Below are positions 1 to 64,000 of a stretch of 64,000 nucleotides of DNA, one piece after another. The notes beneath the pieces were generated by a model. It made no database searches. It was given only the letters and a program-made list of their open reading frames with translations, and was not told where the DNA came from. The position numbers were made by a program, and so were the translations under genes. The stretch comes from Candidatus Levybacteria bacterium RIFCSPHIGHO2_01_FULL_40_16 (lineage in GTDB: Bacteria > Patescibacteriota > Microgenomatia > Levybacterales > UBA12049): NCBI GenBank assembly GCA_001783805.1, contig MFNS01000001.1, forward strand, positions 257,074 to 321,073, in the 5' to 3' direction. Numbering within the stretch: the stretch's first letter is position 1; each line of letters opens with the position of its first letter.

Positions 1-803
1 TATGTATTTTTATGCCAACCGCAGAATTTAAATATGGATTTAAAACAGGAATTGATCTTACCAGAATAAACGAGTTATCCGATTATGTAGCAAAACACAA
101 TGGCTTTCCGGTACCGACAAACGCACCCTACAGAAAAGGCTCACTTACACATAAAGGCGGTGTACATGTCTCTGCACAGGAAAGAGGAGCAACGTATGAA
201 CATATAGATCCACGCTTGGTAGGCATATCTAGTCATTTTGAACACTCTGATCAGGGAGGCGGAGCAAATATCATTTCCATGGCTCAAAAACACGGATTAA
301 AACTGGATAAAGGTGATCCGAAAGTTAAAATTCTAGTTGATAAGATGAAGCAAAAACAAATTCTTGGTGACGCTCAGGAATTGTTATTATTGAATGAAGT
401 TTTATGTTTGAAGGATATAGAATTTACTGTCCTTCCCTCCAGCAAAACGGAAACATCAAAGATAGAAGGAGCCAAAGCATTGATAGACGTCTCTATCGAG
501 GGAAAAATATTTCATGCACAGGCTTCGGGAAACGGAGGACTAAATGCCTACGACATTGCCCTTAGAGCAGCCCTGTCGGAAAAATATCCCGAAGTTTTTG
601 AAATAAAACTTGTAGATTACAGGGTTGTCCTTCCTCCTCTTGAAGAACTAGGAACTGATGCTCTTGTAGAGGTGTATGTCGAATTATCTGCAGATGGAAA
701 TAACTGGACATCGAGAACCAGAAATGTCGATCAGCAATTAGCGAGTCAAGATGCCTTAGTTGAAGGATATCAATACTTTCTACTAAAAAACGCTCATGAA
801 TAG
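1..803 (+). CDS. 2-isopropylmalate/citramalate synthase family protein, C-terminal part (5' end lies outside the window)
   Basis: Translation has the catalytic-barrel C-terminal motif (THKGGVHVSAQERGATYEHIDPRLVG) followed by a LeuA-type regulatory/dimerisation domain. The ORF is open to the window edge, so the first Met is probably internal. Confidence 0.55.
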   Translation, partial: CIFMPTAEFKYGFKTGIDLTRINELSDYVAKHNGFPVPTNAPYRKGSLTHKGGVHVSAQERGATYEHIDPRLVGISSHFEHSDQGGGANIISMAQKHGLKLDKGDPKVKILVDKMKQKQILGDAQELLLLNEVLCLKDIEFTVLPSSKTETSKIEGAKALIDVSIEGKIFHAQASGNGGLNAYDIALRAALSEKYPEVFEIKLVDYRVVLPPLEELGTDALVEVYVELSADGNNWTSRTRNVDQQLASQDALVEGYQYFLLKNAHE

Positions 804-940
804 AATTTAGCTATTGCAATGATATCCCGAATATTATAGAATTTAATTGTAAAATGAAAATAAGATGCTTGTCAATTAATTTGGTTCTTCTCCTTACCCG
901 TTAGGGCGGGAGAAATTTTAGTGTAAAACACTAAAAGTAT

Positions 941-966
941 ACCCGCCACTAGGCGGGTTTTTTTGT
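941..966 (+). terminator. Rho-independent terminator
   Basis: A CCCGCC-ACTA-GGCGGG hairpin is followed by TTTTTTTGTG, immediately downstream of the leuA-like CDS. Confidence 0.55.
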
Positions 967-992
967 GTTCAAAAAAAAAGGAGGTGATTTAC

Positions 993-1172
993 ATGAAGGA
1001 AGGTAAAAATGGAAAAGGCACGGAGCAACAAAATACGGAAAATGCAAAAGATTTCGGTGAAATACCCGGCAGTGTCTTTTCAAAAAAAATGCCCCAACCG
1101 GAAAGCGTAATCAAAGAGACAACTCTCAACAATCCAAAAAGAAAAGAATGGGCTGAGAGCATAAATATTTAA
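993..1172 (+). CDS. small hydrophilic hypothetical protein (59 aa)
   Basis: An ATG sits 7 nt after a strong AAGGAGGTGA Shine-Dalgarno sequence. No recognisable domain. Confidence 0.35.
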   Translation: MKEGKNGKGTEQQNTENAKDFGEIPGSVFSKKMPQPESVIKETTLNNPKRKEWAESINI

Positions 1173-1212
1173 GAGATAACGTGAATATCAATATGCTATA
1201 ATTGCTGTGCGT

Positions 1213-1289
1213 GGGCTCATAGCTCAGTTGGTTAGAGCGTTACATTGACATTGTAAAGGTCAGAGGTTCGACTCCTCTTGGGCCCACCA
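1213..1289 (+). tRNA. tRNA-Val (anticodon GAC)
   Basis: Cloverleaf readable by eye: acceptor GGGCTCA/TGGGCCC, D-arm AGCTCAGTTGGTTAGAGC, anticodon stem TTACA/TGTAA with loop TTGACAT, T-arm GGTTCGACTCC, encoded CCA. Confidence 0.85.
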
Positions 1290-1326
1290 AATTTACAAAT
1301 TGACTCCCACCTGATAATATAAATTA

Positions 1327-2580
1327 ATGGATAACAAAGACAATAAAGCTCCGCTGAAAGACCACAGGCAGATTGGACAAGAGCTTGATTTATTTTCTTT
1401 TCATGATGTTGCCCCGGGCGCTGTTTTTTGGCACCCCAAGGGACTAGTAATTTACAAAGTCCTCGAGGAATTTATCAGAAAAGAAACGGAAAAAGAAGGC
1501 TATAAAGAAATTAGTACTCCGGTCATGGTTAAAAATTCTCTTTTCAAGCAATCTGGACATTGGGAACATTTTGGAAAGCATAATATGTTTAATCTCGCAA
1601 TCCATGAAGATGAAGAGATTGCCGAAGGCAAGATCGTACCCGAAGTAAATTATTCTCTAAAACCGATGAATTGCCCCGAGTCAACTCTTATTTATTCCAC
1701 TACAACACGGAGCTATCAAGATCTTCCGATTAAATTTTCAGACTACGGAATGCTGCACAGACGAGAACTTTCAGGAGTATTGGGTGGCTTGTTTAGACTA
1801 AGACAATTTACGATTGACGATGCGCATCTTTATGTCAAGCCTGACCAAATCCAAGAAGAAATACGTAAACTCTTAACGCTGGTAGTCAGATTTTATAAAT
1901 CTCTTAATTTCCAGCCGGAATTTTATTTTTCAACCAAACCGGACAAAGCAATGGGAGATCCAAAACTTTGGGATGAAGCGGAAAAAGATTTGGAGGAAGC
2001 ATTAAAAAGCGCAAAGGTTAAATACGGAATTAAGAAAAAAGACGGTGCGTTTTATGGACCTAAGATAGATATTCATATAAAAGATTCCCAAAATAGAGAC
2101 TGGCAACTTGCAACAATTCAATTAGATTTTCAAATTCCCGAAAAAATGGAACTTGAATACATAGATGCCGATGGAAAACCAAAAAGACCGGTTATGATTC
2201 ATCGGGCAATTTTTGGATCTTTTGAAAGGTTTATTGGGATCTTGACTGAACATTATCGGGGGGCTTTCCCACTGTGGTTATCTCCCGTGCAAGTTATTAT
2301 AATGCCGATCACGGATAAACAAGGATCTCACGCAAAAAAAATCGTAGAAGATCTAAAAAAAGAAGGAATCCGGGTGGAATTGGATAATCGTACTGAAAGA
2401 CTGCAGGCAAAAATCCGGGATGGGTCTTTGCAAAAAGTGCCGTATTTAGGTATAATAGGCGATAGGGAAATTGAGTCCTCAAGTATTTCTGTTCGAATGA
2501 GGAACGGAAAAGACTTGGGAAAACTTAAAATTTCTGATTTTTTACAAAAGTTAAAAGAAGAAATTGATAAGAAGATTTAA
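1327..2580 (+). CDS. thrS: threonyl-tRNA synthetase, short form (catalytic plus anticodon-binding domains only)
   Basis: Class II aaRS motifs and a ThrRS-like C-terminus (HRAIFGSFERFIGILTEHYRGAFPLWLSPVQVIIMPI). It is first in a conserved thrS-infC-rpmI-rplT arrangement. At 417 aa it lacks the N-terminal TGS and editing domains. Confidence 0.85.
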   Translation: MDNKDNKAPLKDHRQIGQELDLFSFHDVAPGAVFWHPKGLVIYKVLEEFIRKETEKEGYKEISTPVMVKNSLFKQSGHWEHFGKHNMFNLAIHEDEEIAEGKIVPEVNYSLKPMNCPESTLIYSTTTRSYQDLPIKFSDYGMLHRRELSGVLGGLFRLRQFTIDDAHLYVKPDQIQEEIRKLLTLVVRFYKSLNFQPEFYFSTKPDKAMGDPKLWDEAEKDLEEALKSAKVKYGIKKKDGAFYGPKIDIHIKDSQNRDWQLATIQLDFQIPEKMELEYIDADGKPKRPVMIHRAIFGSFERFIGILTEHYRGAFPLWLSPVQVIIMPITDKQGSHAKKIVEDLKKEGIRVELDNRTERLQAKIRDGSLQKVPYLGIIGDREIESSSISVRMRNGKDLGKLKISDFLQKLKEEIDKKI

Positions 2581-3130
2581 CAAAAAAAAGCAAGATAATA
2601 GGAAATTTTACCGGATTAACGAACGTATTTTTGCAAGTAATCTTCGGGTTTTGGACGCAGAAGGAAAACAAATTGGAATCTTAACCCGCTTCGATGCGCT
2701 GCAAAAAGCAAAAGAATTAGGAGTTGATTTGGTAGAAGTCGCACCAATGGCAAATCCTCCTGTTGTCAGGATAATCGACTTTAAGAAATTTCTATATCAG
2801 GAGTCAAAAAAGAAAAACGAAGAGAAAAAACGAAGTAAGGTATCGGAAACAAAAGAGATCCGGCTTGGACCCTTCATGAATGATCATGACCTAAGGACAA
2901 TGATCAGAAGGGGAACCGGATTTTTGGAAGATAACGACAAAGTAAGATTAATAGTCAAATTCATGGGACGGCAAATTGCCCACCCAGAATTTGGGGAAAA
3001 GCTAATGCAGAAAGTAATCAGCGCATTATCACCTTTTTCCAAACCTGAAAGAGAACCTCATTTTGAGGGAAAACAATTAATTGCGATTTTATCGCCGGAC
3101 AAAAAAAATAAAAATGAAAAAAAAGATTAA
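2564..3130 (+). CDS. infC: translation initiation factor IF-3
   Basis: IF3 N- and C-domain motifs (VRVIDAEGKQIGI, VDLVEVAPMANPPVVRIIDFKKFLY). The true start is probably a non-AUG codon, as is usual for infC; the coordinates are the maximal ORF. Confidence 0.8.
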   Translation: MIRRFNKKKQDNRKFYRINERIFASNLRVLDAEGKQIGILTRFDALQKAKELGVDLVEVAPMANPPVVRIIDFKKFLYQESKKKNEEKKRSKVSETKEIRLGPFMNDHDLRTMIRRGTGFLEDNDKVRLIVKFMGRQIAHPEFGEKLMQKVISALSPFSKPEREPHFEGKQLIAILSPDKKNKNEKKD

Positions 3131-3308
3131 GAATTCAGTCGGAAAAAGGTTTAAAGTTACCAAAAACGGTAAGGTGATGTTTTCGCATCAATATAAAGCT
3201 CATTTGAAGATTAATAAATCAGGTAGCAGATTGCGAAGACAGAAAGAACCGGGACAATTAAAAGGAAGATTCGCAAGAAAAATCAAACAAATACTGGGCG
3301 CAGCATAA
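3114..3308 (+). CDS. rpmI: 50S ribosomal protein L35
   Basis: Lys/Arg-rich, about 64 aa (MKKKIKNSVGKRFKVTKNGKV...), in the conserved position between infC and rplT. Confidence 0.8.
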   Translation: MKKKIKNSVGKRFKVTKNGKVMFSHQYKAHLKINKSGSRLRRQKEPGQLKGRFARKIKQILGAA

Positions 3309-3312
3309 TTAT

Positions 3313-3663
3313 ATGGCACACATTAAACGGGGGATGGTATCCCGAAGAAAACACAAAAAATTATTAAGCCTTGCAAAAGGATATCGCCAGAATAGAAGCA
3401 GAAATGTAAAGCAGGCAAAAGAAGCTGTTTTGCATGCGGGCGCATATGCATTTGTGGGAAGGAAAGCGAAGAAGAGAACGTTCAGAGCCTTATGGAATGT
3501 GAGAATTTCCGAAGCTGTAAAAAAAGAGGGATTATCCTACAGCGTATTTATGGGCAAACTTAAAAAAGCGAATGTTGGAATAGATAGGAAAATCTTAAGC
3601 AACTTGGTCGTCGAAGATCCCAAAACTTTCAAATCCATTATTGAAAGTGTTAAAAACGCGTAA
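3313..3663 (+). CDS. rplT: 50S ribosomal protein L20
   Basis: MAHIKRGMVSRRKHKKLLSLAKGYRQNRSR... matches L20 along its length. Confidence 0.9.
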   Translation: MAHIKRGMVSRRKHKKLLSLAKGYRQNRSRNVKQAKEAVLHAGAYAFVGRKAKKRTFRALWNVRISEAVKKEGLSYSVFMGKLKKANVGIDRKILSNLVVEDPKTFKSIIESVKNA

Positions 3664-3703
3664 TACCTTTCCTCAAAAACCCCAATGTGATATCCTAATA
3701 AGT

Positions 3704-4741
3704 ATGGAAGAAGAGTTGATGCAGATTAAAAATTCTGCGGTTTCAATGATCATTGAAGCTACGGATCAAAAAGAATTGGAAGAAATAAAGCTCCAGTTTT
3801 TGGGGCGTTCGGGAAAATTAACTCTGACTTTAAAAGAGATTGTAAAAGTTCCCGTGGAAAGACGGGCAGCGGTCGGTCAACTCGCCAACGAAGTGAAAAG
3901 AGTAATTGAGGAAACCATTAAGAATCATGAATCAAGAATTAAGAATCAAGAATCAAAAACAAAGATAGAGAAAATTGACGTAACAAATCCCGGAATCAAA
4001 CCCGATATTGGCCGCCTACATCCGCTGACGCAAGTTCTGTACGAAGTTGTAGATATATTCAAACAAATAGGCTTTCAGGTTGCAGACGGCCCAGAGATTG
4101 AAACGGATCATTATAATTTTGAAGTATTGAATATTCACAAAGACCATCCTGCACGCGATACGCAACAAACACTCTATCTTGATACACGCGGCTCAAAATC
4201 AGATCCAGGCAAAATAATTCTACGTACTCATGGCTCTAACATGCAGGGGAGAATTATGGAAACAACAAGGCCTCCCGTCCGAGCAATCTATCCTGGAAAA
4301 GTTTTCCGCTACGAACAGGTCGATGTCTCGCATGGATTTGAATTTTGGCAGTTAGAAGGGCTGGCTGTTGATAAAAATCTTACCTTGACTGACCTTTTTG
4401 GCACGATGTCTTATGTTATCAAAGAATTTTTTGGATTGGATACAAAAGTAAAATTCGTGTCCCATAATTTTCCATTCACCGAACCCTCTGCCGAAACATA
4501 TATGAGTTGCACTGTTTGCAAGGGAAAAGGGTGCTCTTTTTGCAAGCATTCCGGATGGGTAGAAATCTTAGGATGCGGTATGATTCATCCAAATGTATTA
4601 AAAGCCGTAGGCTATGATTCTCAAAAAGTATCGGGTTTCGCATGGGGAATGGGGTTCTCAAGAATGGTAACACTTAAATATCAAATGGACGATTTACGTC
4701 TTTTGACAAACCCTGATTTACGGATCCTAGAACAATTTTAA
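3704..4741 (+). CDS. pheS: phenylalanyl-tRNA synthetase alpha subunit
   Basis: Class II core (FRYEQVDVSHGFEFWQLEGL, FTEPSAE, GWVEILGCGMIHPNVL, GFAWGMGFSRM). The start was chosen at the Met just after rplT; the ORF track starts at 3641. Confidence 0.9.
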   Translation: MEEELMQIKNSAVSMIIEATDQKELEEIKLQFLGRSGKLTLTLKEIVKVPVERRAAVGQLANEVKRVIEETIKNHESRIKNQESKTKIEKIDVTNPGIKPDIGRLHPLTQVLYEVVDIFKQIGFQVADGPEIETDHYNFEVLNIHKDHPARDTQQTLYLDTRGSKSDPGKIILRTHGSNMQGRIMETTRPPVRAIYPGKVFRYEQVDVSHGFEFWQLEGLAVDKNLTLTDLFGTMSYVIKEFFGLDTKVKFVSHNFPFTEPSAETYMSCTVCKGKGCSFCKHSGWVEILGCGMIHPNVLKAVGYDSQKVSGFAWGMGFSRMVTLKYQMDDLRLLTNPDLRILEQF

Positions 4742-4762
4742 CAATGTAACAATTTAACAATT

Positions 4763-6649
4763 ATGTTGGTACCTTTATCTTGGCTCAAGGAATACGTTGA
4801 CATTACTTTAACCACAAAAGGATTGGGAGAAAAATTAACAGAGGTTGGACTTGGATGTGAAAAAATTATTAAAACATCCGATGACACAATCTTTGAATTG
4901 GAAATAACCCCAAACCGTTCTGATTGTTTATCAATTATTGGCGTAGCCCGTGAAGTCGCAGCCATTGAGAATAAAAAAATTAAACTCCCCCACCTTCGCC
5001 AAGGCTTCGGCGGGCAAGCCAAATTAAGAAAAATTTTGCCATTGACAATTAAAACCGATTTCAAAATAAACCCGCGATTTACAGGAATAATTATTACCGG
5101 AATCAAAGTAGGGGAGTCTCCTAAATGGCTGAAAGACAAATTGGTAAAAGTGAATCAACGGTCAATCAATAATATTGTTGACATCACAAACTATGTGATG
5201 CTGGAGCTGGGAAATCCTCTTCATACTTTTGATTATAACAAAATTGCAGGTCACATAATGACTGTTTCCCAAGCCAAAGGCGGGGAAAAATTCGAAAGTG
5301 TCGATGGTGTCATCTACCATTTGCCCAAAGATGCAGTGATTATTTCCGACAAGGAAAAAGTAATTGATCTTTGCGGAATAAAAGGCGGTAAGAATTCGGG
5401 GACATTTGGAGAAACAAAAAATATATTTATCCGAGTTCCGGTTGAAATTCCTAATTTGACAAGAAGAACCTCTCAAACATTAGGACTGCGATCTGAAGCC
5501 TCAAGTATTTTTGAAAGAGGAGTAAATACCGGCGGGACAATCGATACTTTAAAAAGAGCAGTTGACTTGGTTCTGGAAATAGCCGGAGGAGAAATCGCCA
5601 GCGAACTTTATGATATTAAAAGTGAAGATTTCAAACCCTGGAAATTGAAATTAAGAATTGAAAGGTTAAATGAAATTTTAGGAATTGAAATTGCGGATAA
5701 GAAAGTTTTAGGAATTCTTGAGACCTTAAATCTTTCTCCTGTTTTGAAAAACAATATCATTGAAACGACAATTCCCACCTACAGAAACGATTTAAAAATT
5801 GAAGAAGATTTGATTGAAGAAGTGGCAAGAATTTATGGTTACAATAATTTTCCCAAAACAATGCCAATTGGAGAAATTCCAACCAAACAAATTCCCTATT
5901 TTAAAGATTATAAATTAGATGAAAAGGTAAAAAATATCTTAACAGCTTCCGGATTTTCCGAAATTTACACCTACAGCTTAATTGGAGAAAAGGAACTGCC
6001 GCAAGGAATAAATTCACAAAACCTTCTTCGCGTAGACAATCCTGTCAGCCGTGATTTTGAATATTTACGGCCAACTCTAAAAATCAATCTAATAAAAGCT
6101 CTCTCGCAAAATAAATCCAATTTTGAAAAAATTAATCTTTTTGAACTGGGAAAAGTCTATTTGGGAAAAAATTTAGATGAAGCGAAAGAAGCATATTTTC
6201 TTTCAGGCATTACAAACAATAAAAACTTCTTCGAGGTTAAAGGACTCCTTGAGGCAATTTTTAAAGACTTAGGTATCAAAATGGATCCAACTAAATATAT
6301 CGAGATATTAAGTGAAGGAATTTTCTTTGAGTTAAATTATTCTGAAATTTTGAAAAATATAAATTTAAATAAAACTTTTAAGCCCCTACCGAAATATCCG
6401 CCAATTGTTGAAGATCTATCAATTATTGCAGGAGAAAATATTATGACGTCGGATTTAATTTCGGGAATAAAGAATCAAAGCTCTATAATTGCAAATGTTT
6501 CACTTCTTGATCAATTCGAAGATTCAAGAACATTCCACATTGTTTATCAAGATGAAAATAGGAATTTAACCGGAGAAGAAGTTGCCAGAATCCGCTCTAA
6601 AATCCTCAAATCCCTCCAAGCAAAATTCCACGCAGAATTAAAAGGATAA
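4763..6649 (+). CDS. pheT: phenylalanyl-tRNA synthetase beta subunit, reduced form
   Basis: Typical PheT N-terminus (MLVPLSWLKEYVDI), a B3/4 start (ITPNRSDCLSIIGVAREVA) and a B8-like C-terminus. At 628 aa it appears to lack the B2 OB-fold tRNA-binding domain. Confidence 0.85.
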   Translation: MLVPLSWLKEYVDITLTTKGLGEKLTEVGLGCEKIIKTSDDTIFELEITPNRSDCLSIIGVAREVAAIENKKIKLPHLRQGFGGQAKLRKILPLTIKTDFKINPRFTGIIITGIKVGESPKWLKDKLVKVNQRSINNIVDITNYVMLELGNPLHTFDYNKIAGHIMTVSQAKGGEKFESVDGVIYHLPKDAVIISDKEKVIDLCGIKGGKNSGTFGETKNIFIRVPVEIPNLTRRTSQTLGLRSEASSIFERGVNTGGTIDTLKRAVDLVLEIAGGEIASELYDIKSEDFKPWKLKLRIERLNEILGIEIADKKVLGILETLNLSPVLKNNIIETTIPTYRNDLKIEEDLIEEVARIYGYNNFPKTMPIGEIPTKQIPYFKDYKLDEKVKNILTASGFSEIYTYSLIGEKELPQGINSQNLLRVDNPVSRDFEYLRPTLKINLIKALSQNKSNFEKINLFELGKVYLGKNLDEAKEAYFLSGITNNKNFFEVKGLLEAIFKDLGIKMDPTKYIEILSEGIFFELNYSEILKNINLNKTFKPLPKYPPIVEDLSIIAGENIMTSDLISGIKNQSSIIANVSLLDQFEDSRTFHIVYQDENRNLTGEEVARIRSKILKSLQAKFHAELKG

Positions 6650-6658
6650 ATCGCAAGT

Positions 6659-6687
6659 TTGTGCAATATCCCGCGATATGGTAATAT
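6659..6687 (+). promoter_or_regulatory. sigma70-like promoter (-35 TTGTGC, 17-nt spacer, extended -10 TGgTAATAT)
   Basis: The hexamers and spacing were read directly. It lies 12 nt upstream of the ATG at 6700, implying a near-leaderless mRNA. Confidence 0.3.
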
Positions 6688-6699
6688 GTTTTCCGCCCT

Positions 6700-7227
6700 A
6701 TGGTAGAAGCAAAAAAAGCCGCTATCGTCCGCCATATTGAACAATCGTTAGCTAAAGAAGTTATAGCGGATACTATAATGAACCATGTAAAAACCCGCGT
6801 TATGTCATTTTTTCAAGGAGTAGATTTGGACAAGGTAGGTACGACTCAACAGGATTTACTGACTATAAAAACATCAATTTACGAACGATTTGCGGATCAG
6901 CCTCGGACTATCGCTAATATCGCTTCTATAAATGGAATTCCAGTCGCCAAATATGAACGTATGGCTGATAAGTGGCCAAGATATGGCAGTGGCAAACTCG
7001 TGCAACAGAAGTGGTATACGCTGAGAGGAGAAAAACCAAATCCTAACGGCTATACGGGAGAGTGCTATGCAGGAGAGTATATAGGAATAATGTTCGCAGA
7101 AGGCGAGGATGAAGGACAAAAACTTTCCAGATTGTATATAGACGGGCAAGAAAAATCTGGACCGCCAGGCATATTCAGCGTGAAAGAACTCAAGTCTATC
7201 GCTGCCGTTTTCAGAATAAAGCCATAG
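6700..7227 (+). CDS. hypothetical protein (175 aa)
   Basis: Long ORF with no recognisable motif. Confidence 0.45.
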   Translation: MVEAKKAAIVRHIEQSLAKEVIADTIMNHVKTRVMSFFQGVDLDKVGTTQQDLLTIKTSIYERFADQPRTIANIASINGIPVAKYERMADKWPRYGSGKLVQQKWYTLRGEKPNPNGYTGECYAGEYIGIMFAEGEDEGQKLSRLYIDGQEKSGPPGIFSVKELKSIAAVFRIKP

Positions 7228-7230
7228 TCT

Positions 7231-9630
7231 CTAGGGAGTTGGCGTTAACGTTATTGTTGGGATAGGAGTATCAGTTGGTGTTGGAGTCGGAGTCGCATCG
7301 GGAATAATTCTAGTTGATGTTTCGGTTGGGGGATGATATTGCGAATCGTCTTTGTGATTATCCGCAACCCATTGATCAATTCCTTCCTGCCAGCGGTTTT
7401 TTCCGTCCGTAGATACCGGGTCATCTTCGTGAAAAACAATAAATTTCTTGGTGTCATATTCATTGTGGTCAATTTCGCTCTGGCTGGCAATTTTATTACT
7501 GTCTTTTGAGACTTTAATTGTTTTATAGATTATGCTTGGCCCTTGTGGTTCTGTTCCTTTAATAAAATATTCCGAACGGGTTGACTGACCGTCAACAGGC
7601 AGCCCTCCGCCAAGAGCATCTATTGTGACTGCAATAACATCGTCAGGTTTTACAAAATTTTCAGAAGGTTTATTCCTCAAAGCCTCCAGGATTATCCGTC
7701 TCCAAATCGGCGCTGCTCCCGTTACTCCGGACGCAACCTGACCCATCGGACTGTTATCATTATTTCCAACCCATGTTGCCACCAAAACGCTTGGCGTCCA
7801 GCCGATTGTCCAGTTATCTCTTTTGTCATCGGTTGTTCCGGTTTTTACCGCGATCGTCTGCCCTGACACATTCAGATAACTGTTCACGCCGAAAGTAATT
7901 AGACGGGCATTATTATCCAAAAGCATATGGGAAATAATAAACGCAACTTCCGGACTAAGTACCTGCTTTTTGCTTACTTCTTTTTGCTCAAATAAAACTT
8001 TTCCCTTCGGATCCGTAACTTTGAGAATTGCAACCGGCTCGCTCTTAAAACCCTGATTTGCAAAGGCAGTGTAAGCTGCGGCTAATTCGAGTGGCCTCAC
8101 CTCTCCTCCTCCCAACGTTAAGGACAAGCCAAAACGGTTTACGTTGTCATTTGTTGGAGCAAGTGTACTTATTCCCATGTTATAAGCCGTAGTTAACATA
8201 TTTTTAATTCCAACCATCCCCAGTAATTTCACTGCAGGCATATTTATTGAACTACCCAGTGCGAACCTTAGCTGAAGAGGCCCGTGAAATTTTCCATCAT
8301 AGTTTTTGGGGACGTAATCCTTTTCCTGTCCGCCGCCCGGGAAGGCAGTTGGCGCGTCCATTATTAAAGTTGACGCAGTGTACCCTTTTTCCAGTGCCGT
8401 AGCATAAGTAATGGGCTTAATTGATGAACCGGGCTGGCGCAGCGCCTGGGTTATTACGTTGAATTGTCCGCCTTTTAACGGAGCATTTGTTTTTTTGTCC
8501 GGTTCTTCGAAAAAATCCCGACTTCCGACCATTGCGAGAATTTCTCCATTCTTGGGATCTAGGACAACGCTCGCGCCATTTCCAACCAGAAGGCTTCTAG
8601 CGTTTTGCACTTCTTCTTTAACAATTTCCTCTGCTTTTTCTTCTAATTTATAATCCAGCGTTGTTGTTACCTGCAGTCCCCCTTGTTCCACCACATTTTC
8701 ACCAAACTGTTTTACTAATAAGTCTCTAACATAAAAAGAAAAATGCGGAGCTTTTATTGCCTGTGTTTCCTTCAAAAAGTCAACATTTGGCAATCTCTTT
8801 ATCGTATCCAATTCCTGTTTTTTGGTAATATAACCATCCTCCTGCATTCTCCGCAATACTTCTTTGCTTCTCTCAATATATGCTTTCGAATTCTGTCCGT
8901 ATGGAGAGAAATAAGATGGTCTTTGGGGAAGACCTGCCATGATTACCGATTCCAGTAGGTCTAAATCTTTTGCCTTTTTTCCAAAATACCTTTCCGCTGC
9001 CGCCTCGACCCCAACTGCCGTTCCACCATAAGGAGTCGCATTGAGATATAGTTCAAGAATCTGATTTTTTGTATAATTTCTGTCAACCTGAATCGCCAAA
9101 ATAAATTCTTTAACTTTACGGGCAATGGTTTGCTCGGAAGTTAAGAGGGTATTTTTAACTAACTGTTGAGTTAAAGTTGAACCTCCGCCGGCTATTCTTC
9201 GGCTTAATATTGCATTCCTGAACGCCCTCAAATAACCCGTAATTGAAAACCCTTGATTTTTATAAAAATCCTTATCCTCTATCGCAATTGTTGCCTCCTG
9301 CAGAGTTTTTGGAATTTGGTCCAAAGCTATGTAGGTGCGATTTTGGTCTTTAAAGATATCGTAAAGTAAGATTCCGTTTCGATCGAAAATTTTCGTAGAT
9401 TGAGAAAAATTACTGGCTGACAATTTTCCGGGCGTTGGTAAATCGCGGCTAAACCAAATAAACATTATGAATGCAACTGCAAAAAGCCCAACCAGACCAA
9501 AGAAAGCTAGTTTGGCAATTTTACTGTAAAGATAGATGTTCGAAGGGTACCTAAGTCGTCGTCTGGATCTCCAATATCTTCCAAAGAAAACCATGAATAG
9601 ATTATATACCACTCCGCTTTGAATTTGCAA
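7231..9630 (-). CDS. penicillin-binding protein 1A (bifunctional transglycosylase/transpeptidase)
   Basis: N-terminal TM segment, GT51 motifs (EDKDFYKNQG, GGSTLTQQLVKN, RKVKEFILA), transpeptidase motifs (SSIKP, SGN, KTGTT) and a Pro/Thr-rich C-terminal tail (TPTPTPTDTPIPTITLTPTP). Confidence 0.85.
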   Translation of the reverse strand: MQIQSGVVYNLFMVFFGRYWRSRRRLRYPSNIYLYSKIAKLAFFGLVGLFAVAFIMFIWFSRDLPTPGKLSASNFSQSTKIFDRNGILLYDIFKDQNRTYIALDQIPKTLQEATIAIEDKDFYKNQGFSITGYLRAFRNAILSRRIAGGGSTLTQQLVKNTLLTSEQTIARKVKEFILAIQVDRNYTKNQILELYLNATPYGGTAVGVEAAAERYFGKKAKDLDLLESVIMAGLPQRPSYFSPYGQNSKAYIERSKEVLRRMQEDGYITKKQELDTIKRLPNVDFLKETQAIKAPHFSFYVRDLLVKQFGENVVEQGGLQVTTTLDYKLEEKAEEIVKEEVQNARSLLVGNGASVVLDPKNGEILAMVGSRDFFEEPDKKTNAPLKGGQFNVITQALRQPGSSIKPITYATALEKGYTASTLIMDAPTAFPGGGQEKDYVPKNYDGKFHGPLQLRFALGSSINMPAVKLLGMVGIKNMLTTAYNMGISTLAPTNDNVNRFGLSLTLGGGEVRPLELAAAYTAFANQGFKSEPVAILKVTDPKGKVLFEQKEVSKKQVLSPEVAFIISHMLLDNNARLITFGVNSYLNVSGQTIAVKTGTTDDKRDNWTIGWTPSVLVATWVGNNDNSPMGQVASGVTGAAPIWRRIILEALRNKPSENFVKPDDVIAVTIDALGGGLPVDGQSTRSEYFIKGTEPQGPSIIYKTIKVSKDSNKIASQSEIDHNEYDTKKFIVFHEDDPVSTDGKNRWQEGIDQWVADNHKDDSQYHPPTETSTRIIPDATPTPTPTDTPIPTITLTPTP

Positions 9631-9714
9631 AAATTTGGTATATGCCTCCGAAGCCCCGCTTAGCGGGGCGAAGGGGCATACAACTTTTAGACAATATTAT
9701 GCTATACTTTAGCC

Positions 9715-10896
9715 ATGGACAAGATTCAGGAATTACTGACTAGGGGAGTCGCAAACATCATCCCCAATAAGGAAGAATTAAAGAAACTTTTAGCATCAGG
9801 TAAGAAGCTCAATGTTTACCTAGGGATCGACCCGACTACTACAAAAATACACCTAGGCCACGCTGTTGTTTTACGCAAACTCAACGAATTTGCTAAATTA
9901 GGGCACAGTGTCACATTTTTAATTGGAGATTTTACTGCTTTAATAGGGGACACCTCGGACAAAGATACCGAACGGCCAGTTCTAACGCCGATTGAAATTC
10001 AGGAAAATTTCAAAACCTACAAAAAACAAGCCGAGAAAATTCTAGACTTTTCCAAAATCAAAGTTAGGAATAATAGCGAATGGCTTGATAAACTAAACCT
10101 AAGGAAAGTCATAGAACTTTGCCAGAAATTTTCTTTAAATGATTTCGTAAGTAGAGAGCTCATGAAAAAAAGATTTAACCAGAGATCTAGGATAGCGCTT
10201 CATGAAGTTCTTTATCCCGCAATTCAGGGATACGATAGCTATTTCTTAGACACCGATATTCAAATTGGGGGTACGGATCAAACTTTCAACATGCAGGCAG
10301 GCAGAATATTGCAGAAAAATTGGAAAAATAAAGAATCTTTTATAATCGCGACCGAATTTCTTATGGGGACAGACGGACGAAAAATGAGTAAGAGTTGGGG
10401 CAACGCCATCTGGCTGGATGATACGCCAAGTGACATGTTCGCCAAAATTATGGCAATCAATGATGACTTAATTGACCAATATTTTACTCTGGCAACAAAT
10501 AAATCTTTTGACGATATTAAGAAAATTAAATCTGGAAAAGGACCAATGGAAATAAAAAAAGAATTAACAAAAATTATTGTAACGGAGTTACATGGCGAAA
10601 AAGACGCGTTAAATGCAAGAGAAAATTTCGAAAAGACAGTTCAAGGAAAAGAAAAACCGACAGACATGGCCACTAGGACAATCGCTAATCCAAAAGCTCC
10701 CCTCGCAGAAATTCTTGTTGAAACAGGCCTTGCAAAAAGCAAATCGGAAGGAAAAAGGGTTATTGAACAATCAGGAACAACTGTGGATGGAAAAAAGATT
10801 ACTGATCCTTCAATTCCTTTTAATTCAATAGCAAGTAGCGGTGCGACGATTCAAGTTGGACCAATCAGATTTGTTAAAACTGAATGGAAAAAATAA
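9715..10896 (+). CDS. tyrS: tyrosyl-tRNA synthetase
   Basis: HIGH motif (HLGH), KMSKS motif and a C-terminal S4 domain. Confidence 0.9.
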   Translation: MDKIQELLTRGVANIIPNKEELKKLLASGKKLNVYLGIDPTTTKIHLGHAVVLRKLNEFAKLGHSVTFLIGDFTALIGDTSDKDTERPVLTPIEIQENFKTYKKQAEKILDFSKIKVRNNSEWLDKLNLRKVIELCQKFSLNDFVSRELMKKRFNQRSRIALHEVLYPAIQGYDSYFLDTDIQIGGTDQTFNMQAGRILQKNWKNKESFIIATEFLMGTDGRKMSKSWGNAIWLDDTPSDMFAKIMAINDDLIDQYFTLATNKSFDDIKKIKSGKGPMEIKKELTKIIVTELHGEKDALNARENFEKTVQGKEKPTDMATRTIANPKAPLAEILVETGLAKSKSEGKRVIEQSGTTVDGKKITDPSIPFNSIASSGATIQVGPIRFVKTEWKK

Positions 10897-10899
10897 TAT

Positions 10900-11001
10900 A
10901 TGGAAATGTTTAGGAAACATCAGTGGATTTGGAAAATAATAGTTGCTGTTGCAACTATTTCCCTAATTGCGACATCCATTCTTCCCTTGTTAATATATTA
11001 A
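10900..11001 (+). CDS. possible 33-aa single-TM micropeptide (MEMFRKHQWIWKIIVAVATISLIATSILPLLIY)
   Basis: Short ORF in the tyrS-recG gap with a clearly hydrophobic core and no strong RBS. Speculative. Confidence 0.15.
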   Translation: MEMFRKHQWIWKIIVAVATISLIATSILPLLIY

Positions 11002-11016
11002 TCCTTCATTAAGCTT

Positions 11017-13035
11017 ATGAATCTGCAAACGCCTGTAACAACTGCCGGACGCGTATATAAATTATATGCCCGGAGGTTAGAAAAATTAGGAATCAAAACT
11101 TTTGAAGATTTTCTATATCATATACCCTTCCGTTACGATGACTTTTCTTTAATTTCAAAAATTAACCGGGTTCAACCCGGAGAAGTAGTTACGATTCAAG
11201 GCACAGTTTCCGAAATAAATAATGAATTTACAAAAAATTTTAAAAGACTGCAGAAAGCCGAAATCGCAGATGAAACCGGAACAATTGAGGTAGTGTGGTT
11301 TAACCAGCCTTATTTAACCAAAATAATTCACTCTCAAGATAAAATTGCTCTTTCGGGTAAAATTGACTGGTTTTTAAGAAAAATCGTCATGCAATCTCCG
11401 GATTATGAAATTATTACCAATTCACCAAGCATTCATACGGGAAGACTGGTACCGGTATATTCTGAAACTAGAGGGATAACGTCAAAATGGCTGCGCAGGC
11501 AAACTTATAATTTGCTTAAAGAAAACAAAAATCAATTTATTGAGTACCTCCCTGACTCAACTCTTGTTGATCATTCCTTAGTAACAATCAGCGAAGCTAT
11601 TGAACAAATACATTTTCCACAAACCCTTACTAAGGCTGAAAGGTCAAGACAGAGATTGTCTTTTGATGAGCTTTTTCTCTTACAGCTATCGGCAATGCAC
11701 AGAAAATTAAACTGGAATAAAAATTTGATCAGTAATCCTTTTTCTGTAGATAAGTTTAAATCTGAAACAACTAAATTTTTAAGTAAGCTTCCTTTTACCC
11801 TAACTAATGCTCAAAAGAGAGTAGTTGAGGAGATTTTCAAGGATTTAGCGAAGACTAAGCCCATGAACAGACTTTTGGAAGGAGATGTCGGAAGTGGTAA
11901 AACTGTTGTTTCGGCAATTGCAATGTTTTTAAGCTATTTAAATGGTTTTCAATCGGTACTAATGGCTCCAACAGAGATATTAGCTCAACAGCATTATAAA
12001 ACTATCTCACAACTCCTAACGTCCTTTAAAATCAGGGTTGGTTTTGCAACAGGCAGTCAAAAAATGAGAATCAAAGACTTTGATGTAATGGTGGGAACGC
12101 ACGCGGTTTTGGAAAAGGGAATTAATTTCGACAATTTAGGATTAGTCGTAATTGACGAACAGCAAAGATTTGGAGTAGAGCAAAGAGCGATAATCCGAAG
12201 CCGTGGTAAAAATCCTCATCTTCTAACAATGACTGCAACTCCAATTCCACGGACAATTGCTTTAACTTTATATGGAGATTTGGATCTATCTCTCCTGGAT
12301 GAAATGCCGCATGGCAGAAAACAAATTAAAACCTGGCTGGTTCCTGCGGAAAAAAGACTTAATGCATATTTCTGGATTGAGAAGCAAGTTAAGGAGACCA
12401 AAAGTCAGGTATTTATTGTCTGCCCATTCATTGAGGAATCGGAGACTATGCAGACAGTCAAAGCCGCAAGCAAAGAATTTGAAAATCTCAAAAATAACGT
12501 TTTCAAGAATTTCAAGCTTGGACTTTTGCATGGAAAAATGAAAACCAAAGAAAAAGAAAAAGTGCTGAATAAATTCAGGGGTGGGAAAATTGATATTTTG
12601 GTAGCAACACCGGTGGTTGAAGTCGGAATCGATATCCCCAATGCGACAATTATTGTCATTGAGGCATCCGAAAGGTTTGGTTTGGCGCAATTACACCAAT
12701 TAAGAGGCAGGGTGGGCAGGGGAGATATGCAATCATATTGCTTATTGTTCACGCAATCTTTAAATTTGCAAACCCTGGAAAGATTAAAAGCAATGGAAAA
12801 ACATAATGTAGGCAGCGAATTGGCAGAACTTGACTTGCAGCTTAGGGGCCCAGGGGAAATTTACGGAACCATGCAACACGGCAGAAAAATGCTCAAGATT
12901 GCCAGCTTTTCGGATTTCGAATTAATACAAAAAGTAAGAAAAGAAGCTGAAAAAATCTTCCCAAACCTCAAAAATTATCCACGGCTTTTGGAAAAACTAA
13001 AAACCATCAATTTAAAGCAAATCTCTCCAGACTAA
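11017..13035 (+). CDS. recG: ATP-dependent DNA helicase RecG
   Basis: Wedge domain, Walker A (GDVGSGKT), DEQQRFGV box and helicase C motifs (QLRGRVGRG). Confidence 0.9.
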   Translation: MNLQTPVTTAGRVYKLYARRLEKLGIKTFEDFLYHIPFRYDDFSLISKINRVQPGEVVTIQGTVSEINNEFTKNFKRLQKAEIADETGTIEVVWFNQPYLTKIIHSQDKIALSGKIDWFLRKIVMQSPDYEIITNSPSIHTGRLVPVYSETRGITSKWLRRQTYNLLKENKNQFIEYLPDSTLVDHSLVTISEAIEQIHFPQTLTKAERSRQRLSFDELFLLQLSAMHRKLNWNKNLISNPFSVDKFKSETTKFLSKLPFTLTNAQKRVVEEIFKDLAKTKPMNRLLEGDVGSGKTVVSAIAMFLSYLNGFQSVLMAPTEILAQQHYKTISQLLTSFKIRVGFATGSQKMRIKDFDVMVGTHAVLEKGINFDNLGLVVIDEQQRFGVEQRAIIRSRGKNPHLLTMTATPIPRTIALTLYGDLDLSLLDEMPHGRKQIKTWLVPAEKRLNAYFWIEKQVKETKSQVFIVCPFIEESETMQTVKAASKEFENLKNNVFKNFKLGLLHGKMKTKEKEKVLNKFRGGKIDILVATPVVEVGIDIPNATIIVIEASERFGLAQLHQLRGRVGRGDMQSYCLLFTQSLNLQTLERLKAMEKHNVGSELAELDLQLRGPGEIYGTMQHGRKMLKIASFSDFELIQKVRKEAEKIFPNLKNYPRLLEKLKTINLKQISPD

Positions 13036-13040
13036 ATCCT
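12990..13040. repeat. direct repeat copy A (native 3' end of recG)
   Basis: About 41 of 50 nt identical to 13661-13709 in direct orientation (ggaaaaactaaaaaccatcaatttaaagcaaatctctccagactaa...). Confidence 0.7.
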
Positions 13041-13092
13041 CCGTAGGTGTACCCACATACTCACCCCAAGGGTGTATATATAAACTTGCAGA

Positions 13093-13566
13093 TTAACTTA
13101 ACGGAAATCTAGGTCGACCAAAAATATTAGTTTCTTTCCTACGTTCTGAAACTTCACTAAACCAATGCCTTATTTTTCCTTTTTCCTCCCGCTGCATCGG
13201 AAATAAATATTCCCTCACGCTTAACAGATGTTCTCTTTTGTTATTATAGATCGCGCTCCGCACAGACACATCTTTCATCCGTTCTCCTGGAAATTCCATG
13301 CTTAATTCCTTTAGTTGACGTTCTATCTCTGTTATTAGTCCCCGCCTTATATATACATGGCATCCCATAACTCTTATCTTCTCCCGCACTATATTTCCAT
13401 CTCCATTATGCTCCATCTCCGCTATTGCTTTCTCATTAAGAGAAATCCATTTCTTTTCACCCATAATATCTACTATCTCCGCTTCAATCTCATTTTTGCC
13501 TTTTAGCTCAGGCAATACTAACACCTCGTATGTAGGATCAGCTTTATTCCTGTCTTCCTCAACCAT
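13093..13566 (-). CDS. hypothetical protein (157 aa), encoded inside the segment bracketed by the recG-end direct repeats
   Basis: Charged Glu/Lys/Arg-rich ORF on the opposite strand to its neighbours. No recognisable domain. Confidence 0.45.
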   Translation of the reverse strand: MVEEDRNKADPTYEVLVLPELKGKNEIEAEIVDIMGEKKWISLNEKAIAEMEHNGDGNIVREKIRVMGCHVYIRRGLITEIERQLKELSMEFPGERMKDVSVRSAIYNNKREHLLSVREYLFPMQREEKGKIRHWFSEVSERRKETNIFGRPRFPLS

Positions 13567-13660
13567 AAAATTTAATTAATGCTATTCCTTAAGACGTCAG
13601 AAAACGACAAGAAGTATTATATCCACATATAAAAACAATTGCAAATTAGTTACCTATTGT

Positions 13661-13709
13661 AGGAAAATTAAAAACCATTAACCTCAAGCAAGTCTCTCCG
13701 GACTAACTT
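13661..13709. repeat. direct repeat copy B (duplicate of the recG 3' end)
   Basis: ggaaaattaaaaaccattaacctcaagcaagtctctccggactaa... duplicates the last ~14 codons plus stop of recG, 670 bp downstream. Confidence 0.7.
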
Positions 13710-13756
13710 CAAATACTTGAGAATGTTCTCTAAAACTGTTATAATTATAGCTTACT

Positions 13757-13963
13757 ATGCCGCACGAACCAAAAAAGAGACATTCACGGGCCAGACAAGG
13801 GAAAAGAAGAGCTGCGATCAAACTTCAAATTCCGGGATTTGCCGTATGTCCAAATTGCAAAGCTACAGTCTATCCGCATACTATCTGTAAAAAATGCGGA
13901 TTCTATAATGGCAAACAGGTTCTAACAATAAAGGTGAAAGAGAAAAAACCCTCCCAACCTTAG
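13757..13963 (+). CDS. rpmF: 50S ribosomal protein L32 (zinc-ribbon type)
   Basis: Basic N-terminus (KKRHSRARQGKRRA) and a CxxC...CxxC zinc ribbon, upstream of nusB. Confidence 0.7.
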   Translation: MPHEPKKRHSRARQGKRRAAIKLQIPGFAVCPNCKATVYPHTICKKCGFYNGKQVLTIKVKEKKPSQP

Positions 13964-14031
13964 CATTCGCCTTTTCAGTACTATTCGTACACGGCTCTGG
14001 CTAACGATTTTGGGCGGGCAAGGAAAAACTT

Positions 14032-14376
14032 ATGAAAACTCCCTTGGATCCCCGGCATAAAAAGCGTCAAAAAATAGTTGAAAGCTTATTCAAAATAGAC
14101 TTTCACAAACAAATAGTTAATAATAATACCAAAGCCGTATTGCGTCATCTTGGTTTTATTGACAACCAAATTGAAGCTGCAGCACCGGAATTCTCTATAG
14201 ACAAGATTAACAGAGTTGATCTGGCAATATTAAGACTCGCGGTTTATGAACTGCTGGTTGAAAAAACCCAACCGACTAAAGTTATAATTGATGAGGCGGT
14301 AGAATTAGCCAAGGAATATGGGGGCGACTCAAGTCCAGGATTCGTAAACGGCGCATTGGGAAATATCAAAATATGA
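14032..14376 (+). CDS. nusB: transcription antitermination factor NusB
   Basis: [25 protein letters not shown] and GFVNGALG motifs. Confidence 0.85.
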
Positions 14377-15029
14377 ACTTGCCAAAATTAAACAATTCCA
14401 AACTTTTTGAAGAAGCCTTTACCCATAGAAGCTATTTAAATGAAGCAAAACTTAAAATTGCTTCAAATGAACGTCTTGAATTTTTGGGAGACAGTATTAT
14501 TTCCTTTGCGATTTCAAATTATTTATATATTAAATATCCGGATTTTAACGAAGGGGATTTAACGAACTTAAGATCTCTAATGGTCAACACAAATAGTTTG
14601 TCCGAAATCGCCAAGGAGTTAAACATGGGACAGCTTTTAAAGCTTTCTCGGGGAGAAGAGGAGTCAAAAGGACGGGAAAATGCTACGCTTTTAGAAAATA
14701 GTTTTGAGGCCTATGTTGGCGCGCTTTTTTTGGATCAGGGGATGATCTCTGTGGTTAAATTTTTAGATAGCGCTTTATTTCCAAAGATACAAGAACTGGT
14801 CATTAAGAAAGCATTTAAAGATCCGAAAAGTCTACTTCAGGAAAAAGTTCAAGCTCTTAAACAAGGTTCTCCTTCATATAGAGTCTTGGAGGAAACCGGA
14901 CCCGCGCATGCAAAAACTTTTAAAGTAGGCGTTTTTGTTGGCGGAAAAAAGTTAGGGGAAGGATCAGGCAAATCAAAACAAATAGCCGAGTTGTCAGCAG
15001 CTAAAATCGCTCTTGAGCAAAGGAGTTAA
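14373..15029 (+). CDS. rnc: ribonuclease III
   Basis: RNase III signature ERLEFLGDS, a catalytic [10 protein letters not shown]-type motif and a C-terminal dsRBD. Overlaps the nusB stop. Confidence 0.9.
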
Positions 15030-15119
15030 AACTGGTATAATTTGTGTTATTCGAAACTTATTTTGAGTTTTGCTTGCCCCTCGAAGCTTTAGCGGAGTGG
15101 GGAGTTTTGAGTTTTTAAT

Positions 15120-15353
15120 ATGTCAGTTGTAATTAGACTTTCAAAGATGGGAAAACGCGGTGAAGGAAGATACCGCGTTGTTGTTACGGAAAAAAGGTAC
15201 AGACGCGACGGCGAACCCATAGAAACTCTTGGCTGGTACGAAAAGAAAGAAAAGAATAAGGAAAATAAAGAAGTCAATAAAGCGAGATTTGATTATTGGC
15301 TTTCCAAGGGGGCAAAGCCGAGTATTACTGTGGAGAAAATCTTAAGTAAATAA
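15120..15353 (+). CDS. rpsP: 30S ribosomal protein S16
   Basis: MSVVIRLSKMGKRGEGRYRVVV...YWLSKGAKPS matches S16. Confidence 0.9.
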   Translation: MSVVIRLSKMGKRGEGRYRVVVTEKRYRRDGEPIETLGWYEKKEKNKENKEVNKARFDYWLSKGAKPSITVEKILSK

Positions 15354-15354
15354 T

Positions 15355-15594
15355 ATGAGAAAGGCGTTAGAATATATTATTTCTCAAATCGTAGATAATC
15401 CCAAAAAAGTAGAAATTAGCGAACAAGAAGAAAATGGAATGATAAATTTCACCATCACGGTTGATGCATCCGATATGGGAAAAATTATCGGGAAAAATGG
15501 AAAAGTCATCAGAGCGATCAGGAATGTTGTAAAGATTTCCGCAATCAAGCAAAATAAAAAAATCAATATTTCACTTATTGAAAACCCCTCGTAA
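15355..15594 (+). CDS. KH-domain RNA-binding protein (YlqC/UPF0109 family)
   Basis: GKIIGKNGKVIRAIRNV KH-type GxxG loop, in the conserved slot after rpsP. Confidence 0.75.
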   Translation: MRKALEYIISQIVDNPKKVEISEQEENGMINFTITVDASDMGKIIGKNGKVIRAIRNVVKISAIKQNKKINISLIENPS

Positions 15595-15601
15595 TTTCCG
15601 T

Positions 15602-16300
15602 ATGAAGATTTCGATTCTTACTCTTTTTCCCGAAATGTTTTCCGGCCCCTTTGATCATTCGATTGTTAAAAAAGCAAAAGAGAAAAAATTGGTTGATGTA
15701 AATTTTGTCAATATTAGAGACTTCGGCGTGGGTCCGCATAAAATTGTTGATGACAAATCATATGGAGGCGGACATGGCATGATTTTGAGAGTTGATGTTT
15801 TAGAAAAAGCGATTACGCAAACAAAAAATAAAAATCTCGGTATCTTGGAACAAAAAGTTGTTCTCTTAAGCCCACACGGAAAAACTTTTAACCAAAGAAA
15901 AGCTTTAGAATTTGCAAGCCTTAAACATCTTATTCTTGTTTGCGGTCATTACGAAGGAATTGATGAAAGGATAAAAAAGTTCATTGACGAAGAGTTATCT
16001 ATTGGGGATTTTATAGTTACAGGAGGAGAAATTCCCGCAATGCTTGTAACCGATGCCGTAGCAAGACTTGTAAAAGGGGTTTTGAAAGAAGGAGTAACTT
16101 CTACCGAATCGTTTTCTGAAATTCTTGAATATCCGCAATACACAAAACCCAATAACTACAAAACCCTTGCTGTGCCATCCATACTATTAAGCGGAAATCA
16201 TGAAAAAATAAAATCTTGGCGCGATAAAATTTCGCATAGGACAACTGAAAAACTGCGTCCTGATTTGCTCCGGTCAAATCGAAGTTTACTGGGACGCTGA
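15602..16300 (+). CDS. trmD: tRNA (guanine37-N1)-methyltransferase
   Basis: MKISILTLFPEMF, GGGHGM and a SPOUT-family C-terminus. The ORF track starts 24 nt earlier. Confidence 0.9.
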   Translation: MKISILTLFPEMFSGPFDHSIVKKAKEKKLVDVNFVNIRDFGVGPHKIVDDKSYGGGHGMILRVDVLEKAITQTKNKNLGILEQKVVLLSPHGKTFNQRKALEFASLKHLILVCGHYEGIDERIKKFIDEELSIGDFIVTGGEIPAMLVTDAVARLVKGVLKEGVTSTESFSEILEYPQYTKPNNYKTLAVPSILLSGNHEKIKSWRDKISHRTTEKLRPDLLRSNRSLLGR

Positions 16301-16954
16301 TGATACATTTTCAAATTTACTCAGTTGATCAACCAGGTCCAATCCTTTTTGAGATATAGAGCTGATACGAATATCTTGACTATAATTAGAAGCGCCTAAT
16401 GGCTTGTAATAGAAAGACAAACTTACCATCGAAGATGCGTTTCCCATTTTGACAGAATAAACTTCCGATAGGGGAACTGTTTTACTGATGGTTTCGACAA
16501 AACTATTTATCGCTGTAATCGAAGAGCTGATGGGTACGGACAATCTGACGACCGGAAAATTTTCATCACTTTCAGATTGAGCGAGATCACCTATTTTTAA
16601 CGAAAAACCCCCAAGATTAACACCGGTTTTTTGGGCAGTAGAATAAACGGAATTTAATATTTCAATAAAATCTTTATTTAAAGGTAATGCCAAATTTAAT
16701 ATCCGAAGCTGCGAATCAAGTGTCTCCTCATTGATATTGGTAAGCATATCTAGATTTTCCTTTAATATCTCAAGTTTTAACGACGATTCCCTGGTTTCTT
16801 TTATTGTTCTAAGCAATGCGTTAAACTGTGGAATTACAAATTGAAAAAAAAGTATTATAGAAACGAGTATTGTAACAACCGGAAATATGTAGGACTTGTT
16901 CTTATTAAAGATAAATTTTAAAGCTTTTAAATCTGCGTTTATTTTCTCGTTCAT
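16286..16954 (-). CDS. PilO-like type IV pilus inner-membrane assembly protein
   Basis: Single N-terminal TM segment followed by a coiled-coil-rich periplasmic domain, immediately downstream of pilN in the operon. Confidence 0.45.
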   Translation of the reverse strand: MNEKINADLKALKFIFNKNKSYIFPVVTILVSIILFFQFVIPQFNALLRTIKETRESSLKLEILKENLDMLTNINEETLDSQLRILNLALPLNKDFIEILNSVYSTAQKTGVNLGGFSLKIGDLAQSESDENFPVVRLSVPISSSITAINSFVETISKTVPLSEVYSVKMGNASSMVSLSFYYKPLGASNYSQDIRISSISQKGLDLVDQLSKFENVSSASQ

Positions 16955-16955
16955 A

Positions 16956-17489
16956 TCATAACTCCGACATTACTGAAATCCGATAAGCATTTGTACTCAC
17001 ATCCAAAGCCAAAGAACTGAGGGTTAAGGATTTAATTATTTCTTTATTGTGGACCATGTTTGTTAGGTTATCTATGAATTCACCGATTGCGAAAAGGGAT
17101 TTTGATTGACCGGCAATAATAACTGATTTGTCATCCACCTCAAAATCGTCTACGGATAGTTCGCTAGGTATTTTTGCCAACAGTCCATTCATTGTCTTTA
17201 TTAGATCCTTTCTCATTTTTAAAATTTTGTCAATATTTTCTATCCTATTATTTAAAACAAAAAGCTTGACTTGTCGGTTTTGAAATTGCGACACTCCTTT
17301 TAGAACATTTTCCTGTTCCCTCTTGATAGCTCCGGGATTGATAATTTGAATCCATATGAAAAGACTCAGGGAGATCAAGCCAACACCTATTAAAGATACG
17401 GCCGCGGCAAGGTTAAGAATTCTAATTTCTTTTTTCTTCTTTAACGATTCCTTGTCTGTACGTAAAAGAAGGTTAATATTTGCATTCAT
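16956..17489 (-). CDS. pilN: type IV pilus assembly protein PilN
   Basis: N-terminal INLL motif, a single TM segment, and a position directly after pilM. Confidence 0.6.
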   Translation of the reverse strand: MNANINLLLRTDKESLKKKKEIRILNLAAAVSLIGVGLISLSLFIWIQIINPGAIKREQENVLKGVSQFQNRQVKLFVLNNRIENIDKILKMRKDLIKTMNGLLAKIPSELSVDDFEVDDKSVIIAGQSKSLFAIGEFIDNLTNMVHNKEIIKSLTLSSLALDVSTNAYRISVMSEL

Positions 17490-18517
17490 AAATCTCTCAT
17501 TGCAAGACCCAATGCGATAGTAAAATCAGAAGCATTGTTGAGTATTTCGGAGGGCAAAGGTTTGCCTCCAAAAATTTTCCACGGGTTTGCGACAACTGTC
17601 TCTATACCTAAATTCTCTGCAAAAAATAGATCGATTCCCGGCAAGCGGGCAGTACCTCCCGACAGTAATATCTGCTGAATTATTGAATCATCTTTATATT
17701 TTTGAGAATAAAAAGCTAAGGCTTTCCTTATCTCTAAGAGAATTGAAGAGAGGATTGGCTCAGTAGACTTGCCAACTTTTTGACCGGCTCCTACCTTTGA
17801 AAAACCATAGGTTTTCTTATATTCTTCTGATTGGGCTGGAGTTATTCCGAAATCTGCCTCTATTGACCTACTAATTGCATCTCCTCCCGTTCGTATTGAA
17901 TAGGTTAAAATCAAAATTCCATCTCTGATTATAGCTAAGGACGTGTTGATCGCACCTATACTCACAATTATTGTTGGGGGAAGATCCGCAGAAACTAAGG
18001 CTCGAACAATTGCCAAAGTCTCTGTTTCTATTGAATTTAAAGTAAGATTTGCCATCTGCAATATTCTTTGATATTTGCCAATAAGATTCGTTGGCGCCCC
18101 CACCATCAGAACCTGCATCTTTTCATCGCTAGAGGAGTTAAGAGGTTTCTTCAGGACGTTCCAAACCAAAGTTATCGTTGATAGCGCAACCGGGATATGG
18201 CGTTCGGCTTCCCAATAAATCGCTAAGGACAATTCCTTGTCGGACAAAACCGGCATTTCTATAACTTTTGTATAGACTTGATTATCGGAAAGCGCAATAT
18301 TTACGCTTCTACTGTTAGTTTTTAAACCGTCCACTGTCTTTCTTATGGTCTGGGCCATTTCCCTCTCGTCAATTGGCGCTTCCGAAAGCATCCCTTTGGG
18401 GGGAGAAGACATTACGCTAAAGCTATCCAAAATAAGATTATTATTCTGCCGCGATAGGGATACTGCTTTAATTTTAGTTAAACCTATATCCAGGCCAATC
18501 GACTTATTAAATATCAT
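17486..18517 (-). CDS. pilM: type IV pilus assembly ATPase-like protein PilM
   Basis: Actin/FtsA-like fold motifs (GLDIGLTKIKAV, LSGGTARLPGI). Confidence 0.8.
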   Translation of the reverse strand: MIFNKSIGLDIGLTKIKAVSLSRQNNNLILDSFSVMSSPPKGMLSEAPIDEREMAQTIRKTVDGLKTNSRSVNIALSDNQVYTKVIEMPVLSDKELSLAIYWEAERHIPVALSTITLVWNVLKKPLNSSSDEKMQVLMVGAPTNLIGKYQRILQMANLTLNSIETETLAIVRALVSADLPPTIIVSIGAINTSLAIIRDGILILTYSIRTGGDAISRSIEADFGITPAQSEEYKKTYGFSKVGAGQKVGKSTEPILSSILLEIRKALAFYSQKYKDDSIIQQILLSGGTARLPGIDLFFAENLGIETVVANPWKIFGGKPLPSEILNNASDFTIALGLAMRDL

Positions 18518-18527
18518 CTGTTAGAAA

Positions 18528-19325
18528 CTAGTTAGCTACAAAAAGACCATATGATAGATAAGGCAGATAAGTCTGCGGATATCCCTTAAATACCCTGATT
18601 GTACGATTTGCTTGTCCTGATACTCCGGTTGAATCAATGCGGTACCCTTGGGTTGGAAAGGGTAAGGTTCCGCTAATTCCAACCGCTGTATTTCCATAAA
18701 TAGGTATAATTCTTGCAATCAAAGCTGAAGAGACGCCTGCAATAGTCGTTCCATGAGAGAATGTTTTTCCGCTCACATTTCCCCCATTGATAGACGGAGC
18801 TGAAAATTTATTTTCATTTTGTCTTGCTGGACAAGGATCATAGGCATATTTTTTTAATACCGGATTGTTTTTTGGTCCCGATACAATTATTATCTCAAGT
18901 GCAGAATTATCGCAGGGTGTTGTGGAATCACCCCAATACACGGTCAAATCTCCACCCCATAAAGGAGCCCCAAAATTAGATAACGGATCGGCGGAGTATG
19001 TAGATAGCCAAAGGTCAGCTCCTTCATCCTTTGGAACTGCAAGTCCTCCATTTAATAAAATCTGAGCACCATCAATTGTTTGAAATGTAGTCGTATATCG
19101 AGAGTTATTGCTTGGATTTTCTCCACTTAAGCCTATCGGAACAGTATTCTGTATTGCGCGTTCTATGCCTGCCTCCGCAGCAGCTAAGGCCTTTTGAGAT
19201 TCTACTTCTTCGGTTGTACTTCTAAGACTCGTAATACTTCTTGAGGCGAGAGACAATCCAATGGTCGACGCAACAATAACTACCAGCACTACAATTAAAA
19301 GAATCTGCCCTTTTTGTTTCTCCAT
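18528..19325 (-). CDS. PilX N-terminal domain pilus protein (minor pilin-like)
   Basis: KGQILLIVVLVVIVASTIGLSLAS hydrophobic start followed by ALAAAEAGIERA, typical of the PilX_N family. Confidence 0.5.
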   Translation of the reverse strand: MEKQKGQILLIVVLVVIVASTIGLSLASRSITSLRSTTEEVESQKALAAAEAGIERAIQNTVPIGLSGENPSNNSRYTTTFQTIDGAQILLNGGLAVPKDEGADLWLSTYSADPLSNFGAPLWGGDLTVYWGDSTTPCDNSALEIIIVSGPKNNPVLKKYAYDPCPARQNENKFSAPSINGGNVSGKTFSHGTTIAGVSSALIARIIPIYGNTAVGISGTLPFPTQGYRIDSTGVSGQANRTIRVFKGYPQTYLPYLSYGLFVAN

Positions 19326-19406
19326 ACAATTAGCATAACAAGAGGACTATTTCATGTCAACTTAAAGAAGCTACATTTATCCAGCCCCTTTCGAAAAGTG
19401 CTGGAT

Positions 19407-19964
19407 TTATTTCCTGTAATTCCGTATGGTAACTGAGGTTTTAAATGTAATTGGCGGGTTGCTATTTTCCACAAGGCCATTCGAATTTTTAGGTCCAAGC
19501 GCAAAACTTATTCCAATTATCGGCACATCCGTAGCGTTAGCCTGAGTACAGGTAAAAGAGCAGTTTGTTAAGGAAATCGAAGTATCTATAAGAGGAACTC
19601 CATCTACCGATAATTCAGTACTATCACACTTGTAAGTAATTGGATTACGATCCAGAGGGGTTATTTTTATAAATTTCACAGGGGGAGGGGGGTCATAAAA
19701 ACAGCTTGCAACATACGTTCCATCTGCGCCCGTCTCGCTTAGCCCATTGAATACCTGCGCGTACATTATATCTTTGGACATTTGGTTGAGAACATAATTT
19801 CCGCTTTGTCTAATATTCTCAATCGTATTTGTTTTATTAGCGCCCCGCAAAGAAGAAGAAATTATGCCAGAGATAATTGAACCTATGGCAATCAAAACAA
19901 TAATTGATGCCAGTAATTCAACCAGCGTAAAACCTTTATCTAATTTTGAATTGATAGTCATGGC
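19407..19964 (-). CDS. prepilin-type minor pilin
   Basis: KGFTLVELLASIIVLIAI class III signal (G|FTxxE). The start was chosen at the Met that overlaps the upstream gene end; the ORF track extends to 20039. Confidence 0.55.
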   Translation of the reverse strand, partial: AMTINSKLDKGFTLVELLASIIVLIAIGSIISGIISSSLRGANKTNTIENIRQSGNYVLNQMSKDIMYAQVFNGLSETGADGTYVASCFYDPPPPVKFIKITPLDRNPITYKCDSTELSVDGVPLIDTSISLTNCSFTCTQANATDVPIIGISFALGPKNSNGLVENSNPPITFKTSVTIRNYRK

Positions 19965-20503
19965 ACTTGTTTCTGATCGGTATTCGAAAAGCAAGTAATA
20001 AGCGTTACGTTGTGGCAAAGAGGTGTACCTATCGGGCATTTATTATCAGCCCAAGAAACTCTTACCGTAACTCTGCTGCCTCGGTCAATAACTGCGCAGG
20101 TTTGAGTATTGTCTGGACAACAGTCCGATGATCCCTGATCAAATTTAACTTCTCGAGAAAAGATTCCTCCTACAGGTACAGGACTTTGTTCTTTGCAGTT
20201 TTTGTTTGGAAGAGCAAGTATTACCAACTCCATAGGATTCTGACCAAGACAATATGCGGTATTCGATGTATAGGAAGAAAGTGTAGTCCAGCTGGAGTCT
20301 TTTATTTGCCTAATCACTGCCATTCCTTCTTGCGCATAGGAATTTGCCAAACCTTGATTTTTTGCATACTGAGCGTTATTTAAGGATGTGATTATCCCCA
20401 ATATTATTGCGCTCAATACCAATACCGAAACGCCAAAAGCAAGTAAAATTTCCAAAATCGTCTGTCCCTCCTCACCCCGGAATAGATTTTTCTGTTTTTT
20501 CAT
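19958..20503 (-). CDS. prepilin-type minor pilin (PilV-like)
   Basis: GQTILEILLAFGVSVLVL with Glu at +5 after the Gly; four Cys in the C-terminal half. Confidence 0.5.
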   Translation of the reverse strand: MKKQKNLFRGEEGQTILEILLAFGVSVLVLSAIILGIITSLNNAQYAKNQGLANSYAQEGMAVIRQIKDSSWTTLSSYTSNTAYCLGQNPMELVILALPNKNCKEQSPVPVGGIFSREVKFDQGSSDCCPDNTQTCAVIDRGSRVTVRVSWADNKCPIGTPLCHNVTLITCFSNTDQKQVP

Positions 20504-20614
20504 ACCTTGATTAAATAATCACTACTCTAGGTGTTTATCTATGTTGGTCAGTAATCGCTTAGATCCGGATAGTTTCTGTTAAAGTAAAACTGCACTTAAC
20601 CCCATAAATAATTA

Positions 20615-21073
20615 TTACTCAACGACTATGGTTCCTGTTTGTTCCGGATGCAGATAATTATAGTATCCATAGGTACCAGCTCCATCAAAAATAACCGAGA
20701 CGCCGCTTCCGTCTGGAAATCTGCCCAAGTTTAAAGCGGGATATGCATCATGAGTACTGGGTGGATTGGAAACAATCGCAGCTTCCTGACCGCTTTGATT
20801 AACCCAATTAACCAAGGTGCCAACTTTTATTTTTATAACTGCGGGATTAAAACCCTGTTTACCAACGCTTATTTCTTGTTTATTGCTAAATTTTGGCGCA
20901 GGAGAGGATTTTGAGGTTACTTTTGTTTCGCTTGATGGGAAAACTACAGAAGTTTGGTTCCTTGAAGCCAGCTTTTTTTGTGAGAAAAGAAGATAACCAA
21001 TTATGGCCATTACTGCCAAAATGCAGAAAATCAAAATGTCAAAAATAAGCTTTCTTCTACCTGTATTTTCCAT
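20615..21073 (-). CDS. membrane-anchored cupredoxin-like domain protein (copper ligands apparently incomplete)
   Basis: N-terminal TM anchor, then IKVGTLVNWVNQSG...THDAYP...GTYGYYNYLHPEQTGTIVV, which resembles a plastocyanin fold but lacks the Cys ligand. Confidence 0.3.
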   Translation of the reverse strand: MENTGRRKLIFDILIFCILAVMAIIGYLLFSQKKLASRNQTSVVFPSSETKVTSKSSPAPKFSNKQEISVGKQGFNPAVIKIKVGTLVNWVNQSGQEAAIVSNPPSTHDAYPALNLGRFPDGSGVSVIFDGAGTYGYYNYLHPEQTGTIVVE

Positions 21074-21152
21074 TTATAAACTCTTTTTATTAGAGCACGC
21101 TTTTTTTCTCACGTCAAGACCCCGAAAGATTCTTCATACTTTGGCCAAACAA

Positions 21153-23141
21153 TTATGGCCTGTAGATGCTCACATGTGTTGCTTCGTTGCCGGCATCTGA
21201 TACCCAATAATAAACCGTATAGTGCATGAAGATAATCTGCGGGCACCCATTCACGAAATCGTTGATCAGATATTGATAATGATAGCTGGCTCCTGGCCCC
21301 AGTGTTAGCGGGAACGATGTTATCAGAAACGGATCATAAGTTATGCCGGAAGTTTCACTATGAGACTGCGACCAGAAGGTTATGGTATGGGTTGCCGATA
21401 CTGCATTATTGTTCTTTATGTCAACGTTATAATTAGGCGTCCAGTAGGCAGGCGCGCTTACACATACTTCTGCGCTGACTGTAGGATTACTAAACGCGAA
21501 TGGCGAGGAGGGTGCCGGTGTAGGAGTTGCTGTGGGAAGAGGAGTTGGGGTTGAGGTGGGAATAGACGTTGGCGTTGGGGTTGGATTCAATTTGATACCA
21601 AAGTTAACAGCGGCATTAGGACCAACCGAAGGAGTAAATGAAGTGGCAGTAGTAGCGGAATATCCGCTTGGCACACTTAATGAGACAGTGTAACTTCCCG
21701 AAACCGCATTCCAAACGTACTGACCGGAGGAATTGGTAGTTGCGGAAGAGGGCGTTCCGGGAGCAGAGATTGAAACAGTTGCTCCTCCTGAATAGCCCAA
21801 TTCTCCTCCGTCCTGTATCGCATTTCCATTTGAGTCTACAAATACGGTAGTTGTAATGGCGTATACGGGAACGCCGTTATAAAGGCTGGCTATTTCTGCT
21901 GACGACAACGCCCGGTTGTAAATGCGCACATCATCAATTTTTCCATTTATTGAATTGCCTCCGCCCGTATACGAGTCGCTGAAAGATCCTAGGAAAAATT
22001 TTGTCGCCGCAGTGCTTAAATTGCCGCTCTGATTATCTAAATCTTCCTGTATTCCATCCACATAAATTATTTGACTGGTTCCGTTATACGTAGCGGCAAA
22101 CTGATGAAACGCTCCGTCAGACCATTTTCCCGACGTTGTTAAACTACTAATTACCGCTGACGTTGTTCTACTTCTGTACTGAATGTTACCGCCTCCTACA
22201 TTCATATCCATGCTTATTGAACCTGCGCCATCCGATAATGGAAAACCAAAGACAACCCCTGAATCATTCGCATTTATTTGTATCCACATCATCACAGTCC
22301 AGGCATTTGTAAGTCCCAAATTATACGGAATCTGTATGTAATTACTGTCATTAAAACTGTATGCTTGTCCGATTTGACCAGCGACCAAGCTGGGAAGAGG
22401 ACTTCCGCCAAGAGTACCATTATTTCCATTAAAAGAATCATTAGCGTTGCCGTCGAATTTCCACCAGCCCACCAGACCGGGTATTGGGGTTGGGGTGGGG
22501 GTTGCGGTGGGAATAGGCGTTGGGGTTGGGGTAAGAATAGGCGTTGGCGTTGGGGTGGGAGCAGATGTTGGAGTCGAAAAGGGAGTAACGGTAGGACTAG
22601 GTATTGAAGTCGGAAGCGGAGTTGCGGTAGGAATTGTGGTAGGAATAGGCGTTGGCAACGACAATTGCACGTTAACTCTTCCCAGAGAATCAATTACAAT
22701 AAATCTTTGTTGACCATATCCGGAAAGCACAATGATATTGTCGGAACCCTGAGTTCCACCGGTTATTGTGGGAAAAAAAATAGTTTTACCAACACTGCCG
22801 GCATCAAAACTTACACCTCTCGGAAGAGTTTTTGTCGAAAGCGGCGGACCATTGATTCCGGAACCGGAACAACGACTCACTAAAGTATAGCTCGTATTCG
22901 AAACAATATTTACACCATATCCATCTAATGGATTGCATGCTCCGGAAGGCTTTATCTGCGATTGCGCGCGCGACTTGGCCAGATTCAACATCGTAACCAC
23001 CTCGTTGGTGGAAGTTTGCAGGACTTGAACTTGATTGTAATTTGCGAATCCTCCAATGCCCAATGTTCCCAAAACAGCTGTGATGCCTACTACAACCATT
23101 AGCTCAATGAGAGTAAAACCTTTTTGGAAAAATTTTTTCAT
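21153..23141 (-). CDS. large multidomain pseudopilin/adhesin-like protein (GspH/FimT-like pilin N-terminus, LamG lectin-like, CnaB/SdrD-like and novel C-terminal domains)
   Basis: [14 protein letters not shown] prepilin signal. Two TPTPTP linkers. A LamG-type block ([11 protein letters not shown]...[20 protein letters not shown]). A CnaB-like block ([30 protein letters not shown]). A C-terminal module shared with the 24697-26037 protein. Confidence 0.65.
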
Positions 23142-23620
23142 TTTAATACATTAGCTACAATAGTTTTTGTTTTTCCTCCGGAGGAGATAACAATTTGGCC
23201 CGGCGTATCCACTCCGCCCTTTTGTACCGGGAAGAAAAAAGAGGTGGGGAAAGTATCCGGACTTTTAAAACTTACATTTTGAGGAAGAGTTTTTGTTTGA
23301 AGATTGCTGGTAATTCCCGAGCAACGGCTGCTTAGCGTATAAGTCCGATTAATAATTGATATATCCACTTGGTATCCTTCCAGAATTTGCGAAGACGCGC
23401 TGCAGGATGTACCCATTTTCACCTGCGATTGCGCGCGCGACTTGGCCAGATTCAACATCGTAGTTACCTCGTTAGAGGAGTTCTGAAGAATCTGAGATTG
23501 ATTATAATTTGCAAATCCCGTAATACCCAATGCCCCCAAAGCAGCCATAATACTTATCGCAACCATTAGTTCAATTAGGGTAAATCCTCTCCGTTGCTTC
23601 GATTTGAAATTTATTTTCAT
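23138..23620 (-). CDS. GspH/FimT-like minor pseudopilin
   Basis: [57 protein letters not shown] is paralogous to the N-terminus of the 662-aa protein. Confidence 0.55.
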
Positions 23621-24162
23621 GGATTTTGAAGAGTATATTGCCAAAGAGTAGTGCTGCCAGAACAGTTTGCCTTGGGAACGTCCAATTGGGAATCATTTTC
23701 ATTCTCAAGGCAGGCAACCAGAGAATAGGTTGTGCCCGCAGAAGAAGAATAGGTGTAGGGTGTCGCAGAAGACGGATCGCAAGGGATTTTTGTCATATAA
23801 ACGGTCCCTGAAGGAGGACTGACAACCCCTTCTGAAGTCAAAGCATATCCGCAGGTTAAAGAGATACCGGTCGGATAATTACTCTGGTCTGACCTATAGA
23901 GTTCCAGAGCTGATTGGATTTGGCGAAGATCGGATTTGCGTACTCCGTCCCGGGCTCTTTGCCTTACTCCGACAAAATTTGCCAATAGGAAACTCGATAA
24001 AATACCAATAATTGCTATTGTCACTAACAACTCAATTAGGGTAAACCCAGCACCACTTCCGATTAAGTAAATTTTTTCTTTAAGTTTTTTTAATTCACAA
24101 AAGTGGTGCTGGGTAAACCCCTTTTTGTAAATTGTTAATTGTAAATTGTTAATTGTTTTCAT
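23617..24162 (-). CDS. GspG-like pseudopilin with a 24-codon insertion in the leader
   Basis: Start is coupled to the upstream stop by an ATGA overlap. Leader reads MKTINNLQLTIYKKGFT-QHHFCELKKLKEKIYLIGSGAG-FTLIELLVTIAIIG. Mature part has a GspG-like RKSDLRQIQSALELY motif. Confidence 0.6.
   Translation of the reverse strand: MKTINNLQLTIYKKGFTQHHFCELKKLKEKIYLIGSGAGFTLIELLVTIAIIGILSSFLLANFVGVRQRARDGVRKSDLRQIQSALELYRSDQSNYPTGISLTCGYALTSEGVVSPPSGTVYMTKIPCDPSSATPYTYSSSAGTTYSLVACLENENDSQLDVPKANCSGSTTLWQYTLQNP
24049..24110. mobile_element. 62-bp MITE-like palindromic element (10-bp TIRs AGCACCACTT/AAGTGGTGCT) flanked by a 10-bp direct duplication GGGTAAACCC (24039-24048 and 24111-24120)
   Basis: Read directly from the sequence. 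It is inserted in-frame in the prepilin G-F-T codons. A second copy lies at 28306-28367. Confidence 0.6.
24128..24155. repeat. perfect 14-nt tandem duplication (TAAATTGTTAATTG x2) in the first codons of the 23617-24162 pilin gene
   Basis: Read directly from the sequence. Confidence 0.6.
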
Positions 24163-24647
24163 GGACTCACATTCGGACTCGAAACCCCATAATTACAAAT
24201 GATGCTTCCGCTTGCACAAGCATTTGTCGGTATACCATTTGTTCCCAGGCTCGTACAAGCATTGCCCAGGTTGCACGCCTGCGGATCATTTCCACCCCTT
24301 TCCAGACTAGCATAAAGATAATAAGTTTGTCCATCGGAAGAAGAATAATACACATAATTTCTTGATGGAGATGCCGGATCTTTTGGCAAAGTACCCATGT
24401 AAGGCATCCAGGAAAGTCCCCATCCGATACCGGCAATTATGTAGCCGCTTGAATCAGGAAACTTTCCATAATCCTGATAATATGTCTCAAAAGCTCTCTG
24501 AATTTGAGCAAGATCAGATTTTCTTCTGGAATCGTTCGCTTTCTGAAATTGAGTCAGAGGATTTATGATGCTTATTATTGCCACTGCCAAAATTCCAATT
24601 ACGGCAATCACGATCAAAAGCTCTATCAAGGTAAACCCACGTCGCAT
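24159..24647 (-). CDS. type IV pilin (PilA/GspG-like)
   Basis: [24 protein letters not shown] with a short canonical leader, KSDLAQIQRAFETYY, and a Cys pair near the C-terminus. Confidence 0.7.
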   Translation of the reverse strand: MRRGFTLIELLIVIAVIGILAVAIISIINPLTQFQKANDSRRKSDLAQIQRAFETYYQDYGKFPDSSGYIIAGIGWGLSWMPYMGTLPKDPASPSRNYVYYSSSDGQTYYLYASLERGGNDPQACNLGNACTSLGTNGIPTNACASGSIICNYGVSSPNVSP

Positions 24648-24696
24648 ATACTCATGATAGCACAGTCAAATGTTCTGTCAAATAAATCCGAAGAAT

Positions 24697-26037
24697 TCAC
24701 GAGCCAGATCTGTAGAGTTCTGCTTTTGTTGAGTTGTTAGCGGCATCTGACACCCAATAGTAATACGTAGTGCTCAAGAATATAAGCGGATTGCAGTCAG
24801 TCATGATATTTACGAGCCAGTTATAATGATAACTCTCTCCGGGCCCCAGTGTCAGTGAGAACGACGTTATTGTATACGGAGAACTCATCGGTTGCCCGTC
24901 GCGCTGCCATTGCTGCCAGAAGGTTATGGTATGGGTTGCCGATACCGCATTGTTGTTCGTTATGTCAACGTTATAATTAGGCGTCCAGTAAATAGGGCCA
25001 TTTACGCATGACTGGGGACTGACCGTGGAATTGCTAAATGCGAATGGCGAGGTTGGAGTAGGGGTTGGGGTCGGCGTATTAGTTGGAATTGGCGTTGCAG
25101 TTGGAGTAGGTGTTGGCACAACAACCGTAATATCGGTATCCGTAGCTCCTGTAGATGGGCAAGTTCTTCCATCATTTAAATCCGCTGTCCCCCAGACGGC
25201 TGTCAGACCGGTTGCGACAGCAGTTGCCGTGGTCGAGTAAGGCGAGCTTGAATCGAAAGTGGGATTAACAGTAGCTATAGCAGTATTGTAAGAACCGAAA
25301 CGCATTTGATTTACTGTTGCCACTCCCAATCCCGAAGTAACACTAGCGGTGACCGTACTTGTTCCTCCGATAACCAAGGTTTGCGACGCGGGCGCAGTTG
25401 TGACTTGACAGGGCACTGGAGTTGGAGTGGGCGTTGAAGTAGGAACAAGAGTTGGGGTTGGTGTTGTAGGGGCAGGGGTTAATGTAGGAATTCCCGTAGG
25501 GGTAGGGGCGCCAAATGCGACAACCGAAGTATTGGTAGAAGTTATCGAATAGTTGTAACTATTACTCTTGCAAATTATATTAGGAATAGCCTGCGGGTCG
25601 GAATTTCTCTCAAGCTTGGCACTAAGTCTGAACGAGCTGCCGTCGCTTTCATAACAATAACTCTGTGCAACAAGCGGATCTTTGGGAAGTTTGGGCATAT
25701 AAACTCCTTCAATTTGCGTTAGATCGGCAGGGTAGCTATTGTTATCGTTATAATATGTGTCCAGGGCAGTTGCTATTTGCGAGAGGTTGTCTTTTCTTTG
25801 AGCATCATGGCTTTTCGCAAACTGCTCTATCGGATTTAAAACAAAAGCCAGCGAAGACGCCAAAACTCCAATTATGGCACCTGCAACCAAAAATTCAATT
25901 AGTGTAAAACCCGAAGGAAATTTTGAACGATAAAATTTCCGAAAAAAATTGACAATAAAGTTCCTGTGGCTAAAAAAGGTCCGAAGGGGATTACTGTTCC
26001 GAATGTCTCTCTCCTCTTCCATATAATTAGTATGCAT
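24697..26037 (-). CDS. large pilin-like protein with Pro/Thr-rich linkers and conserved C-terminal module; start uncertain because the leader overlaps pilD
   Basis: SGFTLIEFLVAGAIIGVLASS prepilin motif begins at about 25911. The 42 codons upstream lie inside the 3' end of pilD in another frame. The C-terminal 115 aa are about 50% identical to the C-terminus of the 21153-23141 protein. Confidence 0.6.
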   Translation of the reverse strand: MHTNYMEEERDIRNSNPLRTFFSHRNFIVNFFRKFYRSKFPSGFTLIEFLVAGAIIGVLASSLAFVLNPIEQFAKSHDAQRKDNLSQIATALDTYYNDNNSYPADLTQIEGVYMPKLPKDPLVAQSYCYESDGSSFRLSAKLERNSDPQAIPNIICKSNSYNYSITSTNTSVVAFGAPTPTGIPTLTPAPTTPTPTLVPTSTPTPTPVPCQVTTAPASQTLVIGGTSTVTASVTSGLGVATVNQMRFGSYNTAIATVNPTFDSSSPYSTTATAVATGLTAVWGTADLNDGRTCPSTGATDTDITVVVPTPTPTATPIPTNTPTPTPTPTSPFAFSNSTVSPQSCVNGPIYWTPNYNVDITNNNAVSATHTITFWQQWQRDGQPMSSPYTITSFSLTLGPGESYHYNWLVNIMTDCNPLIFLSTTYYYWVSDAANNSTKAELYRSGS

Positions 26038-26681
26038 CCCACAATTGCGCCTGTCAAGAATGCGATGTATAAGGCAACCACGATGTTCGGAAAACCCAAA
26101 ATTAGCCCCATTAGAAATGCGAATTTTACATCCCCAAATCCCATGCCTTTTCCCCTAGTCACAATGAGCAATGCTAGGAAAAACAAACCTGCCCCAAGGG
26201 CTGAGAGGAGATGGGGGGGTATTAAGTAGTAAGTATTAAGTATTAAGTATAGAAAAGAAATTATTATTGCAGGAAACACAATTTTGTCCGGAATAATACC
26301 ATATTTAAGGTCCGCAAAAAAAACCACAATCAAAGAGGAAGCAATAAATAAATAATATATAAGATTTATAATGTTTATAGTCGATATAAAATTTATATAT
26401 GCTCCTCCGATAAAAATAAAAACCCCGGCAAACAAAATCCCCGTTGTTAATTCAACAATCGGATAATAAAACGAAAGGGAAGTCCTACAGTAACGACATT
26501 TACCCTTGAGAAAAATAAAAGACAATAGGGGAATCAGATCAAACCAAGCCAATTCTTTTTTGCATTTCTCACAATGTGATCTTCCCTTAATCGCAGATTC
26601 TTCTTTTGGCAACCTGTCCGCCAAAACATTCAAAAAAGACCCAACAAAAAGCCCGAGAATAAAAATTAGCAATAAAACCAT
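25899..26681 (-). CDS. pilD: prepilin peptidase (A24 family)
   Basis: N-terminal CxxC...CxxC zinc-binding box, a polytopic membrane protein, and a GMGFGDVKF motif. Confidence 0.85.
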   Translation of the reverse strand: MVLLLIFILGLFVGSFLNVLADRLPKEESAIKGRSHCEKCKKELAWFDLIPLLSFIFLKGKCRYCRTSLSFYYPIVELTTGILFAGVFIFIGGAYINFISTINIINLIYYLFIASSLIVVFFADLKYGIIPDKIVFPAIIISFLYLILNTYYLIPPHLLSALGAGLFFLALLIVTRGKGMGFGDVKFAFLMGLILGFPNIVVALYIAFLTGAIVGCILIIWKRRETFGTVIPFGPFLATGTLLSIFFGNFIVQNFLRVLH

Positions 26682-26707
26682 GCATTATAAATATACCACA
26701 AAGTATA

Positions 26708-27532
26708 TTATTTAAACGCCAATAGGTGTTTTATTAAGCCTTGGGCGTAGAGCTGTTGGATCTGGGAAAAAGTAAGAGCTTGCTTGTAAATGCGCACATC
26801 ATCAATCAGTCCATTAGCGTAATAACCTGAAAAAAATCCGATGTAAAGAGGTCCTGTTTTTGAATTTGGTAAACCTGTTTTCGCTATTGTATCAGCTATT
26901 TGTATCCTGCCATCAGCATACATTTTAGCATTATCTATATCATTTTGGCCATTTCCAGTAACTATAAACACAAGGTGATGCCAATTTCCGTCGGCTATAT
27001 TTACAGGATTGTGAAAAAAATATTTAAAGTTACCGGCTCCAAGATAGATTAAAGATCGTCCGGCTGTCCAAACTGGTAAAATAGCAGGAAGACCAGATGC
27101 TGAAAATGAAACTAATGGCCAATAAATTCCTGATTGCCACTTTATCCAAGCTTCAACGGTAAATACGTCCGGCTTTAAACTCGTCCTATTTCCCGCGTCA
27201 ATATACGCCGTTCCGTTAAAGTTACTTGCTTTATTTCTATTCCTCCTGTCTAATGCCGGGGTTACGTTAATCCCCATACCATTATTACCATTTCCTGAAG
27301 TATCTTTAAAAGTGCCATCATCAAATGTCCATTCTCCCACAAGATCAATAGCAAGATTGTTTTGTATTCCTGCCGAGAACGTCTCCGCCTTAGCAATATT
27401 GGCGGAATTAATCTTTCCTGCGGGATCTATGGCTACAAGCACTCCTGTTCCCAAAACTCCCACCACCGCTATCACTATGAGAAGTTCTATCAAGGTAAAG
27501 CCTTTCTTAAATTGTGCTTTCAATATCTTCAT
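26708..27532 (-). CDS. pilin-LamG (concanavalin A-like lectin) fusion protein, paralog 1
   Basis: [44 protein letters not shown], then a LamG-like domain ending in IDDVRIYKQALTFSQIQQLYAQGLIKHLLAFK. Confidence 0.7.
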   Translation of the reverse strand: MKILKAQFKKGFTLIELLIVIAVVGVLGTGVLVAIDPAGKINSANIAKAETFSAGIQNNLAIDLVGEWTFDDGTFKDTSGNGNNGMGINVTPALDRRNRNKASNFNGTAYIDAGNRTSLKPDVFTVEAWIKWQSGIYWPLVSFSASGLPAILPVWTAGRSLIYLGAGNFKYFFHNPVNIADGNWHHLVFIVTGNGQNDIDNAKMYADGRIQIADTIAKTGLPNSKTGPLYIGFFSGYYANGLIDDVRIYKQALTFSQIQQLYAQGLIKHLLAFK

Positions 27533-27558
27533 AATTTAATTAGATGTATTCCCTGGTA

Positions 27559-28398
27559 TTATTTAAACGCCAATAGGTGTTTTACTAAGCCTTGGGCATA
27601 GAGCTGTTGGATCTGGGAGAAAGTAAGAGCTTGTTTGTAAATCCGTACATCGTCGATAATCCCCTTAAATGAGGAGGTTCCACCGGAACTAATGCTGGAC
27701 ACGCCCGCAATGATATGCGATCCTGCTTGTTGAGTTACACTGTATCTCACTCCATTAACATAAAGTTTTGCCGTATTGGTGTCGGCATTATCGGTATAGG
27801 TTAAAACTAAGAAATACCAGGTATTTATGGAAGGATTCCAATTGATGTAATCGTTAGTGCTGCCAAAGTACAAGAAATTATTAGCGTAATGCTGATAAAA
27901 ATTATTGAACAAATGATTATGATTTCCCTTGTCTGATGCTGATTGATCCCAATAAAACCATCCTGTCTGAGTTTTTACTACGCCTGTCGCGGAAAAGTTT
28001 ATGTAAGCATCTGAACCATCAAAACTATATGCCTTGTTGGCTCTACCCCTTCTATCTGCTGTTAATGTAGCTCCTATTACCGTACCGTTATTCCTATATC
28101 CTGAGGTATCATTTGCATTGCCATCAAATGTCCATTCTCCGACCAGATCAATAGCGAGATTGTTGTTTATACTTGCTGCATATGTTTCCATATTAGCAAG
28201 CTTGGCGGAATTAATCTTTCCTGCCGGATCTATAGCTACAAGCACTCCAGTTCCTAAAACCCCCACTACCGCTATGACTATGAGAAGTTCGATAAGGGTA
28301 AACCCAGCACCACTTATAAAAACCTCCATTTGTTTTTTAAGTTCTTTTAATTCACGCAAGTGGTGCTGGGTAAACCCCCTTGACCAATGTTTTTCCAT
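27559..28398 (-). CDS. pilin-LamG fusion protein, paralog 2, with a 24-codon leader insertion
   Basis: MEKHWSRGFT-QHHLRELKELKKQMEVFISGAG-FTLIELLIVIAVVGVLGTGV... followed by the same conserved C-terminus. Confidence 0.7.
   Translation of the reverse strand: MEKHWSRGFTQHHLRELKELKKQMEVFISGAGFTLIELLIVIAVVGVLGTGVLVAIDPAGKINSAKLANMETYAASINNNLAIDLVGEWTFDGNANDTSGYRNNGTVIGATLTADRRGRANKAYSFDGSDAYINFSATGVVKTQTGWFYWDQSASDKGNHNHLFNNFYQHYANNFLYFGSTNDYINWNPSINTWYFLVLTYTDNADTNTAKLYVNGVRYSVTQQAGSHIIAGVSSISSGGTSSFKGIIDDVRIYKQALTFSQIQQLYAQGLVKHLLAFK
28306..28367. mobile_element. second copy of the 62-bp MITE-like element (same TIRs), with GGGTAAACCC duplications at 28296-28305 and 28368-28377
   Basis: The arms are identical to the copy at 24049-24110 and the internal 42 nt are similar (shared TTTTTTAAGTTCTTTTAATTCAC core). 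Confidence 0.6.
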
Positions 28399-28440
28399 AA
28401 ATTATCTCCTATGAAAATCATATACCAACATAAAGCATTA

Positions 28441-29250
28441 TTAAAGTATCAATAGATGCCTTATTAAGCCTTGCGCATAGAGTTGCTTGATTTGGGAGGA
28501 TAAAAGCGCAGATTTGTAAACCCGCACATCATCAATTACACCATAAAAATAGGAATACCTGTTACCAATCCAAAGAGAGTCTGATGTCGTACCCGCATTT
28601 ATCGTTTGAGTAACAGTTCCTCCATATTGTGAACCATCAACAAAAGCTCTTAAAAAGCTTCCGCTCCAAGTAAAGACTAAGTGATGCCAGACACCGATGG
28701 TAGGCTTGCCAAAACTAACACTATTGTATGGCACACCGTTGTCTATGCTGCCCTCTATAGCGGTTGTTGTGAATACGGTAATGGCATAGCCGGGTGTATC
28801 CCATCCCGCAGAAGCCCCTTTACTTACTATGGCGGGGTATGTTCCGGCGCTATAAGAGCTTATCTTAATCCAAACCTCAATTGTCCCAGCATTTGTTAAA
28901 TTCAAGCTTGCGCCATTTCCCGCATTAATAAACGCCGTTCCGTTAAAGTTGCTTGCTTTATTCCTATCCCTCCTGTCTAATGCCGAGGTTACGTTAATCC
29001 CCATACCATTATTACCATATCCTGAAGTATCTTTAAAAGTGTTATCATCAAATGTCCATTCTCCGACCAGATCAAAACCAAGAGAGTTTTGTATTCCTGC
29101 CGAGAACGTCTCCGCCTTAGCAATATTGGCAGAATTAATTTTTCCTGCCGGATCTATGGCTACAAGCACTCCGGTTCCCAAAACTCCCACCACCGCTATG
29201 ACTATGAGAAGTTCGATAAGAGTAAAACCCCTTACTAAAATTATTTTCAT
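28441..29250 (-). CDS. pilin-LamG fusion protein, paralog 3
   Basis: [28 protein letters not shown]..., IDDVRVYKSALLSSQIKQLYAQGLIRHLLIL. Confidence 0.7.
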   Translation of the reverse strand: MKIILVRGFTLIELLIVIAVVGVLGTGVLVAIDPAGKINSANIAKAETFSAGIQNSLGFDLVGEWTFDDNTFKDTSGYGNNGMGINVTSALDRRDRNKASNFNGTAFINAGNGASLNLTNAGTIEVWIKISSYSAGTYPAIVSKGASAGWDTPGYAITVFTTTAIEGSIDNGVPYNSVSFGKPTIGVWHHLVFTWSGSFLRAFVDGSQYGGTVTQTINAGTTSDSLWIGNRYSYFYGVIDDVRVYKSALLSSQIKQLYAQGLIRHLLIL

Positions 29251-29254
29251 AAGA

Positions 29255-30106
29255 TCATCTAAATGCCAACAAATGTTTTACTAAGCCTTGGGCGTAAAGC
29301 TGTTTGATCTGGGAGGATAAAAGAGTAGCCTTATAAATCCGCACATCATCAATGGAGCCAGTGAAATAGTCCGCGCCTCTCCACCAACCAACTGCATATC
29401 CAATTCTAAATGCGTTTCCTCCGCTGTCTGCAAATCCTGCTGTTCCATTATTCGCTCGTTTATCCAATACGCCATCTATATAAATTGAATCAGTAATACC
29501 TGCCCTTGTAATCGCAATATGATGCCAGTTTGTGTTAGGTACTGCAGAAATACTGATAGATTGTCTATATGAACCACCACCATCCGTATACTGGAATTCA
29601 AGCTTGTTGCCAGTCTGCATAGTTAAAGCCCACTGATAATTACCTTTTCCCCATATTCCATTTTCTACGCCGAGCTGGTTGAGCTTAATCCATCCCTCAA
29701 TTGTAATCGCATTAGTAATATTCAAATTCGCCCCACTTCCTGTATTTATATAGCCCGAGCCAGCAAGGCTGTACGCTTTACTACCCCTATTTCTTCTATC
29801 TGGTGCTAGAGCTACACCGCTTCCTACTATTGAAGTTATATTTTCATATCCCGAAGTATCATTTGCATTACCGTCAAATGTCCATTCTCCGACCAGATCA
29901 AAAGCGAGATTGTTTTGCACACTTGCCGAGAAGGTTTCCGCCTTAGCAATATTGGCAGAATTAATTTTTCCTGCCGGGTCTATAGCTACAAGCACTCCGG
30001 TTCCCAAAACTCCCACCACTGCTATGACTATTAAAAGCTCAATAAGGGTGAAGCCTTTGGATCGAATAGCGAATAATGAATTATGAATAACGGTTTTTAT
30101 ATATAT
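29255..30106 (-). CDS. pilin-LamG fusion protein, paralog 4, with no ATG start (non-AUG start or pseudogene)
   Basis: The open frame reads [35 protein letters not shown]... from a TAG stop at 30107-30109. Candidate starts are ATT/ATA only. The ORF track begins at the internal Met at 30019. Confidence 0.5.
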   Translation of the reverse strand: MYIKTVIHNSLFAIRSKGFTLIELLIVIAVVGVLGTGVLVAIDPAGKINSANIAKAETFSASVQNNLAFDLVGEWTFDGNANDTSGYENITSIVGSGVALAPDRRNRGSKAYSLAGSGYINTGSGANLNITNAITIEGWIKLNQLGVENGIWGKGNYQWALTMQTGNKLEFQYTDGGGSYRQSISISAVPNTNWHHIAITRAGITDSIYIDGVLDKRANNGTAGFADSGGNAFRIGYAVGWWRGADYFTGSIDDVRIYKATLLSSQIKQLYAQGLVKHLLAFR

Positions 30107-30181
30107 CTAGTAAATCACGCTTTACAAAGCTTGTCAAAGAAACTGAACCCAAAAGAGTAAATCAAGAAATTATATAAAGTT

Positions 30182-31462
30182 TTATTTACGCGGATAACAT
30201 TGCTGGCAAAAAATAGTATCCGTATTATTAAACCTATAGAGCGAAAACGAGTATAGCCTGACATCATAGCTTCGAGGAACCTTAATTCCAACAAGCAACG
30301 GGTAATAAATTGCAAAAATGATTATACTGACCAATATTGTAGACGCAAGTAACTGCAATTTTATTTTTGTTTTCCGGATTAATAGTAAAAACATTATTAT
30401 TGCCATGGGAATAAGCGGGATAATATAATAGTAAAAAGTTGCATGTAGATTAAAAAACCACGGTAAATAAAGCAGGGAAAACACCATAACAAGAAAGCTT
30501 TGCTTTTTTTGTTTTAATATTCCTTTCCGCAAAATGAAAATCATAGATGCAACTAAAGAGATTAGGGTAAAAATTGTTATAAGTGGATTTGCAAATGCAA
30601 TAATAGACATTACGCTCTCTCCTTGTGGAACTCGATAAAGAGTTAATATCTGCGGGATTGTGAACCATGTCCAGGCAGGCGAGTGAAGATAACCAGACAG
30701 ATTAATTACCCCTCCAATTTGAGAATTGAATAATCGATATATAAATTCTGCAAATCCAATACTGGTCTTCTTAAAAAAGAAGATACCATTGCCAATGGTA
30801 AAGGCTAGGGAAAGAAAAGTTAGAAATAAGAAATTAATTTTTGCAATTTCTCGCAATTTTAGATTTTTCCCCTGATTAAAAATCATGAACAATAAAGGAA
30901 AAAGGGGAATGAGTAAAACAGCTGACAATTTCGCTGCAAGAGATAATCCTAAGAAAATTCCGCTGACGTAAAAAAGCTTAAGTTTTTTCCCATCAAGATA
31001 TTTTAAATAATAATATATGCTGGACAGCAAAAAGAACAATGCGGGAATATCCAGCTGCAATAATCGGCTAAAAGTGAAGAACATAGGGTCAATGGCAAGC
31101 AAGATAACGCAAAGGAAAGATATAGTCTTAGAAAAAAAGACCCGGGCAATTTTATAAAAGACTAGAAGTGATCCAATGGAAAAAAGAATAGTTCCAAGTC
31201 TATAAAATATAGGTTTATATATTCCGGTTATCCCGGAAAATATATATACGAAATAATACCAGATTGTTTTCGCTAGAAGAGGATGATTATTATTGTCAAT
31301 TTTTCCGTCTAATAAAGAAAAAACACTTGACCTATACACTTTTTCATCACCAACTAAAAGCCCAATTGAGTTTATGTTGTAAGCTAAAAGGAATAGATAA
31401 AGCAAAAATAAAACTATAATAATAGAAAGAAGATTTCTTTTAATAATCAATTTAAAATCCAT
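30182..31462 (-). CDS. GT-C fold PMT/ArnT-like (GT39/GT83-type) polytopic glycosyltransferase
   Basis: At least 10 predicted TM segments, a first-loop GDEKVY acidic motif and an HPLLAK motif resembling the GT39 HPPL box. It lies immediately downstream of the candidate major pilin gene. Confidence 0.5.
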   Translation of the reverse strand: MDFKLIIKRNLLSIIIVLFLLYLFLLAYNINSIGLLVGDEKVYRSSVFSLLDGKIDNNNHPLLAKTIWYYFVYIFSGITGIYKPIFYRLGTILFSIGSLLVFYKIARVFFSKTISFLCVILLAIDPMFFTFSRLLQLDIPALFFLLSSIYYYLKYLDGKKLKLFYVSGIFLGLSLAAKLSAVLLIPLFPLLFMIFNQGKNLKLREIAKINFLFLTFLSLAFTIGNGIFFFKKTSIGFAEFIYRLFNSQIGGVINLSGYLHSPAWTWFTIPQILTLYRVPQGESVMSIIAFANPLITIFTLISLVASMIFILRKGILKQKKQSFLVMVFSLLYLPWFFNLHATFYYYIIPLIPMAIIMFLLLIRKTKIKLQLLASTILVSIIIFAIYYPLLVGIKVPRSYDVRLYSFSLYRFNNTDTIFCQQCYPRK

Positions 31463-31526
31463 ATTAAAGCGATTTTCTCATTTTCCTAAAAATTAACAAT
31501 ACAAGGGGATAGAGAAGTTCCAATCT

Positions 31527-31997
31527 TTACGGACAGGTTGTTTGAGCGGCAACAGCAGTGATGGAAGTTTTGAAAACAGCGTTAGTAGAATCCCAGCACC
31601 AAAATGATCTTGTAGTCGGACTGAATAACGCTCCCCACACTGCAACATTTTGTCCTGCAACTCCGGTGTAGCAGTAGTTTGTAGAGTCAGCGCCAGCTGC
31701 AGTTACACAACCGAGATTGCCAGATTGCTGATTAGGCAAGACCTTTAATTCTCCAGGTACAAGAGACGACAACGCAACTGGATAAATAGGCGCAGGCTGC
31801 GCTGTATAATATGCCTGCAAAGCGCTGACTAGTTGACTCATGTCGCTTTTGATTGTTGAATCCTTGGCTGAATTAATTTTTGCAACAGGATTAATGGCTG
31901 CGATAACTGCTGCTGCCAAAACTCCCAAGACTGCAATGACGACCAGAAGTTCGATTAGGGTGAAGCCTTTGTGGGAAGATTTATTAAATAATTTCAT
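31527..31997 (-). CDS. pilA: type IV pilin, candidate major pilin
   Basis: [37 protein letters not shown], about 150-aa mature protein adjacent to pilC. The ORF track extends to 32075. Confidence 0.6.
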   Translation of the reverse strand: MKLFNKSSHKGFTLIELLVVIAVLGVLAAAVIAAINPVAKINSAKDSTIKSDMSQLVSALQAYYTAQPAPIYPVALSSLVPGELKVLPNQQSGNLGCVTAAGADSTNYCYTGVAGQNVAVWGALFSPTTRSFWCWDSTNAVFKTSITAVAAQTTCP

Positions 31998-32071
31998 GTT
32001 CTTAATTAGTAAAACAGAAAAATAAATGCTTGTCAAGTGGCAAAATAGCCTCAATTTTCTTTTACTCATTT

Positions 32072-33289
32072 TCATTTTATTGATGAAGTGATTTGATAGA
32101 TTGGCGTGATTATAGAGAATATCAGAAATGCAACTCCAACGCCTAGCACCACCAAGATAAATGGTTCCATTGCGGTTGAAAGGGTCTTCACGGATTGATC
32201 AACTTCGTTTTCAAAATATTCAGATGCTTTAGCGAGTGTCTCATCCAATTTTCCCGTCTGCTCTCCGATCTTAACCAGCTCTATCAAATTGAGAGGGAAA
32301 AGATAATACAGGCTCATCGCATCTCCAATACTTATTCCTTTTTCCACCCTTTTTGAGACATCCACAATTGCATTTTTATAATGAATATTACCGGTAATAT
32401 CGGACACTTTATCCAAAGCCTCAACTACCAATGTCCCCGATGCCAACAGGGCACCAAGAGTTCTGGAAAATTCTGCCAAGATTGTTTTTTTTATCAGACT
32501 GCCAAAAATAGGAAGTTTCAATTTCATACTATCTATAGTAAGCTTACCCTCCATTGTTTTGTACCAGCGTTGGTATGCAAGCCAGACGAGAACCAAGAAC
32601 GCTATGACGATAAACCAAAATGAAACAAAGAAATTTGAAATTTTTATCAGGATGAGTGTTGGCAACGGTAAAGAAATGTTCATGCTCTGGTAAAGTATGG
32701 AAATTTGAGGAATAACAAAAATCATCATTATAAAAACTACAATCGCCATCATGAGAATAACGATTACCGGATATGTAAGCGCGCCCCTGATCGTATTTTT
32801 CAGTCTTTGCTGTTTTTCCAAAGTATCAGCCAGTCGCAAAAAGGCCTTATCCAAAAGACCGGATCCTTCAGATGCTTCTACCAACGCTATATAAACCGGA
32901 GAAAAGACTGTAGGATGCTTTGCAATTGCGCGGGAAAAACTTGACCCTTCCTGAATATCCCTGATAATGCCGTCTATAATGTCTATCAAAGTGTGATTTT
33001 CGATTTGATTTTTTAATATCTCCAGACTTCTTAAAAGAGTGAGTCCCGAACTAAGCATCGAAGACAATTGTCTGGTAAAATTAAGCACTTCTTGAGACCT
33101 AACTCTATCTCCAAGAAAGGGTATTAAATTTACAAATCTGTTTTTCCCCCTTTTAATTATCTCTATCGGAGTGAGCTCTTTGCTTCTAAGATACGCTGCT
33201 GCTTCGCTTGGGTTTCTTGCTTCGATTATTCCACTAATTGGTTCTCCTTTATCGGTTACAGCTTTGTAGTACAGTCTCATATTAGCCAA
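32072..33289 (-). CDS. pilC: type IV pilus platform protein PilC (GspF family)
   Basis: Two GspF-type repeats with three TM segments; it overlaps pilT by 8 nt and the pilin gene by 4 nt. Confidence 0.85.
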   Translation of the reverse strand: MANMRLYYKAVTDKGEPISGIIEARNPSEAAAYLRSKELTPIEIIKRGKNRFVNLIPFLGDRVRSQEVLNFTRQLSSMLSSGLTLLRSLEILKNQIENHTLIDIIDGIIRDIQEGSSFSRAIAKHPTVFSPVYIALVEASEGSGLLDKAFLRLADTLEKQQRLKNTIRGALTYPVIVILMMAIVVFIMMIFVIPQISILYQSMNISLPLPTLILIKISNFFVSFWFIVIAFLVLVWLAYQRWYKTMEGKLTIDSMKLKLPIFGSLIKKTILAEFSRTLGALLASGTLVVEALDKVSDITGNIHYKNAIVDVSKRVEKGISIGDAMSLYYLFPLNLIELVKIGEQTGKLDETLAKASEYFENEVDQSVKTLSTAMEPFILVVLGVGVAFLIFSIITPIYQITSSIK

Positions 33290-34349
33290 CCATTCTTAAG
33301 AAGTCCTCCTGATGCAGGGAGTAGCTTTTGCCTATATCCAGACTAATACTTCCTGACAAAACCAGAGCAGACAAGGATGAATCTATGCCAATCATGCCTT
33401 TGTCTTTGGAAGTTTGTATTACCGAATCTATAAGATGGGTCTTTCCGTCCCGCACAATGCTCGCAACCGCAGGAGTCCCAAGGAGAACCTCTACAGCGGG
33501 CACTCTTCCTCCGCTGATCATCGGCAAAAGCCTTTGTGAAACAATCCCCTTCAGGGTGGCAGCCAGCTGAATTTTTATTTGAGACTGCTGTGTTGCGGGA
33601 AATGAATCAATGATTCTGTCTATGCTTTGAGCCGCCGAATTTGTATGCAGGGTTGAAAAAACCAGATGTCCTGTTTCGGCAATTGTGATCGCGGCGGCAA
33701 TTGTTTCGGAATCCCGCATTTCCCCAACCAGTACAACATCAGGATCTTCACGAAGAGCCGCACGAAGGGCAAAATCCCAAGAGTGAGTATCGATGCCCAT
33801 TTCACGCTGGCTGATGATACTCTTTCCCTTCGGATACACATATTCAATCGGATCTTCGATGGTTACTATGTGAGCCGCTCTTTTCAGATTTATTTCGTTG
33901 ACAATTGAGGCAATGGTCGTAGATTTTCCATGCCCTGTCGGACCGGTAATTAAGATAAAGCCCTGAGTTAAATCCGAAAAAGTATGTAAAACTTGAGGCA
34001 AATGGAGCTCCTCGATAGACAATATGCCGGGATTAAGAAAACGGAAAGCGCCCGAGAGATTTCTTCTCTGGTAGTATAAATTCGTCCGGAAGCGGCCAAG
34101 ATCCCCATATGCTCCCCCTCCAAAACCAAAAGAAAAATCCAACTCTTTGTTGGCGAGCAATAGTTCTTTCTGAACAGGATCTAACAATGAATATACCATT
34201 TTTTCTATTTCCGGCAGGGTTAACGGCGCGTATCCGGTTAAATATCTTAAGGAACCGTCTATTCGAAGTGTGGGAGGAATACCGACCAAAAGATGCAAGT
34301 CCGAGGCTTTTTCCTTAACTGTTATCTTAAAAAGTTCTTGTATATCCAT
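33282..34349 (-). CDS. pilT: twitching-motility/retraction ATPase PilT
   Basis: Walker A GPTGHGKSTT, Asp box and His box; no N-terminal GspE_N domain. Confidence 0.8.
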   Translation of the reverse strand: MDIQELFKITVKEKASDLHLLVGIPPTLRIDGSLRYLTGYAPLTLPEIEKMVYSLLDPVQKELLLANKELDFSFGFGGGAYGDLGRFRTNLYYQRRNLSGAFRFLNPGILSIEELHLPQVLHTFSDLTQGFILITGPTGHGKSTTIASIVNEINLKRAAHIVTIEDPIEYVYPKGKSIISQREMGIDTHSWDFALRAALREDPDVVLVGEMRDSETIAAAITIAETGHLVFSTLHTNSAAQSIDRIIDSFPATQQSQIKIQLAATLKGIVSQRLLPMISGGRVPAVEVLLGTPAVASIVRDGKTHLIDSVIQTSKDKGMIGIDSSLSALVLSGSISLDIGKSYSLHQEDFLRMVG

Positions 34350-34352
34350 ACA

Positions 34353-36125
34353 TTATTCCTGCGCAACGCGCAGCACTTCTTCAACCGTAGTTATGCCTTG
34401 CAAAACCTTTAGGTATCCGTCCTGCTTCATTGTAATCATGCCTTCCAGAATTGCTTCTTTTTCCATTGTAGCACTATCTGCGTTCTCCAGAACCAGATTA
34501 GCAATTTTAGGCGTGACAGGCAGGGTTTCGAAAATTCCAATCCTGCCTAAGTATCCTGATTTCCCGCATTGATCGCAACCTTTTCCGCGGCTTAGTTTTA
34601 TATCCGGTTGAGTTTGGGGAAAAATTTTTCCTAATACTTTTTTAATTTCATCCAGTATTTGGGGCAGAGGAGGGTATTTCTCTTTGCAATTATCGCATAT
34701 TCTCCTAACAATCCTTTGTCCCAAAATCGCATTCATTGTTGATGCCAGAAGAAAATTTTCTGCTCCCAAATCCAAAAGTCGGGGGAGAGCCCCCGCAGCA
34801 TTCGAAGTGTGCAAGGTTGAGAAAACTAAATGACCGGTAAGGGCTGCCTGCAAGGCAAGCTCGTTGGTTTCTTTATCCCGAATTTCCCCGACCAATATTA
34901 TATTTGGGTCTTGACGAAGAAAAGCTCTAAGTCCGGTTGCAAAAGTAAGTCCGACTGCGGGATTTACCGCGACCTGATTTACTCCGGGCAACTGATATTC
35001 AATCGGATCCTCCAAAGACATAATATTGACCCTGGTTGTATTAAGTTTTGCCAAAATTGAATAAAGGGTTGTTGTTTTACCTGCCCCCGTCGGACCGCAG
35101 ACAAGAATAATTCCATGCGGTCTAAGCATTGCGGTTTCTATATTTCTAAGCGAATTTCCATTCAGACCCAGTTCATCCAAGGTTGGTATTCCTCCAGTTT
35201 TCCTAAGGAGCCTCATGAGTATTTTTTCTCCATGCGAAGTTGGCAAAACGGATATACGCAGATCCACCTCCTCATTGGAAATTTTGAAATTAAATCGGCC
35301 ATCCTGAGGAAGGCGATGTTCGTCAATCTTCATTTCCGATAAAATTTTTATACGTGAAATAACCGCATCCTGAACATTTTTTGGAAGGCTTAATTTGTCA
35401 TACAAAATTCCATCTATTCTGTATCTTACTCTGACCCGATCCTCCTGGGGCTCGATGTGAACATCCGATGCTCTCGAAGTTACCGCGTATTCCAAAATAG
35501 TCGAAACTATTTTGGCAATTGGAGCCTCTTTAATTATCTCGCCGATTTGCTTACTATCGACAGTTCTTGTCTTTTCGTAAGCCTCTGTCTCTGCTAAGGC
35601 CTCACCAACCTCTCCTACGATTTCCTGACTATATTGTTCACTGATTGCCTTTTTTACTTCCTCTTTGGCTGCGGCAAAGGATTTTATTGTCAATCCTGTT
35701 TTTTGCGCAACGAATTGCAGTGCTTCCAGATCTACGGGATTACTCATTGCTATAGAAAGAGTCCCGGCTTTTTCGTCATAAAGGAAGGGAATTAGGGAAA
35801 ATCTTTCTACAACCGCTTTAGGAATAAGACTGATTGCTTGGGGAGAAAAAGACGTTGTTTCTAAAGATATGAAAGGAACACCGAGTAATTTTGCTTTTGC
35901 TTGGGCAAGCTTTTTCTCCGGAACTATATTCATTGCCTCCAAAATACCTGTAGCAGATACACCCTGACTGGTACTTTTAACTTTTATGTCATCGTATTGT
36001 TCCTTAGTAATTAAATTATCCTCAAGTAAAATCTCGAGAAGAGTTTTATGCTCCGGCAATTGTTGCGTGTTAAAATCTGAAGTAGGCATTACTTTAATAA
36101 TAGGTAAAAATAAACTATAATTCAA
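34353..36125 (-). CDS. pilB: type IV pilus assembly ATPase PilB (GspE family)
   Basis: N-terminal T2SSE_N domain, Walker A GPTGAGKTT, and a tetracysteine zinc motif (CDNC...CDQC). Confidence 0.9.
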   Translation of the reverse strand: MNYSLFLPIIKVMPTSDFNTQQLPEHKTLLEILLEDNLITKEQYDDIKVKSTSQGVSATGILEAMNIVPEKKLAQAKAKLLGVPFISLETTSFSPQAISLIPKAVVERFSLIPFLYDEKAGTLSIAMSNPVDLEALQFVAQKTGLTIKSFAAAKEEVKKAISEQYSQEIVGEVGEALAETEAYEKTRTVDSKQIGEIIKEAPIAKIVSTILEYAVTSRASDVHIEPQEDRVRVRYRIDGILYDKLSLPKNVQDAVISRIKILSEMKIDEHRLPQDGRFNFKISNEEVDLRISVLPTSHGEKILMRLLRKTGGIPTLDELGLNGNSLRNIETAMLRPHGIILVCGPTGAGKTTTLYSILAKLNTTRVNIMSLEDPIEYQLPGVNQVAVNPAVGLTFATGLRAFLRQDPNIILVGEIRDKETNELALQAALTGHLVFSTLHTSNAAGALPRLLDLGAENFLLASTMNAILGQRIVRRICDNCKEKYPPLPQILDEIKKVLGKIFPQTQPDIKLSRGKGCDQCGKSGYLGRIGIFETLPVTPKIANLVLENADSATMEKEAILEGMITMKQDGYLKVLQGITTVEEVLRVAQE

Positions 36126-36254
36126 GTGAAGTAGTAAAACACTTCACGCAGTCCCGTTAAAGCCGCTCCGTGAGCCGTGTTCGAATCGAGTCTGACTCGA
36201 CGAATAGAACGAGAAGACGAACGGAAAGGCTATACGGGACAATAGAGAATCCAT

Positions 36255-36908
36255 ATGCAGAGTTTCTTGATTGCAGCCTTGGATAAAAACCTGTCATCTT
36301 CCTACACGGCAAATTTACTAAAAGAAAGAGGAGTTGATCCTTTAGATATCAATTCTCAGGTTTATGAAAAAGCCGTGGGAATTGAAGATGTCAGGAATAT
36401 TCAAAAAGCGATTTTATTAAAGCCGTTCCGTGGAAAAACAAAAGCAGTTGTTATCGACGCCTATGAAGATCTTACCCTGCAAGCACAGAATGCGCTACTT
36501 AAGATTCTCGAAGAGCCCCCAAGCAACACAATTATTGTAATCACTGCCGCGAAAAAAGAACTTTTCTTGCCGACGATCATTTCCCGGTGTAAAGTCATTG
36601 TTTTGCAAGAAAAAGAAACCAAATTAGACAAGGACGATTTGTCAAAATTTCATGATATTTTAAATACCTTACTAAGGGGTAGAACCGGAGATAAATTAAA
36701 AATCGCGGAACTTATTGTAAAAGATAAAGGAGACTGCGCTTTGTGGCTGGAAAAAATGGCAACTTTTCTAAGAAACGATCTAGCAAAAAATAGCAATAAT
36801 TTTAAATATCTAAATTTCCTCAAGGGAGTGCAAAAAACTTACAAGATTATAAAAAGTACAAATGTCAGCCAAAGAGCCGCCCTGGAGAATCTATTTTTGT
36901 CATTCTAA
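36255..36908 (+). CDS. holB: DNA polymerase III delta' subunit-like (short form)
   Basis: AQNALLKILEEPP and SRC motifs; the N-terminal P-loop is degenerate. Confidence 0.7.
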   Translation: MQSFLIAALDKNLSSSYTANLLKERGVDPLDINSQVYEKAVGIEDVRNIQKAILLKPFRGKTKAVVIDAYEDLTLQAQNALLKILEEPPSNTIIVITAAKKELFLPTIISRCKVIVLQEKETKLDKDDLSKFHDILNTLLRGRTGDKLKIAELIVKDKGDCALWLEKMATFLRNDLAKNSNNFKYLNFLKGVQKTYKIIKSTNVSQRAALENLFLSF

Positions 36909-36932
36909 CCTGCTTTCTGGTAAAATTAGGGG

Positions 36933-38183
36933 ATGATTAGGAGAATCAAGCAGTTATTTTACTTTCCGATTGCTTATTATTTCCGTTTTTTTGCACAAAT
37001 TAAGCTCACCAGATGGAAGCCGAGAATTATTGTCATTACAGGATCAAGCGGCAAAACAACACTCTTGCATTTAATCGAATCGCAATTGGGAAATAAGGCA
37101 AAGTATTCTCACTATGCAAATAGCTCGTACGGAATTCCGTTTGACATTTTGGGATTGAGTCGCAAAAATTTAACCCCCGATGAATGGATTTTTCTCTTTT
37201 TACTTGCGCCAGTCAATGCCTTCAGATCAATTCCCAAGGAAAAACTTTATGTTGCGGAAGCGGATTGTGACAGGCCGGGAGAAGGAAAATTTCTGGCAAG
37301 CTTTTTAAACCCGGAAATTACGCTGTGGACAAATTCAAGTTTAACTCATAGTTTAAATTTTGATCAACTTGTCAGTAACAAGAAATTCTTGTCCGCCGAA
37401 GAGGGTATTGCTTATGAATTCGGTTTTTTCCCGGAATATACAAAAAAAACTGTAATCGCAAATGGCGATTCTAAATTAATTCAAAAACAACTAATAAGAA
37501 CGCATGCAAAAATTGAAAGTGTCTCTGTAAAAAAATTAGAAGATTACAGAATAGCAGACGGTCGTACAGATTTTGTTTTCGATGACAAAAAATACTCGTT
37601 CAATTTTCTTGTTCCAAAAAGTGTATTTTATTCAGTTGAAATGACCAAGTTACTTATGGAAAAATTGAGCTTGCCATTTGATTCAAACTTCAAAAATCTA
37701 ATTCTCCCTCCGGGAAGGAGTACCGTTTTCAAGGGAGTTAAAAATACGACAATTATCGACAGCACTTACAATGCAACGCCTGACGGCGTAAAAACCATTC
37801 TCGAAATGTTTGACAAATATTCTGCAAAAAATAAGTGGTTGGTTTTAGGAGACATGATCGAACTGGGAGCTAATGAGAGAGAGGAACATAAAAGACTGGC
37901 AGAAATTATTAGCCCCATGAATCTACCAAAAATTATTTTAATTGGTCCCCGTGTTTCAAAATATACATTTCCAAAACTTAAAAACGCGGAAAAATTTGAA
38001 ATGCCCAAAGACGGACTAAAATATATTTTAAAAAATCTTAATGGGGGAGAGACAATACTTTTTAAGGGCGCGAGATTCTTGGAAGGAATTATTGAGCATT
38101 TATTACAAAATAAAAAAGACACTGATAAGCTTGTGAGGCGCGAAATTGTCTGGCAGAATAGGAGGATAGCTTTCGGATTATGA
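36933..38183 (+). CDS. Mur ligase family protein (MurF-like, lacking the N-terminal domain)
   Basis: P-loop ITGSSGKTT near the N-terminus and a DSTYNATPDG Mur ligase C-domain motif. Confidence 0.55.
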   Translation: MIRRIKQLFYFPIAYYFRFFAQIKLTRWKPRIIVITGSSGKTTLLHLIESQLGNKAKYSHYANSSYGIPFDILGLSRKNLTPDEWIFLFLLAPVNAFRSIPKEKLYVAEADCDRPGEGKFLASFLNPEITLWTNSSLTHSLNFDQLVSNKKFLSAEEGIAYEFGFFPEYTKKTVIANGDSKLIQKQLIRTHAKIESVSVKKLEDYRIADGRTDFVFDDKKYSFNFLVPKSVFYSVEMTKLLMEKLSLPFDSNFKNLILPPGRSTVFKGVKNTTIIDSTYNATPDGVKTILEMFDKYSAKNKWLVLGDMIELGANEREEHKRLAEIISPMNLPKIILIGPRVSKYTFPKLKNAEKFEMPKDGLKYILKNLNGGETILFKGARFLEGIIEHLLQNKKDTDKLVRREIVWQNRRIAFGL

Positions 38184-38872
38184 AAAAAATAATTATTTTG
38201 CATGGATGGACATATTCCTTGGAAAAATGGCGAATATTCTTGGAACTTTTGAAAAAAAGAGGAATTGAACCAACTATGCTCAATGTCCCCGGATTGACCA
38301 GTAAAAACGACAAGGTTTGGACTATAGAAAGCTACATTGGCTGGTTAAAAGAAATTGTCGACAAAGAAAAAGACAAGGTCGCTCTAATTGGCCATTCTAA
38401 CGGAGGAAGAATTGCGATAAATTTTGCAATAAAGTATCCGGGAAAAATTGAAAAATTAATCTTAATTGACAGTGCAGGAATTTATCACAATGAATTACCT
38501 CTTGCTCTAAAAAGAGCTATCTTCAAAACTCTTGCAAAGCTTGGAAAATCCCTCAGTGGTTCTTCCATCCTCAAAAATGCTTTCTACAAATTGGCAGGAG
38601 AAAACGATTACAAAGATGCAAACCCAAACATGAAACAAACCATGTTGAATCTTATTAATTCCGACAAATCCTTAAAACCCGGGAATGTCCAAATTCCAAC
38701 CTTAATTTTTTGGGGCAAAGAAGATAAAATTACCCCGCTTTCTGATGGGAAATTAATGCACCGACTGATTAAAAATTCAAAATTGGAAATAATAGAAAAT
38801 GCACACCATGCGCCTCAATTCACAAACCCAAAAGAAGTTATAAATATAATCGTCAGCAATTTAACAATATAA
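38180..38872 (+). CDS. alpha/beta hydrolase
   Basis: GHSNGG nucleophile elbow and a C-terminal His motif; ATGA overlap with the upstream gene. Confidence 0.65.
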   Translation: MKKIIILHGWTYSLEKWRIFLELLKKRGIEPTMLNVPGLTSKNDKVWTIESYIGWLKEIVDKEKDKVALIGHSNGGRIAINFAIKYPGKIEKLILIDSAGIYHNELPLALKRAIFKTLAKLGKSLSGSSILKNAFYKLAGENDYKDANPNMKQTMLNLINSDKSLKPGNVQIPTLIFWGKEDKITPLSDGKLMHRLIKNSKLEIIENAHHAPQFTNPKEVINIIVSNLTI

Positions 38873-38893
38873 CAATTTAACAATTTTTTACTT

Positions 38894-40060
38894 ATGACCA
38901 TTTTTAATTCTTTAGGTTCAAATTATAATTTAAAATACGTTTGGCAATCATTATTTTCAGATGGACATGACCAGAACCGGAAACTGGTAAATTTTCTTGA
39001 AGGAAAATACAACGGAAAAACTATCTTAACTTACAAGGGGCGGGAAGCAATAACTTTGGCTCTTAAAATTTTAAACTTACCAAAAGAAAGTTGCGTTGCG
39101 ATTAACGGATTTACTTGTTACGCGGTTTATAAAGCTGTAAATGAAGCCGGTTTCACTCCAATTTGCTTGGATTTAGATGAGAAAAATTCCGATCTGAATT
39201 TTTCTCCCGAATCTTTAGGAAAAACATTAATGGAGAATAGAAATATAAAAGTCGTAGTTGTTCAAAATACATTAGGCTATCCTTGCAATATTGAGAAAAT
39301 TGTTCAAATTTGTAAAGAGAATAATCTAATTCTTATTGAAGACCTTGCTCATTGTATCGGAACGAGATATCCAAACGGAAAAGAGGCGGGAACGACGGGA
39401 GATTTCGTCACCTTATCATTCAGTCAGGATAAAGCTATAGATGCCGTTTCCGGCGGCGCATTAATAATTAGAAACGAAAAACACAAAAATAACAGATTAG
39501 CCTCGCAAGGGGACGCCTTGGAAGGCTACCAACAATTTAAAGACAAGCTTTATCCTTTGCTCACTTACAAAATAAGATTTCTTTATAATTCTGGACTCGG
39601 AAAGCCACTGCATTATTTATTAAAAAACTTAAATCTTTTATCAAAACCCATGCAGGGAGGATTGTATGATCTTTATTCTTTACCAAATTGGTATTGCAAT
39701 TTAGCTCTCATTGAGTTTACCAAATTAAAGCAGCAATTAAGCCATCGGAAAGAAATTGCAAAAATTTATGCAAAAAATATAAATAAAAAAATTCTCAACT
39801 CAAATATTGTTAATAAAATTTCTGCCTCTACAAATTTAAGGTTTCCAATTTTCGTTGAGAATAGGGGAAAGCTAATAAAATTTTTAAAGAAAGATAAAAT
39901 TTATGTTTCAGATATTTGGTACTCTTCAGTGGCGCCGGAGTGTCCGAATGCGGTCGAAATCTCAAAAAAAATTCTTAACCTCCCAACCCACATCAACGTC
40001 TCAAAATCCGACGCCCTAAAAATTTCTGAAAGAGTTAATCAATGGTTAAAAAATAATTAA
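38894..40060 (+). CDS. DegT/DnrJ/EryC1-like PLP-dependent aminotransferase
   Basis: Fold-type I features with a candidate PLP lysine in SFSQDKAIDAVSGGALII. Confidence 0.5.
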   Translation: MTIFNSLGSNYNLKYVWQSLFSDGHDQNRKLVNFLEGKYNGKTILTYKGREAITLALKILNLPKESCVAINGFTCYAVYKAVNEAGFTPICLDLDEKNSDLNFSPESLGKTLMENRNIKVVVVQNTLGYPCNIEKIVQICKENNLILIEDLAHCIGTRYPNGKEAGTTGDFVTLSFSQDKAIDAVSGGALIIRNEKHKNNRLASQGDALEGYQQFKDKLYPLLTYKIRFLYNSGLGKPLHYLLKNLNLLSKPMQGGLYDLYSLPNWYCNLALIEFTKLKQQLSHRKEIAKIYAKNINKKILNSNIVNKISASTNLRFPIFVENRGKLIKFLKKDKIYVSDIWYSSVAPECPNAVEISKKILNLPTHINVSKSDALKISERVNQWLKNN

Positions 40061-40063
40061 TTT

Positions 40064-40435
40064 ATGAAAATTTATCACAAAAAGGACGTCTTAAATGTCT
40101 CCAAGCCTGAAGGAATAAATGTTGTTTATTATTTACTTAACGAGTATGGGGTACATTACAATGAACAGGTTCCAAATTCAATCCAAACTTGGCATCATCA
40201 CGCAAAGAGTTGGGAAACTCTTTATGTAATTGCAGGAGAGCTTTTGGCTAAATGGAGGGAAAATGGTGTTGAAAAATCAGAAATATTAATGAGCGGAGAC
40301 TTAGTGGAGACAGAACGAACACCCCATACATTTATAAATAATTCAAACAAAGTTGCAAAATTTCTCGTCATAAAACAAATCTTAAGTGGAAAAGATAAAA
40401 GAGATATTTTGAAAACTGATAAAATAATTGATTAA
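40064..40435 (+). CDS. cupin-domain protein
   Basis: WHHHAKSWETLYVIAGEL...TPHTFIN two-His cupin motifs. Confidence 0.45.
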   Translation: MKIYHKKDVLNVSKPEGINVVYYLLNEYGVHYNEQVPNSIQTWHHHAKSWETLYVIAGELLAKWRENGVEKSEILMSGDLVETERTPHTFINNSNKVAKFLVIKQILSGKDKRDILKTDKIID

Positions 40436-40620
40436 ATTGCGAGCATTAAACAAAGCGCGTTAAAAAATTATTAAGTGAACTGTCAGGGGAATTCCTCAGC
40501 GAGCATAAGCGAGATTGAGGAAGGGGTGAAATTACCCGACCAGCGAACGAAATAATTTTAGCGCGACTTTACCGCTCGCAGAGTTTTGGTACTTTTGCGG
40601 TCAAAAGTACAATAAAAGAT

Positions 40621-41646
40621 ATGGCTGAGATCACAATAAAAAATATTGAAAATAAAGAGGTTTGGGAAGAGTTTGTTTTGAGCAAAAATGAAGTTAATTT
40701 TTTGCAGAGTTGGAGTTGGGGAGAGTTTCATAAAAATTTAGGCAAGCAAATCTTCCGCACCGGATTTTATGAAAAAGAAAAATTAGTCGGAGTCATGCTT
40801 TCGGTAATTGAACCGGCAAGACGCGGAAAATACTTAACAGTTCCCGGCGGACCGATCATCGATTGGCATAAAAAAGACTTCACGGATGTGTTTATAGAAC
40901 AAGTTAAACGGATTTCCACGGAAAATGGTTGCGTTTTTGTCAGAGTCAGGCCGCAATTAAAATTCAATGATTTTTCAAAAAATCTTTTTAAGAATTTGGG
41001 ATTCATTAGAGCCCCCATGCATTTGCACGCGGAGCTAACATCTCAATTGGACATTACTAAGTCCGAAGAGGAATTATTATCGCAAATGAGAAAAGCCACG
41101 CGTTACGAAATAAAAAAAGCAATTAAAATTGGTATAAAAATTACCGCTTCAAAAGATGAAAAGGATATTCAAAAATTTTATGATTTACAAATTGAAACAG
41201 CCAAAAGACAAAAATTCGTCCCATTTTCTTATAAATTTTTGCACGAACAATTCAAAGTTTTTGCACAAAATGAAAACGTACTATTATATAAGGCAGAGTT
41301 TAAAAATAAACTCTTGGCTCAAGCTTTCGTAATTTTTTATGGTAACGAAGCGGTTTATCATTATGGCGCTTCTACCAAAGAGGGAAGACATTATCCCGGA
41401 GCATATTTAATCCAATGGGAGGCAATCAAAGAGGCAAAGAAACGCGGGAAGACCCGCTATAATCTTTGGGGAGTCGCACCTTTGGAGAAATCTGACCATC
41501 GTTTTGCAGGACTTTCTTTATTTAAACGTGGCTTCGGCGGCGAAGACTTTCAATATCTCCCCGCCCAAGACCTAATTATTAATAAACCAAGATATTTATT
41601 AAATTACCTAATCGAATCTTTCCGTAAAATAATCAGGCGGGTTTAA
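40621..41646 (+). CDS. FemAB-family peptidoglycan aminoacyl-transferase-like protein
   Basis: FLQSWSWGEF and a C-terminal GNAT-like half with AYLIQWEAIKEAKKRG, typical of FemX/FemAB proteins. Confidence 0.65.
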   Translation: MAEITIKNIENKEVWEEFVLSKNEVNFLQSWSWGEFHKNLGKQIFRTGFYEKEKLVGVMLSVIEPARRGKYLTVPGGPIIDWHKKDFTDVFIEQVKRISTENGCVFVRVRPQLKFNDFSKNLFKNLGFIRAPMHLHAELTSQLDITKSEEELLSQMRKATRYEIKKAIKIGIKITASKDEKDIQKFYDLQIETAKRQKFVPFSYKFLHEQFKVFAQNENVLLYKAEFKNKLLAQAFVIFYGNEAVYHYGASTKEGRHYPGAYLIQWEAIKEAKKRGKTRYNLWGVAPLEKSDHRFAGLSLFKRGFGGEDFQYLPAQDLIINKPRYLLNYLIESFRKIIRRV

Positions 41647-41702
41647 TCAATCCTTAAAATGCCCCTATACAAAATTTAAAAAATACTGTATCTTATTTTC
41701 TA

Positions 41703-42074
41703 TTGCTTACTCTGCCCATTTATCTATTATCTTTTATGGAGCGAGGAAAAATTGTATCAGGTTGTGAGGCGGAAAAACATCATCCCTCTTGCCCCTGTTT
41801 AGCCTGCAAACATCCTCGTGAATGCAATAACTGTAAAACTCCCCTTACTGTTCAACACGAAATTCCTAAATGCATTGCCAGAGAAATCTTGGAAATACCT
41901 CCTAGGGAAATGGGTAAGGATACCACAGCAGTATCCATACCTTGTCATAATCAAGAAGATAAAAAAGTTCCTTTTATATTAGCTATCATGAGACAACTTA
42001 AGAGGAGGGAAGGCATGATTCCCACAAGAGAGGATGTGCTGACAATAAGAAGAATGGGAATGTTTAGGGGGTAG
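41703..42074 (+). CDS. Cys-rich HNH-like nuclease-domain protein
   Basis: CxxC...VQHEIPK...PCHNQ spacing resembles an HNH betabeta-alpha-Me zinc finger. The ORF ends 1 nt before the gyrB ORF. Confidence 0.3.
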   Translation: MLTLPIYLLSFMERGKIVSGCEAEKHHPSCPCLACKHPRECNNCKTPLTVQHEIPKCIAREILEIPPREMGKDTTAVSIPCHNQEDKKVPFILAIMRQLKRREGMIPTREDVLTIRRMGMFRG

Positions 42075-44150
<2,076 letters not shown>

Positions 44151-44153
44151 TCT

Positions 44154-44813
44154 ATGGAACAACATCCTGAACGAGCAGCTAAAATAATTAACAGAAAAGG
44201 AGACACAGTTTCTCAAGGCGTATTTTCCGGAGAAGTTTTTGATCATTTGGTCGAAAAACGCGCGGAACCGGAAGAACATCATCCGGAAGAAAGACCGTTA
44301 ATAATCGGGGCAATTTATTTGACTTTTCATGAAATCTATATGGCACAGAAGTTCCGTAAAGCGTTAACATCTTCTACGCCCTATGAAATGTTTGCGTCAC
44401 CGGAAGAAAAAACTCTGCAAGAATTTATTATCTTAATGTCTAACGCTTTTGCCCGGGCTTGTTATAATAGCGGGAAAGAAAAGATGGAATTAGCAGGTGA
44501 AGTCAGTATGAAGCATGATGAAGATTATTCATCTGTTAGTATCTACAGTAACCCAGAAATAAAAGGAATACAAGTCGAAATTCATGACCCGAAACAAACT
44601 GCACGTGTTGATTTAACTAAAGATAATTGCGTTATAAAAATCAGAAAAACCCAGGAAAGAGAATTTAGAAAGATCAGCGCAGTAGAGTTTTTGGGATACG
44701 ATTCTACTGCTATTAACAATGCTGAAACAAGAAAAGTATTGTCAACCGGTATGGAATTAGACCAAAAAATTTTCAGGACAACTAAGCCCAACACCATTGA
44801 AAATGGAAGGTAA
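44154..44813 (+). CDS. hypothetical protein (219 aa)
   Basis: ORF with no recognisable domain, placed between gyrB and hppA. Confidence 0.45.
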   Translation: MEQHPERAAKIINRKGDTVSQGVFSGEVFDHLVEKRAEPEEHHPEERPLIIGAIYLTFHEIYMAQKFRKALTSSTPYEMFASPEEKTLQEFIILMSNAFARACYNSGKEKMELAGEVSMKHDEDYSSVSIYSNPEIKGIQVEIHDPKQTARVDLTKDNCVIKIRKTQEREFRKISAVEFLGYDSTAINNAETRKVLSTGMELDQKIFRTTKPNTIENGR

Positions 44814-44844
44814 TTACTTTATAATAGCTTGATAATCTAAGTTT

Positions 44845-46881
44845 ATGAATTTGGCTTTTTTGTTTGAACACGCAATTAGAAATGTCATAATTGTTGGACT
44901 TTTATCTTTGGCCTACAGTGTTTTTTTAATCTTCAATGTTTTGAGCAAGCCCCGCGGCGACAAAAAAATGAACGAAATTTCCGACGCAATTGTCGAAGGA
45001 GCTTCTGCTTACATGAAGACTCAATATACGGTAGTTGCGATAATCGGAGTCGTAATTTTTGCTATTTTATATTTTCTCTTGGGTTGGCTCACGGCAATGG
45101 GATTTTTGGTTGGAGCTTTATTTTCCGCAATTTCGGGCATTATCGGCATGAGTATTGCCGTCAGAGCCAATATCCGCACTGCTCAAGCTGCAAAATCAGG
45201 TTTATCCGCAGCTTTTTCTCTGGCTTTTAAAGGCGGAGCAGTTACAGGATTGCTGGTTGCCTCTCTCGCTCTTTTATCCATCAGCGGATTTTATCTCTTA
45301 ATGCTGCGCTTAAACATCACTAGTCTTCAGCCGTTAATTGCTTTGGGATTCGGAGGCTCTTTGATTTCCGTATTTGCCAGACTCGGCGGAGGAATTTTCA
45401 CCAAAAGCGCAGATGTGGGAACAGATATGGTTGGAAAAATTGAGAAAAATATTCCTGAAGATGATCCGAGAAATCCGGGAGTAATCGCCGATTTGGTAGG
45501 GGACAATGTCGGAGATGACGCGGGAATGGCAGCAGATCTTTTCGAAACGTATGTTATTACCGCGGTTGCCGCAATGATTTTGGGAGAATTGACCTTCAAG
45601 GGAAATCAAACAGTTCTGAATTATCCTTTATTAATCGGAGCAATCGCTATAATTGCCAGCATTATCGGCAGTTGGTTTGTAAAAGTTAAGGGAGCGGGGA
45701 TAATGAATGCATTGTATCAGGGATTGGGAATAACCATGATTATTTCTACAATCGGCATTTATTACGTAACCAACACTATTTTTCCCAACGGCTTAAGCGG
45801 AATTCCGTCTTTGAATTTATTTTATTCTGCTTTAATTGGCCTTGCGATAACCATCGGCATGGTTATTATCACTGAATATTTCACTTCGAAAAAATTTGGT
45901 CCGGTTAAAACTATCGCACAAGCCTCAACTACCGGCCATGGCACCAATGTTATTGCCGGACTGGCGGTTTCCATGAAGTCAACCCTAATGCCGATACTGT
46001 TAATTTCTGCAGGAATTTTACTTGCCTTTAATCAAGCCGGACTTTACGGAATTGCGGTTGCGGCAATGAGCATGCTGTCTCTAACCGGAATTATTGTGGC
46101 CATTGATGCTTTCGGTCCAATTACCGATAATGCCGGGGGAATTGCGGAAATGGCCGGAATGGATAAAAAAGTGCGCGATGTTACCGATCCCTTGGATGCA
46201 GTGGGAAATACTACCAAAGCGATCACGAAAGCCTACGCAATCGGCTCTGCCGGCTTGGCAGCGCTGGTGCTTTTTGCCAGTTACACGCAGGAGTTAATGA
46301 AGGTTCCGGGAGATACCGGAAAATTTGTATTTTCTCTTTCCGATCCTTTGGTAATTGTCGGACTATTTATCGGCGGAGCCTTGCCTTACTTTTTTGGCGC
46401 TTTGGCCATGGAAGCAGTTGGAAAAGCAAGTGGGGCAATTGTAAATGAAATCAGACGACAATTCAGAGAAATCAAAGGTATTATGACAGGAAAAGCCAAA
46501 CCGCAATATGCCAAAGCTGTAGATATTGTTACCAAATCCGCTATTAAGAATATGATTGTGCCGGCTTTGATTCCGGTTGTTACCCCGATTTTGGTTGGAT
46601 TTTTATTAGGACCTAAAGCTCTCGGCGGACTTCTGGTTGGAAGCATTATTACCGGACTTTTCGTAGCCATTTCCATGACCACCGGAGGTGCTGCTTGGGA
46701 CAATACCAAAAAATATATTGAGGAAGGAAATCTGGGAGGCAAAGGAAGTTTTGCTCATCAAGCAGCAGTCACCGGAGACACTGTCGGAGACCCCTATAAA
46801 GATACTGCGGGGCCGGCGATTAACCCAATGATAAAAATCCTGAACATCGTGGCACTCTTAATTGCCTCATTCCTGATATAA
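44845..46881 (+). CDS. hppA: membrane-bound proton/sodium-translocating pyrophosphatase
   Basis: [18 protein letters not shown] and [20 protein letters not shown] signature motifs; 14-16 predicted TM segments. Confidence 0.9.
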
Positions 46882-46890
46882 AATCTATCT

Positions 46891-49377
46891 ATGGAAATCG
46901 GCAATCTTAAACAAACGGAAATTACTACGGAAGTTAAACGGGCATATCTGGATTATGCCATGTCCGTGATTGTTTCCCGCGCGCTTCCTGACGTCCGGGA
47001 TGGCCTAAAGCCGGTGCACCGCAGAATTCTTTTTGCGCTGCACGAACTAAATCTAACGCACACTGCCAAATACGCAAAATCCGCAAAGATTGTCGGAGAA
47101 GTCATGGGGAAATATCATCCTCATGGAGACATGCCAATTTACGACGCGCTCGTTCGTCTGGCGCAGGATTTTTCCATGCGTTACCCTTTGATAGACGGCC
47201 AGGGAAACTATGGTTCTGTTGACGGAGATCCGCCTGCAGCTATGCGCTATACGGAAGCCCGCCTTGCAACAATTACGGGCGAGATGCTCATGGATTTGGA
47301 TAAGGAAACAGTGGATACTATTCCGAATTTTGACGCCACCCTTCAGGAACCGGTTTTCCTTCCGGCAAAACTGCCTAATTTACTATTAATGGGCTCTGAA
47401 GGAATCGCAGTAGGTATGGCGACCAAAATTCCTCCTCATAATTTAGGCGAACTGGTTGATGCGATTACCTTTATGATCGGAAAAACAAAAGTAATCAATC
47501 CCGAGAAAACTTTTTCTTTAACCAGCACTGCAACTGTTGACGAACTTCTGGAATTTATTAAGGGCCCTGATTTCCCGACTGCCGGCAGTATTTATGATTG
47601 GTCCGAAATTAAAAATGTTTACGCGACCGGACGGGGCCGGATAATTATCCGGGGCAAAGCAGACATCGAAGAGATAGGTAATGGCAAATCTGCAATTATT
47701 GTCACCGAACTTCCGTATCAGGTAAATAAGGCTCTTATGGTTGCCCGGATTGCGGAATTGGCCCGCGAGAAAAAGATTGAAGGGATTTCGGATCTCCGCG
47801 ACGAATCTGACAGACACGGAACCAGAGTTGTCATCGAGCTTAAAAGGGATACCGCGCCAAAAAAAGTCTTAAATAATTTATTCAAGCACACCAGCCTGCA
47901 AACCAGTTTTTCCGCCAATATTGTGGCTTTGGTAAATGGTACTCCTCAAACACTAAATCTTAAAACAATTCTCGAAGAATATCTCAAGCACCGTTATTTC
48001 ATCGTTAAAAAACGTTCGGAATTTGAGTTAAAACAGGCAAAAGCGAGGCTGCACATTTTGGAAGGGCTGAAAATCGCCGTTGACAATATCGACGCGGTAA
48101 TTAAAACAATTCGGGAATCCAAAACCCAAGAGGACGCCAAGCAGAATTTAATTATCAAGTTTAAACTTTCCGATCTTCAGGCAACGGCGATTTTGGACAT
48201 GCAGTTGAGGCGTTTGGCTGCTTTGGAACGGCAGAAAATAGAAGACGAATTGATTATGGTTAAAGAGACAATTGATTATCTGGAAGACCTTTTGGCGCAT
48301 CCGGGAAAAATTTTAAGCGTAATTAAAGAAGAATTAAAAGTTCTCAAAGAAAAATTCGCCGATCCGAGGAGAACAAAAGTTTACAAGAGTAAGGTTGGGG
48401 AATTTTCCGAAGAAGATTTAATTCCGAATGAACCGACAGTTATCACTATCACTGATACCGGATATATTAAACGTCAAAGTCTAAATAGCTTTAGGGTTCA
48501 GCACCGGGGAGGAAAAGGGGTACGAGGAATGACTACCAAGGAAGAGGATGGAATTCTGAACATCCGCTATGCGCAAACTCATGATAATATTTTGTTCTTT
48601 ACCAACCGCGGAAAAGTTTATCAATTAAGAGCCTTTGAAATTGCCGAAAGCAGCCGGACAAGCAAGGGAACCGCAGTTGTCAACTTAATTAACGTTGAGC
48701 AGGATGAAAAAGTCGAATCATTCATTAATTATAAAGTCGGCAAAAAAGGCATTGAAGAGGAAACATTCAAATATGTTTTTCTCTCGACTAAAAACGGGAC
48801 TGTGAAAAAAACAGCCTTAACCGAATTTGAAAATATCAGAAGAAACGGAATTTTGGCGATTAAGCTGGATAAAGGCGATGAATTGGTTTGGAGCGCGTTA
48901 ACCGAGGGGAATAATGAAGTTATTCTGACCAGTCATGACGGAAAAGCAATCAGATTTTCTGAAAAGTCAGTCAGACCGCTGGGACGAAGCACCAGGGGGG
49001 TCCGGGGAATCAAATTACATGCCACTGATGAAGTTATCAGCATGGATGTAATTAAAAAAGATGCCAAGACAGATTTAATTACCATTATGGAAAACGGTCT
49101 TGGCAAAAAAACTCCGGTCGGCCAATTCAGAGGACAAAGCAGGGGAGGGCAGGGAGTAAAAGTTGCCAAGGTTACAGCTAAGACCGGAAAAGTTGCTTTT
49201 GCGCAAGTGATTCCGCCAAATTACAAAACCCTGATCATGACCTCCAAACGCGGACAGGTGGTAAAGCTTGAGCTTTCTTCAATCCCAAGACATTCCAGGA
49301 ACACGCAGGGAGTAAAATTGATGAGGTTCTCCAACTCAACCGATCGCGTCACCTCCGCCACCTGCGTTGAGGAATAA
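46891..49377 (+). CDS. gyrA: DNA gyrase subunit A
   Basis: [25 protein letters not shown], an active-site Tyr region and a C-terminal beta-pinwheel. Confidence 0.9.
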
Positions 49378-49403
49378 CCCGACATTAGAGTATAATTTAA
49401 TCA

Positions 49404-50096
49404 ATGGAAAACACCAAGGACTTAGAGCCAAAGCAAGAAAGAATAATTTCTCTTAATCAAGAATTTCACCCTTTCGATCCAACATACACAGAAGAAAAGA
49501 AAATATACAGGAATTCCCCTCCGCGCATTCTTACAAATATTATTTTGGATCTTGGAGCTTTCAAGCTTTCATTAAAAATAGATGCCGACCCTGAAGATGA
49601 CCTTCCTAAAACGAATACTATTACACCATTTAACCCGGACGATGGATATATGATTACAAACGAAGATTTTGACCTTGAAAAAAGAAAACAAAAAAAAGTC
49701 CCGCTAATTGACCCCGTTACGGGTTTTGCGGAAGTAATAGATTTTTTAAAAAACCCTTTCTGTTTGAATATCGATACGCCTGGTTATGATCTCGAGAGAT
49801 CAGGTTCTGTTTCACCGGAACTCTTATCAATACTGGAAAGGCTTAAGGTACAAGTCAGCGTAGGGCAAGGTAATTTTGAATCGAGATATTTTGTACACGA
49901 GCTTCTCTTTTTTGATAATTTTTACCCTCACGATACGGGCCCACTCCCAGAGGACATGGATTCAGGGCTAGAGGAAGGTTTTAATCTTGCTTTACCCAAT
50001 GATCCTGAAAAACTGGCGACGATTAGGATGAAATTTGTTCTGGCAGAAGATACCCCCGAAGAAGCCGCGGCAAAGAAAGCCGACCAGCCACTCTAA
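49404..50096 (+). CDS. hypothetical acidic protein (230 aa)
   Basis: ORF with no recognisable motif. Confidence 0.45.
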   Translation: MENTKDLEPKQERIISLNQEFHPFDPTYTEEKKIYRNSPPRILTNIILDLGAFKLSLKIDADPEDDLPKTNTITPFNPDDGYMITNEDFDLEKRKQKKVPLIDPVTGFAEVIDFLKNPFCLNIDTPGYDLERSGSVSPELLSILERLKVQVSVGQGNFESRYFVHELLFFDNFYPHDTGPLPEDMDSGLEEGFNLALPNDPEKLATIRMKFVLAEDTPEEAAAKKADQPL

Positions 50097-50162
50097 TGCG
50101 ATGTTCAACCCCAGGAGTTGAGCGTGTTAAAAGAAATCTTCAAAATTTAGTATAATACCTAC

Positions 50163-50987
50163 ATGAAGATTGACGGAAAACAGATTGCCAATAAGATATT
50201 GGATGAACTAAGGACAAAGGTAGGAGGACTTAAAAAGAAAAATATTACACCTTGTCTTGCGATAATTTTGGTCGGGGACGATCCCGCATCTGTCGCCTAT
50301 ATTAATCAAAAAGAATTAAGAGCGGAAAATGTCGGCATTCAAACCTCTGTCTACAACTTGGAATCAGGAATCACGAATCAAGAATTAATAAGATTAATCG
50401 ATAAACTAAATCGCGATTCAAAGATTCATGGAATAATAATTCAAAGGCCACTGCCTACACAAATAAATGAAGAGGAAATATCAAGAGCGGTCGCTCCTGA
50501 AAAAGACGTCGACGGCTTTAATCCCAACTCGCAATTTGAAATGCCCATCGTCATGGCAGTTTTTGAAATTTTGGAGAAAATAGGGATTAATAAAATTGAT
50601 TTAAAATCAAAAAAAATAGTTGTTTTGGGCAAAGGGGAAACCGGCGGACAACCGGTTATTAATGTGCTCCAAAAATTAGGAACAAAACCTACAATTATTG
50701 ACAGTAAAACTATGAACTATGAACAATTAACTAAAGATGCCGATATCATAATCTGCGCAGTTGGCAAAGCCAATGTCCTAAAACCGGAAATGATTAAGAG
50801 GGGAGTGACCCTACTCGGCATTGGCATATCCAGAGGGGAGAGCGCTAAATTGATGGGGGATTACGATCAGAACAAGATCAAAAATATTGCCTCTTTTTAT
50901 ACCCCAACTCCGGGGGGTGTGGGACCTGTCAACGTCGCCATGCTCCTAAAAAATTTAGCATTTGCTGCCGAGAATTCTTCGAGGTAA
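50163..50987 (+). CDS. folD: bifunctional methylenetetrahydrofolate dehydrogenase/cyclohydrolase
   Basis: ILVGDDPASVAYINQK, GIIIQRPLP and TPTPGGVGPVNVAMLLKN motifs. Confidence 0.85.
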   Translation: MKIDGKQIANKILDELRTKVGGLKKKNITPCLAIILVGDDPASVAYINQKELRAENVGIQTSVYNLESGITNQELIRLIDKLNRDSKIHGIIIQRPLPTQINEEEISRAVAPEKDVDGFNPNSQFEMPIVMAVFEILEKIGINKIDLKSKKIVVLGKGETGGQPVINVLQKLGTKPTIIDSKTMNYEQLTKDADIIICAVGKANVLKPEMIKRGVTLLGIGISRGESAKLMGDYDQNKIKNIASFYTPTPGGVGPVNVAMLLKNLAFAAENSSR

Positions 50988-51256
50988 TTATTCCCTTTTG
51001 TTCTGTAGAGTTAAAATGTATTTCCTCTCGACTGCTGCTGAATATACCTCTATTGCTTCCTCACTTTTTAACAAGCTTGTTGCGATAGCCAATGTAATAG
51101 GTCTTTCAACGTGGTGTCTGTCAAAAATTATGGCTTTATTTGTAATTTCTGGGCCGAGAATACCTTCCGGAATATTTTTTATATGCGATTCCGTCATTTT
51201 ATTTATTAACTTAAAAGTTTACCAGGTTATTTTTAAAGTATCAAGGGGTATTAGGG

Positions 51257-51285
51257 TTGACAATCCGCATTTTGAATACTATACT
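51257..51285 (+). promoter_or_regulatory. sigma70-like promoter (-35 TTGACA, 17-nt spacer, -10 TATACT)
   Basis: Near-consensus hexamers read directly. A GGAGAGAGGGG Shine-Dalgarno sequence and a TTG start follow at 51329. Confidence 0.4.
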
Positions 51286-51328
51286 TTGGCAAATGGTATT
51301 TTGGCGAACGGAGAGAGGGGAAAAGCAG

Positions 51329-51805
51329 TTGCCCTTCGCATATTCCACAAAAGAGCTGGGAAAGAAATTTCTTGAAGATTCCTATGAGGGAAAGGCGTCA
51401 TCATTCAAGGAAAATGAGAGTATAATCCGTTCAAATTTAAAAAGTGTATTAGAGCGAATGCTCCCGGGACACTTTGGACCCTTCACGATAGATGATCGTT
51501 TCAAAATCATAAAAGCAATTCGGGATGAAGGATTAACTTTTGGATATCTGGCATTCATGCTTGCTGACGATCATCCCTTATTGAATGGCTGGGCGGAAAA
51601 AGAGAGACGGCGGGATTTACATTATATTGTGGGAAAAGAAACACTGGGTTTTGAAAACCACATTGTTACCCTAGAATTAGGACTTGAAGGATACGAAGAT
51701 GAAAGCACAAAAGCGAGCATAGAAGAAGAAATGAAACCTTATGAAAACTTTCAAAAGAGGCTTCTTGAAAGAGCAACGCCTACGCCAAAAAATTTAAAAA
51801 ATTAA
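51329..51805 (+). CDS. hypothetical protein (TTG start predicted)
   Basis: The TTG lies 7-8 nt after the SD; the frame continues as LPFAYSTKELGKKF... The ORF track starts earlier at 51257, which would overlap the promoter. Confidence 0.4.
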   Translation: MPFAYSTKELGKKFLEDSYEGKASSFKENESIIRSNLKSVLERMLPGHFGPFTIDDRFKIIKAIRDEGLTFGYLAFMLADDHPLLNGWAEKERRRDLHYIVGKETLGFENHIVTLELGLEGYEDESTKASIEEEMKPYENFQKRLLERATPTPKNLKN

Positions 51806-51855
51806 ATCTTTGATCTATTGACAAATAAAATCAATCACTATAAACTTTCTTAGAA

Positions 51856-52410
51856 ATGGTAGAGAAAAGACCACCAACGCCACCCGAAGCATCCGAATTT
51901 CATCTCGAAAAAATAGTCAATGGAGATTTTAAAGGGAAAAGCATTCTTTCTCTGAAACAGCTTGACTCGGCGTCACTTCTTAAATTATCAAATGTTACCT
52001 TAAAGATAAGTCAAATTGATAGCGGCCCACTATGGAGTTCTTTACCGAGCGCTCTTCTTCGAGACGATGTTGTTGGAATTCTTTGTAAGAACCTATCTTT
52101 TAATTTACCAAGGATTTCCTTCGAAAAAGCTGTAACAAGATTAGGTGGTGCAGTAATCTTGGCATCTGCCGATGATACTTCAATTCCCCCAAGGGAATCA
52201 GCCGAGGAGGCGATAATGGGGCTCCAAATTAACTGTGATCTTGTTGTTTTAACTGATCCCCAAGAAAAATTATTTAAAATGGCGAAAACAAGCCCGCGCC
52301 CTATCATAAGCGCTTTACTAAGTTATGATCCTAAATTCTCAAAACTAGCTATTGACCCCAAGCATACAAATATGGCTTTACTCACCTTGGCTTTGGGAAA
52401 GGAAATCTAA
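51856..52410 (+). CDS. hypothetical protein (184 aa)
   Basis: ORF only. Confidence 0.4.
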   Translation: MVEKRPPTPPEASEFHLEKIVNGDFKGKSILSLKQLDSASLLKLSNVTLKISQIDSGPLWSSLPSALLRDDVVGILCKNLSFNLPRISFEKAVTRLGGAVILASADDTSIPPRESAEEAIMGLQINCDLVVLTDPQEKLFKMAKTSPRPIISALLSYDPKFSKLAIDPKHTNMALLTLALGKEI

Positions 52411-52429
52411 ATGTGGTAAACTATAATTT

Positions 52430-53167
52430 ATGAGAGAGTTAAAGACTTCATTATTAACTGCTTTTGGAATTCTCTTAGTTTTCTTTTTATACACCAAATT
52501 CGCGGGACCGGTTCCGTTTTCGGTAAATAGCATACAAACGACAAAAACTAATTTGTTCAGCGTTTCGGGGGAGGGGAAAGCAACCGGAATTCCTGATACG
52601 GCTCGACTCTCAATTGGAGTTACCAAAACCGCATCAACCGTTGGAGCTGCTCAAGAACAAACCAATACTGCTACGAATAAAGTCATTGCGGATTTAAAAA
52701 GTTTGGGAGTTGCGGAAAAAAATATTAAAACTACCAATTATTCGGTTAATCCAAATTATGATTTTGACAGGGGAGTGCAAAATATTACCGGCTATACTGT
52801 AGTTCAAACTCTGGAAGTAAATATTACGCCAATTGACATTGCTAATAAAGCTATTGACGCGGCAACTACGGACGGGGCAAATTTGGTCGGCGGAATAATT
52901 TTTACTTTCGATGAAAAAACCAAAAAAGATTTAGAAAATAAAGCCAGAACAGAAGCAGTTAAAATGGCCAAAGAAAAAGCGCAAAGTTTGAGCAGCGCAA
53001 CGGGAATTAGATTGGGAAAAATTGTGGATGTCCAAGAATCAAACGGTTTTGAGCCAAGACCAATCATGATGGCGCAATCGCTGGAAGCAAAATCAGCAGA
53101 CACTCAACTCCAACCGGGCGAAAACTCTATAATTATCAACATCACCCTCTCCTACGAGGCTTTATGA
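52430..53167 (+). CDS. SIMPL/DUF541 (BP26-like) periplasmic protein
   Basis: N-terminal TM segment, then VSGEGKATGIPDTARLSIGV...NIKTTNYSVNPNY, typical of the DUF541 family. Confidence 0.65.
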   Translation: MRELKTSLLTAFGILLVFFLYTKFAGPVPFSVNSIQTTKTNLFSVSGEGKATGIPDTARLSIGVTKTASTVGAAQEQTNTATNKVIADLKSLGVAEKNIKTTNYSVNPNYDFDRGVQNITGYTVVQTLEVNITPIDIANKAIDAATTDGANLVGGIIFTFDEKTKKDLENKARTEAVKMAKEKAQSLSSATGIRLGKIVDVQESNGFEPRPIMMAQSLEAKSADTQLQPGENSIIINITLSYEAL

Positions 53168-53268
53168 AATAAAGTCGATGTCCACCAGGAATCGCTCTTT
53201 GAGCCGTATTCGAATAGAATTGAAAAGGCGAGAAGTAAGATTTGGTGGATGAGACTTTATGAGCTGTC

Positions 53269-53298
53269 ATCCTGAATTTATTTCAGGATCTTATTTTG
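53269..53298 (+). terminator. Rho-independent terminator
   Basis: ATCCTGAA-TTTAT-TTCAGGAT 8-bp stem followed by CTTATTTTG. Confidence 0.5.
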
Positions 53299-53376
53299 CC
53301 ATATTGACAGCAATTAGTAACTTCTGATAAAGTTTAATAAATTTGCCGGAGAGCCCAAAACACCCTCTGGTTTTTT

Positions 53377-53625
53377 ATGAAAAAGGAATCAAAAATTCCC
53401 ATTCAATCTTTTGATCCTATAACCGGAAAGTGCAGCTTGGAAGGAAAGAAAGGAAGGCCTGACTCTTGCCCAATCAGCGCTAAAATTGTCAAGATTAATA
53501 AAAATCCACAGGAGATTGCAAAAAGCGGCCTATCAGATGTCTGCAAAGCATGCGAAACTGATCCAGAAATTCCAGCGATGTTGGTTGAAATAAATAGGGG
53601 TGGCCATCTTTTTGGCAATAAATAA
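53377..53625 (+). CDS. small Cys-containing hypothetical protein (82 aa)
   Basis: ORF with C-x11-C and CxxC spacing; no strong RBS. Confidence 0.3.
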   Translation: MKKESKIPIQSFDPITGKCSLEGKKGRPDSCPISAKIVKINKNPQEIAKSGLSDVCKACETDPEIPAMLVEINRGGHLFGNK

Positions 53626-53631
53626 ACAAAT

Positions 53632-54585
53632 CTACTTATTCCCGCTGTGGAAGGATTTGTGTACATCGCGGAGCTGTTTATTTGTGACGTGGGTGTAGAT
53701 TTGGGTTGTAGCAATATTTTTATGTCCGAGCATTTCCTGAACGCTTCTTAAATCTGCGCCATTGGTCAATAAGTCCGTTGCGAATGAGTGTCTAAGCGTA
53801 TGAACAGTTGCGTCAACCGGTAAGCGGGCAACCCGAACATATTTTTTCACAATTCTTTCGATACTGCGCGCGGTCAACCTCATCTTTTCTCCGCCGTTTT
53901 CCTCAATGATTTTCCCCGAATATCTTATAAACAGGGGTTTGAAATTATCTTTTCGTTCTTTTAGATACCGCGTGACCCATTCTTCCGCCCTGTCGGAAAC
54001 AAAAACTACTCTGGCGCGTCCGCCCTTGCCTACGACTCCAAACTCACGCCGATCGAGATTGATTTGATTATGGTTAAGGCTGACCAATTCGGAAACACGC
54101 AGGCCCGTTGAAAATAGTAGTTCAAAAATGGCTCTATCCCGGATGCCTTCTTCTTTGGAAGTATCAATTGAAGTTACTATCCTGTCTATTTGTTCGCGTT
54201 CCAGAAATTTTAAACTCCGGCTTTCGGTTTTTGGCAGTTCTATTTTCGAAGGTTCAAGTGTTGGATGATCATTTTTAATTAGAAACCGCAGGAGACTTCG
54301 AAGCGCTATCACGTAATAGTTCTGTGTAACTCTTTTTAAGGTCATTCCCTTGGCGTCAATGCGATTAGCCAGATATACCCGGTATTTTCTGACTGTTGCT
54401 AAATCCAGATTTCTTATTGACATTGAGGGCATGTTTTGAGTAAACCAGATATTAAAAATTTCCAGATAATGCCTGTAATCGCGGATTGTTAGTTTGGAAC
54501 AATTTTTTTCAATTTCCAAATATTCTAGAAATTGATTAATTAGGCCGGAAAGGGCATTCACAACCACCGGCAGCTTGTTATCCAT
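53632..54585 (-). CDS. tyrosine site-specific recombinase, XerC/XerD-like
   Basis: N-terminal SAM-like domain and a catalytic R...HTLRHSFATDLL...LGHKNIATTQIYTHV signature. Confidence 0.8.
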   Translation of the reverse strand: MDNKLPVVVNALSGLINQFLEYLEIEKNCSKLTIRDYRHYLEIFNIWFTQNMPSMSIRNLDLATVRKYRVYLANRIDAKGMTLKRVTQNYYVIALRSLLRFLIKNDHPTLEPSKIELPKTESRSLKFLEREQIDRIVTSIDTSKEEGIRDRAIFELLFSTGLRVSELVSLNHNQINLDRREFGVVGKGGRARVVFVSDRAEEWVTRYLKERKDNFKPLFIRYSGKIIEENGGEKMRLTARSIERIVKKYVRVARLPVDATVHTLRHSFATDLLTNGADLRSVQEMLGHKNIATTQIYTHVTNKQLRDVHKSFHSGNK

Positions 54586-54716
54586 ATATCTCTACGCGTA
54601 TTCGAATTGGTAAGCCAACTCCATTTTGCGACGCTTGCGTTGTAAAATGGAGCAGACAAAACCAGAATCTCTATTTATTATGCGACGCGGTAGTCAACAT
54701 TGTCAATTACCATGAA

Positions 54717-55211
54717 TCATATTTCTTTTTGCAGCCTTTTGAAAATGTTTTGTCCCCATTTTTTAACCCATTTAGGGTCTTGCATAACTTCGAGAAAGGG
54801 TAAGTTTTGATAGTAGTAGTTAGTTTCTGTTTTAAAAGCCAATTCAGGATTAAAAATGCCATATGCGTTTTCCTTCAAAGATATACCATAAAGATCTTTT
54901 ATTAATTTTCCCTGTACTTCCTCGTTCCAACCGGTCCAACCATGAACCATTTCTGATCCAAATTGCTCGATTAGATGTTGTTTAAAGTATTCGGAAACAG
55001 GGACATCTTCAAGTAGCGCCTCCATCTGAAATAATGCCTCATTGTTGCCTGTAAAATTATCCATCATTTTCCTGATCGCTCTTTGCATAAAAAGCTCTCC
55101 TGATAGATTTGTATCATCTTTTGGCAACACAGTATTGTCTTTTAATAATCTGATAAATTCTTCCGCCTTTTCCCTCGGTCCCATTTTGGGCCTTGGCTCG
55201 CTCTCAGTCAT
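54717..55211 (-). CDS. hypothetical protein (164 aa)
   Basis: ORF only. Confidence 0.4.
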   Translation of the reverse strand: MTESEPRPKMGPREKAEEFIRLLKDNTVLPKDDTNLSGELFMQRAIRKMMDNFTGNNEALFQMEALLEDVPVSEYFKQHLIEQFGSEMVHGWTGWNEEVQGKLIKDLYGISLKENAYGIFNPELAFKTETNYYYQNLPFLEVMQDPKWVKKWGQNIFKRLQKEI

Positions 55212-56157
55212 AGGAAGAGAATTATAGCAAAATGAGCGTGTTTAAGCTAATAAATAAAACTTCTCCGGGTAAAAATGCTCAGGGGAAAAGGAAATTAATT
55301 GAATTTTAGCCTCAAATAGTCTCGTGAAAATACGACATATTAGTCCCATAGTGGGGAAGTGTATCAAATTTTAAGCCCTGGAAATTAGGGAGAATAATGA
55401 CCAAGGTGATTGAGGCGTAAATGAAATATCAATAAATCTGCGCGAAAAGTTAAAGCAATTTTAACCACTTCTCCATGGATATGAGCCTGGGTGGTGTCGC
55501 AAAAGTTATATTGTACGACATAATTACTTTCTTCTCTCCATCTGCTTAAGTCCATTATTTTGATCTCCGCGGATTATTCTCTTGATATTCACAGATAATA
55601 TTGCTTGGAGAACAAGATATCTACTCCTCCGGCCGGTTGCTTAAAGATTTACCGAGTTATCATCCTTAACTATTAATCACTTATCATTAATAATTATTAA
55701 CACCGCGGCTCTCCACCCCTCTTGGCCGCGTCGCAATTTAGAGCTTATTATCAATCTAAACTCACGATTTTAGCCTCAAAAACATGTGGATTAGCATGTT
55801 CGTATTTTTTTCGATTTAGGTCAATTTATCAATCCAAACTTCTAATTTCAAGGCTCAATCAATATGAAAGAGCAATATTGTTTCAAAGAGAAGAGGGGTG
55901 GCGCGACTGGAGGGCGTCCCGTTGAGTGACCGCAGGGAGCCTGCGACCGAGGACGTCGGACGGGACGAAGGAGCGACAGGACCCCGACCCCATGATCATA
56001 TCCCGTGAAAATTCCCGCATAATCTCGTGAAAAGTTATCCACATTCTGCAAAGCAGAATCCTAAATTAAGACCTATAATATCATAAGCTGCTATATCAAA
56101 CTATATCACGTTCGTCGCTTCGCTCCTCCCCTCTTCCCTGCTCCTGAAGAGTTTAAT
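55212..56157. other. ~950-bp region without a credible ORF; contains a GC-rich island (about 55885-55990) with local hairpins and short dispersed repeats
   Basis: All six frames are stop-dense. GC content rises sharply from about 55885 to 55990. An 11-nt inverted pair CCACCCCTCTT / AAGAGGGGTGG lies at about 55714 and 55892. Confidence 0.4.
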
Positions 56158-56988
56158 TTATGACCTCATGCTAAAGGTTATAAAAACTAGAAAAATAATT
56201 ACGCCGACCCAAATATATTCCCACATTACGCCCTTAAAAAGTCTCTTTTCTAACCAGATCTGGGAAATACCCACCAGGATATAAAAAAGACCGGTTAAGA
56301 AAAGTCCGATTATGGTCGGCGTTGTCGGCCAAAACCATAATATTAACGTGGTCTCGGCAATACAGATTGCGATTAGAGAAATCCATTCGAAATGCAAGCG
56401 GAAATCAGCTTCTAAAGTATGAGTCCAAATAGAATGGATGATTAGAGGAAAAGAAAAAGTAAAGACAAAAAATAAAGTTAGGAAAATATTCAGATGCAAG
56501 GAAAAAACAACATTAGCCATAAAAAAATAGGATAGAAGCGTCACGATAAATGAGACGGTACGGGCAGAGGATAAAAGAGCAATAGTCCTAATTGAAGAGA
56601 CAATAAAAATATTTTCCGAAAGAAGCAGTGAATAGAGTCCGAAAGCATACAGTGATGTCATCCCGATGCGGGTCAAAAATCTGGCCGGAATCAAGAAATA
56701 AAATAGAGCACAAGACAAAGTATAAAATAACGGCAAAATAAAAACCTGAGGCGAGAAATTGTCTTCGAGTTCTGAGCTTTCCGCCCATAAAACAAAAAGG
56801 TCTGTGAAGAGAGCTAGCAGGAAGGCCAGATACATCCCCCCACGGCCAAATAGCTGCTCCGAGAAAAAAAGAGTTAGAGACAAAACTACTACCGTAATTA
56901 TAAATTTTTGCCTCTTGGGAATATTAATAAGAAAGTTAATCTTCCTTCTAATTTTGCGCCAAATTTGAGTAAACTTTTTGTACATCAT
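56158..56988 (-). CDS. polytopic membrane protein, hypothetical
   Basis: About 8 hydrophobic segments; no motif. Confidence 0.45.
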   Translation of the reverse strand: MMYKKFTQIWRKIRRKINFLINIPKRQKFIITVVVLSLTLFFSEQLFGRGGMYLAFLLALFTDLFVLWAESSELEDNFSPQVFILPLFYTLSCALFYFLIPARFLTRIGMTSLYAFGLYSLLLSENIFIVSSIRTIALLSSARTVSFIVTLLSYFFMANVVFSLHLNIFLTLFFVFTFSFPLIIHSIWTHTLEADFRLHFEWISLIAICIAETTLILWFWPTTPTIIGLFLTGLFYILVGISQIWLEKRLFKGVMWEYIWVGVIIFLVFITFSMRS

Positions 56989-57676
56989 CCAATCCCTCTA
57001 TTTTGTCCAGGAAATTGATAATTTTCTCCAATTTTGTCGGGTCGGAAATAACCACCGGATTTAGCGGTTTTCGGACAGCTTCAACCCCAACAGGGATGAT
57101 GCCTTTTTTTATAAGGCGTTCTCTGACAGAAGACAGATCGGCATAAGCAGTCGTGATAATTGCCTTGTCTTCAGCTTCTTCCAAATCCTCTGCCCCACTA
57201 TCAACTGCAATCTCGAACAATTCATCAATGGTTCTGATATCTTTTCCAACAACTATTCTGCCTTTTTGCTCAAATTGATACGCGACAGATCCGGGTTGAC
57301 CAAAATTTCCGCCCTCCTTATTAAAGATACTTTTTATTTCGCTGGTTGTTCTCATCGTATTGTCCGTAGCAGCTTCAATAATTACGCTAATGCCTTCCGG
57401 AGCAAATCCCTCATAAATTACCTCCTGCAGTTTTCCCGCATCCTTCCCGACAGCTTTTTGGATTGCCCGTTCAATATTGTCTTTAGGCATATTTGCGCTA
57501 CGCGCGCTATCTACAGCCAGACGGAGTTTGAAATTACTGTTAGGATCGGTTATGCCCCCGCTTGCCTTTACCGCAACGGTAATTGCATTAGAAATTTTGG
57601 TAAAGGTCAGTCCCCTTTTAAGGTCAGCTGCTCCTTTGGCTCTTTTGATTGTGGCCCATTTTGAATGTCCGCTCAT
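56948..57676 (-). CDS. yebC: YebC/PmpR-family DNA-binding regulator
   Basis: MSGHSKWATIKRAKGAADLKRG is the canonical family N-terminus; the ORF track begins 21 codons earlier. Confidence 0.85.
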   Translation of the reverse strand: MSGHSKWATIKRAKGAADLKRGLTFTKISNAITVAVKASGGITDPNSNFKLRLAVDSARSANMPKDNIERAIQKAVGKDAGKLQEVIYEGFAPEGISVIIEAATDNTMRTTSEIKSIFNKEGGNFGQPGSVAYQFEQKGRIVVGKDIRTIDELFEIAVDSGAEDLEEAEDKAIITTAYADLSSVRERLIKKGIIPVGVEAVRKPLNPVVISDPTKLEKIINFLDKIEGLDDVQKVYSNLAQN

Positions 57677-57710
57677 AGCCCAATGTATCAAATAATTATA
57701 CTTTTTACCA

Positions 57711-58493
57711 TTGACTTTTGCAATAAAACCCTGTATCATCTTTCACAATAATCGTAATTTTTCTCCACCGATGGCACTACTAAAAGACAAAGCTATTCAA
57801 GCAATGCTTCTAGGCGACTGGAAAAACGCAACCTCTTTAAATAAAGCCCTTATCAAAGAGGACCCTAAAGATATCGACGCTCTTAATCGTTTGGCATATG
57901 CATTTACAATCTTAGGAAAGATTCAGGATGCTAAATCTACCTATAGAAAAGTCTTAAAAATAGATATCCTGAATCAAATCGCAATTAGAAATATAAAAAA
58001 ACTGACTGACCTGGGACCCAAGCGAATTTCAAAAAGTTTATCCCCTGTTAAAGGCGTTAACAACATTTTTCTTGAGGAAACAGGAAAAACAAAAATTATT
58101 TCCCTTGTGAATACCGCCCAACCCAGAATTATTGCCCTTTTGACAACAGGCCAACCCGTAGTGATCGCGACAAAAAGATCAAAAATATTTGTTCAAGACC
58201 AAAATAAACAATATCTAGGAGTATTGCCGGATGACGTGGGAAGAAGACTTATTAAATTAATAAAGGGCGGAAATAGATATACGGCTTGCATAAAATCCGC
58301 AACAGAGCATAATGTTTGTGTTTTTGTGAAAGAGACCAAAAGAGTATCCAAATACAGGAATCAACCATCCTTTCCACAGACTGCCGATCAAGACCTAGCT
58401 TTATCAAAAGACAACAGAGTAAAGATAAAAAATTATAAAGATTTTGGAGAAGAAGATGACGATCACCCTTATTTATTGGATGAAGAATCCTGA
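57711..58493 (+). CDS. TPR-like repeat hypothetical protein
   Basis: N-terminal helical repeats (ALNRLAYAFTILGKIQDAKSTYRKVLKID). Confidence 0.4.
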   Translation: MTFAIKPCIIFHNNRNFSPPMALLKDKAIQAMLLGDWKNATSLNKALIKEDPKDIDALNRLAYAFTILGKIQDAKSTYRKVLKIDILNQIAIRNIKKLTDLGPKRISKSLSPVKGVNNIFLEETGKTKIISLVNTAQPRIIALLTTGQPVVIATKRSKIFVQDQNKQYLGVLPDDVGRRLIKLIKGGNRYTACIKSATEHNVCVFVKETKRVSKYRNQPSFPQTADQDLALSKDNRVKIKNYKDFGEEDDDHPYLLDEES

Positions 58494-58629
58494 AAAACCA
58501 CCCTCCCCTTGGACAACTTTTTCTTAACTTGGCCGATGTGGGATTTGTTTTCCAGATCGGCAAGCGCAATTACGGAAAAAATTACCGATATAATTGCTAT
58601 TACAATAATTACTAACCAAATATTCATAT

Positions 58630-59430
58630 TTAAAAGGGGGCAGAATTGACTTTGTCCTCCCCTATTATTATAGTTATATCCGAAACCGCATTATTGGCAT
58701 CTTTTACAGCTTCATATCCAAGTACCTTTTGCAGCCTTTCTACTGTATAGGTTTTTTTATCAATATATGAGATTGTAGACTTTTTTCTCAAGTTATTCTC
58801 CGTCGCAACAATTATAACATCTCCGCCCATATTGGTTACTAATTTAGCCAGCCTGTTTCCAAGTCCACTGACATTTGTTGCGTTAATAATTTGTATCGTT
58901 TGCTTGTCTTTTTCTATAAAAGCATCACTTACTAAGTGATCTACTGTCCTATCCAATTCCAATCTGCTTGTACCCCTTACCGTTTTTACATTAATCGAGC
59001 TTTCCGGAACAACCCTTACGAAGAGCGCGATCTTTAAAAGATCTATGATCGTGAGGTTGGTTTTAAGACTACTGTAATTATAAATTGCATTTACAAATAG
59101 TGAATCAATTTTCTTATTTAAATCCAAAGAAACGCCGGCAATAAATCCATCTATGGGAATCTCCAGGAGCGGTCCTGCTTCCTCCGGCTTTGTTCCATCA
59201 TTCAATTTGAAAATTGCGATATCTTTTGAACCGGGAGATAAAGAAATTACTTCAATATTACGCCCGTTAGCTACACTTAGGGTAAATCTTTTGGAATCGT
59301 CGAATTGACTATTTTTTATGACAGTAATAATTTTAAAAATTAGCGAGATTCCAACAATAAAAATCAATAAAACAAAAAAAACAATAGCAATCTTCGTATT
59401 GCTAACCGAGGGATCATCTTTCTTTTTCAT
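58630..59430 (-). CDS. membrane-anchored LytR_C-domain protein
   Basis: N-terminal TM segment and a C-terminal IQIINATNVSGLGNRLAKLVTNMGGDV block matching the LytR C-terminal domain. Confidence 0.45.
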   Translation of the reverse strand: MKKKDDPSVSNTKIAIVFFVLLIFIVGISLIFKIITVIKNSQFDDSKRFTLSVANGRNIEVISLSPGSKDIAIFKLNDGTKPEEAGPLLEIPIDGFIAGVSLDLNKKIDSLFVNAIYNYSSLKTNLTIIDLLKIALFVRVVPESSINVKTVRGTSRLELDRTVDHLVSDAFIEKDKQTIQIINATNVSGLGNRLAKLVTNMGGDVIIVATENNLRKKSTISYIDKKTYTVERLQKVLGYEAVKDANNAVSDITIIIGEDKVNSAPF

Positions 59431-59767
59431 AAGTTAAAAGTTCTTTTTTACCCGCCTAAAATCGCAGCATGAGCCGTGTACTGCCTGTCCGCCTCTGGCG
59501 GAAATAGTACCTAAAGGCGAATGCTAAGATTGGGAGGGGCGTTTTTTTTCGATTAATTTAGGCATAGAAAAAGTAGGAGCACCCATGCCTATGGACACAG
59601 AAGATATATTCCTTGAATCTTTCTTCTTTTTCTTTTTTTCTCCTTTATAAAATCCGCCCATTCCACCACCCATAATTTAAATCACCACCCTCGCCCGCCG
59701 AAGCTTTAGCGCAGGCGGGTTCAATAATATAATTTTACCAATTTCGTAGCTCAGAATCAACACAAAA

Positions 59768-60547
59768 TCAAGAATTAAGCCTTGCAATAAAATCCGCTAG
59801 ATCCTCCGGCAAGGGGCTTTCGAAATTTAGTAGTGCGTTTGTCCTAGGGTGGAAGAAGGAGATTTTGGAGGCATGGAGAAAAATGCGGGGTAAAAGCTTC
59901 CTGTCATTCCTGGAAGTTTTACGTCCGGCATATAAAGGATCTGCAAAAATCGGGTGCTTAATATATTGCAGATGAACTCTGATTTGATGCGTCCTTCCGG
60001 TTTTGGGATTAAGCTCTACAAAACTTAAATCTTCGCTTTGAGAATTTGAAATTTGAAATTTAAAATTTGAAATTACGCGGTAACGCGTTACCGATTCCCG
60101 ACCGCCCGATAAAACGCCGAATCTTTTTCTATTCCAGGGCAACCTCCCAACTGCAACATTTATTTCGCCTGCCTCCGGCTCGATTTTCCCATGAACCAGC
60201 GCGAGATATGTTTTTTGAACTTTTCGTTCTTTAAATTGACTTTGAAGATTGATAAATGCTTCTAGGGTTTTTGCGATCAAAATAATTCCCGAAGTTTCCT
60301 TGTCCAAACGGTGCGCAATCCCCGCCCTAGTAATAAAATTTAATTTTGCCTGCTCTTCATAATTTTTATTTTCAATCCCTAATTTATCTGCAACTTTGAA
60401 CTTTGAACTTTGAACTTTGAACTTTGCTTCCACCCATTCCTGCAAAGTTGTCTCCCCTGTTGTTGTGTCAGATCGGTTGACAATCATCCCTGCCGGCTTA
60501 TCCAAAACCAATAAATCTTGATCTTCAAAAATTATCTTCGGCTTCAT
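59768..60547 (-). CDS. RluA-family pseudouridine synthase
   Basis: IAHRLDKETSGIILIAK catalytic Asp motif and an RTHQIRVHL motif. The gene contains two heptanucleotide tandem-repeat tracts. Confidence 0.8.
   Translation of the reverse strand: MKPKIIFEDQDLLVLDKPAGMIVNRSDTTTGETTLQEWVEAKFKVQSSKFKVADKLGIENKNYEEQAKLNFITRAGIAHRLDKETSGIILIAKTLEAFINLQSQFKERKVQKTYLALVHGKIEPEAGEINVAVGRLPWNRKRFGVLSGGRESVTRYRVISNFKFQISNSQSEDLSFVELNPKTGRTHQIRVHLQYIKHPIFADPLYAGRKTSRNDRKLLPRIFLHASKISFFHPRTNALLNFESPLPEDLADFIARLNS
60043..60077. repeat. heptanucleotide tandem repeat (AATTTGA)x~5 inside the rluA-family CDS
   Basis: Read directly from the sequence. Confidence 0.7.
60393..60427. repeat. heptanucleotide tandem repeat (ACTTTGA)x~5 inside the rluA-family CDS
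   Basis: Read directly from the sequence; encodes KFKVQSSKFKV. Confidence 0.7.
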
Positions 60548-61260
60548 TGCTCTCCTTTCTTAAATTGTGTTATTTTCGATATCAAACCTTCGCGCTGAAT
60601 GAGCATTCCCGCCGAGGCAATAAAAATTAATATTAAAATTATGTTTTCAAAATTCTTAAAATACTCCAAAATGCTGATTTTTGAAAAGGCGTTTGAAATA
60701 AGACTAACCGTGGAAAAACAGATTAAAAAGATTAAGGAAATTGTTCCTTCTTTAAATTTTCCATTCAAAAGCCGGGGCAAAAAAAATCTAAGAAAAATAA
60801 TAAATAAAACAAAATATATAGCTGCCTTAATGGCTAATTTTATAAACTCCGTTGCTTCTTGCGAAAACATCAAATAACCTATCAATCCAATTGGTAATGA
60901 AATTAAAAATGCAATAGAAAAAAAATCACATATTCTCCCCAAAGGCAGAGAATTTTCTTTATGTTTTGCTAAGAAAAATAAATATATTCCCGCTCCAACA
61001 ACTCCTCCCAAAAGAGACAGTCCTGGAAAATAAGGAAAGAGGAGGAAGACGAGCGGATTTGCAAAAATACCTTTTGCGGAAAATCCATAAAAGAAACGTG
61101 CCACAAAAAGACCGGTTAACCCACTAATAAAAATTAGGTTGAAAAGTTTTTCCAGCGTCACATCGCGCCGTAAAAAAATGAAATCGTCATTGGTTAGCAC
61201 ATATACGCAATAAAGGAAAATAAAAAGGCAAATTAAAAGAACAAAAATAAAAAATTGCAT
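60544..61260 (-). CDS. lgt: prolipoprotein diacylglyceryl transferase-like membrane protein
   Basis: Polytopic membrane protein with Lgt-like FVARFFYGF and FPYFPGLSLLGGVVGA motifs. Confidence 0.5.
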   Translation of the reverse strand: MQFFIFVLLICLFIFLYCVYVLTNDDFIFLRRDVTLEKLFNLIFISGLTGLFVARFFYGFSAKGIFANPLVFLLFPYFPGLSLLGGVVGAGIYLFFLAKHKENSLPLGRICDFFSIAFLISLPIGLIGYLMFSQEATEFIKLAIKAAIYFVLFIIFLRFFLPRLLNGKFKEGTISLIFLICFSTVSLISNAFSKISILEYFKNFENIILILIFIASAGMLIQREGLISKITQFKKGEQ

Positions 61261-61282
61261 ACGAAAACCGATTCAGACTAGT

Positions 61283-62587
61283 CTAAAACTTAATTAAAAA
61301 TAGATAACGAACACTAATCACCATCATTAGGACTCCAACACCTGTAATAACTGCTCCGACTCCAAACAAGTCCGCCAGTCCTCCTGCAAGAATTACCGGA
61401 AGAAAAGAAACTGCACCAACCAGAGAGCTTAAAAGCCCATACATTCTCCCTCTCATTTCTTCATTAGTCTCAATCTGAATGGTTGAATTGGACGGAATAA
61501 ACACCAGGGAGATGCCAAAGCCGAGAATAAAGGCCATAAGTACAATCAGGTGTAAAATATTTATGTGTATTATTTTCGGCAGAATGGAATTCAGAGTTTG
61601 TACGAACCCATATGAGGTTACGCGGCTTGCTAGGGGCATCAGGATCAAAACGATTCCGGCAATCATAAATCCAATAGCGCTTACTAATTCATGCTTTATT
61701 TTTTTACCCCTGCTCCCCAGCATAAAAGATCCAACCCCTAACCCTACGCATGCGGGAGCAACCAGGATTAAAGAAAGACTTTCCAGAGGCGCTTCGAGTA
61801 TCGTAGCAACATATCCCGGAGCTAAGACCGCAAACATGAAAATTACAGCTTGTGCAATAGTAATCATATAAAGAGCGCGCATAACTTTATTGGCTTTTTT
61901 AATAAATACAAATATTTCTTTCGCCTCTTTGACAAATGAATAATTGGGCCGCGGCATAAATGTGTCTTCCGCAGGCCGTATTTTTTTTATATCGACTATC
62001 TTAATACCCGCGACAACTAAAGCGCTTGCCAAAAAAAAGGAAAGCAAAAGAATAATTGTATAAGTTTTCCCAAGTAAAAGAAGTGCCGGTCCGGAAAATA
62101 TATACGCCAAAAGCATAATTCCGAATATTCCGAATGAAAATACGGCATTTGCCGGAACGATCAGCTTTCTGGGAACCAATTGAGGAATAATCGAAGATTC
62201 TGCGGGTGTAAAAAATTGAGTTGCAACCGCAATTAAAAAAGTAAAGACATAGATTAATCCCAAATGAAGATTTGGAATTAAAAACGGCAAAAGTAGCACT
62301 CCTCTAATTAAATGTGTAAAAAGCAGTACTTTTTTCTTATTCCATCTGTCTACATATACGCCGGAAATAACGCTAAATAAAACTGCCGGAACCATAAAAG
62401 AAAGAATCAGACCCGAGACTGCCGTGTTTGAGCGGGTAATATTATAAATTATGAAAATCAGCACAAAATGCTGCATGTTGAAGGCAATCTGAGAAAAAAA
62501 TTCGGAAAGCATCATGAGGGCAAAAGGCTTCACGCGAAGAACCCGTAGAATATCGTTCTCCAAAACCCGCTTTTTAATTACTTCCAT
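61283..62587 (-). CDS. MFS transporter
   Basis: 12 hydrophobic segments with a typical MFS loop organisation. Confidence 0.6.
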   Translation of the reverse strand: MEVIKKRVLENDILRVLRVKPFALMMLSEFFSQIAFNMQHFVLIFIIYNITRSNTAVSGLILSFMVPAVLFSVISGVYVDRWNKKKVLLFTHLIRGVLLLPFLIPNLHLGLIYVFTFLIAVATQFFTPAESSIIPQLVPRKLIVPANAVFSFGIFGIMLLAYIFSGPALLLLGKTYTIILLLSFFLASALVVAGIKIVDIKKIRPAEDTFMPRPNYSFVKEAKEIFVFIKKANKVMRALYMITIAQAVIFMFAVLAPGYVATILEAPLESLSLILVAPACVGLGVGSFMLGSRGKKIKHELVSAIGFMIAGIVLILMPLASRVTSYGFVQTLNSILPKIIHINILHLIVLMAFILGFGISLVFIPSNSTIQIETNEEMRGRMYGLLSSLVGAVSFLPVILAGGLADLFGVGAVITGVGVLMMVISVRYLFLIKF

Positions 62588-62638
62588 AATTTACAAACTA
62601 ATTATTCATTTTACCAATTATCCAGAACAATTTACAAC

Positions 62639-64000
62639 CTATTTTACCATTCGGAGGAAATTGGAGAGTTTGGATTTGTCGCGCTTCAGCCAAAGATCGT
62701 TTGCGCGGATTTGTTCCGTAACCTGCGCTATTGTCCGTTCAAGTCCAACTGACGGATTTTTTTTGAAGAACTTTTCAATTTCATCTGCTTTCTTATTGTC
62801 TGTAAAATAAGCCGCCGACTGGATAAACCGCGGATACAAGTGTCCACCGGCAAAGGTTTTGGTAATTGATTCCCAATTGCTTTGAACATATTCCCAGGCT
62901 AAATCTCTCCCAACAGGATTTGCCCAAATGAAACTTATTGCCTTGAATCTGTCTTGCGCCCTCATTTGATCGGAAAATGCCATATCCAATGATTTTTTGA
63001 GTAATTTTATGTTTTTAAAAAAACAAAGCGCTCTGAAAATTCGGTCTTTTTCCTCCTGAAACGGACTATTTGAATATAAATTTTTTAGTTTCAGATATTC
63101 TTTTTCTCCCCCATTTTCCGCTACCAGATTGTAAACAACTCCACGTAAATCCGGATCTATTTTGGATTTATTCAGAACAATTTCTGCAAAAATTTCTCCG
63201 GCTTTTTGAATAGTACCCTTATCCCCGTTTGATCCAAATGCAGATAACACAATGCTTCTTAATAATGTCCGCGAATGTGATTCTTGAGGCTCTTTGTTCC
63301 AGCCAATTTTTGTCGCAATCGATTTGAAAATGTTCCGGCAAAAAGTTTTATATTGATCACCGAATGGCTGGCCTACGATTAAATTGCTGATTGTTTTCAA
63401 ATCCGAGGCGATCTCTGCCCAGACAATAAAATTGTCCTCCTGAACATATGCTTGGGCTAATTTTAATGCATCAATGGTTGAGCTATGACCGGATTGCGAT
63501 AACATAAATGCGTCTCGAATTAATCCAAAACGGTCTTCCGGCATTAATCTTTTTCCTCTGATTGGTTCTTCCAGTAACTTCAAAAGAGATTGAGGATATT
63601 GAACGCGGACAAAACTGGTCTCTCCCCCATTCAATTTAATTAACCCTTTTGATTTGGGAATAAAAAGAGATTCTTTGGAAAACAAAAAAGAATCCAGGGG
63701 AATTGACCAAAGCGTTTTATCATTAAGCGCTGAAGCCGATAGTGGGCTTGAAAAAAATCTTGACTGCGTGAGTTTTAATTTCTTGTCCTGATCCGAAACG
63801 GTAACCAGCGGATATCCTGGTTTTCCTGTCCAATTTTCCATAATCTTTTTGACTTTTCTACCTGATACTTTTTCCAAAGCTGCCCACAAATCCAAAGTTG
63901 TCGCATTGGAATATTGGTGTTTTTTTAAATAGCTTTGCAAGCCTTTTTGAAAAACTTTCTCCCCCAAATAATTGGCTAACATCCGAATGATTGATGCTCC
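62639..64000 (-). CDS. M1-family aminopeptidase (aminopeptidase N-like), C-terminal portion; 5' end beyond window
   Basis: LANYLGEKVFQKGLQSYLKKHQYSNATTLDLWAALEKVSG matches the M1 peptidase region after the catalytic domain. The ORF is open to the window edge. Confidence 0.55.
   Translation of the reverse strand, partial: GASIIRMLANYLGEKVFQKGLQSYLKKHQYSNATTLDLWAALEKVSGRKVKKIMENWTGKPGYPLVTVSDQDKKLKLTQSRFFSSPLSASALNDKTLWSIPLDSFLFSKESLFIPKSKGLIKLNGGETSFVRVQYPQSLLKLLEEPIRGKRLMPEDRFGLIRDAFMLSQSGHSSTIDALKLAQAYVQEDNFIVWAEIASDLKTISNLIVGQPFGDQYKTFCRNIFKSIATKIGWNKEPQESHSRTLLRSIVLSAFGSNGDKGTIQKAGEIFAEIVLNKSKIDPDLRGVVYNLVAENGGEKEYLKLKNLYSNSPFQEEKDRIFRALCFFKNIKLLKKSLDMAFSDQMRAQDRFKAISFIWANPVGRDLAWEYVQSNWESITKTFAGGHLYPRFIQSAAYFTDNKKADEIEKFFKKNPSVGLERTIAQVTEQIRANDLWLKRDKSKLSNFLRMVK

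Follow-up and report, generated by a model that had tools for sequence, protein, structure and literature searches.

A conserved noncoding locus beside an xer gene in Levybacteria carries a putative Xer recombination site

The ORF-free stretch at 55212-56157 (minus strand) of the window, that is, of the whole 64-kb stretch of DNA analysed here, is best explained as a conserved cis-acting DNA locus that holds the recombination site of the adjacent Xer recombinase. A probability of roughly 0.5 is given to this explanation, by which the stretch is no gene and a structured RNA is improbable. The proposed site of Xer binding and recombination is an imperfect inverted repeat of 28 bp, ATGTCGTACAA-TATAAC-TTTTGCGACAC (11-6-11), at 55494-55521 on the minus strand. 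Judged from sequence features, Xer probably also autoregulates at this locus. The first-pass annotation had proposed a structured noncoding RNA, an invertible or att-type region associated with the recombinase, or a decayed gene. The att-type proposal was right in part: it fits the 28-bp repeat, but not the 11-nt inverted repeat which had been pointed out.

Conservation and Distribution of the Noncoding Locus

The gap lies between the gene for a DUF5656 membrane protein (56158-56988, minus strand), which overlaps yebC (56948-57739, minus strand), and a near-orphan gene of 164 aa (54717-55211, minus strand), for which a homologue search returned only two matches. The next gene downstream of the 164-aa gene is xer, and all these genes are on the minus strand. 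It had been noticed before that no frame stays open over about 945 bp and that an Xer-like gene is about 600 bp away. Both observations hold. The ORFs overlapping 55212-56157 are all 67 aa or shorter, and nowhere else in the 64-kb window are ORFs of 140 aa or more so far apart. The gap is 627 bp from the start of xer, whose product is a Phage_integrase match (E = 2e-42).

Sixty-two Levybacteria loci were fetched via relatives of DUF5656. In nearly all of them, a stretch of 700-1000 bp without ORFs of 90 aa or more is directly downstream of the DUF5656 gene. The exceptions are L027, L035, L040, L044, L048, L052, and L063, where an ORF of ~200 aa comes first. Four sequence blocks, A to D, are in constant order in 49-54 of the 62 genome loci, and their nucleotide identity is ~70-85%, against ~50-60% for the flanking protein.

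Metagenome contigs were then scanned with the inner 24 positions of the core site, GTCGYANAATAWWACTTTTRCGAC, as the pattern, which yielded at least 120 further loci. The arrangement of yebC-DUF5656, gap, and xer is thus present in more than 170 loci from Levybacteria and more distant relatives. In the metagenome loci with enough flank, among the matches listed, the core always sits between yebC-DUF5656 and xer, downstream of the former and upstream of the latter, with its orientation unchanged. Among the matches listed from these metagenome loci, the identity of DUF5656 goes down to 27-40%, and that of Xer ranges from 31 to 92%, mostly 45-90%. The same synteny despite such low identities indicates that the locus reaches well beyond Levybacteria. 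The orientation of the element relative to its flanking genes is fixed. The core pattern had no matches in viral contigs, and blastn against phages and plasmids returned no match.

What goes beyond chance is conservation: almost every related locus has the gap and the sequence blocks within it. Genomes of candidate phyla radiation (CPR) bacteria are small and tightly packed, and a noncoding stretch of 0.9 kb that is kept throughout a clade must therefore matter.

The 28-bp Core Site

The core sits in block C, and its inner 24 nt correspond to 55496-55519 of the window on the minus strand. The consensus of the core is ATGTCGCACAA-TAATAC-TTTTACGACGT, with arms symmetric at 8 of 11 positions. In 113 distinct sequences among the matches listed, 19 of the inner 24 positions never change; this invariance is partly selected for, because the same 24 positions were the search pattern for at least 120 of the loci. 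Even when up to 5 mismatches are allowed, the core is single-copy per locus (173 loci, among the matches listed; one copy in the 64-kb window). Second copies of the core flanking inserted genes, as in IMEX- or integron-like arrangements, were looked for and none were found.

The core is identical at 14 of 28 positions to dif of Escherichia coli and at 16 of 28 to dif of Bacillus subtilis. Identities of 14-18 of 28 positions were accepted for archaeal dif by Cortez et al. (PMC2958812), but the core and the dif sequences are both A/T-rich, which limits the weight of these matches.

The Xer Gene and Its Upstream Half-Sites

The only xer copy in the 64-kb window (53632-54585, minus strand) encodes a Xer-family tyrosine recombinase of 317 aa. 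The complete set of catalytic motifs (R, K, HxxR, H, Y) is readable in its translation. The protein scores 248 bits against XerC and 247 bits against XerD, both below the curated cut-offs. It scores 211 bits against archaeal XerA (cut-off 220) and 134.8 bits against the XerS model (cut-off 267). The XerH model is not among the 11 families listed for the protein.

The 5' region of xer (54619-54706, minus strand) contains a promoter-like site, two half-sites, and a 34-nt palindrome. The promoter-like site is TTGACA-N18-CATAAT at 54706-54677. The half-sites, in direct orientation, are GTCGCATAA at 54678-54686 and GTCGCAAAA at 54624-54632, and they overlap the promoter-like site and the palindrome (54619-54652). 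Of 105 loci among the matches listed, 90 have the left-arm half-site GTCGYAHAW in the 260 nt before the xer start. Upstream of xer, 107 copies are forward and 6 are reverse, and the density is 3.84/kb against a background of 0.084/kb, a ~46-fold difference. Since the position of each xer start was extrapolated from a tblastn alignment, offsets of half-sites close to zero are approximate. In all loci whose flank is long enough, the core is found 0.2-5.5 kb upstream of xer and has the same orientation. The half-sites stay with xer even where other genes part it from the core by up to 5.5 kb. In a distant clade, the half-site abuts a TTGACA box.

A half-site motif that is paired with a 6-bp spacer in the core and also decorates the promoter of xer is most simply the putative binding site of the recombinase itself. 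In the mechanism proposed on this basis, two Xer protomers would bind the inverted arms of the core, and strand exchange would take place across the 6-bp spacer. The partners would be two copies of the site, which most plausibly belong to sister chromosomes, as in dif-type recombination. Xer monomers on the half-sites in the promoter may autoregulate xer.

Motif Clusters Around the Core

The remainder of the element carries several conserved motifs, all given here as read on the minus strand. Motif R, two tandem copies of (G/T)TGATATAG placed 10 bp apart, is at 56091-56109. TGATATAG is present in 103 of 121 loci among the matches listed, with 162 forward copies and 3 reverse copies. Motif T, TATTATAGG, is at 56072-56080, and a related copy, CCCCACTATGGGAC, is at 55343-55356. 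Some genomes carry it inverted, as CCTATAAT; 130 copies are forward and 69 reverse. A consensus DnaA box, TGTGGATAAC, at 56034-56043, which reads TTATCCACA at 56035-56043 on the plus strand, is preceded by a small hairpin (56043-56059) whose sequence varies. No other DnaA box in the 64-kb window is perfect. Motif F, two copies of TTTTCACR spaced 22 nt start to start, is at 56003-56033, and a third copy is at 55322-55330. In the wider set of 121 loci, among the matches listed, TGTGGATAA is present in 82 and TTTTCACR in ~78.

Block B (55737-55813) includes CGAAAAAAATACGAA at 55799-55813, TGAGGCTAAAAT at 55767-55778, and a hairpin-like TTTAGATTGAT..TCTAAA at 55737-55760. A second copy of TGAGGCTAAAAT is at 55303-55314. 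A purine box, AAGAGGGGTGGAGAG, follows at 55709-55723 and forms one arm of the 11-nt inverted repeat described below. Related purine boxes are at 56125-56138, 55527-55539, and 55465-55474.

The motif order in Levybacteria is R-T-D-F-F-K-G followed by the core, and in the distant clade t-F-F-D-R followed by the core. Motif G is observed in both orientations (167 against 76), while motifs R, D, and F are fixed in orientation. Block A is not convincing as a promoter: in most genomes, no more than 13-14 bp separate TTGATA from TATTAT, and a good TTGATA-N18-TATAAT is found in few genomes only. The clusters may represent sites for accessory or regulatory proteins, with the TGATATAG repeats, TATTATAGG, the DnaA box, the paired TTTTCACR, AATACGAA, GAGGCTAA, and the purine boxes as the candidates.

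The GC-Rich Island and the Repeats

The GC-rich segment that had first drawn attention to this region is real. The GC content peaks at 0.69 at 55900-55999, against ~0.39 around it, in windows of 100 nt. The island (55885-55995) is the GC-rich part of a variable spacer between blocks A and B, at 55814-56002. In relatives, this spacer is 50-202 nt long with a GC content of 0.30-0.67, and the island sequence is recognisably similar in the nearest relatives only. In the window, the island folds with z-scores of -1.5 (plus strand) and -2.0 (minus strand); the A-B spacers across relatives have a mean of -0.9 on both strands. The island is inferred to be a lineage-specific variable spacer or insertion without a role of its own. 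This serves as a warning: a conserved element of an AT-rich genome may be least conserved just where it is richest in GC and most prone to form hairpins.

The 11-nt inverted repeat is exact, as described, with CCACCCCTCTT at 55713-55723 and AAGAGGGGTGG at 55891-55901 and 167 nt between the arms. By a rough estimate, the chance of a perfect 11-nt inverted repeat within 1 kb is ~0.1, so it is not rare. The purine arm is conserved, and its C-rich partner arm (55888-55901) is present in near relatives only. The three copies of TCYCGTGAAAA were recovered at 55320, 56001, and 56023. Two further details needed correction. ATTTTAGCCTCAAA does occur twice, at 55303 and 55767, the latter having been placed at 55763, and the hairpin is present but reads CGCAGG-GAG-CCTGCG, with a loop of 3 nt instead of GAGC. 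Both copies of TGARGCTAA in the 64-kb window and three of the seven copies of TTTTCACRR are inside the gap.

An invertible switch of the Fim type is not supported, since there is one full site per locus and block B is inverted relative to A and C in none of the loci. The 11-nt inverted repeat, moreover, is not conserved outside near relatives.

RNA or DNA

An alternative explanation is that the locus encodes a long noncoding RNA of ~0.9 kb on the minus strand, in the same direction as the flanking genes. Its conserved blocks would be single-stranded, with variable hairpins between them; the core would fold into a hairpin whose 12-nt loop is conserved, and the GC-rich island would be an expansion stem. 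This explanation is considered unlikely, but it accounts for several properties of the locus. The blocks are more conserved at the nucleotide level (~80%) than the flanking protein (~50-55%), and neither the element nor motifs R, D, and F change their orientation, as would be expected of a transcript. However, motifs T and G are found in both orientations, and the motif order is permuted between clades.

No known RNA family was recognised. Rfam 15, searched with gathering and E-value thresholds on both strands of the window and of 13 relatives, gave only junk snoRNA matches, and the Rfam check suggested earlier thus came out negative. ARAGORN reported a tRNA-Val only. The signatures of tmRNA, RNase P, and SRP, compared by eye with the conserved blocks, gave no convincing match. 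No intrinsic terminator was found.

The structural signal is also low. RNAalifold found zero consensus pairs in blocks A and B, and 4-8 pairs in blocks C and D with a structure conservation index of 0.21-0.44; over all the blocks, the index runs from 0 to 0.44. For six sub-regions in 60 loci, the mean folding z-score is between -0.1 and -1.5, without strand preference. Hairpins of variable sequence do recur at conserved positions, and in one sub-clade the A-B spacer has a long palindrome or stem with 10 compensatory pairs. That palindrome is equally stable on both strands and is absent elsewhere.

Covariation in the core helix was examined in 113 sequences among the matches listed. Five of its 10 pairs are constant, and each of the remaining pairs is broken in 20-52% of the sequences. 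A control slid by 2 columns covaries equally well, so the covariation check proposed in the first-pass annotation speaks against an RNA helix. The pair flanking GTCG/CGAC is the most RNA-like, with T-A 46, T-G 56, C-G 32, and C-A 3, which as RNA reads as an excess of U-G over C-A. The two neighbouring pairs, however, have the opposite wobble bias, and the totals are 81 against 85. Two long-range helices were rejected. The one between the purine box and the C-run is trivial purine/pyrimidine complementarity and is inconsistent across relatives, and the one between TTAGCYTC and GARGCTAA, the g/G pair, shows no covariation in 14 loci.

The earlier proposal of a structured noncoding RNA is therefore not borne out: no Rfam family matches, the island folds with z-scores of only -1.5 and -2.0 and is not conserved, and the blocks are almost without consensus structure. 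It is concluded that what is conserved is chiefly the primary sequence, in its role as DNA, although the locus may still give rise to an unstructured transcript.

The Half-Site as an Operator

If the locus is read as DNA, the half-site could belong to a regulator other than Xer. The palindrome and the half-sites would then be operators of an ordinary transcription factor that acts on xer and perhaps on a transcript beginning at the core, and the locus would be a regulatory hub without recombination. The half-sites do overlap the promoter elements of xer, the core of the distant clade has a perfect TATAAT directly next to it, and the site is not at a skew switch. The 11-6-11 geometry and the partial similarity to dif, on the other hand, fit the core sites of tyrosine recombinases. 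The only conserved regulator gene that travels with the locus is yebC, and the ~0.9 kb kept clade-wide is far beyond a typical operator region. An operator without recombination is thus regarded as rather improbable, somewhat more so than the RNA.

Chromosomal Position

Plain GC skew seems to flip at ~53 kb, but it follows the gene strand. The apparent flip, which could be taken for the location of the terminus and of dif, vanishes in third-position skew split by gene orientation. GC3 and AT3 skews were pooled over more than 100 loci, among the matches listed, to about +/-10 kb. On the strand of the element, GC3 skew by gene orientation is +0.13 and +0.21 on the left and +0.12 and +0.15 on the right. 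AT3 skew is always negative. In this genome, the skew keeps one sign from about -16 kb upstream to +25 kb downstream. As the sign is the same on both flanks, the site is not at the skew switch, where dif normally lies. At the scale of about -16 to +25 kb, the site is inside a replichore, at neither origin nor terminus. Validated dif sites of Legionella are up to 35-79 kb from the inflection (PMC9765430). In view of these distances, the skew result counts against dif without excluding it. Neither dnaA nor ftsK was found in the window or in the loci, which reach at most ~7-13 kb on either side of the core.

These data also bear on the idea that the element is a chromosomal replication origin or a DnaA-controlled element such as datA or DARS. 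The consensus DnaA box is kept, and never inverted, in 92 of 129 loci among the matches listed; short direct repeats are present at helical spacing, and AT-rich stretches carry lineage-specific tandem repeats. The box is single, however, and not part of a cluster, and the sign of the third-position skew is unchanged across the element. The upstream genes point towards the element, not away from it, and dnaA is missing from the window and the loci over the range given above. An origin or a DnaA-controlled element is very unlikely.

Coding Potential

A decayed or frameshifted gene, or unannotated small genes inside the gap, can be practically dismissed: ORFs of 30-67 aa are present and a gene finder called one of 56 aa in one assembly, but the gap is without ORFs in nearly all relatives (more than 100 genomes), a Pfam search of 8 gap ORFs gave no matches, the apparent start codon in the best-conserved block is not constant (ATG, ACG, GTG), the relative L012 has a 1-nt gap in that block just downstream of the core, and the blocks are conserved at all three codon positions.

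Interpretation and Significance

The explanation preferred here remains that of a cis-acting DNA locus with the recombination site of Xer. From the sequence, the locus would work like a Xer/dif-type site, but it is not filed as a confirmed dif, because the architecture and the linkage to xer match, while membership in the XerS family and location at the terminus do not. One point against the Xer-site explanation is that dif needs only ~28 bp, which leaves ~850 bp of extra conserved motifs unaccounted for.

A more specific and tentative idea, to which a low probability is given, is that the locus represents a Xer system away from the terminus, with an accessory flank of ~0.85 kb acting as a nucleoprotein filter similar to that of cer/psi, or else a new, weakly structured large RNA/DNA element. 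The parts of such a filter could be the TGATATAG repeats, the paired TTTTCACR, the DnaA box, and the GAGGCTAA repeats. Sister copies would recombine independently of FtsK and of chromosomal position, and Xer would be autoregulated via the half-sites in its promoter.

No description of Xer/dif biology in Patescibacteria was found in the literature searched. If a Xer system similar to cer/psi is indeed present, Levybacteria and their CPR relatives would resolve dimers in a new way that is specific to them. If the 28-bp site is the target of Xer, an uncultivated lineage gains a recombination site that can be tested and an autoregulatory circuit, and genome curation gains a useful landmark. In that case, the position away from the skew switch and the motif clusters would raise the question of how dimers are resolved, or of what other role Xer has.

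Comparison with Known Systems

The size, intergenic location, and clade-wide conservation of the locus resemble those of the large noncoding RNAs OLE, GOLLD, ROOL, and HEARO. Unlike these, it has no Rfam match, conserved secondary structure, covariation, or thermodynamic signal.

In single-recombinase Xer systems, the closeness of dif to the xer gene is a hallmark (PMC5357621). The locus is similar to XerS/difSL of streptococci and lactococci and to XerH/difH of Helicobacter and Campylobacter in having one neighbouring Xer gene and a linked unique inverted-repeat site, whose arms are A/T-rich next to the spacer. The recombinase differs from XerS, as it is below the XerS cut-off and has 317 aa instead of ~355 aa. 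The site also differs from those of the XerS and XerH modules: it is 11-6-11, whereas theirs are 31 bp with an 11-bp spacer. It is 0.2-5.5 kb from xer, sometimes with other genes between, and it is embedded in ~0.9 kb of further conserved sequence and not at a skew switch.

With XerCD/dif and archaeal XerA/dif, the site shares the length of 28 bp, the 11-6-11 layout, and 14-16 of 28 positions, both sequences being A/T-rich. Within the window and the loci, it is intergenic, single-copy, and highly conserved, the properties by which archaeal dif was identified (PMC2958812). The protein, too, is close to archaeal XerA, at 211 bits against the cut-off of 220. The dif sites of these two systems are in the terminus and not beside xer, whereas the site described here is linked to xer, with no skew inflection nearby.

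In plasmid cer/psi, a Xer core is flanked on one side by ~180 bp of accessory sequence. The present locus differs in that the conserved sequence extends ~600 bp upstream and ~250 bp downstream, in that it is chromosomal, and in that no ArgR, PepA, or ArcA boxes were recognised. It is similar to cer/psi in combining a Xer-type core with a long conserved flank that could bind accessory proteins. If the parallel holds, such a flank would allow a reaction that is independent of position and selective for resolution.

Boundaries and Flanking Genes of the Element

In seven relatives (loci L027, L035, L040, L044, L048, L052, and L063), an ORF of ~200 aa, at about 6850-7550 in each locus, is inserted between the conserved ORF-free element (window 55212-56157, minus strand) and the DUF5656 gene. 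The 5' purine box remains with the element despite this insertion, and thus marks the boundary of the element. The DUF5656 gene and yebC are syntenic in all loci, and they overlap by 41 nt in the window (56948-56988). The conserved synteny suggests that the two genes are co-transcribed.

On the other side, the element is separated from xer by a gene of 164 aa (54717-55211), which is nearly an orphan, with only two homologues. The gene content between xer and the core, the 28-bp imperfect inverted repeat at 55494-55521, varies among relatives, from 0 to about 5 kb.

Two further regions were noted. The stretch at 13567-14372 (about 800 bp) is the second-largest in the window without an ORF of at least 140 aa. 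About 11 kb past the high end of the window, a divergent gene pair with an adjoining DnaB helicase gene is found at locus L191 (5225-5313). The sign of the third-codon-position skew is unchanged at this pair.

Variable Sequences within the Element

The variable spacer between blocks A and B, two conserved sequence blocks of the element, contains a long palindrome, GTCCGCC...GGCGGAC, in one sub-clade (L013, L014, L084, L127, and L144). It shows 10 compensatory pairs, and its z values are -4.6 to -9 on both strands. This palindrome looks like an inserted inverted-repeat element. In the window, the spacer holds the GC island (55885-55995). Contig L005 ends and contig L008 starts exactly inside the island, at ~55915 of the window; both contigs come from one metagenome sample. 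This is an assembly break, possibly caused by a drop of coverage at the GC-rich stretch.

Just 3' of the core, at about +50 to +120 nt, AT-rich short tandem repeats are observed in related loci (for example, L043, L084, L122, L123, L157, L163, L169, and L182). The period is 7-8 nt and the sequence is lineage-specific, with units such as ATTCATA, AAGATCA, and TTAACAA. There is no clear tandem-repeat array just 3' of the core in the window.

The TATTATAGGAC motif of block A takes other forms in nine loci (L042, L044, L046, L048, L050, L052, L057, L063, and L068). Among them, the motif is inverted as GTCCTATAAT, duplicated, or contained within TCCTATAAT-AATTATAGGA, a perfect palindrome. The altered forms yield a textbook promoter sequence, TTGATA-N18-TATAAT, in some of the loci.
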